A stretch of DNA of 64,000 nucleotides from Piromyces finnis finn. Its lineage: Eukaryota; Fungi; Neocallimastigomycota. The stretch spans positions 1,178,001 through 1,242,000 of the forward strand of contig MCFH01000002.1 in assembly GCA_002104945.1 (NCBI GenBank). The letters run 5' to 3'. Positions 1 through 64,000 of the stretch are shown here, one piece after another. The position numbers and the translations under genes are program-made. The notes beneath the pieces were generated by a model that saw only the letters and a list, made by a program, of their open reading frames with translations, was not told the origin of the DNA and did not search any database. The number at the start of each line of letters is the position of its first letter. The stretch's first letter is position 1.

Positions 1-67
1 TTTAATTTTATTATATTATATTTTATTTTATTATTATTCTAGTTTTGTTTTTGTCTTTGTTTTTTTG

Positions 68-99
<32 letters not shown>

Positions 100-1229
100 G
101 CTTAAATTATTTTTTTTAACATATGTTTTCAATTTTTTGAAAGAAATATTTTTGGATAAGAATTTTTTTTTCTGAATTTTTTATATATATATATTTTTTT
201 TAAAAAAATTCATTGTATTACTTGTTCTTTGATTTTTTAAGAAAATGGTATTGAATTAATAAATTCAATAATATTTATGATATATTCTGCTTCTTTTTAT
301 ATGCATAAAAAAAATTAATTTCCTATGTTACTCTACAGTTTTTAAATATTCTCCTCTTATAATTTGTATTTTTGGTTATCTTCATACTTATATTTCTTTT
401 TGAAATTCATCTTAAAATATTATTTTACCTTTATAATAATAAATATTAATAATTATTATTACTTACTAAAAAAATATAAATCAATTTAAATATTATATAT
501 AGTATATAAATAATAGTAAATAAATTTATAATAAAAAAATAATTATTAAAGAAACTAAACTTTAAATTATTATTTCATTATAATTTAATAGTAAATAAAC
601 ATTTGTAATATTTTATTCAAAATATGATAAACATATACTCTATAATTATTATTATTCTTATTTTATTATTATATTTCTTATTTTTTATTATTTTTAACTT
701 AATAAATATTCTATTAGTATATTTATATTTTTACTTTATCAAAAATAAAATTTATGTATACAAATTAATTAAGGGTTAAATTTTTACTAGAAAATATTTA
801 AAAAAAAATGAAAAAGAATAATCTTAAATAAAATTAAAATAATAATATAATTTATATATTCACTTTCTTAAAATGTTCTCTTCGTATTAAAGGAAATTAA
901 GATGGAAATAATATCAAAAAAATTTTACCCAATTGTTCCTTTCCAAAAAGGAAAAAAATGTTTTTATATATAAATATATATTATTATCTATTTTTTGTTA
1001 TTTTTTAAATTATAAATTACTTTGTGATAGCGATTTTTTTGGTAATGTGTTATTGTTTTTTTTGTTTGGATGATTCATTATTTGTTTATCGTTTAATTTA
1101 AATTTATTGATTATTGGAATCTTGTGTATTAAGGAAATTATATTCTGATTTTTTTATTGATATACTTTATGGTATTTAAAATAAATAAAAAATGATATAT
1201 ATCTTTTTTATAGTGATATATCATTTAAT

Positions 1230-3033
1230 TTAATGAACGTTACGAACAACATAATCAATGGCTTCAGCGAATGCCTTAACATTCTTTGAGTTTAATCCAG
1301 CCATTGAAATACGACCATTTTCAGTTAAGTAAATGTGGAATTTGCTCATTAAAGCACGGCATTGCTTAACATTTAAACCAGTGTAACTGAACATACCAAT
1401 TTGGTCAACAATATGGTCCCAACTACCTGGGGTCTTTAATTCTACTAAGTATTGGTGTAATTGTTTTCTCATTTCAATAATTCTAGAAGACATAGTCTTA
1501 AGATTATCGTACCATTCTTCGGTTAATTCTGGGGTATTTAAAACAATGTTAGCAATTTCAGCACCGAATCTTGGAGCGTTTGAAACGATAGCTCTAGAAA
1601 TCTTAGCTAATTGAGTTTGACAACGTAAAGAATATTCCTTCTTTGAGGTAACTAAAGTAATACAACCAGTTCTTTGACCATATAAACCAAGGTTCTTAGC
1701 AAATGATTGAGAACAAATTAATTCAAATCCCATATCAACGAAAAGACGAACAGCGTAGGCATCCTTGTCGAGATCACCAGAAGCAAAACCTTGGTAAGCA
1801 CAATCGAAGAATGGGAAATGATCCTTTTCCTTCATGACTTCAGCGATCTTCATCCATTGAGCTGGGTTTGGATCAACACCAGTTGGGTTATGAGCACAAG
1901 CATGAAGAAGGAAGATAGAACCGTTTGGAGCTTCTTTCATGGTATTAATAATACCTTCAAAATCTAAACATTTTTCTTGAGCGTTCCAGTATGGATAACT
2001 GGCAATTTGTAAACCAGCATCGGTCATAATAGATCTATGGTTAGCCCAGGTTGGATCTGAAATATAAACGGTTCTTTTATAGAACTTCTTTAAAAATTCA
2101 GCACCTAAACGAAGAGCACCAGTACCAGAAAGAGCTTGAACACCAACAGCTCTTCCTTCCTTAATAGCAATACTATCTTCACCTAATAAAAGTTTTACAG
2201 CAGCAGTAACAAAGGTTTGAAGACCACCCATTGGTAAGTATTCGTGATTAGCTTCTGGGTTAGAAATTAAAATTTCAGTAGCCTTTTTAACACTTGGTAA
2301 AACCCATGGTTTACCCTATAAATTAAAACAATATTTTGTTATTTTCTATTATAATTATTTCAAACTTCTAAATAAGAATTTATAATTCTTTGAAAAAAAT
2401 CTATAATTACATTATCATCTCTGTAGGCACCAACAGTTAAGTTAGTTTTATTATAATATTTATCAACATTGTATTTAGCAAGAATTGAGAAAATAGCATC
2501 AGCTGGAGCTTGTGGAACAGCTTTAAATAATGAAGCTGGTTCTTTTTTATTATTTTAATCAAATATAAAAAATATTTAGTATATTATATATAACATAAAA
2601 AAAAAACATTATTTCGTATTTCATAATATATTTTATTTTTATTTCACATTTTATAATATATTTTAATTTCACATATAGCAATCATTCTAAATTACACAAA
2701 AATTTAAAACCTTTTTTATAACAAACAATTCTTCTTCCAATCTTTTACATATATATACTTCACTTTCAAATTATTATACATATATTATGAAAAACTTTTT
2801 AAATAATTTCTTTTATTATGATATATATAATATATTGTATTCATTCCTTTCAATATTCCAAAATTTTCACACTTTTTTTTTTTATTTTTGCTTTTTAAAA
2901 AAAAAAATAAAAAATAAAACAAAAATAAAAAAATATCTTATATATATATAATACCTTGTAAGTGTGAAGCAATAAGTGCTATTCTAGCAGCAGAATCAGT
3001 AGCGTTTTCAGTTTTTTTGTTAGCAGAAGCCAT
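1230..3033 (-). CDS. AAT2: Aspartate aminotransferase (class I PLP-dependent, cytosolic/peroxisomal type); 3 exons: 3033-2955, 2541-2411, 2315-1230
   Basis: ORF 1230-2231 has AAT motifs (QALSGTGAL, HACAHNPTG, FFDCAYQGFASG, SQSFAKNLGLYGQR with the PLP lysine, GRISMAG). Manual translation of upstream GT-AG exons gives MASANKKTENATDSAARIALIASHLQ / EPASLFKAVPQAPADAIF...NLTVGAYRDDN / GKPWVLPSVKKA. Confidence 0.95.
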
Positions 3034-4485
3034 TGTATATTATCTAATTTATTTAACTTTTTATTTTTTAAACAAAGAAAAAAAAAATTTACAGAGAAAA
3101 TAATAATTATTTATATATTATTTATTAATCAGTAATAATATATTTTTATTAAGTTTTATAATAAAACAATAAACAAATATAAATGATAATTACTATAGAA
3201 TGGTTTTATTTAATAGTATATTTAACTATTCACTTATTATTTTTTAGTCTATTAACCCTTTTCTTAATATATAATATTATATGAAATAATATATTACAAT
3301 TAATTGTTTTAATTTAAATATAGTTTTTTAAAAATTTGATAATAAATAAAATTCATGTATTGGCTCATAGATTTTTATATTGATTAAACATATATAATCA
3401 ATATATTACAATATAATAGACAAATAGAAATTTATTAATTTACAATCTATATAAAAAATATATCATCTTGAAAATAGAATATATATTATAATATATATAT
3501 TTAACTATTTTGTAATAAGGATTTATTATATTATTTTATATATTGTAATACGCATATATATCTTTTTTTTTTTAATAAATAACGGATATAAGATCTTTTA
3601 ATTATTCCAATGAATGTCAAACCTTTCATTACAAGATATAGAAATAAAACAAAAATTAGAGAAGTCGTTTAAACATTCCTTTTATTTTTTTCTTTTGATA
3701 CGAAGTAAACTCTATTCAGAAGGTATGGTTTCTTGGTTCTTGTATAGTTTATTATACTTTTTGTCTTTGTTATATATTTGTGTATTTTCGTTAATATTAA
3801 AATCATTTATTATAATTTGTAAAAGATATTTAATAGAATTTTAATATAAAAATGTAAAAGGAAAGTAGCACACGCCATAATTTTTTAATTTAAAAGCCTA
3901 CCTCAATGATATATTTTGTGGCTTTTAATACATTGTATGATGTTAAAAAGAATGATCCTTAATTAAAAAATAGGATCAAAATTTGAAATTTAAAATGTTA
4001 CAATTAATTTTTTCAGTAGTAGGACAATCTCTATAATTATATGACTTTCCTTTTTTTAAATTAACACATTTTCAATATAAAGAATCATCATTATAATGTT
4101 ATAATGACTAGAATTAATATTAGTAATATTAGTATTAATAATAACTTTTATGAAAAAAACTACATTTTCCTATGTACTTTTATTATTAATTTTTAATTAA
4201 AAATGATGATTTTGCTATTAAAATTAGATAAAAACTTTAATTCAATACTATAATAAGTTATAAGAAAAAAAAAAAAGTTTAATTTTACTGTTAAAAGGTT
4301 AAGTTGATTTTAATTAAAGGTTTATTATTGTTTATTTATATGAAAGTTTTTTTTATTATTATTAGTAAATAAGGCCTATACTTTTTTTATATAAAAAAAA
4401 AAAGGATTTAATAATAAACAAATAATGGACTATTTCCTTTATATTTAAAATGATAATTAAGAAATTTTATTATAAATAATAATTC

Positions 4486-4524
<39 letters not shown>

Positions 4525-5106
4525 TATATATATATGATAATAGCAATACTAATAATAAGAATAATAAATAAATAAATAAATAAATAATTAAATAATTAAA
4601 TAAAGCTATTTAGGATAAGGTACCATATAATATCAATATATTGTAATATATCCACTTTTTAAATGATTTTTTTTTTGATAGCGATAGCTTTTTTTCTTGA
4701 ATTTGATAAAGAAAATTTTTATATTAATTGATTAGAATATATATAACTAATTGAGTTAATATATAGTTACACAATATATTTATTTACAAAATTATATATA
4801 TTATATATTGATTAAATCTACAAAAAAAATAAATAATAATTAATCCTTTTTTTTTTAATTAAAAAAAATTGATAAGAAAAATATGAATTTTTTATTATGA
4901 AGAAGGAAAGAAAAAAATTAATATACTTTTCTGTAAAATATTTAAAAAACTTCTTCTTATTTTACTTTTGATAAATAAAACTAGAGGGTATAGTTTCTTT
5001 ATATTTTTAAAGTATATATATAAATTAATAATAAAAAGGAATTAAACATTTTTATTTTTAACAAAAAAAAACTGTGTATTATTATAATTTATTATGAATA
5101 GGAATA

Positions 5107-5565
5107 ATGACCCTGAACTTTATTACAATTGAACCTAATGGAATAATGGATATTACTGAAGGAATTGTCGTACATCAGGTTAATTGTTTAAATCGAATTG
5201 GTAAAGGATTATCAGGTCAAATTTGTAAAAAATATCCTATTGTTAAACAACAATACCATAAGTTATGTACTGAACTTGGTACTACAGGTGTCTTTGGGAA
5301 AGTCCAAGAAGTTCTGGTTTCAAATAACCTAATTATTGTTAATATGTTTTCTCAGATGGAGTTTGGAAACCCAAAAAAAACTGGAAAACAGTACACCAAC
5401 TATGAAGCTCTTGTAAATGGACTAGAAACATTATGTCAAAAATACCCTGATAAAATTATATATATCCCTGAATTTATTGGTTGTGGATATGGAGGTGGTG
5501 ATTGGAATACAATATGTACACTTATCTCTCATTTATCTATAACTGTTGTAAAACGACCTGTTTAA
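5107..5565 (+). CDS. Single-domain macrodomain protein (Poa1p/TARG1/DarG-like, phage/bacterial type), intronless
   Basis: 152 aa with VHQVNC...GKGLSGQI..KYP, IVNMFSQ and IPEFIGCGYGGGDW, the hallmark motifs of Appr-1''-p-processing macrodomains. Confidence 0.85.
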   Translation: MTLNFITIEPNGIMDITEGIVVHQVNCLNRIGKGLSGQICKKYPIVKQQYHKLCTELGTTGVFGKVQEVLVSNNLIIVNMFSQMEFGNPKKTGKQYTNYEALVNGLETLCQKYPDKIIYIPEFIGCGYGGGDWNTICTLISHLSITVVKRPV

Positions 5566-7568
5566 TAATTAAAATTGTATTATATTCTTAAAATATACTT
5601 CATGTCATTATGAAAGATAAAAAAAAGACAAAAATTTGTAATATAGCTTAATATATATTAAAATTTAATGCATTAAACTTGTAATAACTCTAAATCTATA
5701 TCTTGAGAAATTGCTAAACTTTAAATATTTTTTAATAATTATATTAAAAAAAGTATCAATATAGAATAGAAAGTTGAGATAAATGTAAAACTGTATACTA
5801 TTTAACATTAAAAAGCTTTTAATAGATATCAAAAAGGATAAATGGAGCTATCTAAATTCAGCTTTGCCTCTAACTACTAATATAAAAAGCCATTAAAGTC
5901 TAATATTTACGAATTATTACTATCCTTTTTGACAAATTTTAATTACAGGATAAAAAGTTCAGTTTTTTCCTTTTTTCATCAAAATTATATGTTTAATTTT
6001 AAACTGTTTAATAAAAATTGATTTTAATATGGCTCCACTTACAAAATAAAGATAATATTATAATTGCAAGCAGTAAAAATGGTTGATATGATGATACTAT
6101 AAAGTTTATATATTAATGGAAAACTAATACACTTTTTTTTTATTTCATGTAAAAATAAAATTTTACTCTATATAAAATTACATATTATATTTATTTATAT
6201 TTAAATTGAAAAATCAATGCATCTAAATACACAAGTATAAACAACCTATATAAAGTATATGAAATAAAACTATAATTTAACATTATTTTGTTAAAATAGT
6301 ATTATAGTAACAGGAATGAATTTTAGTTTTTGAAAAATTAAAAAATGTTTTGACACCATTATATAAATAATATAATTATAAATTTTATAAATGATTTATA
6401 AAGGTAATATGTTATAATATATAAATTTCTCTTCAATATTCTATTATTACTGTTGTTATTATTATTAAAATAAGAAATGATGACCTAATATTATAAAGGA
6501 TTTTATATTTTTCAAATAACAAATTCTGAAATAATGATTTATAATAATATGTAAAATTATTATTCAAAAGTTCACTAATATTTATTAATTCTTTAATAAA
6601 AAGAAGAAAAAATACTAATAAATGCATAAAAATATAATATCGTAATATTAATAATAGAAATCTATTTATATATTTATGTATATACTAGTATTTTTTTTTT
6701 TTTACATAATTATTATAAAATATAAATAGCTTATAATTAGTATAATATGTTTGTGAATATGAAATATTTTCAAAAAATTATATTAATCAAAAATTTGTAT
6801 ATTTCTACGTATTCATTTAAAGTGCAATAGTTATATAAATGTAGTAAAATAAAATAAAAATATTTATAATATCTTTAAAATCTAAATATACTTTAAGATA
6901 TTAATTTCTATATAGTAAAATTGATTATTTTCTATAATCTTTAAATTAAAACTTGTATAATTATTTATATTTATTTTTATTCTGTTTGTTTGTTTGCATG
7001 TTTTTAATGGTAAAATATATTTCAGTTGATAGAACTAATAAAAATAAATATCTATATACGTTATGTATAAATATTTATTATTATCAAAAAATATTTTTAT
7101 ATTATAAAATATATGCTGTTAAATATTGGATATCTTACCTTTATAATCTTTTATAGAAATCATTTATGAACTAATGAATTAAACTGTAAAATGAATATTG
7201 AAACATTTATTATTAATAATTTTTTGAGTAAAATTAAAAAGAATTATCAAATAATTATTGTTTTTAAGAAAGAAATAAAAAAAATAAAATAACTATCAAT
7301 TACTAATATAAGATATTTAAAAAGATATACAAGAAGAATATAATATGAATATATATAAAAAAAAAAGAATATTTCTTTATATATTATTAATAGAAGTAGT
7401 TTTAAGTTTTGAAAGAATAATTCACTTTTTATACATAACCTAACCTTTTATTTTCAATTTATAAAATTATTCATGCTTTATAATTTTAATTATTTTTAAG
7501 ATTCTACCAAAAAGAAAAAATAAAATTATCTATTTTCATAAAAATTTTCTTTAATATATAAATTTAAG

Positions 7569-7885
7569 ATGGATGCTAGAGCATTATTAGCAAGAAAGAA
7601 ATTAGAAAGAAAAAAGGCAGCCGCTGCAAAAACAAAAATAAATTCCCCATTTGCAGAATATGATTCATTAGGAAAATTAAAATGTAAAATATGTTTAATA
7701 AATATTAAACATGAGTCTTTATGGAATTCTCATGTTTCAGGTAATTATAAAAATCTCGTGAATTGATTAATTATTCATTGTTTTAAAATGACAATGTAAA
7801 CAATAATGTAATCACTCTTATATATAACATTTTCATATTTAAACCATTTTTAATATGAATTTATAATATTTTGATAATAATTTAT

Positions 7886-7924
<39 letters not shown>

Positions 7925-8886
7925 AATTTAAACTAATGATACCTTTTTTTTTTTTTTTTTTTTTAATAAAAAAAGGCAAACAACATAAATTAGCAATTCA
8001 AAGAATTAGGGAAGAAAAAAATAAATTAAAATCCTCAATATCGTCATCAAATTCACACGTTATATCAAATAGAACTATACCAAAAAAGGAAACACCTCCA
8101 AAACAAAATACTCTATTATTAGGTGGATATGATTCAGATAGTGATGCTGATTCAGACGATAATAACAAAAATAGTAATGAAGTTATTGAAGATGAACCAA
8201 ATCGTAAACGTATAAAAATGTCAGAAAATACTAATAATTTACCCCCAGGATTTTTCGATAATAATAATAGTAATAGTGATAGTGAAAATGATAATGATAA
8301 TAATAATGATGATAAAAGTGATATAATGAAAAAAGATGAAAAAGATGAAGAAAATGATGAAGGAGAAACACAGAATCTTTCTTCACTACCAAAAGGATTT
8401 TTTGATAATCATGAGGATAATGACAATATGGAAATTACTGAAGATAATGAAGAAAATAATGAAACTCCTTTAACGGATTTACCTTCAAATTTCTTTGATC
8501 AAAGTCTTAAACCCAAACAAATGTTAGATAAAGAAAAAGTAGCAGAAGATGAAAAATTAAAAAATGAAATGGAATTATTTGAAAAAGAAATTCAACAGGA
8601 ATCCTTAAATGTTGATATAGTTGAAGAGCAAGAAGAGGATGATTTTTATGAACGTAGAGATCAAGAATTAGAAATAGAACAAAAGCAATATATGTCAAAA
8701 ATGGCACAATTAAAAAATAAAAAACAACAAATTCAAGAAAATAAAATAAAAAATCATATGTCTATAAAAAAAAAAGATTCTAAAAAAGAAAAGGTTGAAA
8801 AAATGGATGAAGATTCAGATTCAGATTCAGATTCAGATTCAGATTTAGAAAATGAACTTTATAATTGGAGATCTAGAGGTTTATAA
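7569..8886 (+). CDS. ZNF830/CCDC16-like U1-type zinc-finger splicing factor; exons 7569-7740, 7976-8886
   Basis: The spliced product joins CKICLINIKHESLWNSHVSG to KQH (C2H2 matrin/U1-type finger). It has acidic LP.GFFD repeats, a coiled coil and a C-terminal NWRSRGL, as in ZNF830. Splice phases are compatible. Confidence 0.8.
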
Positions 8887-9415
8887 ACAACAACAACAAC
8901 AACAATAATAATAATAAATCAAAATTTCAATAAATAGTATACATTTTTTTATTTTTTTATTTTTTTATTTTTTTTTAAAAAAAATAAATCATATGTATAT
9001 ATTTAATCTTTAATTCAATTATTATCTAAATATTTATTTAATCATTTCTATTTATTAAAAAATAGTATATAAAATAATTAATAAAACTTCGACACACATA
9101 TGTACACTTTATTCTTTTTATTCCATTTTCATAAAATTAAAACTAATATACATAAACTATTTAAAAATAACAAAAACATAATTATATACATTTTTTATCT
9201 TGCTGTTTTGTAGTCTAATTTATGACTTTATTTGTAAGGATATAAAATATTTTTTATTTTTATTTATTTATTTATTATTATTTTGTTAGGGGTATTTGGT
9301 ATACAATTCATAATATTAATAACTAATTATTAGGAAATTAACAAGTATAAAATAAACAACAAAAAAAAAATTAAATTTTTTTTTTTTTAAGATTTTTGTT
9401 ATTTTATAATTCCTT

Positions 9416-14400
<4,985 letters not shown>

Positions 14401-14945
14401 TTTATTATACAAATGTAAAATTTACTTTTAATAATTTTTTACTTTCTAAAATTATTCTTTTTTTATTTCTAATTAATTTTAAATATTCATCAATATTTAT
14501 TATTTTATATATATTATTATAATTTTTTTTTTATAGAAAGATAACTAAATTAATTTTCAATCAATTCAATTTCATTATTATATAAATATATAAATCCAAT
14601 ATATGTGGATATTGAAAATTTGTAGTAGTTTTTTTTTTTTTAATAAAAGATTTTAACATATTTTTAAAATTAAAAAATGAAATTATTAATAAATTTAATT
14701 TAATATTATTTGAATTTAATAGTTAAAAAAAAAAAATCATTTTAAAAATGTTTAATTTTTTTTTTTTTTTTATTTTGAATTCTTATATAATAATAATTAT
14801 TATTTTTCACAATAATAATAATATTAATATTAACAAATATAGATTTATTATTTTCATAAATTAAAAACTGTTTCTTTTAGTTGTTTTTATGATAACTTAT
14901 ATTATGATACCATAAATAATATTATAAGAATAGAAAACAATCAAA

Positions 14946-16893
14946 ATGAATGACACTATACAGGATAATATAGAATATATTTTTGATTATCAAACAAAAC
15001 TCTCCTACAATCTTCCAATAAATACAATTCAATTATTTGAAATTGATTTATCGAATTCTATACTAAATAGTAATTCCACTATTCAAGCCATCAATAAGGT
15101 TCAAGAGGTATTATCAAAAGGATTTAGAAAATTATATGTGGATATCTCATGGGATAAAGAAGAAAATAATTGGAAAATATGTAATAAAGATAAAAATAAT
15201 ACTAATTGTATTATAAATTATAATGAAGGCTTTAGTATTTTAAATTTAGTTAAGAGTATTAGAAAATGGATAGATAATTCCAATGACTGTCATGTTATTA
15301 TTCTCATATTAAGAATTAATTCCTTTGAAAATGATGATAAGGTGAAAACAATTTCAGATATAAATGACTATATGGTTAAACTGGATGTATTAAAAGGAGA
15401 TATAATGTCTGAAATTAAAGATATTTTGTATACTGTGGAAATAATGAAATATGAAAGTAATCAAGAAGAAAAAAACTATGACAAAAGAAGTGACGATAAT
15501 ACTTTATATATAAATAAAGATTGGATTTCATTTAACAGTTTATGCTCGATGAATAAAAAATTGTTAATTGGTTTAGAATCAAATAACGAATTATTACAAT
15601 ATGAAGACAATATATTATTTACAGATTATCAATTAATTAAAAAGCCTATCCAATATAAAGATTTAAAAAAACACATTTTATTTTTAACCCCAAAAATATC
15701 AAGAAATAATAAAATTAATAAAATTATAAAGTTAGTAGAAAAAAGGAAAATTGATAATGAAACATCATTCGACCATCAAAATAGTAATAATGATTATAAT
15801 AATAATCTATCAGTTATTTTTAATCACGATGATATTATAAATGTTAAAAAAGAAGTCATTGATTTTATAAAGGATAATAATATAAGTATTCAATTGAAAA
15901 CTTATGATTTGAATTCAATTCAATTATTAAAAAGTTCATTAATTTGGAGTTGGGATATTAATACTGATTTTATGAAAGATTCAATAGACTTATGTATTGT
16001 TATCAATAGCAGTACTGGTAACTGGTATATAATTATTAATTTTATCGTATATTAATTTAAAATGGAAAAACATACAAATATATAAATAACAATTATTGTT
16101 ACTTATTATTAATGAATTTATTAAAATTTTATAGGCAATATCATTCCTGTGATGATAAGTTTCCAATAGCATGTAGAAATATAAACAATTCTTTAATGGT
16201 AATATCTCTATTGATATAGATATATTAAAAGAAATTAAAAAATATAATGAAAATTATTAAAAATATATGTATGAATATGTTATTTATTTATAATTAATAT
16301 TCAAAAGTGGTCGATAAAGGAAAATAATGAAACATGTGATAATGGTTATATTTTATCTCTTCCATATTCATCAGAAGAAAATAATGTATTATTGAAAACA
16401 TTTCACTATAATAAAACTATGAGTTCTTCTAATTTCCTATATTTAACCAAAACTTCATTAGAAATTAATGATGAAATTGAGCCAGATAGGTGTGAATCGA
16501 AGGTTATTAATATGCCTAATGTTGAAAAACATTTAATTGTACAAACAAATTTAGAATATGTATGTGTAAAGTTTATATATTCATAATAGTTTTTTTTAAA
16601 TATTTTATATCTTTTTTTTTTTTATTTTTAAAATCATTATTTATATTAACAAAGTAAATAATTTATATATAAAAATATAATAATTATTATTTTTTTTAAT
16701 AAAATATAAGGGTGAATTATTGAACGAGCTTGTTAAAACATCATTGAAACCAGCTTTAGCAATTTTAATAATTGTACTATTTCTAGTTATAAAATCAATA
16801 CGTAAACAATATGTAACATTTAAAAGAAGACGGCGACGCATGGATATTAAGAAAAGGTTAAAAATTATTGAAACTCAAACTGTACCTATCTAA
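14946..16893 (+). CDS. MTC6-like (maintenance of telomere capping 6 family) membrane protein, multi-exon; start uncertain
   Basis: LSKGFRKLYVDISWD...WKIC and LIWSWD...C.V....G.W motifs resemble the Mtc6 family. The last exon encodes a TM helix followed by KRRRRRMDIKKRLKIIETQTVPI* (stop 16891-16893). Confidence 0.6.
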
Positions 16894-18355
16894 TTCTCAT
16901 TATATAATTAATTAGTTGGTTAATAGTGATAAGGTATATTACAACAATTATATTTCTTAGATGATTTAATACTCATTTTTATCAATATTTTACACAGGGA
17001 TCTAAGAAATATTCATATAAATAATAATAAAAATAATAGTAATAAAATTAAAACATTTATATATTATTTATATTATAGTAAAAAAAAAAAATCCTAAGTT
17101 TATCAAATATTATTTTAAAAAAATATATAAATATTAATATTTATTAAAGATAATCATTTATATAAATCAATTTATTTTATTTTATAAATGCGTTATTGAT
17201 AATACTATATATTGAATCTTGTTCTACTTGAAAATTTTTAGTATTGGTTGTCGGTAGTAGTTTTATAAAAATTTATAGATTAAAATTTGAAAATAAATTT
17301 TATGTTTACAGTTTTTTAATATTAAGGGTTAGGTATTTTAATTATTAAATATTTAAAAAATATGTTATATACTTTTCTTTAAAAGCTAAAAACTTTTTTT
17401 ATTCATCATAATTTTGATCCTTTCGAAAAAAATTTAAAATGGTAGTATAAAAAAAAAATACAAAATATGAAAAAAAAAAAAAAAAGAAAATTGAACTTTT
17501 ATTTAAATATTGTTTTTATGTACTTATTCTTGCAATTTGGAAAAAAACAAAAAAAATTAAAGTTTACATTTTTTTTATAAAGAGTATATTTACATTATTA
17601 TAATATTAATAATTACACTTTATGAAATGCTTTAATTTATTATAATTTTCATATGAAATAAAAAAAAAGAGTATATTATAATCACCTTTCATTTTTGTTT
17701 CTTAATGTTTCTTTCTGTTATCATTTATTATATCAATTTAATTTATTAATAAAATTAGTACCATTAGATGGTAAATATGATACTTTTATAACACAAGTAT
17801 TTCAAATGAATAAACAAGATCATCAATTTTTAATAGTTATTTGTTATTTATGTATATGTAGTCCTATATAATTGTTATAAAGTATATTTTATGGAGGAGG
17901 AAAAAAATAAAATTAATAATATCAATTTTTTTAATTAAATTTTTGTATTTTAATATTAATTTTTTTTATTTTTGAAAAAATTTACATTTTAATTAAATTA
18001 CTTTATTCTTTTTTAAAAAGATATTAATTTTATTAATAATTAAAAAAAAAAAAAAAAAAAAAAAGAATTAAATAAATATAAAAGAATGCTAAGAAAATAA
18101 TAATAAAAATATAATATAATAATACTATTAACTATTAGAAGCAATAAATAGAAAAACTCTAAGCAGAGGATAAATAAAAATAAAATACCAGTTAATTTTT
18201 AATATAATATTCGAATTTATTGTTTATGAATAATTGAATACCAAAATAATAATAATAATAGTATAAACAACAACACAATAACAACAACAACAAAAATATT
18301 ATCCAAGATAAACAAGTTACTTTAATACAAATATATAATAAATAAATTTCAAAAA

Positions 18356-21300
18356 ATGAATTTTTATTCCAGTTTACCTACTTCAGAAGGATCAATACGC
18401 TATTCAAGGGGTAACTTGGAAGTTATTAATCAAGTAAATATTATTAATATCGCCTTTTTTTCCGAATAGAATTATATGTTTTTTAATTATTTACCGAGTT
18501 ATTATTGAATTCAAATCGTATTAAAAGAATGTTATTTTATTTTTTATTTTAATAATTAATTTTTATTCAGTATTAATATTTACTAAAAAGGTTTAAATAT
18601 GATAATATAGCATAATAAGTATATAATATTCTATTTAAATTGTTGGATATATATTATTCATGCACAATTGGTTTATATAGCTTTCATAAAATAAATTTAA
18701 TAATATTGTTAAAAGAAAAGTGAATAAAATTATATTAAATGAGGCTATCCCTATTCTTAATTTTATTATTATCTGTATATTAACTAATTTTATATATGCA
18801 TTAAATGAAATATATAGTTACTACTTCCATTTGAAATTGTATATGAACAAATTAATGGGGTAAAAGATGGATATAGATACATTCAATCCTTGAAAGTAAA
18901 TATTATAAAAAATACTTAATTTTTGACTACATTATATTCAGTATTAATTAATTTTTTTCTTTATATATAGGTTCAAGGTATATATATATATATTTAAGTT
19001 TTATTTATTTTTATTATTATTATTATTTTTTTTATTATATTTTATTTGTTAAAATAAAACAATAATGAATATATATAAGAAAAATATAGAAGAATAGTAT
19101 AAAAATAAAAATGAATTTTTTTTTTTTTTTTTAAATTTCATAAAAGTTTATCTTATGGTTTGAATTTTAGTATTCAATAGTATTAAAAATTAATATTGAT
19201 AATAATACTAAAAATTAACTATTTTTTAAACATTCTATTTGAATAATTATTTTATTATTAAATGAATGAAATAGTTAATACGTAAATTTTTATAATAAGT
19301 GAATTATATTTGGAATATTAGTAAAAACAAATGAATAATATACCAATATTTGAAACTATTTTTATATATTTAAATATCATAAAGTTTATTAAAAATATTT
19401 TTTATATTATTTTTTTATCAATTTCAAAATATAAATCTAAATATCTGCATATTTACCTTTATACAATAAAAGCTGGACAAGCGGTTGCATTAGTCTCTAT
19501 TTTATCTCTAGCAGTAGAAATTCATAATACTTTTTACAATGATGAAAAAATACCTCCTTTTGATGATAAAGAAAGTGCATTAAATTATATATATGATAAT
19601 CTAGATTATTTTAGATCTGTTAGACCTACACCATATACACTTTATAGTTATATTGACACTGTATGGAATGCAGTTATGAAAGAAAATGAAATTGCTAATG
19701 ATGCAGAGGATATATTTGTGGCATATTTAGAAAAAGTGGAAAGTCTATTGGATGAAGTTTTTGAAAATAATAAGAGAATATCATATAATGGTGAAAAATA
19801 TATTTTAGATCATTGTTTAAAGTTTAAAGATACTCACCATCAAAAAGTTAAAGTTGTTACCCATGGCAATTTTGGTGAATTTTCATGTTTAGGCGTGGTA
19901 ATTATATCATTTTTTTTTTAAAATTAAAAAATAAATTAGTTATTTTATACCATTCCAACCATTCCAACCATTATCTTATTTATAATTAAAAATAACCAAA
20001 TACAATTTAAAATTTAATTTAATAAAAATATAGGGAACAGCATTAGGTATTATAAGGCAGCTTCATAAGTCAGAATATCTGGAACAAACATATTGTACTG
20101 AAACAAGGTTAATAGATATTTATACATGAATTCATTTATTATTTAATGACACTATCAATCAGTCAAATTTTCTTTTCTTTTATTTTTTTTATTAATCAAT
20201 ATATGTAATAAATTGTGCTATTCTATAAAAATGTTATTTAAGCCTCTTCATATTAAACTTTCTCATTTAAATATTTTATTCATGAACTAATATTAACTTT
20301 TAATTCAAATTACTATTTTTTTTTTTTTTTTAACATAGACCATACAATAATGGATCTCGTATCACAACCTTTGAATTACATTCAGAAAAAATACCCTGTA
20401 CACTTGTTTGTGATAGTATGCTTTCATCCTTATTTTCAGAAACAAAAATTGATGCCATTATTGTTGGTGCAGAAAGGTAACATATAATTTATGAATATTA
20501 TTTAATTTTAAGTTTTATTATAAAACATAAAAATAAATACTTTTCATATTATTTAATGTATTAATATTTTTTTTTATTTTTATTTTTCATATTTTTCAAA
20601 TTTTTCTTTCTTTCCTTTTTTTTTTTTTTCCTTTTTTTTACTTTTTATTATTTAACAATTATTTTTAAAAGAATTGCCGCAAATGGTGATGTTATTGGTA
20701 CTATTGGAACTTATCAATTAGCTATATTAGCAAAATTTTTTAATATTCAATTTATTGTTGCAGCTCCATCAACTGTAATTGATTTAAAATCCAAAACAGG
20801 AAAAGATATTGAAATAGAGAAATTTTCAGAGTTAGAAGTCACTCAAATACGAGGTGAAGTAGTAGAAGATGAAGGTAATGTAAAAGAACCAATGATACTA
20901 TTTAATTCTAACTCATGGGAAGAGGATTATTCCAATGATATATATGAAAATGAAAATAATGAAACATCTGAACTTTATACAGAGGGTATAGAAAGCAGTG
21001 AAAGCTCCGATAGTGAGGATGACTATGAAGAAGAAGATGATGAGGAGGTGGATGATAATAATAATATTAATGAAAGAAATCATGAAATCATTAATAAATC
21101 TAGTAGTCAAGAACAGTATGACTCTGGAAATGATATTGAAGAAGATGATTATGATGTCACCTTTAAATCCGTTAATTCATATAATGATCTTTCTAATCGT
21201 CATCCTGATACCAGTTATAATGATGCTACCTCAGTTGGTGGTACTGATGCCAAAAGTGTAACTAGTTTTGAAAGCTATCGTAGTAATTCCTTAATATCTC

Positions 21301-21884
21301 GTAATAATAGTAACACAATGACAAGTCCTAAAGTTTATCCTAAGAAAGCTCCAAAGAAAGATTTTTCTCTAAATACCCAAACTTTGATTACTAAACTTGG
21401 TCAAAATGTCATTGATGTTTTGGAAGGGTTAGAAGAATGTATGCGATTTAATGTTCATGGTAGTAACAGTGGCAGTAGTAGTGCCTATCAAATGCGTCGT
21501 CAATCATCACTAGAAACCCCAATCACTTCAATGACCGTAAAGGTTTCTACACCTAATGCTCATGTTTATGCACCAGCCTATGATATGTAAGTTTTAAAAA
21601 AAAAATAGTTTATTACCTTAGTATATAAAAAGTCTAATTAAATATTATTTTACATGATAAAAATTTAATTATTCTTTTTTTTTTTTTTTTATCATCATCA
21701 AAATCAAAATTTAATTCAATTAATACTTTTCAATTATTTTGTTATACATTTATTAAATAATATATATATTTTAAAAAAAAAAAGAACACCATCAAATCTT
21801 ATATCAGCTATTATTACTGATAAAAAAGTATTAACAAGAGAAAATGAAAATGAAGCCTTTGATTTTCAAGAGATTTTTAAATAA
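18356..21884 (+). CDS. MRI1 (methylthioribose-1-phosphate isomerase)/eIF2B-family homologue with degenerate catalytic motifs and a large insertion; exons 18356-18433, 18818-18895, 18971-18977, 19473-19897, 20034-20107, 20339-20476, 20672-21586, 21785-21884
   Basis: The spliced translation has [76 protein letters not shown] and PAYDITP. All junctions are GT-AG and in phase. Confidence 0.85.
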
Positions 21885-24800
21885 ACGAATCAACATTAAA
21901 AAAAAAAATAATCCATAGTATTTCCAATAAAAGTCATTACATAGACATACCTATGTATTATAAAAATAAAAATTTTTTAAATTTATATCATCTTTACAAT
22001 CAGTTTAAAAAGAGTATTATCAGTTTTTTTTTTTTTTTTTTTTTATATTAACTCTTATACTTTTTTATTTTAATATTTAAAAGAATTATTATCATGCATT
22101 ATGTTAGAAAAAAAAAAAAAAGAACCACAAGTCATCATAAAACAAAAAAACAAAAATGCTATATCCAACATTTTATTTTCAATTTTTATAAAATTAAAAT
22201 TCATTATAATAATAAAACAAAACCAAAATTAAAAAAAAAAAAAAAAACTCGAAAGGTTTTATTTTTAATTATTATTAAGTTTAATTTTTTTTTTTTTACA
22301 CTATTCCTTTTAAACTTTATAACATACATATACATATTTACATATATTTACATGTAACTATGAAGAGTTTATTTTTTTTGGAATAATCTATTTATTGTTT
22401 ATCATATGATTTTTTTTTTAATTTAAAGGTTAAGCAATTAAAAAGTTTAAAAAAGAATGTTGCTTTTTCTTTTTAAATTAATTGGTTTTTTTTTTTTCCC
22501 ATATAATTAAATATTTTATATTAAGAATGTCAAATGTTCAATTTTTTCACCACATGCCAATTTTTATTTAAACTACAAAAAAACAAAAGAAAACAAAAAA
22601 CACAAAAACAAACTAAAAGCTTAAAGAAAAATAAAAAGTAAAATTTATAAAGAATAAATAAAATAAAATATAACATTTAATTATAATAATTATATTATTA
22701 TTATTTATTCATCTAATGAATTTAAAATTTTCAATAAAAATGAAATAAATTTGATTTTATTTTAATTATATGGAATAAAAAGAATTCCCTTTAATCCAAA
22801 AGACAAACAAACAAATAACATCTTTATTTATTAAAGGACTATATGTATTTTATAAGTATAATCAAAATTTTTTTTTTTTTAATTATATTCCTACTGAATT
22901 ATATTAAATTATATGTAGATTAAAAATAATCAGTTGACAAGTTTTACCTTTTTTTTTTTTTATAAAATATCAACAATCAATATGAAATATATAAACTAAT
23001 TTATTATTTTGGGTTAAAAATATAAAAGTAATTTTTTTAAATACTATCATTGTAAAATAAAATATTAGAAATGTAATTATATATACATATATATATTTAT
23101 ATATTTATATATTTTTATTTATAAAAAAAAGGGAAAATTAAAATATAAAATCATGACATATTTTCAAAATGTTCCTATGATATAAATTACAATAACCATT
23201 ACCGTAATTTTCTAATTTGATATTAAACATGTTACCTTTTTAATTTAAAAGTTAAACCATTAAAATATATTGAAATATTGAATGACATCTATAATGTTAA
23301 TTTCATATTTTCTTTTTTTTTTTAGTTTTCATAAAACTTTTTTTTTTTTTTGTGTTAAATAGTTGGATTTAATTAAATAATATATGAAATTGAATTAATC
23401 CGTTTATTACAATATAAACATTTGAATAAAAAAAAATTAAAGTTTGAGAAATTTTTATATAATAATTAAAATTTGTGGATTCACATGGTATAAATAATTA
23501 ATAATGATTTATACACACATGATATTTGAATTTAATAAAAAACAAACATAAAATGAGGAAAAACTAGAAAAACCCAGAAATGTATTGGAACTGCCAAAAG
23601 AAAAAGAAAAAAATAATTTTAAATATTATCAAGTAATAATTCTTTTAGAAAAATTGTTAATAATAGAAATAAAGTAATAACATTTTTTTCTTGTTTTATA
23701 AAAGATATCAATTCCTCTATTATTAGATTATATTTAATATTGGTTATAATATCTTGGTTTTAAAATGACTGAATTTAAAAATGATTTTATTAAAAAAAAA
23801 AGATGGCTAATAAAAATAATTAATATAAATTAAATATTTTATGATTTTTGGAAATAAATAAATCTATAAATAAAAATTTATTTATTTTTTCATAGTAAAT
23901 AATCATTCATAGCTTTAGAAAATAAAGCTTTTTTTCAAAGTAATTCATTCATAAGATGCTTTTCAATGTATGAAAATCCTATATAAGCAATAATAAAATA
24001 AAAAGACGTGTTCTTAACACTTTTACCATGAATTTTTTTCTTTAGACGATTATTGGTTAATTTATTTTTTAAATATAATTAAAATTCTGTATTTTAATTT
24101 TCATTTTTTTTTACAGAAAATTCAGATTTTACAAACCAAATAAAATTTTTAAATTAAAAAAAAAAATAAATTGTTTTATTTAGAGCAAATAAAATACGAG
24201 ATAAAGAACATAGAGATTATATCTTTATAATGTATAAGCATTATATTTTAACAATAATAAAAAAGAAAAACAGTTTTACTAAAGTTTATATATTAATAGT
24301 TTTTTATTTTTATTTTTTTTTTAAAAAAAAGGAATATTAAATGATAGAAATGATATTATATTTGATAATCGGATTATTCTAATAATAGTTATTTCTTGAT
24401 CAATTATAAATCAATATATATACTATATATTTTACATAAGGATAACCTTTTTTTTTTATATATATACTAATAATTCTTTTCTTATATGATGTTAATAATT
24501 ATACTATTGTATAATGATCATTTTTATTAAAATAAAGATTATTATTTATTACTCTGGGAACACATGTTTCATATTTTTGGTATCATCAATTATTATAATT
24601 TAATATAGTTAATAACATTATTATTTTTCTTTAAAAAAAAAAAAAATTAAATTCTTTTCTTGTTGGATGGCGTATTAGGAAAATGACTTTTTCAATTAAT
24701 TGAATAGTTTATTAATTTATGAAAAGACATTTTCAAACTTTCATTCTCCTTTTTATTCAATTTTATTTATTTATAATTACATTTTAAATTCAAACATTTT

Positions 24801-26009
24801 TAATTTGAAGTAATTAAATTTAGTCCAGGAGACTATTTATAAAATATGGCTGAATCATTCTTTTTTTTTGGTTGATTCCCAAATGTATTTTATTTTATTA
24901 TTATACAGAAATATTATTATTTCACTTTAATTTTTTAATATTTCTTTGTTAAGTAAATTTTATAATCTTTTGTTTTTCCTTTTTTTTTTTTTCTTGCTTT
25001 TCCTTTCCTTTCCTTTTTTATTTTTTGTTCATAGAAATAAATGACCAAACCATCCTTTCCAATTCTACCCTAATTTTACTTCACTCAACTGATCCTATTT
25101 AGCATTTTTAAAGTTTTAATTATGTTTAATATTATATATATATTATCCATATATTATTAATATACATATATTTATTATTGTACTGAAATGAATTGTAAAT
25201 GTGTCAAAGTCATATATATTAATATATTACAAATCATTTTCAAATTAATAATTAATAATTCTCCATTTCTATATATTTATAATAAATTTCATTTATATTG
25301 ATTTATTAAATAACATATATATTATATATATTAAATAAATATTGATACCATTTAGTATCATATATTAAATTTAATAATAAACAAAATTAAAATATAAAGT
25401 CATTTCATAAGCAATGTCATATAAATTATATAATATATTATAATACATTTCATAATATATTATTTATAATAGATGAGATTTATTATTCTATACTCTTCAT
25501 TAATACTAATTAAAATCTCATAGATTGAGCAGAAAAACTATAATTCTCTGAATAATATAAAATATACTTTTTTATCATACATTAATATAATTAAAGAGGA
25601 ATAATTAATTATTAAACTTTTTTCTTTAGCGAGGAAACAAGAAAATTCTATTCAATAGAAAAAAGGGATGGATGCCATTTTTTAAAAGCAAAAAAAAAAA
25701 AGGTATAAAAACAAGAAAAAATCTTCATTTTTTTATAAATCTTTATCTTTTTTTTTTTACTTTTTATATTTTAATTAATTTTAAATTTATTAAAGAAAAA
25801 AAAAAAATTAAAGCTTCCTCTGTGATTGAAGAAATCAACGAACGAACAACAATAAATAGGAAAAAAAAAAAAAAACTTCCCATATAGGCATATCTATACA
25901 TAAAGATTTTAGGATTATATAGCCTATCTATTTAGTATAAATAATATAAAGTATTTGAAAATAAAATTTAGATTTTTTTTTATTTTAAAAATAAAATAAA
26001 AAATTAAAA

Positions 26010-26966
26010 ATGATCGTTTCACAACAACATTACTCAGCAGGCGAAAATTTAGCCTATAATGATATTGCTAACCTTAAAAGAACAAAAACAATTTTGAATT
26101 ATCTTCTCACCATTATTCTTACTTTTAGAAATGTTGAAATTAAAGATTTTGAAAATGTTGAAAAGAAAATTTTAAAGATTGTTCTTGAAGGTAAAAATAA
26201 TGTTCACATTGTTTCTGACTTTGATATGACTATTACAAAGTATTGGCATAATGGTAGAAAGAGTCCAAGTTCTCATGATATTATTACCAAAAGTTCTACT
26301 GTTAGTGATGAATACCATAAGAAATGTGAAGCATTAAAGGCAAAATACTATCCAATTGAAATTAGTCCAGATCTTACTGATGATGAAAAATATCCATACA
26401 TTGTAGATTGGTATAAAAATGCTAATCAAGCCATTCTTGACGAAAAAATTCATAAAGATGATATTACTACTATGTGTCGCGAAAATTCAGTAGTTTTCCG
26501 TCCAGGTATTAAGGATGTTTTCCAAACTTGTAGAGATAAAGAAATTCCATTCCTTGTTTTCTCAGCTGGTGTTCAAAATGTCATTCAAGAATCTCTTGTC
26601 CAATCAGACCTTTTATATGAAAATATGAAAGTAGTTTCTAATACTATGTCATTCAATGAAGAAACCGGTATTTGTGATAAATTTGTTGGTCAATTATATC
26701 ATGTATTTAATAAGAATAATTTCGGATTAGAAGGAACTGAATATGAAAAGAAATATAAAAATCGTAAGAATGTTATTGTTTGTGGTGACTCTCTTGGTGA
26801 TATTAAGATGGCTGATGGTGCTGAACATGAAACCTGCTTATCTATTGGTTTCTTAAATTTAAACAAGTTTAAAATGTTAAATAAATATATGAATACTTTT
26901 GATATTGTTATCACTGATGATGGATCATTCGATTTAGTTAATGAAATTTTAAGATTACTTAACTAA
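26010..26966 (+). CDS. Pyrimidine/7-methylguanosine 5'-nucleotidase (NT5C3/UMPH-1 family, HAD superfamily)
   Basis: HAD motifs VSDFDMTITKY, LVFSAG, HVFNKN and GDSLGDIKMADG. The exact N-terminus is uncertain. Confidence 0.9.
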   Translation: MIVSQQHYSAGENLAYNDIANLKRTKTILNYLLTIILTFRNVEIKDFENVEKKILKIVLEGKNNVHIVSDFDMTITKYWHNGRKSPSSHDIITKSSTVSDEYHKKCEALKAKYYPIEISPDLTDDEKYPYIVDWYKNANQAILDEKIHKDDITTMCRENSVVFRPGIKDVFQTCRDKEIPFLVFSAGVQNVIQESLVQSDLLYENMKVVSNTMSFNEETGICDKFVGQLYHVFNKNNFGLEGTEYEKKYKNRKNVIVCGDSLGDIKMADGAEHETCLSIGFLNLNKFKMLNKYMNTFDIVITDDGSFDLVNEILRLLN

Positions 26967-28156
26967 ACATAAAAAACAAAATCAAAAAAACATTAGAAAA
27001 CAAAATATATTTAATCCAATAACGAATAACGCATTTATCTATCATATCTTAACTATATCATAAATATAATATTCCAGTAATTTAATAATATATCTCGCTA
27101 TATTTTTATTTTTTTTTTTAAAAAAAAAAATCTATTGAATAATTATTGATAATTATTAAACAGGAAAAAATATGTATATAAAAATGAAGTAATTATCCTT
27201 TAGCATATCGATTAGATTTTATTTTTTAAAAAACGTTTTTTTTGTATTGATCTAGAAATGGAAATGGAGGAAAAACAACTATTTGATAAAATATACAAAA
27301 AAATATATTTCACCTTATATATATACGTATTATAAATCACTTATCTATTAAGCTAGACTTTATATAATAGTATAAAAATAGATAAATTTTGTTTATAAAA
27401 TAATAATTATTTATTATTTTATTTCTCTTTCTTTTTTTTATATATTTTTATTTTTCGAATTTCAAAAAAATATAAAGTTTTAATTTTTAATTTTGTATAC
27501 CCTTTTTTAATATAATAATTTATAATGTTATGAAAAAGCAAAATATAAATTACTATAGAAAATTTATATTTATTCTAGAAAAATTGCCTATATTTCTTTT
27601 ATAATTAAAAAGATTTTAAACTTAATAAAAAAAAAAAAATAATATAAAAATATAAATATTATAAATAATTCATGACATAAATATTAAAAAATTGAATTGA
27701 ATATTATATTTTCTATATTTTTTTTTTTTTTTTTTTTTTATTTCCTTTTTGAAAAGAATCATTTATTTATTATATTTTTCTTTAAATATTCATTTTTAAA
27801 AAAAAAAATTTTTTTTTATAAAGTTTTATTTTATAATGTAAATGTCGTTTTTTTAATAATTTCTTTTTCGAATAAAAAGTATTTGCAGTAATTAATATTC
27901 ATGTGTATATAATAAAGATATATATAAAAAAAATTATTATTAGATTTCTTTATTGAAAGGAAAGGGAAAGAAATAATACTACTATATAAAAATAGTTTTT
28001 TTTTTTTTTTTTTTTTGAAACATTTGCTTAAAATCAAACGTAATGTTAATATGAATGAAAGGCAAACTTTCTTTAAATAAGGATTAAAAAAGTTTTTTTT
28101 TAACGATAGTTTTAGCAATTTTTTTTTTTTTTTTTTTTTTGCTTTTAGTAGGCAAT

Positions 28157-31100
28157 CCCTCTTGGGAACGTGCCTTCATTTATTTAATAAATGTAGTTTC
28201 TCAAGGGGGTCTACTCATGCTCATGGTACTGAGAGAGTAGAAAAAATTAAATCCAAGCATTGCGCAATGGATGCTTGGTTAGTCTTTAAGGGAAAATTAT
28301 TAGGACTAAGCTCATGGTACTGAGCGATTAAAAAACATTTTATTCATCGAATTTAAGTATTTGATGAATAAGTTGAATGTTTGATACTCAGGTAAGTTTG
28401 TATAGTATTTAATTAGAAGAGTAATACATTTTGTTGCTGTATTTTTTTCTTTATTCATGTATTCATGTAGTACTACTCTTCTCTTGTAAGAATCCAATGT
28501 AGTCAACTTTAGCATTTGCATTGTATTTTTATATTCATGTGGCTATTGTTGTATTGTTTCTTGTAAGAGACTGATTCACTCTACATCATGTAAAAATACT
28601 ATTCACAAGCTTTCTGGTGTCGACATTCTTGATTCAAATTTTTTACCAATTTAAATATTTAATGAAAAGTAAAGTCAAACAATTTTAGTGTCAAAAAGCG
28701 AATCGAATTTACTAACAACAAACCAAAACTAGAATTTTTAAAGAAAATTTACAACTAGAATTCAAAAAAAAGAAACTTTAAACAAAGCATCGTAACAATT
28801 TTTGTTCTATCCAGTACTTTTAAGAAGAGAGAGAGAGACAGATTTTTTTCCATATACGTTATATTTGTAATTTTTATTAGTATTTATTTTATATTCAATA
28901 TTTTTTAATTAGAATTTATTATCATGTCAGTCCTTTATATTAAAGATAAGAATTATATCAGACGTGGTACCCGGTCTTATGGTATCCCCTTAGATGATAT
29001 TCGCTCCTTCTTTATCCGTGGTATTCGATCATGGTCAGTAAATATGCTATGGGAAAAACTCGAGGTTATTCTAGAAGATAAATTTAATTCAGTTATTAGT
29101 GTTAAATATTTTCAAACTTTCAATGATCACTTTTTCTTAGTCAAGGTTCATGGTTCATCAAAAGATTGTATTAAAATATTACACATGTTAAAGAAGAAAC
29201 TTTCAGTTACCTCAATTTCCTTTTCAGCTCGTAGTAGAAGGAATCACAAATACACTTTTTCCACTCTCAAACGTAAAATTTTAGTTTCTAATAAACATCA
29301 TCATTCTATTCAACAATCATTTCAACAATCAGTTCAACAATCTCATCAACAATCCGATCTTCAACAAGATCTTCAACAAGATCTTCAACAAGTTTCCCAT
29401 CATGAAAATATTCCAGATCTACAGCAAACACAATTTCAATCTCAACATTCAACAATTAATTCTTATAGTTCTATCAACTCTGATAACAGTTCAATAGTTG
29501 ATAGTTCTTCAGTTTCACAGCCATCTAGTAATAGTTCTACTTATTCCTCTGATGCATCATCCATTAATAACGATGACTTTAATAATAATAATAATAGCAA
29601 CGATTCTTCCTCATCCAACAAGCCTGATAACTTTTCTTTTTGTCTTAGTTGGAACACCAATGGGTGGAATCACGAAAAGAGAGATAGTATTAGCTATTTC
29701 ACAGCTATTTTCAAACCATTATTTTTATGTTTCCAAGAAACTGGTAATGGTTCTGGATCGAATACAGATTATCCTTGTCGTGTTACTTTGCGAAACTATA
29801 GACACTTTTTCAAGAAAGCTGACGAATCAGTTCCGGGAATGAGAGGTTTATATTTAGGTTTTCACAATTCGTGTCAAGCTTCACTTGAAAACTTTTCTGG
29901 AAAGTATATTATTTCTATTTATACTTTTAGTCTTTGGAATAGATTCAAATGCTCGATTGGAAATGTTTATATGCCTCATAGTCATCACAACATCTATGTT
30001 GATCATGCAAAGTTAGAAGTTCGCTTGTGGTTACAAACTCATTCATCCCATCCATCGATTCTTGTTGGTGATTTTAATATGTCTAAAGTAAAATTATCCA
30101 ACTGGTTATCAACTAATGGATTAGGAGATTGGGAAATTCTTCCGCTTAGAGGGTCTACTATCTCTTGGACTCGAGGTGATCAATCTTCCGACATTGACCA
30201 TGCTCTTATCAATTCGAAGATGAAAGATCTTATTCACTCAGGATCATTTATAAATAATTTTTATCCTGTATCAGACCATAAGCCACTTCTTATTAATGGT
30301 AAAATTATTCCTATGGAAGATTTTTCTAATGACTTTAATGTTCCTAAGAAAATTCTGAAATGGAATAGATTAAAATGTATTGAGGAAAAGGAATCTATTC
30401 TTAGTCATAATAAATTCCAAATTCTTTCAGCAAAATTCAACGATCCTAATGTTTCTACAGATGAACTTTCCAAAGAGTTTACTTCAACTGCTTTTTCAAT
30501 TGCAGACGAGCTCAGTATTACCTCAGCAAATAATGTTATAAAGTCTTCATTTCATATTTCACAACAAATTTTTAATCTTCAAAAAATCAAAATGAAGTTG
30601 TATAAGAGATTTAAAAAAGAAAGAATTTATGATATAGATGAATTTATTAAAAGAATTAAAATCTACCGTAAGCTCATTGATTACATCCACAAAAGATGTA
30701 ATGAATTTAGGAAACAAGAATATCTTCATTGGATTAAAACAGGATGTGAGTATATGAAGAGTCATAATCCTAAGAAGGCCTGGAAATGGATCAAGAAAAC
30801 TGCAAAAATTGGAAAAGATTCTTTCTTTATTGCTCAACCAATTAAAAATAAAAATGGAGAATTAGTTGTTGCTACAGAAGAACAACTAGATGTGTGGCAT
30901 GATCATTTCGAAAATCTTGCATCAGATCCAAGTGGTGTAAGTCTTGATTTGGAGCATTGGTATGAAGAACCAATGAATAAACGTTTTTCACTTCCTATGC
31001 TTGATGAGTGGGATATCAACCAAGATATTAGTATTGATGAAGTCAAGTCAGCTATCCTCTCTACTCCAAATTATAAAGCATCAGGTCCGGATGGTATTCC

Positions 31101-33702
31101 AATTGAATTTTACAAAGCATTAATTCCATCAAGTAATGATTCTAATAATGCTACAGGTAATAATTCTTCTGGTAATACTACTTCAGATAATGATGCTCAT
31201 GGTTTAAATTTTATTCTTAAATTATTTAACCGTATTTGGGATGGAGATTTCCCCAACTCATGGAATGAATCCAGTATTGTTTCTATTCCTAAGAAGGGAG
31301 ATTTGACAGATTGTGATAACTATCGAGGTATATCACTTATCAATAATGGTATTAAGTTGATCTCCAAAATTGTCACCACTAGAATCTCAGAATATGGTCT
31401 AAAGAATAATTTCATTAGACCTGAACAATTTGGTTTTCGAAAAAAGGAAGAAAGTATCAGTCTTTTCATTTCAATCCAAGAAATATGCCGTAGACGTCAA
31501 TTAGATAATAAAGAGACATATTTGGCCTTTTTAGATCTCAGGAAAGCATACGATTCAGTCCCAATCGGTAATATTCTCCATAAATTAGATTGTTTAGGAA
31601 TCCGAGGTAAGAGTTTACAATTTATCAAAAATTTATATTTAACATCTAAGGCTAATTTCAAATTAGATGAACAATTCTCGAAATCTTTTGATGTGAAGAA
31701 AGGAGTCCGTCAAGGATGCCCTCTTTCTCCTATTCTCTTTAATCTCTTTATTAATGATATATTTAAAGAGTGCGAAGATCTAGGAGTCAGTTTAGGTGAC
31801 ACTCGATGCTGTGGTGGACTTTTTGCAGATGATATAGTTATTTGTGCTCCAACAAGAGGATGCTTAAAAAAGATGCTAAGAAGAGTTAATGAATGGGCCT
31901 TGTATAATGAAATGGAATTTGGTATCCAGAAATGTTCAACGATGGTGATTCGTCCTGAATCAATAGAAAATCAGAACAAGAGAGATCCAACATTTTACTT
32001 AGCAGGACAACCCATTCCAACTACTGATTGTTATACTTATCTTGGTGTTCCATTTGATAAGAATCTGTCCCTTAAATCAGTAATTAAAGCTCTTAATAAC
32101 AAGGTTTTGAAAGGACTTTTTTCAGTCAGTAAATTCTTAAGAAATCCTAATATTCCTATTCCTTTCAAAAAACTAGTACTTAACTCACAAGTGATTAGCA
32201 GAGTTTCATACTTTGCACCATTACTTGGATCCAACAAAGCCAGGTCTAGAATTGCTCAGAAGCATGTTAACAAAGGAATACGATGGGTTGCCGGAGTTCA
32301 TAAAGCTGTATCGTTTATATCTTTATACTCTATCTCAAAAGATTTGAATATTCCTCCATTGTCAGCCAAATGTGCGTTAGCTCAGGTTAGATGTTTTAAC
32401 AAATGGAAAAACTCAAATTGTATTATCTCATACCTTGTCAATTACATTCCTAAATTTAGAAAATACACATGGTGCAAATCAAGTAGGACACTTGATAAAA
32501 AATTAAAGAAACATGGAGATGTTAAAGCAGTTAAAAACTTTTATTGGAAAGATCTCAAAGGGAATTCAATCAAAGCGCAATATTATGATGATAATAAATT
32601 TATTGAAACTAAAGATTTTATTAAATTATGTTATGAGTACCCAGAGTTTGCCTATGGCTTCTACTGGCTATTGAAAGCAAGAAGCGGATACAAGTTGGAT
32701 GCTAGAGTTGCCAAAGCTGCTAAATTTGTTGATCCAGTTTGTCCTAACTACTGTCCATGTTGCAAGTGTGGTGTTCAAAGTATTAAACATTGGTTATTAG
32801 ATTGTCCAACATTTAGAGATATCCGTATTAAACATTATGATTCCATAGTCCAGCTACTAAATTTTTTCAGTCAACGTAATTCCAATAGTCCTATCAATAA
32901 TAATGAAAATGTTAATATCAGTAGAGATAGCAATAACATTAATAGTAATAGTAACAATAGTAGTAATAACAATAGTAATAGTAACAATAGTAATAATAAC
33001 AATAGTAGTAATAGAAATAGTAATAATAACAATAGTAGTTATAGAAATAATAATACTAGTAATGATAGCAATAGTGAAGATAATAATTCTAATTTAGATA
33101 GTAATTTAGTTAATGATAGTAATAGTTCTAATAATCCGGTGAATATTAATGTGTATGATTATTCTAGTGTGTGCAGTAAAATATTTAAATTCCTTCTTGG
33201 GGGAAGAAGTTTTAACAATATTAATTACAATTCAAGGGAATGGAAAGAACTTTGTAAGCGTCAGATTCAATCTGGTACTAATGAAGGAACACCATTCTTG
33301 ACGGTAACCGCGGAACCTCTAACCAAAATCATGCCTTTTGCTATTGGCCAGCAATGGACAATGTTCAAAAGGTTTGAAGCAACATCCAAGAGCGTCAATG
33401 CTGAAGAAACAGTAAGACAGGCCAGGAGGGCCAGCGCAACCAATGGAGATCATAATTTTGTTCCATGACAAAATTTTGATCTTTGGCTCGGTGTCCCATT
33501 GGAAGTCAAATACAATTATTATACTTTAGTATGATAGTGGCTTTCTTACTTTAATTAAAATTACTAGAATACATTATACCCAATTTTTATTCATTTGTGT
33601 TTATTTAAACATATTTTTTTTATTTTTATTTATTTTTAATTTTTTATTACATGTATTATAATTTTAATTAAATTAATAATAAAGTTTAAAATATTTGATG
33701 CC

Positions 33703-33741
<39 letters not shown>
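28157..33741 (+). mobile_element. Full-length non-LTR retrotransposon (LINE), single ORF, structured 5' UTR, 3' UTR and poly(A) tail
   Basis: Preceded by TTTAGTAGGCAAT (28144-28156), which recurs as a TSD partner at 33839-33851. About 770-nt 5' UTR, ORF 28924-33468, 3' UTR ending ...GATGCCGTT, then poly(A) to 33741. Confidence 0.95.
28924..33468 (+). CDS. LINE polyprotein: RRM-like N-terminus, APE endonuclease, reverse transcriptase, C-terminal CCHC zinc knuckle (intact ORF, 1514 aa)
   Basis: APE motifs WNTNG, FQET, GDFN, IDH, SDH. RT motifs KASGPDGIP, NYRGISL, FLDLRKAYDSV, GVRQGCPLSP, LFADD, YTYLG. Zinc knuckle CPCCKCGVQSIKHWLLDC. Confidence 0.97.
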   Translation: MSVLYIKDKNYIRRGTRSYGIPLDDIRSFFIRGIRSWSVNMLWEKLEVILEDKFNSVISVKYFQTFNDHFFLVKVHGSSKDCIKILHMLKKKLSVTSISFSARSRRNHKYTFSTLKRKILVSNKHHHSIQQSFQQSVQQSHQQSDLQQDLQQDLQQVSHHENIPDLQQTQFQSQHSTINSYSSINSDNSSIVDSSSVSQPSSNSSTYSSDASSINNDDFNNNNNSNDSSSSNKPDNFSFCLSWNTNGWNHEKRDSISYFTAIFKPLFLCFQETGNGSGSNTDYPCRVTLRNYRHFFKKADESVPGMRGLYLGFHNSCQASLENFSGKYIISIYTFSLWNRFKCSIGNVYMPHSHHNIYVDHAKLEVRLWLQTHSSHPSILVGDFNMSKVKLSNWLSTNGLGDWEILPLRGSTISWTRGDQSSDIDHALINSKMKDLIHSGSFINNFYPVSDHKPLLINGKIIPMEDFSNDFNVPKKILKWNRLKCIEEKESILSHNKFQILSAKFNDPNVSTDELSKEFTSTAFSIADELSITSANNVIKSSFHISQQIFNLQKIKMKLYKRFKKERIYDIDEFIKRIKIYRKLIDYIHKRCNEFRKQEYLHWIKTGCEYMKSHNPKKAWKWIKKTAKIGKDSFFIAQPIKNKNGELVVATEEQLDVWHDHFENLASDPSGVSLDLEHWYEEPMNKRFSLPMLDEWDINQDISIDEVKSAILSTPNYKASGPDGIPIEFYKALIPSSNDSNNATGNNSSGNTTSDNDAHGLNFILKLFNRIWDGDFPNSWNESSIVSIPKKGDLTDCDNYRGISLINNGIKLISKIVTTRISEYGLKNNFIRPEQFGFRKKEESISLFISIQEICRRRQLDNKETYLAFLDLRKAYDSVPIGNILHKLDCLGIRGKSLQFIKNLYLTSKANFKLDEQFSKSFDVKKGVRQGCPLSPILFNLFINDIFKECEDLGVSLGDTRCCGGLFADDIVICAPTRGCLKKMLRRVNEWALYNEMEFGIQKCSTMVIRPESIENQNKRDPTFYLAGQPIPTTDCYTYLGVPFDKNLSLKSVIKALNNKVLKGLFSVSKFLRNPNIPIPFKKLVLNSQVISRVSYFAPLLGSNKARSRIAQKHVNKGIRWVAGVHKAVSFISLYSISKDLNIPPLSAKCALAQVRCFNKWKNSNCIISYLVNYIPKFRKYTWCKSSRTLDKKLKKHGDVKAVKNFYWKDLKGNSIKAQYYDDNKFIETKDFIKLCYEYPEFAYGFYWLLKARSGYKLDARVAKAAKFVDPVCPNYCPCCKCGVQSIKHWLLDCPTFRDIRIKHYDSIVQLLNFFSQRNSNSPINNNENVNISRDSNNINSNSNNSSNNNSNSNNSNNNNSSNRNSNNNNSSYRNNNTSNDSNSEDNNSNLDSNLVNDSNSSNNPVNINVYDYSSVCSKIFKFLLGGRSFNNINYNSREWKELCKRQIQSGTNEGTPFLTVTAEPLTKIMPFAIGQQWTMFKRFEATSKSVNAEETVRQARRASATNGDHNFVP

Positions 33742-33743
<2 letters not shown>

Positions 33744-33850
33744 TTTAATACTCACCTGTTGATTCATTTTATTTCATTCCTCTAACGATTTCTTCATACT
33801 AATAAATTATGAATATCAAGAATTTTTACATGGTTACTATTGCCTACTAA

Positions 33851-33851
<1 letters not shown>

Positions 33852-33881
<30 letters not shown>

Positions 33882-36800
33882 GGCATCAAATATTTTAAAC
33901 TTTATTATTAATTTAATTAAAATTATAATACATGTAATAAAAAATTAAAAATAAATAAAAATAAAAAAAAATATGTTTAAATAAACACAAATGAATAAAA
34001 ATTGGGTATAATGTATTCTAGTAATTTTAATTAAAGTAAGAAAGCCACTATCATACTAAAGTATAATAATTGTATTTGACTTCCAATGGGACACCGAGCC
34101 AAAGATCAAAATTTTGTCATGGAACAAAATTATGATCTCCATTGGTTGCGCTGGCCCTCCTGGCCTGTCTTACTGTTTCTTCAGCATTGACGCTCTTGGA
34201 TGTTGCTTCAAACCTTTTGAACATTGACCATTGCTGGCCAATAGCAAAAGGCATGATTTTGGTTAGAAGTTCCGCGGTTACCGTCAAGAATGGTGTTCCT
34301 TCATTAGTACCAGATTGAATCTGACGCTTACAAAGTTCTTTCCATACCCTTGAATTGTAATTGATATTGTTAAAACTTCTTCCCCCAAGAAGGAATTTAA
34401 ATATTTTACTGCACACACTAGAATAATCATACACATTAATATTCACCGGATTATTAGAACTATTACTATCATTAATTAAATTACTATCTAAATTAGAATT
34501 ATTATCTTCACTATTGCTATCATTACTAGTATTATTATTTCTATAACTACTATTGTTATTATTACTATTTCTATTACTACTATTGTTATTATTACTATTG
34601 TTACTATTACTATTGTTATTACTACTATTGTTACTATTACTATTAATGTTATTGCTATCTCTACTGATATTATCAATTTCATTATTATTGATAGGACTAT
34701 TGGAATTACGTTGACTGAAAAAATTAAGTAGCTGGACTATGGAATCATAATGTTTAATACGGATATCTCTAAATGTTGGACAATCTAATAACCAATGTTT
34801 AATACTTTGAACACCACACTTGCAACATGGACAGTAGTTAGGACAAACTGGATCAACAAATTTAGCAGCTTTGGCAACTCTAGCATCCAACTTATATCCG
34901 CTTCTTGCTTTCAATAGCCAGTAGAAGCCATAGGCAAACTCTGGGTATTCATAACATAATTTAATAAAATCTTTAGTTTCAATAAATTTATTATCATCAT
35001 AATATTGCGCTTTGATTGAATTCCCTTTGAGATCTTTCCAATAAAAGTTTTTAACTGCTTTAACATCTCCATGTTTCTTTAGTTTTTTATCAAGTGTCCT
35101 ACTTGATTTGCACCACGTGTATTTTCTAAATTTAGGAATGTAATTGAGAAGGTGTGAGATAATACAATTTGAGTTTTTCCATTTGTTAAAACATCTAACC
35201 TGAGCTAACGCACATTTGGCTGACAATGGAGGAATATTCAAATCTTTTGAGATAGAGTATAAAGATATAAACGATACAGCTTTATGAACTCCGGCAACCC
35301 ATCGTATTCCTTTGTTAACATGCTTCTGAGCAATCCTAGACCTAGCTTTGTTGGATCCAAGTAATGGTGCAAAGTATGAAACTCTGCTAATCACTTGAGA
35401 GTTAAGTACTAGTTTTTTGAAAGGAATAGGAATATTAGGATTTCTTAAGAATTTACTGACTGAGAAAAGTCCTTTCAAAACCTTGTTATTAAGAACTTTA
35501 ATTACTGGTTTAAGGGACAAATTCTTATCAAATGGAACACCAAGATAAGTATAACAATCAGTAGTTGGAATGGGTTGTCCTGCTAAGTAAAATGTTGGAT
35601 CTCTCTTGTTCTGATTTTCTATTGATTCAGGACGAATCACCATCGTTGAACATTTCTGGATACCAAATTCCATTTCATTATACAATGCCCATTCATTAAC
35701 TCTTCTAAGCATCTTTTTTAAGCATCCTCTTGTTGGAGCACAAATAACTATATCATCTGCAAAAAGTCCACCACAGCATCGAGTGTCACCTAAACTGACT
35801 CCGAGATCTTCACACTCTTTAAATATATCATTAATAAAGAGATTAAAAAGAATAGGAGAAAGTGGGCAACCTTGACGGACTCCTTTCTTCACATCAAAAG
35901 ATTTCGAGAATTGTCCATCTAATTTGACATTAGCCTTAGATGTTAAATATAAATTTTTGATAAATTGTTAACTCTTACCTCGGATTCCTAAACAATCTAA
36001 TTTATGGAGAATATTACCGATTGGGACTGAATCGTATGCTTTCCTGAGATCTAAAAAGGCCAAATATGTCTCTTTATTATCTAATTGACGTCTACGGCAT
36101 ATTTCTTGGATTGAAATGAAAAGACTGATACTTTCTTCCTTTTTTCGAAAACCAAATTGTTCAGGTCTAATGAAATTATTCTTTAGACCATATTCTGAGA
36201 TTCTAGTGGTGACAATTTTGGAGATCAACTTAATACCATTATTGATAAGTGATATACCTCGATAGTTATCACAATCTGTCAAATCTCCCTTCTTAGGAAT
36301 AGAAACAATACTGGATTCATTCCATGAGTTGGGGAAATCTCCATCCCAAATACGGTTAAATAATTTAAGAATAAAATTTAAACCATGAGCATCATTATCT
36401 GAAGTAGTATTACCAGAAGAATTATTATCTGTAGCATTATTAGAATCATTACTTGATGGAATTAATGCTTTGTAAAATTCAATTGGAATACCATCCGGAC
36501 CTGATGCTTTATAATTTGGAGTAGAGAGGATAGCTGACTTGACTTCATCAATACTAATATCTTGGTTGATATCCCACTCATCAAGCATAGGAAGTGAAAA
36601 ACGTTTATTCATTGGTTCTTCATACCAATTCTCCAAATCAAGACTTACACCACTTGGATCTGATGCAAGGTTTTCGAAATGATCATGCCACACTTCAAGT
36701 TGTTCTTCCGTAGCAACAACTAATTCTCCATTTTTATTTTTAATTGGTTGAGCAATAAAGAAAGAATCTTTTCCAATTTTTGCAGTTTTCTTGATCCATT

Positions 36801-38481
36801 TCCAGGCCTTCTTAGGATTATGACTCTTCATATACTCACATCCTGTTTTAATCCAATGAAGATATTCTTGTTTCCTAAATTCATTACATCTTTTGTGGAT
36901 GTAATCAATGAGCTTACGGTAGATTTTAATTCTTTTAATAAATTCATCTATATCATAAATTCTTTCTTTTTTAAATCTCTTATACAACTTCATTTTGATT
37001 TTTTGGAGATTAAAAATTTGTTGTGAAATATGAAATGAAGACTTTATAACATTATTTGCTGAGGTAATACTGAGCTCGTCTGCAATTGAAAAAGCAGTTG
37101 AAGTAAACTCTTTGGAAAGTTCATCTGTAGAAACATTAGGATCGTTGAATTTTGCTGAAAGAATTTGGAATTTATTATGACTAAGAATAGATTCCTTTTC
37201 CTCAATACATTTTAATCTATTCCATTTCAGAATTTTCTTAGGAACATTAAAGTCATTAGAAAAATCTTCCATAGGAATAATTTTACCATTAATAAGAAGT
37301 GGCTTATGGTCTGATACAGGATAAAAATTATTTATAAATGATCCTGAGTGAATAAGATCTTTCATCTTCGAATTGATAAGAGCATGGTCAATGTCGGAAG
37401 ATTGATCACCTCGAGTCCAAGAGATAGTAGACCCTCTAAGCGGAAGAATTTCCCAATCTCCTAATCCATTAGTTGATAACCAGTTGGATAATTTTACTTT
37501 AGACATATTAAAATCACCAACAAGAATCGATGGATGGGATGAATGAGTTTGTAACCACAAGCGAACTTCTAACTTTGCATGATCAACATAGATGTTGTGA
37601 TGACTATGAGGCATATAAACATTACCAATCGAGCATTTGAATCTATTCCAGAGACTAAAAGTATAAATAGAAATAATATACTTTCCAGAGAAGTTTTCAA
37701 GTGAGGCTTGACATGAATTGTGAAAACCTAAATATAAACCTCTCATTCCCGGAACTGATTCGTCAGCTTTCTTGAAAAAGTGTCTATAGTTTCGCAAAGT
37801 AACACGACAAGGATAATCTGTATTCGATCCAGAACCATTACCAGTTTCTTGGAAACATAAAAATAATGGTTTGAAAATAGCTGTGAAATAGCTAATACTA
37901 TCTCTCTTTTCGTGATTCCACCCATTGGTGTTCCAACTAAGACAAAAAGAAAAGTTATCAGGCTTGTTGGATGAGGAAGAATCGTTGCTATTATTATTAT
38001 TATCAAGGTCATCATTATTAATGGATGATGCATCAGAGGAATAAGTAGAACTATTACTAGATGGCTGTGAAACTGAAGAACTATCAACTATTGAACTGTT
38101 ATCAGAGTTGATAGAACTATTAGAATTAATTGTTGAATGTTGAGATTGAAATTGTGTTTGCTGTAGATCTGGAATATTTTCATGATGGGAAACTTGTTGA
38201 AGATCTTGTTGAAGATCTTGTTGAAGATCGGATTGTTGATGAGATTGTTGAACTGATTGTTGAAATGATTGTTGAATAGAATGTTGATGTTTATTAGAAA
38301 CTAAAATTTTACGTTTGAGAGTGGAAAAAGTGTATTTGTGATTCCTTCTACTACGAGCTGAAAAGGAAATTGAGGTAACTGAAAGTTTCTTCTTTAACAT
38401 GTGTAAGATTTTAATACAATCTTTTGATGAACCATGAACCTTGACTAAGAAAAAGTGATCATTGAAAGTCTGAAAATATTT
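33852..38481 (-). mobile_element. 5'-truncated second copy of the same LINE, inverted (tail-to-tail)
   Basis: Poly(T) 33852-33878 followed by the reverse complement of the LINE 3' UTR and ORF. Homology ends at about 38481 (equivalent to about 29104 in copy 1), next to AGTATTAAATC (38482-38492). Confidence 0.95.
34117..38400 (-). pseudogene. Disrupted LINE ORF (5' truncation plus in-frame TTA>TAA nonsense at 35968-35970)
   Basis: ORFs 35968-38400 and 34117-35892 are in the same frame and nearly identical to copy 1. GGT AAG AGT TTA CAA in copy 1 reads GGT AAG AGT TAA CAA here. Confidence 0.92.
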
Positions 38482-39075
38482 AGTATTAAATCTATAGATA
38501 TATAAATCTTTTCAATCCTATTACTGAAAAAAGGATAGTACGCATTTTTATTTTTTCTTTTTTTTTTTTTAAAAGTATAAATAAAAATTACAAGAATACT
38601 TTTTGTATAAAAAAAAAAAAAAAAAACACATTAATGAATAAACACTATAAAAAAAAAAAATTTTTTTTTTTTTTTAATATTTAATTTATTTATTTATTTT
38701 GGTTTGTTTGTTTGTTTTTATATATATATATATAAATTTACAGAATATTTATTTTGGAAAAATGAAAAAAAAAAAAAAATTCTTAATTTATTTTATATAT
38801 AGGATATGGATAGTTAATTTTTTATATATAATAAATAGATATTGATGTATTAATATAGGTATAACTTATATTTTATAGGCATAAAAATAAAATTGTTTGT
38901 TATTTTAAAATGTTAATGTTACAAAAAAAAAAAAAAAAAAAGAAAAAATAAAAAAAAAAAATAGATATACTTTTTTTTTATTTAAATATACCTTTTTTTT
39001 TTTTTTTTTTTTATTATTAATCATTATAATTTTCTTTTTCTTTTTTTTTTTTTTTTTTTTTTAATCAATTATTAT

Positions 39076-42000
39076 TTAATTTGAATTGTCATTATTTATA
39101 ATTTGAAGTTTGGCAAAGTTAATAAAGATTTGTTCTAAAGATGTTTGACTAAAAGTATAGTCAGAAATTAAACCGGATGCTTTACATCCTTCCATAGCTT
39201 CAAATATTTTGCCAATACCCTTTTGAATTGAAATCTCATAATTTACACGATCGTGAGATTTAATTTCTTTCTTATAGACATTACCTAAAATACCAACTTC
39301 TTCAATCATCTTAGTATGGAAGGCTTCAATATCCTTTGATTGAACTTCTAAATTGTAACCTTCACCATATTTCATTTTAATATGTTCTGGTGATCCAATA
39401 CATTTTAATCTTCCATTAATTAAAATACCAAGACGATCACATAAGAATTCAGCTTCTTCCATAGAGTGAGTTGTCATAATAATAGCAGTATTATTTTCTT
39501 TTTTGGTTTCCTTAATAATATTCCAGATGTATCTTCTGGTTGATGGATCCATACCAGCAGTTGGTTCATCTAATAAAACTTGATTTGGACAACCACAAAT
39601 AGCCATTAATAAACAAAGCTTACGCTTAGTACCACCACTTAATTTAGAAGCATGCTTTCCTTCATGTTCTTCTAAACCACAACTACGAATGTATTGTGTA
39701 GTATATTCTTTAGCTAATTCATCTGAATAACCACGAATCTTTAAGAAAAATTCAAGATGTTCACGAATAGTTAATTCTTTCCAGAAGGTATCGTTTTGTG
39801 GACAATAACCAAGAGAAATATTATTATATCTAGCAATATGAGATTCTACACCATCATAATAAATCTTACCAGTAGTTTGAGGAATAGTGGAAGTAATCAT
39901 GTTTAATGTTGTTGATTTACCAGCACCATTTGGTCCTAATAAACCAAAACATTCATGCTTATTAATTCCAAATGAAACATCTTCAACTGCAGTTCTTACA
40001 TATGTATTTCTAGTGTATGGTGATTTGTGAACATCACCAAATTTATATTTAGTTCTTTCTTTAATTATCTTCTTTTCTTCTGGATTACTTGGTAAGCTTA
40101 CTCTATAATCTTTACTTATTTGAAGAGTACTAATTGGAAGGTTGTTATAGTTGGACTTAATGTTTAAATATTCATTATAGACATCTTCATCACCTTCTTG
40201 AAGTAATCTTTTATTTTCTTCAGTACTTTCTGGAGTAGGTGTATGAATATCACTGGCATTGGATTGATTCTTTCTGGCATCACATTTTAATAATAAAATA
40301 AAGTAAATAATAATATCAACAACTAAAACAAGAATTAATGGGGTAATTCCAGAATTAAATTTTAATAAGTAGTTAAAACCAAGATCTAACTTCAAAAGTT
40401 TCATTAAGAATTGAATGGTGAATAAGGCATTAAAAATACCCATAATGGCATATGGTGGATTAATTAATCCAAATATAATTTCTACAATAATAGCTGTATT
40501 TGAATACATTTTATTTGGATCAGTGGATTGATATTGATTATTGATTAATGAAAAAGCGATAACACCAACATAGGCTGGAAGAAGATTAATTAATGCCATA
40601 AATGAATTTGCAGTATCTACTTTATCAAAGAAGAAACTAATAACATATTGATAAATTAATGTAGCAAAAGACCTATTATATACCATATATAAAAAAGAGT
40701 TTAGCATTGAATAAATAAAATATATTTTTAATATATATATGTATATTTTCATATATTTATTCTTTTACTTACCACAAGACATTTGTTATTAATAAAATGA
40801 TTATAACGTTAACGTCAAGGAATACTTGAGGTTGGAAAATAATACCAACAATAACTATACATACACTAGTAACAAATGTAAGACTTGCATCAGTTAAAAG
40901 AGAAGATATCCAATAATTAAATCTTGATACACCATTTAATTGAAGTTGTTGAAGTAATTGATTAACTCTTTCTCTTACAATTAATGGGCCGTATAAAGAA
41001 ATACCAGTAAGTAAAGCAGCTCCTATATAAATACCAATAATAACACTAGCAGCTGTAACAAATACATAGTTTCCATATGAAAATGGATGAGATTTAGTGA
41101 CAATTCTTTCATTGATATTATTAGAGGCGAGAATAGTATTTGAGAGGGCATTCATTGTTGCAGGTAATGAATGACTCATGGATGTATTTAAGTAAATATT
41201 GAAATTGTAACTGTCATTTTCAAGTGAACCTGATACAGAAGAAACATAGTATGGTTCTTTGTTTACAGTTTTACCTATTTTATTTAATTCTTCATTGGAA
41301 TAGCTTTTTAATGCATCTGCACCAACCATATTTCCATATAATTCTTTGAAATTAGGAATATTTGTTTGAGTTGTATCAACATTCCAGAGTGAACCATTGT
41401 ACATAGTTGGTGAAATTTCTTTTGGTTTAAATGTTACAATTTGAACATTATCCATTGCTTTAAGAAGAATAAAGGTAATTATAGTAATAATAACCGGTGT
41501 TAAAAGGGCACTAACGGCAAATGATTTATTGTGGAAGAAAATCTTTAATCTGAATTTTATTAAAGTAATTATTTTTTGAATATTGGTTAATCCTTGAACT
41601 TCTTTTAAGTTTGGTAATCCTTCATTAGTATTAATAATAAAAGCATCACTTCCAGTGTTTTCTTTTGGTGTTTCTTCAGTATGATCATCTTCTAAACGAA
41701 TAAATAATTCTTCCAAGGTTGGCATTGTTAAAGCGTAATTTTTAATAAGTTTATTTTCTCCAGCATAAGATTCTATTTCATTAAATAAATTAGAAAATTC
41801 AGATGTAGAAGAAATTGGTAACTTCCAAGTTCTCATTTCAACATCAGTATTCTTTGATTGCTTTTCAGAATCAATAATATATTTACTTTCAGGAATGTAT
41901 TTCTTAATGATATCATCAACTTGATCACAAGAATTACTTTCAATATCAAGACTGTATTCCATGTTAAAGTGATTCTTTAAATAAACACTAGTACCTAAAC

Positions 42001-44311
42001 AACGAATTTTACCATGATTCAAAATAAGTTTACGATCTGCAAGAATATCAGCTTCATCCATATAATGAGTAGTTAAAAATATAACTCTTCCCATCTTTTT
42101 CTTTGATAAAAGATCCCAAATCTTTCTTCTTGATAATGGATCAAGACCTGTAGTTGGTTCATCTAAGAAAATGTATTTTGGATTACCAATAATAGCAATA
42201 GCAATACATAACTTTCTTTTTTGACCACCACTAAGATTTATAACCTTATCATCTTTTTTGTGTTCTAAATCAACTTCCTTTAAAATTTCATTGATATCAA
42301 CTTTGACATTTTTAATCATTGAGAAAATCTTAATATGATCGCTAACGGTAAGTTCATCAAAAAGAATGTTTGTTTGAGGGCAGACACCTTTTTTATAAAT
42401 TAAAAATGTAATCAAAACGTCAAAAAAAATATTTTAGATTATATTTATAAAATTATAATTTATACAATATTCAAGTCTATTATTTTCTATACGTTTTATA
42501 AAGCAATTATTATATATATATTATATATATATTTTTAAGTTTTAATTTATATTTACCGAAATCTCTACGAATTTGTGTAGTATTTTTTGCAATATCAGTA
42601 CCATCGTAATATATATTACCACCAGAAGTATTAATTAAACCAATCATCATTTGTATTAATGTTGTTTTACCAGCACCATTATGACCTAAAATACAGAAAA
42701 TTTCATCTTTATAAACTTTAAAATTAACGTGATTAACAGCTAAGAATTGTTCTTTTTTGTTTTTAGAATTACTGTTTTCAGATTTTTTCTCAAATTGTTT
42801 TGAGACATTGGAAATTTCAACTAAACATTTTTCATTTTTTCTTAAATCTTCTTCTATATCTTGTTCATAATTATTATCTGATTCATTAATAATATTGTGA
42901 CTTGAAGAACGTTTTAGTCTTAAAGTAGAATAATCATCCAATAAATATTCAAATAATATTGATAAACCGAAATAAAGAATATTATTAAATAACAATATTA
43001 AAATATATAAACCAATATCGCTATTAAAAACAGTCTTAAAAGTAATATATTCTCTTATGTCTTCCTTTTTACTTATTTCTTCCATTATATTTCCCATTGC
43101 AACAGGAGATATAAGAAAACTGAAGATTAATTTTAATTTTCTGTCTAAATAGGAAATAGCGAGATAAGCAACACAAATGAATGTGGAAGTTGTACCAGCA
43201 AATGAAGCTGCAGTCTTTGCTTTCTTAAAGAAAGTAGAAAATATAAATCCAATACCACAGTTAGATAAACCGAATAAGGTAATGATAATGAAAAGAATAA
43301 TAGGATTTATATACTCGAAGGATTTTACAATTACTAAGAAAGCAGTTATTATTAATGCTGTAAAAACAATAATTACAAAGTAAACAATTTCCCATGATAA
43401 CCAAAAAACTGATGAATTAACACCAGACATAAGCATACCTTCCTTTATTTTCTTTTCTTTTTCTTCAACTATAAATGTAACAATTATAATAATATGAGAT
43501 AAGAAAATAAAGTTCATATATAAGGAGTTCAATTTTGGACCCATTCCATTCATACCAACATAATTAATTGGTGGTTTACTTAAATCACCTAAAGTAGATT
43601 TAAATGAAATTGGTTTCTTGGTTTTTATACTAATAATTGTTGAGTCCACAAGAGATTGAAGATAAGAAAATTTATAGTAACCTGTATCCACGATACCAGC
43701 TCTATTTTCACCATAATTACCAATTGGAGCTTTTTCTGGGTCAGTAACTTCTGTTCCATTAATTCTAATAGTGTAAGTGAATAAATTATCTTCAAAAATA
43801 ATACCAGCAAAAAGGTTTTTGTGTTCATCATTGTAATTTTCTAATTCCTTTTCATTATTGAATCGAACATACTGATAATTATTTTCTTTCAATAATGGAT
43901 CCATCATTACATTTGAAATTACTTCATCATTACCATTATTAGGCAATACAAAACCTATTGTATTTTGTTCTGGATTAATTAAAAAAAATTTTGAAATATC
44001 ACCTATTTCTCTAGAATCTTCTGCTTCGTATAATACTGATTTTCCTGTGAATCTTAAAATAACTATTTTATTTTATTTTATTAGAATATATATTTATGGA
44101 TAGTTATAAATAAAAAAAAAAATTTTTTTGTTAATATTTAAATATATTTATTTTTTTCATTATATTTTTTACTTTTAATTAAATACATACAAATGAAGAA
44201 AACAAAATATATTGGAAGAAATAATTCCTGAAATGTTTTTTTCTTATTATTTTTTTTTATTAAAATATTTCTGTAGGTAACAGCCTTTAATTGATTTAAA
44301 AATAATGACAT
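39076..44311 (-). CDS. Full-size ABCA-subfamily ABC transporter (TMD-NBD-TMD-NBD), 4 exons
   Basis: N-terminus MSLFLNQLKAVTYRNILIKK...ELFLP. Walker A motifs GHNGAGKTT and GPNGAGKST, signatures LSGGQKRKL and LSGGTKRKL, LDEPT, TTHYMDEA / TTHSMEEA, and the ABCA-typical TLEELF / SLEQIF motifs. Confidence 0.93.
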
Positions 44312-46725
44312 TTTTGATATTTTTTTAAAAATATGTTATAATACTATAATCTTTTTCTTTTAATTAATAACTTTTTAATTATTTTTTTTTTCTTTGAAGT
44401 ACAATTTATTTATTCTTTTTTTAAATTAAAGTATTATCTGTGGCTATGATAAAATAGTTGAGTATTATATAATTTAACGTTAGTAAATTATAAATAATAC
44501 TATATTTTCTCTCAAAGAAAATTAATTTTTTTTTTAAAATTTATCTCACAAATATTACTTTAATATTTTAAATAATTGATTTTCTTAATTTTTTTTATAT
44601 TTATATTTTTTTTTTAAAATTTTGACTTTTTTTCTTTTTTCCTTTTATTATTAATTTTTTTTTTTTTTTTTTTTCCTTTTTACCAAAAGTATTAATAATA
44701 TAATTTATTAAAAATACTTTCTATTTTTATTTTTTTTGGTTTCAAAAAAAAAAAAAATTGTGGTAAAATTGTATTTTTATACTTTTCTGTATAAATTTAA
44801 AAAGTATAAAAAGGTTTTTAGAATAGAATTAAAATTAATATAATTTAATATATAAAATAAATTATATCATAGCATATTAATATTGTTCTAAAATAAAATT
44901 TAATAACCAAAAGAATTTTAAATTATTGAAATTAATGTAAATGGTTTTTTTTAATTTATATCAGCCATAAATAATTTTTATATTAAATTTTTGTTATGAT
45001 ATAAAACAAATAAATTATATATTAATAAATGATACAAAATAATAGATGTATACATTGCATTAATAATTAAAATAAAGAAAGTTTAAATAAAAATATATAT
45101 TAATGATAAATAGAATATAAAGATAAAACACTATATTATTTTATATATTAAATTTTAAATTAAAATAAAAGTTTATTTTATAAAAAATGATTTCCAGATA
45201 TAAGAAGTTTCGAAAATGAATTAAAAAAACTTTACTATTTATTATTAAAACAATAATAAATAATAATAATAATAAATAATAATAATAATAAAATTAAGTT
45301 TCATCTTTCATGGCAGGTTTAAAATTTTTTTTTTTTAACCTCAATATTACTCATTATTAATCATATACTTAAAAAATATATTAATATTCTTTTTTTTTTT
45401 TCTTTAGATCAATGTGAAAAGGCCTAGATTGCAACAAAGTTAAAATTAATGTAATTAGATCATAATTAAATAGGTTATATAAATTCTATAAGAAATTATA
45501 TTAAAGCTGAAATCTTGAGTTTAGCATTAAAATGATTTAAAGAATAGTTTATAATAGACCTATAATAAAACAATAGCAAAAAAAATTATTACTTTAAAAA
45601 TACCTGCCTATTTAGTATTTAGAGGTTTTGGCAGTAAATTTTTTTTAATAGTAAACAATAGTAAATAAAAATAATAATAAAATAAATCACTTTAAAATAC
45701 TTATTTGGCAGTAAATTCTATTTAATAGTAAAAACTATATTTAATAAAAGGTTTACCCGACTTGGAGAAAATGAAAAATTATTTGTATTTGATATGAAAT
45801 TAATATGTCTAGCTACATATTAGCCAATATTTAAAATAATTTTTATTATTTAAAATATTCAATTTCATCTTTAGAAATTTATATATAACATTTCATAATA
45901 ATAATATAATAATTGATATATATTATAATACATTATTTATATATTAGTTATAGAATTCATGTACATATTTCATTATATTCTTAAATATTAATATTATATA
46001 TTAGTATTAATTTTATTGTAATACTTATTTATATTACATTACCTTTCCTTATATAGTATATTTCATATAAAATGTAAAATATATTATACTATATCCTATT
46101 TAATTATTATTCATATATTATGAATACATTACATTATATAATTGATATTCAATTATATTATAGGAATTTTATAATATAAAAATATTCATGTAAAAAATAA
46201 TTAATAATTAGAAAGGGAAGAGCTTTAATAATTAATAAGAAAATATTATAAGTGAAATTATTAATAAGAGAGAAGTTAATAGTAATAAAATATTTTTCAC
46301 CTAATATAATAAATTATAAATAAACTAATATTAAATTACTACAACATAAAAGAAACTTATATCATATTTCTGATCATGTGTTTTTCATAAGTATTTCATA
46401 TAGTTATGAAAATATTTAATAATATTATTATTATTAAAATTAAATCTATTAAATTAAAATTAAAATTAATATTAAAACCCATTTACTTTCAATTTATTTA
46501 TTTAATAAAGTTTTCTTTTCATTTAAAATAAAAAGTAAAAAAAAAAAAAAGGTTGAATAAAGAAGAAAAAATGTTACAACAATTTGACTATGTTTTTCAA
46601 TAAAGAAAGAGTTGGTAGCTATATAAATTTGATAAATTTGATTCTCTATAATAAAAGATTAATAAAAATGAAGGAACAATCTGTTGAAAGAGTTTAAAAA
46701 AATATATTTATATAAATGCTAACCC

Positions 46726-46850
46726 TTTTCTTAAAACACTTTTACAACTTTCTCTTTGTTAAAAGATATATATAAACACAAAACATAACTAACTTTTTCT
46801 TAAAACACCTAAAACAATTTTCTCTTTGTTAAAAGATATATATAAACATA
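46726..46850. repeat. Imperfect tandem duplication, period about 69 bp
   Basis: TTTTCTTAAAACAC....ACAA.TTTCTCTTTGTTAAAAGATATATATAAACA occurs at 46726 and 46795. Confidence 0.8.
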
Positions 46851-47462
46851 TCTAACTTTTTTTTAATATTTTATTATTTCATATTTTATAAAATAATAAA
46901 CTAATAATAATTATTTGTTAACATTTCATTGATTTATTCAGTAAAAAAAGTATGCGAAAAGTTTTAAAGAAAAAAAAAATTATTAAAATATTTAAATGGC
47001 ACACAACAAATAATTATACTATAAAATATTTCCAGTCTTTTATTATTTCTTTAATGAAATCACTTTCTTTGAACAATTCATTCAAAATATATTATTTAAT
47101 ATATAATTTTTTTTTATTATTTATTTAATATTTATTTTTAATGTACCTTTAATTCTTATAAATCATTTTATTTTTTATTAAATATTATTTATGCATTAAA
47201 ATATTAACATTAATTTAAAAAGGTAGAATTAAAGATTTAATTTTATAATAAATATTTCTATTAAATTGGTATCTTTATTTATCTTTTAAATAATTTTTAA
47301 AATTTTAATGAATTATTTTATGTTGATAAATAAATTCTATACTTACTTTATTATTAAAAATTGTCATTAATAAAAGTATTTAAATTGGTTTATTAATGAA
47401 AATGTGAATATTTTATTAACATTAAAATGAAAACATGGTGTAATAATAACTAATAGTTGCAA

Positions 47463-48174
47463 TTATGGAGCTTTAGTTACAGGTATAGTCTCTGTTCTAT
47501 AGTGAACTTTTGTAACTGAATCAATTTTACTATCATTATTAGTAATTGATGCTGTTTCTGTTTCCTTACTATGTAAAACTTTCGTTATTGATACTTCATT
47601 TAATGGATCTCTTGTTAGAGGGGATTTTTTGGTTCTATATATTCTACTTAATTGAGGACTTGGGGAAATAAAATCAAATCCAAAAGTTGAATAGTAAGTT
47701 GTAGTTTCATCACCAGCTGTATGTGTTGGAATTTCAGGTTCTAGAGTAGCTGGTGGTGTTGTTTTTGTAATAGTAATTCTTTTTGGTCCAGAAGGTTTAA
47801 AAATGGTTTTTGGAATTCTAATAACAAAATTTTTACGATATTTTTTTGGTGTTACAGTTTTAACTTGTTTTTTCGAAATTGGTTTTGTAAAAAAAGTATT
47901 GGTATTAGGTCTTCTTGATGCTATCGTTGCTTTTAACTGTGCATTTTTCTCAATTTCTATTGAATTGTTTGTCTTTTATTATTTATTTATTTTTTTTAAA
48001 GAAAAAAAAATTTTTATTATAAAAATTAAATAATGAATAAACAGATAACTAATTTTCTTTTAATTATATAATTTAAAAAATAATAATATTTACCTCTGAA
48101 GAAACCTGAACAAATAATAAAGTAAATAGAACAGCAAATAATAAAATGTATTTTAAGGAATAAAAGTTTTTCAT
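47463..48174 (-). CDS. Small secreted Thr/Lys/Pro-rich protein (~196 aa), missed by the ORF track; exons 48174-48094, 47972-47463
   Basis: Exon 1 gives MKNFYSLKYILLFAVLFTLLFVQVSSE (signal peptide) with a GTAAAT donor. Exon 2 is an open 170-codon frame TNNSIEIEKNAQ...TIPVTKAP*, visibly more GC-rich than its flanks. Confidence 0.8.
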
Positions 48175-48691
48175 TTTTTTTTTTTTTTAATATTTAAAAA
48201 TTTATATTTCAAAAGTAGATAATTATAATTTTATTATTATTATTATTATTGAATTCTCTATTTTAATATTATTGTATTTTTTTTTTTTTTTATTTCTTTT
48301 GTTTGTATTTTTTATTCTTTTTCTATTATTATAATTAAATTATTATAAGTGAAAATTTAAATCTTGACTTGATAATTAAAATATTATAATTATTATGATT
48401 ATTTTATAAATGTTTATTTTTTTTATTTCTTTTTTTATTATTATTATTATTTTTATTAAAAATCGTTTATTTCAAATATCCATTGAAAATAATTTTTAAT
48501 GAAAATCCACTTTTTTATTATTTCTTTCTTTCTTTTTTTTTTTTTAGCTAATTATTAAATAAATAAAAAGAAAAAAAAAATTTTTTTAATAAATCTATAA
48601 AAAATTTTATATTATAAATCTATAAAAAAATGTAAAAATCCCATAATTTTATGTTTTTAATTTTTAATTTATAAAGCATTTATATTTTAGA

Positions 48692-48731
48692 TATCCTACC
48701 TTTATTAAAAAATATTAATAAAGGTAGGATA
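48692..48731. repeat. Perfect 17-bp inverted repeat with 6-nt spacer
   Basis: TATCCTACCTTTATTAA-aaaata-TTAATAAAGGTAGGATA. Confidence 0.9.
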
Positions 48732-49149
48732 AATTATTAAAAAAAATGTAAAGTTTTTTGAAAAATAAAATTAAAGAAAATTTAAAACATTCTTAAAAAA
48801 AAAAAAGAAAGACATTAAATAAAATAAAAATAATACAACGTTGAATAAATTATTATAACAAAACTATTATTATAAAAGAAATAATCATACCAATAACAAT
48901 AATAATTTATTTCTCAAAATTATTTATTAATAAACCAACAATTTAAAAAAGAAAAAGTAATTTACTCTATACTATTTGAAGACAAAAATATTTCATTTAT
49001 ATGCATATATTTCTTATACAATATATATTCATTTATTATTAAAGTAAAAATAAAGGAAAAAATACAATTGTAATTATATCAATAAAATAAAAAAAAACAA
49101 ATATCCAAAATATATTTCAATAAATATTATTAATAACGACAAAAATAAA

Positions 49150-51747
49150 ATGGCAGGGATTTTATCAAATTATTTTAGAAGATTTGTAATTCCTAATTCA
49201 ATTGAAAGCGAATTGAAAATTATTTTAAGAATAATAAGAATTATACTTATTATTTTTACCTTTATTCTTTTTTCTTGGGGAATTAATGGTTAGTAGTTGT
49301 ATAAAAAAAAAATTGTAATTAGGCCCTAACAAATACATAATATTATAATCTTTACTAACAATATATCTTATCATATTATTAATAAATAATTTGTAATTGA
49401 AACATTATATATAGTTGTAGTATACGATATAATTATTATGTATAAAACATTATTTTCTTCAGCTCCTGTAAACTATGATTCAAATAATATCGATACCAAT
49501 CCTGTAGTTGAAAAACCTTTAATAAACTCAAAAAAAGTGAGTTTATCAATTAAGAACTTAAGCTCTTTTGATATTTTAAAGTTTATTATTGTTTCAACCA
49601 TTACATTTATTTTACCAAGACTTCTTTGGGAATTTTATTATAAAAATTTTGATCCTCAAAATCCTCCTTTTAAAAAATTATTAACATTTTTATCTGGTAA
49701 GTCTGAACAAGTTCAGCACGAAAATCAAACTCAACCAAAACTATACTCTTCTGATGAAATTAAAAATGGTGAAGCTAAACCAGTTTTTCATATAAAAAAG
49801 AATTCAGAAATTATTATGGATAAAGAAAGATTAAGAAAACCTTCAAAAATCGATTCTTCAAAAGTCGATTCTCCCCATTCTGGTTTTGGTGGAAATCAAA
49901 TCAATTCAAATGATGAAATTATGATACTGTCAAAAGTAGATGATGAATCTATAAATGAAGGAACTATTACTACCAAAGGGAAGGAAATAGACGTTTCAAG
50001 GAATATTGAGGAAAATAATAGTATCAACATTAAAACCTTAATGTCGACAATTACAAATAATTTAATACCATTACAGGAAACAAATACACCAAATAGTATT
50101 GATTATGTATTAAGTAAATATAGAGATATTATCAATGATTGTGAAGAAATGATAAATAACTTTATATATAGTGATGCTCTTTCAAAGTCAGAACTATATT
50201 CTTTTCTTCAGCCTTTGAAAAATTCAATAAATAAAACTGAAAACTTTTTTTTAACAAAAAGAAATATAACAGCTATTGTAGTTGGTAGAAAAACTCAAGG
50301 TAAAAGTAAACTTATTAATGCTGTTTTTCGAGAAGATTGTGAACTTATTGATGAAAAAATAGGAGATAATATAACGGTAAGTAAATCCTTATTCATAATT
50401 ATAATACAAATTATTATAAAATAATCTTTTTTTTTTCTCATTAATTTATATCTATTTAATTAATATTTAATTTTATCTATTATCACTTTTAAAACGTAGA
50501 AACAAATATTCAAAATTGCTAACGGGAAAACACTTGAAATTTATGAATTATCTCCTCTTGATAATAATAAAGTTTCAGTTATGGGAAATAATTATATATT
50601 AGAAGCTGCAAATCAAATTATATCATATGCTATTATTCCTGATTTAATTATATATGTATGTAAGGCTAATAGTGTATCAAATATAATATATGATGATATT
50701 AATACTTTACATGATTTAAAAGAATGTATTCAATCATGTTCCTTATTAATGATTAATGTTCCTATTATACCTGTCATTACCCATGTTGATGAGGTATATC
50801 CAGCAGATATTATTAGTCCTGAAGATTATGATGAAGAAAAAATTGAAAATATTCAAGAAATATCAAAAATTGTAATGAAAAATATGAAAGAAGAAATAGA
50901 GTTAAAAACTCTTGACATATTTCCAGTATCTTCAAAATACTATTATAAACCAAATACCAATCAAGTTAATCCAAGACGTGATTATAGATATAATAATGAC
51001 CTTCTATTAAAATACATTGAAGAACAGATTCAATATTTACAACCATCTTCCCTTACCAATCATTATCATTTCGCAAATAAACTTGTCATGACTCTTTCTG
51101 TTATTAATAAAAAGTTATCCAATGCAACGTTTAATAAATCATCCACAGCATCTTTATCAGGTAGTAATGAAAATAATAGTTCTCTTATTGAGTCAAAAAG
51201 TAATGCCACAAATAAAGCTGTAGCAAAGGTTTCAAAATATTATAAGAAATTTAACTTGGATAAATATGTTATAATATTCTATATGGTTATTATTATAGCA
51301 TTAGAATGTTCTCAATTTAAGCAATACACCAAAAATAATCAAAATAATCAAAGTTCAGGTATCTCAAAGAATTCTCTTTATAAAATTCTTTTAAGTAATA
51401 TTAATGCTAGTATTAATGCTTCTAGTATTAATAAAATGACTAATTTAAATAATAATGAGAAAGAATTTATTGATTCTTTTCTTGAATTTTGGAAAATTAT
51501 TGGATTTAAGGAAATAGGGAAAATGTCACTTTTCCAATTTTCAGAAGCAATGTTAAATAAAAAATTCCCAATGTTAGGTGATCTATGTAATAATAGTATA
51601 AATTTAGTTTTAAAAATTGTCACTGGTGAAAGTTTTGATTATGATGATATTACTTTAAAGATTGGTTTTTCAGCTATTCAATGGTTTGTTTTAGGAAAAC
51701 AGCAAAAAAAAGAATTAATTAAACTTATGATGACTAAAGCTAGTTAA
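49150..51747 (+). CDS. Membrane-anchored atypical P-loop GTPase-like protein (TRAFAC-like); exons 49150-49288, 49415-50376, 50500-51747
   Basis: N-terminal hydrophobic segments. G1 VVGRKTQGKSKLINAVF, G3 position LEIYELSP, DLIIYVCKA strand, G4 VITHVD, G5 IFPVSSK. Splice phases are consistent. Confidence 0.65.
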
Positions 51748-53091
51748 TATTAAAAAAAATATTTTTAAAAGTTTTTTTTTTTTTTTAATATATATATATT
51801 TAATAATAAAAGAAAACAAAGTATTTTCTTTTTTTCAATTTCTAATGTCACATGTATAAAATAATAATTTAAAAGCACTTAATATTTTTTATTATAAATA
51901 ATATATAATATATTAATTATCAAATAACGAAAAAACAAAAAAATAAAGAATTATAAACTATTCATGAATCATTATCATCATCAATATTTTTAATAATATA
52001 TTTAATTTATATTTATTTTTCTATTATTTATTTAATTATATATTTATTTATTCATTCAATTATTTATTTATATTTATTTATATTATAAACATTTTTATTT
52101 AATTATTTATTTATAGATATTTAATTTATTGGCAAGCATCTTTTTTCACTTTATATAATAAAACAAATATATATTTTTTGTCATATGCTTGATTTAATAT
52201 CTTTTTTCCCGAATAATACTTTTTTTAAGTAGAACAATTTATAAATAGAAAATATAAATACTAATAATGAATTAATTATTTAGAAAAAAAAAAATCTTTT
52301 TAATTAACTTACCTATTAATTATAATATTTAATAGGACAATAAAAATAAAAATTATTCATGCTTTTTTTTTTATATATATATATATATATATGAATTAAA
52401 ATAAAGTTTTACAAAATGTTGGTCCAAAGTATTCTTTAAAAATCAACCTTTTTAAAGTTTAATTTCTTTTCTCTTTAATATTTACATATATAAATTAAAT
52501 TCATAATAATAATAATAATGAAGAAATGACTAAAAGTTTATATTTAATTACTTATAATATATAATTTTTTTAAAAAAAAAAAGAATAAGAAAAATCAGAA
52601 GATTTATTTTAACTTTAATTATGTGTATATTGTACCATGTTTTTTTTTTTTTTTTTTTTTTTTTTTAGCATAAAATAAAGTTTGGAGAAATTCATTAAAT
52701 TTAATAAAATTAACATTTATAATTAAACGAAAATACTTTTATATGCGTACATAAATTAATTAAAATGAATTTATAAATAATTACTAAGAGTGTTAATTCA
52801 TCGAAATCGAAAGTAATATAAAATAATGCTTTAATTGATAATATATTACATTAAATATTAATTAATATCTTTAAAAAAGATATATATAATATGTCATTAA
52901 AAATAGATTTAAGTTATATCTTTTTTATATATATATAATATTAATTAATATCTTTAAAATTAAAATTAAAAAAAATATATATATATATCCTATCTGTCAT
53001 TAAAATAAATAAGAAAAAGAAAAAAATAATTTTTAGATAAAATAAAGTGGAAAAAATATAAATATATACCATATATAAATATTATAAATAA

Positions 53092-55558
53092 ATGTCAAGT
53101 AAAGTACTTACTGTAAATGATGGCAATGATAAAATTAATGAATATAATATACAAATAAAAAGTAGAAAAAATAGTTTTCAAAGTTATGATAGTCTTGTAA
53201 ATAATAAATTAATAATAACTTCATTCCCTCAAATAATTACAAAAACAAATAAAATACAATCTGAAGAATCCATTACTTTAAAAATTACAACAGAAAATGT
53301 ACCTAAAGATAATGTAATATTTTCACAAACAACTTCTTCTAAGATTAATGATGATTATACTCCATCATCATCTCTTTTCTCACCAGCTATTTCAAAGTTA
53401 ATAAATGACATTAATGATACCCTTTATGAAAAAATTGCTGCTATAAAAAATAGAAACGATGAAATAAATAAAGATATATTAGATAAAGTTATAAATTTTA
53501 GAAATAATCAACATGAATTAATTTTAAACTTGCTTACAAAATTTGAAAATAACGATATAAAAAGTAGTGGCATTAACAATAATAATGATAATAATGCTGA
53601 TAATAATAATAAGGAAAACAATAATAACAATAACAATATTGATAACAATGATGATGATGATGATATTAATAAAAATGATAATATTTTATTTGAAATACTT
53701 TCAAAGATAAAAAACGACAATATCGAATTTTTAAATAACATAGATTCAACATTACTCTATAATATTAATATGAAATATGCAAGTAATAATGATTTAACTA
53801 GCAATAAAAATTTAAATACAAATTCAAATGAAGAAAATAAAATTTTATTTACCCAAAAATGTGAGACTCTCCTAGATGATGAGTCAAAGAATAATGAACA
53901 AAATAATAATACTATGGTAGAATCCGAAAATATCAATTTTTCTTTAGAAAATTTAAATGTTAGTACTGATAACTCAAATAATTCATCGGTTACGCTAATA
54001 AAGAGATTTATTAAATTGACAGGTATAAGCAAATTACCTTATATTAACTCGATGACAAAATCATCGTCATCAAATAATTCGACTTCTGTAAAATTAAACG
54101 ATAAAAAAAGTAAAAAATCAAAAAATACGAAAAAAGGACAGCATGAAAATGCCTCAGTAAATTCAAATATAAATATATCAATAGAACACTCTATTTCTAT
54201 TATATCTCTTAATGATAATGATAATAAATCTAATAGTCAAACTTTAAATATCGATAAAAGGATATCAAAAGAAACCCATTCAACAGATGAATTACAAAGT
54301 AATTTTAAAGATATTCAAGCGATATCTCATAAAAAAAGTCATTCTGAATCTTTTAAATATAATAAAATGGATATGAAATTTAATACACCATTACCTATAA
54401 ATAATATTGAAAGTAGAGATAGTAAAGACCATTTATCTGTATCAGGAAATAATGCTAATGAAAAAAGAAAAGGAAAGACTAAAGATAATGAATTAGATAA
54501 AAAGATGAAAGAAAAAGAAAAGGAGAAAAAAAAGGAAGAAAAAGAAAAGAAAAAAGAAGAAGAAAAAGAAAAAAAGTTTAGAGAAAAGGAAAAAAAGATT
54601 AAGGAAAAGGAAAAGGAAAAAGAATTGAAAATTAAAAATAAATTAAGCAAAGAAAATGAGTTAGATATTAAATTTAAAGATAAGAAAAAGAGAAAGAATA
54701 ATGTAAATCTTCAAAAAACAAATTCAATACTTGAAATTCAAAGAAGAATGAAAAATGTTTTTGATAATTATCAAGTTAAACTATTAGGAAGAGAACTAGG
54801 AGCTCATCCAATTTTAACACATAAGATTGCAGATAAGGTAATATAATTTTTATTTTTCTTTTTTACTACTCATTTCTATAACTAATATTATTAAATTATA
54901 ATAGTATTAAATTAAAAATTTTTTTTTTCTTTCTTCTCTCTCTCTTTTTTTTTTTTTTTCATTGATGTTGTATTATATAAATTTTAGATTTTACAAAATA
55001 TTACACCCATTGCATATAAGGAATATCGTAATTGGAGACTTTTATATAGTTTAGAATATCATGGATCACATCCACAAACTCTGTATGACGCTGTCTTTGA
55101 AAAAATACCTTTAGTTACAGCTATTATGGATGAAGATGGTTATATCTTTGGTGCTTATTCTACAGAATACTTTCATATTGATAGCCATTATTATGGTAAT
55201 GGTCAAACTTTTTTATGGAAATATAAAGTTGATGAAAATGAGAATGAAGATCTTCAAATATTCAGAGCAACAGGAAGTAATCATTATTATATAATATCAG
55301 AGAAAAATTATTTAGCTTTTGGAGGAGGGTAAGCATTAATTTATAATAATTAATATTTTTTTTTTTTTTGTTAATATCAAATATTTTAACCCATATTTTA
55401 TTTTTAAAAATATATACAGAAAAGGATTTGGATTGCATATAATGGATGACTTCACATATGGCTTTACAGACAATTGTGAAACATACAATAATGATATACT
55501 AGCATGTAAAAAAGATTTTAAGTGTATTAATATTGAAGTATGGTGTCTAGAATTATAA
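53092..55558 (+). CDS. TLDc-domain (Oxr1/NCOA7-like) protein with a long Asn-rich and Lys/Glu-rich N-terminal region; exons 53092-54837, 54988-55328, 55420-55558
   Basis: The spliced C-terminus reads WRLLYSLEYHGS...IFGAY...YYGNGQTFLW...YLAFGGGKGFGLHI...CETYNN..L...F...IEVW, the TLDc consensus. Confidence 0.88.
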
Positions 55559-55827
55559 ATGAAATAATATTGAAGAAAGATAGTCACTTTTTTAAAATAT
55601 TTTAAAAAAAATTATAAATATATAAATTGTATATTGTCAATACTACGATATTAAATATATATACAAAATCAACTTTTTAAGAAAATAACAATAAAAAGAA
55701 GTAATTATTAATAATAGATATATAAGTTTTCATTATATGAATACTTTAGACTTTAGTATACGAAATAAAAATAGATTTTATAATAATTATTGATATAATT
55801 TATTTATTTATTATTTATTTATTTATT

Positions 55828-55872
<45 letters not shown>

Positions 55873-56034
55873 AATATTAATATTGATATTATTATTTATT
55901 ATAAATATTATTGCTGTTATTGATAATTATTCTATGTTATAAATATTATATTATAATTATATTACTGATAATTATGATTATAAATATTATATTATAATTG
56001 TATTATTAATAATTATATATGATTTTTTATTTTA

Positions 56035-56065
<31 letters not shown>

Positions 56066-56178
56066 TTATTTTTTTTCGTTTTTGTTTTTGTTTTATTTTG
56101 TTTTGTTTTCTAATTAAAAATTTAATTATTAAACTTCTATATTGCTATTATTATTACTATTATTAATATTATTTTCTA

Positions 56179-58974
56179 TTATCTTTGTTTAAATATTTTT
56201 TTACAGCCTGATGGATATTTTAAAAAGTTTTTAGTTAATAATGTAAGAATAGTTAGTATTTCCCATACCATAAACCATGAATAAAATGGTGTTAATAATA
56301 ATATTAATGGATTATACGAATAAAATGTCCTTGAATGACTTTTTATACAGAAATAAATTAAATATAAATGTACAAATATTGTTATAATACATTGGCGGCA
56401 TTTACAATGATTTAGATAAACAATTATTAAAAATAGAATTGTTTGTTGAACGAGGAGTTCTTTAAATATATAAAAATAGGCATCAGAGTAATTAACTCTT
56501 TCTCCGTTAGCATAAACACCATGTAAAAAGACAATAACAAATCTTTCTTTAAAAGTTTTTCCTTTATCCATAAGGTTACCAAATAGCTGTGGGCCTATAA
56601 GATAGTATATATAGAAGAAGTGATATGGATAAAACAAATATGGATTTGATGCAAAACTAATGAAAGGTTTAATTATAAACCGGTATATAAATTTTTTTTT
56701 CTTTGGCATCATTACTTTATCTATTGAATAATCACTATCATGACTAGTAATTGAACTAACATTATCATTATAACTATTCATTTCATACTGTTCAACAGAA
56801 TTATACTGAACTTCAGTGGAAGAATGATTATGAACATACATAAATGGAATGACTGCTAAAACAATATGATATAGAATAATTAACCCTGCGCATGTTAATG
56901 GTATCTAATATAGAATATTAAAATATAAAAAATAGAAATAAATAGAAATTATTATAATTAGTATTACTACTATTATATTTTATAACAAAAGAGATAAATA
57001 TAATAGATTTATTTAATAATTAAAAATATATTTAAAATTTACGTACAAGAGCTGGTAAATAAAATCTTAAAGCATTTCTACTGAATATATCAATTCTAAA
57101 ATTTTCTTGTTTGTGATTGAAATTAAAATGAATTGTATTTTCACCAACTAAATCATTGCTATCAATTGCTTTTACTATCATTACATGGGATTTTCCATCA
57201 TTATATGATTCATTACCTGCCCATTCCATTGCATAAAGTGGAAGATACTCATCTGATTTTAAATTATCATTACCAATTAATTTAAAAGATGAATTTTGAT
57301 TACTAAGAGAATCAACTGTTGATACTTTTTCTCCATCAATATATAAAGATATTGATTTTATCGGAGATTCACTAAAAATTAAAGTACGAACATGTGTTAA
57401 TTTTTTTGGATTTATTGTTGGGAAATGATTATCTGATAATGTGATCTGAGTATCTTGAGGATTAGTAATAAGAACTATTGGATTAATTGGCATATTAAAT
57501 TTAGGTTGTTTTAACAAATCTTCAAGACCATAATCTTTTGGATTAACATAAGGTATATTTGGCATTTGCAAAACATTATCAGCAAAACTTATTACATCAT
57601 GGTCAACAGCAATAATTCGATAAGTTCCATGAATTTTCATATCTTTAAGTTCCAATTCGATAAAATTTCTATGATGAGAATATAAAAATAAATCTATTCA
57701 CACAACACAATATTAATACATTATAATTAGAAAAGATTGGTATTATGTATAAGCTTTATTAAATATACTTACTATATTTTAAATCATGAAGATGTCCTGA
57801 TAAATATAAACTTATTTGTTTTGATAAGTCGTTCCATGTTCTATTATCGCTTGTTTTAGCTACATTAATAGTATTACTTGGATAATGACTAAAGGAAAAA
57901 ATATGTTTATGATTATTTGATTTTGCAAAATCATATATATTTGCGATTCTATCTATTTTTTCTCTATCAACGGTACCAAATAAGTTATATGGTGATGATG
58001 GACCATGTCTTGGTCTTTTATATTCAATGAAAATTATATTAAAATATATATATTATTATTATACGATATTTGATAAATTATTATATAATATATTTATTTC
58101 TTAAACATACGTTGCATCAATGCTATTAAAGGTATATGAGCCGTAATCTGTTACATAACTAATATGAAAACTATCCTTTTTTGTAATAGAATAATTTTTA
58201 TATAAATTTGCTTCATGGTCAAAATCTGGTGTATTAAAAGAATCATGATTACCTCTTAAATCAAACCAAGAGGATTCATTATGTTTTTTAAAGTATTCAC
58301 TTTGTGTTACAAGGGTATTGTAAGCTTTCCATTCTCTTTCTTTTTGCTTTGACTGAACAAAATTATTTGCAGCAGAATCAACAATGTCTCCAGTAACAAA
58401 TACGAATCTTGGTGAAATAACAGGTAATAAATTTTCAACAAGAAATTTTAAATGAGAAAATGTTCCAATTTTATATAATTCAGATATATGAAGATCTGAA
58501 ATCTTTTTAATATATATAGAAAATAAATGGTTGTATTGTAATTGTTTTTTTTTTTTTTGTTGTTGTTGTTGTTTTTGTTTTTGTTTTTTCATAAATAACA
58601 AAAAAGAATTATTTGGAAAAAAAAAAAAAAAATTTTAAAATAATTAAAAGGAATGAAATTAGAATATGAATAAGTTTAAAATAAAATTTAGATTTCTTTA
58701 TAATTTTAGTATATTTTTCAATATAATAATAATAATAATAAAAAAAAAAAATTCTTACTTGAATAAAATAAAAAATATTAGTTGGTTTATTATCTATTAC
58801 TTCATTATTATAATTTTTATTATAATTTTTTTTATCATTGATATTGATAATATCTTCATAATTTCCAAGGTTATTTTTTGTTTTAGAATTTAAACCTGAA
58901 CGAAATATTAAAAATTGAAATAGTGAAAGAACATATGCAGCAATTGTTGTATACAATACCCATTTCTTATTCAT
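56179..58974 (-). CDS. TMEM62-like calcineurin-like metallophosphoesterase with C-terminal TM helices, multi-exon
   Basis: ISDLHIS, VTGDIVDS, DLRGNHDSF, FSHYP, LSGHLH and ELKDMK...YRIIAVDHD motifs, with N- and C-terminal hydrophobic segments. Confidence 0.82.
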
Positions 58975-58986
58975 TTTTCTACTTTA

Positions 58987-59021
<35 letters not shown>

Positions 59022-60095
59022 GTGTAAATAAGTTATAGATATTTTTTGCCTTTTTTATATTATTTTAAATTTTTTCATATTTAACTATTCATTAATATAA
59101 TTGAATTTTTAATTATTATCAAATTTTTAAAAATATTATCATTATCATTGTTCTTAATATTGTTTTATAATATCTTTTATTATTTAATTTTTATTTAATA
59201 TAATTGTGATTATTATTAAATAATTATTCAATATTACTATAATCAAACCCACTTTAAAAATTAATCATTTATTCGATTTATAATAAAAATGATAATTTTA
59301 TAAAAAGTGTTAACAATTGCTAACAATAGTATTTTTTGTTTTTTTCATGGATTAGATGTTGCATAGTTAAAACAAAAAAAAAAAAATAAAATTAAAACTA
59401 AAAAAAGTTATATAAAAAAATATCATTATATTAACATAAATCAATAAAATAATTAATTAATTAATTGATCAAACAATTTTTATTATTATTATTATTTCTA
59501 TTATTATTATTATCTTTTACTACAATTATCATTATTATTTATAATTAACTTTTTATTATTGCTAAACACTTTGAAAAGAATTATTATATGTATATATTTT
59601 TATTAAAGTTAATTCAAATTATAAAAGTATAAACGTATAAACTATTATTTCCTCTTATTTCATGACATTATATACAATATATGACAATTAAAAAAAATAC
59701 TTTAAATTTTATTTCATAATAAAAAAAAAAAATGGATATTCAATGTAATTTATAAATTATATGTAATATCAATTTATTGAAGATATAATTAAATATTATG
59801 AAAGTAACTTCATGAACAGTAAAAAAAAAAAAAAAAAAGGGTTTGTTTAAATCTTATATTATTAAATCATTCATATATAAATTTTTGTTATAGAAAATTA
59901 CAATTAAAATAAGAAATTGTAAACATCAAAATAATAGTTTTTCTAATTATAAACAATTGTCAATTTTTTTTTTCTTCACATCATCTTGGGTATAAGTTTT
60001 TTAAAGTTTATAAAGAATTACTAATTTATAATAATGAAAATACTATAAAAATATATATTGGTAATCAATTAAAACAAAACACGATACTTAATTTT

Positions 60096-60565
60096 CGACC
60101 CCGCAGATGTCAGTGCCTGTGGATTTTCCCACTGGGTTTGCCATGGGTTGGGTTATGATATTCAGGTAAGTATAAATGAACTTTCTAATTTACTACTATG
60201 ATAATAACACTCGTCTAGCCGGCCTGAGAGGGTCTAGTGTACATGGTACATTCCAAATTAGAACTTAATAAGTGGTGACTTAGGCTATGCCAAAAACACA
60301 TAATATTCCTTAATCAATTTAAGTGTAAACATTAGGGGGCGGTTGACACGTGATCAAATTGACTATAAGAGGCTTAGCATTGTAGTTGTGAAATATCGTA
60401 CAACGACATGCATCTAATGTACATGGATTAAGTGAGCGTCGAAGCTGAAGAAACAGTATGACAGACCAGGAGGGTCACAACCACCTAGCAATAGGAATGA
60501 GCCAACGTTTCTCTAAGAACCACCATTGGAGCTAACTCTGATCGATGGGAGAAATGCACTCGGAA

Positions 60566-60622
<57 letters not shown>
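60096..60622 (+). mobile_element. SINE-like non-autonomous retroelement (473-bp body plus 54-nt poly(A)), flanked by a 12-bp TSD
   Basis: A GC-richer island in about 85% AT DNA. ATACTTAATTTT at 60084-60095 and 60623-60634, poly(A) 60569-60622, no ORF, and a 38/43-nt match to the LINE 3' region. Confidence 0.9.
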
Positions 60623-60626
<4 letters not shown>

Positions 60627-61584
60627 TTAATTTTTACATTTTATTTTAATCATTATATTTTCTTATTCTCCCTTTCCAGTGTGATTAAAGGTGATTATAC
60701 TATCATTATACATATGCAACATTTTGAGATATTTTTTTATAATTAAAAATACTTTAAAAATAATTGTATAAATAAAACCATAATAATTTAAATTTTAAAC
60801 TTAAAATTGTTTATTTTTTTTAATAGAATCTCTTTAAAGTTTTATTTTAATATATTTTATTTTTATTAATTAAATAGTTTAATTAAGGTATAATTTGATT
60901 AAGAAAGTGTTACTAATTAATTTTAATACTAATAAAGTATATTTACTATGAAAATACTAAATAAAAATACAATTATAATAACTGTTATAAGGATAATAGT
61001 ATTAATATAATGTTAATAACTAAAATAAAAAAAACTATATATATGTAAAAAAAAAGAAACTTAGAATTGAAATGAAATTTGAAATCTATTAAAAACTTTA
61101 ATTTATATAGTTACAGTAATAAAGTAGTATCATTACTTTTAATTATACAATAAATTATTAAATTTAAATTATTGAAATATTGTTAAAGGCCAGATTTATA
61201 TATTTAAATCATTTATTATTATATGTGAAGATAGGTATAGAAAAAAGCATATTTCTCTCTTTTTTTATTTTATCTTTTTTTTTTCTTTAATATAATACTA
61301 TTTTTTTTTTTTTTATAAAGTAATATTAAAAATATAATTAGTATTAATTACAAATTGTTTTTATGGAGAGATTTCTCAAAATTAAGATTATATAATAATT
61401 TTGAAACATTGTATTTATCTGTGTAATTATAAAGAATATATTGAATATAATAAAAATTATGTAATATATATTTATATATTTATTTTTTCATTTCGATTTT
61501 TATATATTATAGTTTTTTATAATATTAAATAATCATACATAAATATAAATATTAGTAAATAATAAGTAACATTTAACTTTAGAA

Positions 61585-64000
61585 ATGTTTACCGGATCAG
61601 CTTCAAGTATAAATAAAACTCAACATAAAATACATCATTATAGAATAAAAGATAAAACTGAAGTAGAAAATAAATATAAATTTGGAAGAAAGCTTGGAGA
61701 GTATGATATCTAATATACTATTTTTATTTTAATAATAAAATATCTTTTTTTTTTTTATTTTTTATTATTTTTTATTATTTATTTTATTTTATTATATTTT
61801 ATATTATGATATTTCCTTTTCTTTGCTTTTTATTGAGATTATATTATTTTTATATAATAATCTTTTTTTTTTTTTTATTTATTTTATTTTTTATTTTTTA
61901 ATATTATTTAATTTTTTTTTTCCTTCAAATTATTATAAATATATATTAAATTTGGTATTTTTGTTTAATTAATAATTACATCAGAGGTGCATTTGGTACA
62001 GTAAATGTTGTTGAAGATAAGATTTCTCATTTAACATGGGCGTGTAAAGTAGTTAATAAAACAAAGGGTTCTGTATCAACTTTTGAACAGTTACAACAGG
62101 AAATTAATATTATGAAACAGTTGAACCACCCATATATTGTTAAATTACATGAAGTATATGAAACACCAAAAAAAATTTATATAATAATGGATAAGTAAAT
62201 ATTAATAAACTGTTAATAGTATAAATGGACTGTAAATTTAATTTAAAAATGTATATATTTTTTTATCATATAAAAGTTATGATGGAGGAGAATTAGTATC
62301 AAAGGTTAGAGAAAAAAGTTTTTGTTCCGAAGAGGATGTTAGAATTATAATATCAAGACTAGCAGATGCTGTTGGTATGCTATTATAAAAATATATTATT
62401 AAAATAATGAATAAATATTTTTATGGTAATGGATAATAATATATATCAATTATTATTGCAGCGTATCTTCATGAATCAGGTATTGTTCACAGGGATTTAA
62501 AGGTATATATAATAAAAACATTAATGATATTAGAATTTATTAGCAGAATAATAAATAGTAATATCAAATGTTTGAATTAATAAAATATAGCCAGAAAATA
62601 TTTTATTATCTACTGAAGATCCTGAGGACATATACAATATTAAAGTTATGGATTTCGGATTAGCAACATGTAAAGATTCAAGCACAATGATTGAAAATAT
62701 ATGTGGAACGCCATTTTATATGGGTATATATATAATAAACGATAAATTTATTTTTTATCATTAAATTTAAAGAATTATCTTTTTTTATTATTATTATTAA
62801 TTATATAATTTATATATAAAATTTTATAGCACCAGAAGTAGTTGATAATTTAGGTTATAGTCAACAATGTGATATATGGAGTATTGGTATTATGATGTAT
62901 TTACTGTAAGTTAGCATAAATAATATAAATATTAATCGATTAAAATATTTCTAATTTTATACTAATATAAAATATATTAATTACAAAATATAGACTCGTT
63001 GGTTATAAGAAGGAATGTGAAATTTTATTACATCAAATGATAACCAACAGAAAAATAGAATTTCCAGATGACTATTGGAAAAATATATCTGTTGGAGGTT
63101 AATAATGGTTTATCCAATATTTTGAAAGTTATAGTATTTATTAAAAGTATACTAATAATATAAACCCTATTTGGTATATTTGATTTTATATGTACGTAAT
63201 TTTAGCCAGAAATCTTGTAGAAAATTTATTAAAATTTGATCCAGCTCAAAGAATAACAGCAAAAGAAATTTTGCAACATCCATGGATAAATGTAAATTAT
63301 TTATTCTTTTTTTATTAATATTTAATTTAAGTAATTAATTATAAAATAAAAAAATAAAATATAGGGTGAAAATGGTGTAAGTACAAATACAACTGTTTTT
63401 GACTTAATGAAATCGTATAAAGCTGAAAAAAGATTAAAAGTAATAAGATAATATAATGAAATAACGATTTAGTAGAGTTAAAATAACCTTTTTTTTGTTA
63501 ACTCTTTTTATTTTTTGTATAATTAATATTATATAGAAAATAATCAATGTAGTATTAGCAGCAATTTATTTATGTAATGGAACATTTGAAGTTAATAATG
63601 ATCCAAAGGCAGATTCGAAAATAAGTCTACAAGAAAAAAGGTCAGATGAATCAACACAGTCTCAAGAAAAAAAAATAATAAAACAAAAAACAAATATAAC
63701 TAAATCGAAGATTAATGGTTCAGGTAATTCAACAAATTATTATATAATGTAACTAAATAGCATTAGTAGTTACAATAATAGTAACATAGAAATAAATATA
63801 TTACCATTTTTATACTCAAATATATTATTTATTAATTTTTTTATTTTTAAATTTTTTTTTTGATATATCTTTTTTTTATTTCAATATAGATAAAAATGGT
63901 ATAAGAAGACCCAGTGTAAATGCAAAATCAAAAGTAGCAAATGATTCAGATTTATTACATAGTCCACCTAATAGTCATAAAGGTTCTACTAAACAATTAA
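61585..64000 (+). CDS. STK33-like CAMK-group Ser/Thr kinase, multi-exon, runs past the window end; start may lie further upstream
   Basis: The spliced translation reads HHYRIKDKTEVENKYKFGRKLGEGAFGTV...WACKVVNK...LQQEINIMK...EVYETPKKIYIIM...GIVHRDLKPENIL...VMDFGLA...CGTPFYMAPEV...CDIWSIG. The N-lobe context resembles STK33. Confidence 0.8.

Follow-up and report, generated by a model that had tools for sequence, protein, structure and literature searches.

Alu, B1 and B2 are poly(A) SINEs that depend on L1, a partner with an APE endonuclease, and they are flanked by target site duplications (TSDs) of ~7-20 bp. L1-type LINEs are thought to require just the poly(A) tail, and the mammalian SINEs that depend on L1 share nothing with it beyond this A tail. 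RIME/ingi and HAL1 are internally deleted LINE derivatives, the defining trait of which is that they share their 5' and 3' termini with the LINE. In stringent LINE/SINE pairs, such as UnaL2 and UnaSINE1 of eel, both partners carry the same 3' tail stem-loop (PMC5135761, PMC3747384). Fungal SINEs are known from Ascomycota and include MgSINE (472 bp, ~100 copies), Foxy (~160 copies), Egr1, EGH24, nrs1 and the AfuSINEs (PMC5063351).

The element analysed here lies in a 64-kb window of Piromyces finnis DNA (contig MCFH01000002.1, positions 1,178,001 to 1,242,000), which is extremely AT-rich (12-33% GC per kb). To our knowledge almost no mobile elements have been described in anaerobic gut fungi, we found no report of a SINE in the literature on this group (Neocallimastigomycota), and the family is probably undescribed for it. 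A defined SINE/LINE pair in such a fungus, apparently still active, would help repeat annotation, provide strain markers and perhaps serve as a tool for insertional genetics.

The Piromyces SINE is an ordinary kind of element. Like the SINEs of Ascomycota it is short and non-coding, has TSDs, occurs in tens to hundreds of copies and is presumed to depend on a LINE, and at 535 nt and ~270 copies it falls within their range of sizes and copy numbers. However, its host is an anaerobic gut fungus and not an ascomycete, and while most of the ascomycete families are described as tRNA- or 5S-derived, only a B box can be recognised here, with no tRNA fold. With Alu, B1 and B2 it has in common the poly(A) tail, an L1-like APE partner, a mild T|A bias and a predominance of full-length copies over a 5'-truncated minority, but unlike them it also bears a copy of the LINE ORF end, 53 nt long. 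As with UnaL2/UnaSINE1, both partners contain a short LINE-derived segment that has small hairpins and may be a recognition handle, although in Piromyces this segment is internal and not 3' terminal, and both partners end in poly(A). It resembles RIME/ingi and HAL1 in being non-autonomous, ~0.5 kb long and provided with a TSD and tail as in the LINE, but it differs from them in lacking the LINE termini and holding the internal 53-nt stretch only.

The insert in the window is a very recent, front-truncated copy of this 535-nt non-coding SINE. Between 60084 and 60634 the order is TSD, a body of 473 nt (~42% GC), A54-55 and the same 12-mer again, with the following features:

60084 to 60095, + strand: 5' TSD, ATACTTAATTTT; its last two T could be element bases +61/+62
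60096 to 60568, + strand: SINE body, consensus 63-535 (full element 535 nt); at least 40 other copies in the genome are 100% identical to it
60096 to 60102, + strand: B-box remnant CGACCCC, left over from GGTTCGACCCC at consensus +59 to +69
60166 to 60218, + strand: intron-like AT-rich segment of 53 nt, GTAAGT ... TAATAAC ... TAG, consensus +133 to +185
60434 to 60483, + strand: module common to the SINE and the LINE ORF end, with two small hairpins
60569 to 60622/3, + strand: uninterrupted poly(A) tail of 54 nt (54-55)
60623 to 60634, + strand: 3' TSD, second ATACTTAATTTT

The initial annotation of this locus, made from the letters alone, had described an exact 12-bp TSD, a 54-nt uninterrupted poly(A) and the absence of an ORF, and these observations stand. 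The TSD may be 10-12 bp long, because the TT at its end also matches +61/+62 of the element and this microhomology makes the 5' junction ambiguous by 2 nt, and the longest ORF, even in the full 535-nt element, is 53 aa. Position 60096 had been taken as the 5' end of the element, which proved incorrect; the window copy begins at consensus +61 to +63, with the first ~62 nt of the element missing.

We searched the genome to which the window belongs (56.46 Mb, 232 contigs) and obtained 850 first-look candidates for the 473-nt body, with at least 40 places 100% identical to the window copy across all 473 nt. In 26 of 30 of these identical copies, whose flanks were inspected, there was a common 5' start (GTCGTTCC...) ~62 nt upstream of the start of the window copy, and since these copies reach one shared start the unit is defined as 535 nt plus poly(A), with L002:1439-1973 as reference full-length copy. 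The sequence 5' of the common start was unrelated between copies, and three others in this sample started internally, at +15, +19 and +60. Genome-wide counts of exact or near-exact matches climbed monotonically along the element, from 200 for a 31-mer of the 5' head through 225 for a 30-mer of the middle to 268 for a 33-mer of the 3' end, with no excess of ends and with zero matches for the reversed-pattern controls. There are thus ~270 copies in the genome, about three quarters of them full length, and this large proportion is typical for a SINE and not for a LINE. Automatic detection found TSDs of 11-16 bp in 24 of the 30 copies (13 bp, the mode, in 11, and 12 bp in 7), and TSDs were seen by eye in four further copies (28/30 in total), leaving one copy with an imperfect TSD and one with none. 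Poly(A) tails in the same sample were 6-132 nt long. The base before the TSD was T, and its first base A, in about two thirds of copies each, a mild preference given that each of these bases makes up about 41% of the genome.

We also fetched 20 copies that have the 3' end but lack the head pattern, with identities of 92.8-100%. The starts were scattered in 17 of them (+24, 24, 33, 35, 112, 187, 217, 295, 335, 346, 396, 412, 420, 438, 459, 485 and 503), while the other three reached +2 to +4 with variant heads, and none of the 20 continued into LINE sequence. Single copies showed further variation: one has an extra G at its 5' end (L025), in one the distance from the head to position 302 is reduced by 55 nt, the loss not being that of the intron-like stretch (C112:337734-338217), and at C150:542410-542550 two heads lie 110 nt apart. 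At L030:1409-1500 a full-length SINE sits within a LINE 3' part, with 19 extra bases (GGGGCGTAAAAGAAAGAAG) between TSD and +1, which could reflect a start further upstream, a template switch or bases added without a template.

The element is therefore shorter than ~700 bp and non-coding, dispersed with its own TSDs and a common 5' end, and A-rich at its tail. From the counts, the identity, the TSDs and the scattered starts without LINE continuation we conclude that this is a young SINE family, and neither a retrocopy nor a LINE 3' fragment, the two alternatives that had been named at the outset. The family is real, very young and apparently still active; the proposal of a multi-copy, ORF-less, poly(A), TSD-flanked non-autonomous family alongside a young L1-like LINE is borne out. 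That the insert might be a processed retrocopy of a host mRNA or ncRNA is very improbable; poly(A) and TSD would fit, and the intron-like stretch could stem from an unspliced host transcript, but dispersed, mostly identical copies with one 5' start and TSDs of their own, together with the lack of any Rfam family match, speak against it. A host gene could nevertheless be the ancient source of the SINE body.

The window also holds the candidate autonomous partner, a full-length L1-like LINE:

28157 to 33742, + strand: LINE1, full-length, L1-like, with RT domain and poly(A) tail
28924 to 33468, + strand: intact LINE1 ORF of 1514 aa, with RT domain
33389 to 33442, + strand: shared module as it occurs in the LINE, in the final ~26 codons of the ORF; its hairpin 2 is GGCC/GGCC
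34143 to 34195, - strand: module in a second, tail-to-tail LINE copy

The second copy (LINE2) encodes an APE endonuclease domain and a weak zf-RVT match, and the best solved relative of the LINE protein is human L1 ORF2p (E = 1.6e-31). At least 40 genomic LINE copies are 98-99% identical across the 5' 770 nt. LINE TSDs are ~13 bp (two measured), the same length as the mode of the SINE; one of the two, of ~12-13 bp, belongs to a 5'-truncated LINE copy in L037. The 13-bp word TTTAGTAGGCAAT occurs in both the 5' flank of LINE1 (28144-28156) and the 3' flank of the inverted LINE2 (33842-33854), which fits an inversion by recombination between two LINE copies.

The LINE family displayed several other arrangements. 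In some copies the first ~124 nt (28157-28280 in the window) are present as 2-4 tandem repeats directly upstream of a full 5' end, for example at C189:393367-393941 and C57:547260-547626, resembling the promoter monomers of mouse L1. At L034 and L037 the poly(A) tail of one LINE directly or nearly abuts the 5' start of the next, giving head-to-tail arrays, and the LINE 3' module is repeated at intervals of ~942 nt at C1:1537993-1550399, suggesting that LINE 3' parts are arrayed there in tandem. The LINE 3' fragment at L015:658-985 (- strand) is older, with ~90% identity and a different end, and has a tRNA-like word, GGTTCGAATCC, just past a short A-run.

The TSDs, tails, T|A bias and truncations of the SINE are together the signature of target-primed reverse transcription by an APE-type LINE. 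Taking these observations together, we consider the window insert to be a dead-on-arrival, 5'-truncated copy (~61/63 to 535) of a poly(A) SINE with ~270 copies, and give this overall explanation a probability of roughly 0.85. The LINE probably mobilises the SINE in trans, as suggested indirectly by the equal TSD length, the poly(A), the shared 53-nt module and the youth of both families; against it speaks the lack of similarity between the last 82 nt of the SINE and the LINE 3' UTR. In such a mechanism, SINE RNA would be recognised through its poly(A) tail, possibly helped by the two-hairpin module, and would be reverse-transcribed at a nicked target by the endonuclease/RT of the young L1-like LINE in the window. 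For the window copy, reverse transcription or 5' joining would have stopped ~62 nt early, at the TT microhomology. As the head was lost in this copy it could not source further copies if the promoter sits in the head, and on that condition it would be inert.

We compared the SINE and LINE by Smith-Waterman alignment against shuffles, and found one significant stretch only, between SINE +401 to +450 (60434-60483) and LINE 33389-33442, with 85% identity over 53 nt and a score of 66 compared with a maximum of 27 in 300 shuffles. Similarity between SINE +1 to +395 and the LINE 5' UTR was at chance level, and nothing in the last 82 nt of the SINE (+454 to +535, plus A's) rose above shuffles when compared with the LINE 3' UTR. 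The short modules reported at the outset as common to both elements are thus upheld at the ORF end and not at the 5' end. The 5' likeness to the LINE that had been described (a hairpin first, an echo of CATGGTAC, and TCAGGTAAGT) did not exceed shuffles, and since these similarities are at chance level, the 5' hairpin and the CATGGTAC echo are no evidence of kinship. Likewise, the word TGTACATGG is indeed present twice in the window copy, but by our own arithmetic ~0.4 pairs of identical 9-mers are expected by chance in 473 nt. The long 5' hairpin from which a structured RNA had been proposed also failed to stand out; the first hairpin of the window copy (60096-60165) folds at -22.2 kcal/mol (z = -1.1), with 19 of 200 shuffles folding as well, and the whole SINE folds no better than shuffles (z = +0.26). 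The SINE is thus linked to the LINE by the 53-nt module alone, and by none of the 5' features. This is new here, as are the 535-nt unit with its true 5' end, the profile of copy number along the element and a B box hidden by truncation.

These comparisons also bear on the suggestion that the SINE is an internally deleted (sister) LINE that kept the LINE 5' and 3' ends, in the manner of RIME/ingi. The homology of the 53-nt stretch to the LINE ORF end and short word matches near the GTAAGT site and the CATGGTAC word would agree with such an origin, but SINE 1-395 and 454-535 are not above shuffles against the LINE 5' UTR and 3' region, respectively; no shared 5' end was found, and the final 82 nt of the SINE do not resemble the LINE 3' UTR. 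Furthermore, the head, middle and tail counts are smooth, with no surplus of ends, 0/20 headless copies run on into a LINE, and the module had two main forms among the 100 matches listed. We therefore regard this origin as improbable; a longer LINE with the exact ends of the SINE, for which a search had been proposed, left no sign in the headless copies, the end counts or the module variants.

A degenerate pattern gave 782 module matches in the genome, and the 100 listed contained the two main forms plus a rare single-mutant LINE form. Relative to the tail, the module is placed 85-135 nt upstream in the SINE and ~265-320 nt upstream in the LINE, where it is within coding sequence. In the SINE its hairpins are GCUG/CAGU with the loop AAGAAA and GACC/GGUC with the loop AGGAG, and their energies are not unusual compared with shuffles (z = -0.4 and -1.5). 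In hairpin 2 a double change keeps a pair, A-U in the GACC/GGUC of the SINE and G-C in the GGCC/GGCC of the LINE, and it is on this single compensatory pair that a structural conservation of the module would rest. C-to-T changes in the module of an older, 90% identical LINE fragment leave G·U pairs, which proves little because any C-to-T in a G-C pair gives G·U. Metagenome scans, one using the shared module and the other the 3' end of the SINE, returned 0 matches, and hence no related sequences in which covariation could be assessed. Because the LINE frame hits a stop in the SINE, the donor was likely the LINE, and template switching from a LINE RNA is the most likely way in which the module was acquired.

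A role for the 53-nt module as a recognition handle for the LINE protein is plausible. A stronger proposal, which we offer tentatively and hold to be rather unlikely, is that the L1-type LINE recognises a two-hairpin handle in its own last codons and that the SINE succeeds by copying this handle internally. If so, the handle would sit where the just-finished LINE protein could grasp its RNA, and the SINE would unite a head bearing a Pol III B box, a body that is intron-like and unspliced, and a handle derived from LINE coding sequence; we know of no description of such an architecture for poly(A) SINEs. The internal LINE-derived module would, moreover, provide a simple test of whether L1-like enzymes choose templates by more than poly(A).

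We then considered how the SINE is transcribed. In the full element GGTTCGACCCC at +59 to +69 is a perfect match to the B-box consensus GGTTCGANNCC, and of 20,000 shuffles of the SINE only 21 contained a strict B box at any position. In type-2 Pol III promoters, the B box of tRNA genes lies at a similar distance from the transcription start; the distance of the SINE B box from the 5' end is tRNA-gene-like. There is no consensus A box, the best A-box-like site matching 6 of 9 specified positions at +15, but this weak site lies exactly 44 nt upstream of the B box, which is the tRNA spacing. The window copy shows no B box because truncation cuts through GGTTCGACCCC, the loss of both G's having destroyed it. 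The initial annotation had reported no recognisable Pol III A/B boxes, which holds for the truncated copy and not for the full element, and given the perfect B box the label of a non-tRNA element with no Pol III boxes is unsafe.

We lean towards transcription of SINE master copies by Pol III, from an internal promoter that would comprise the B box at +59 to +69 and the weak A-box-like site. However, T runs inside the unit (T5 at +11 to +15 and T4 at +91 to +94) argue against Pol III, because local tRNA genes are often followed first by such runs; among 20 with a T-run no more than 40 nt downstream, the first was T4 or T5 in 13. An appreciable but smaller chance attaches to the same SINE family being transcribed by Pol II into a non-coding RNA that is capped and polyadenylated, as has been reported for SVA elements or Entamoeba SINEs, with the B-box match fortuitous and GTAAGT a U1-binding or 5' splice-site-like element common to the LINE 5' UTR. 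Consistent with this are the T5 and T4 runs within the transcribed unit, the missing A box and the lack of tRNA, 5S, 7SL or snRNA homology, and the extra 5' G of one copy and the 19 extra 5' bases of another would also fit capped transcripts. Against it stand the perfect B box, rare in shuffles, the absence of AATAAA near the SINE 3' end, and the chance-level SINE/LINE 5' similarity. Other routes than Pol III or Pol II take up the rest of the probability.

The intron-like stretch at +133 to +185 bears on the same choice. It has consensus-like 5' splice, branch and 3' splice sites, and a similar CAG|GTAAGT occurs in the LINE 5' UTR, both of which favour Pol II; none of about 270 SINE copies lacks the stretch, however, despite these good signals, which fits an RNA that never meets the spliceosome. 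The LINE is equally unspliced, no copies without the similar 5' UTR stretch being found in the genome, and because this stretch is also never missing, the absence of spliced SINE copies cannot separate Pol II from Pol III.

The origin of the head was examined with tRNA and RNA-family models. Rfam searches yielded no credible match for the window copy, for the full copy or for the head by itself, the Rfam tRNA model did not match 91 nt of the head at E<=10, and ARAGORN at default thresholds detected no tRNA in the SINE. At a relaxed threshold (75%) ARAGORN drew a cloverleaf, but 5.7% of plain shuffles equalled it, as did 31% of those in which the B box was preserved. Derivation from a tRNA (SINE2) was not supported, the head neither aligning nor folding as a tRNA beyond B-box-preserving shuffles. 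An origin from the D-arm of tRNA-Ser/Leu was also set aside, as the D-arm motif had four genomic matches, none of them in a tRNA gene. A genome-wide Rfam tRNA search gave few tRNA species, too few for a search for a parent. The head may represent a tRNA-like sequence that has been badly eroded, or else a fragment of another Pol III gene.

Two observations concern other loci. Our tRNA search, which yielded ~2,900 first-look candidates in 56 Mb, included tRNA-Glu(TTC) and tRNA-Arg(TCT) arranged head-to-tail and separated by just 9-10 nt that contain no T-run (L045, L047, L051 and L072), and these pairs look like dimeric, co-transcribed tRNA genes. In the window itself, positions 39076-43946 on the - strand hold a large ABCA-like ABC transporter gene, with ABC_tran and ABC2_membrane_3 domains, spread over three long ORFs that are presumably its exons.
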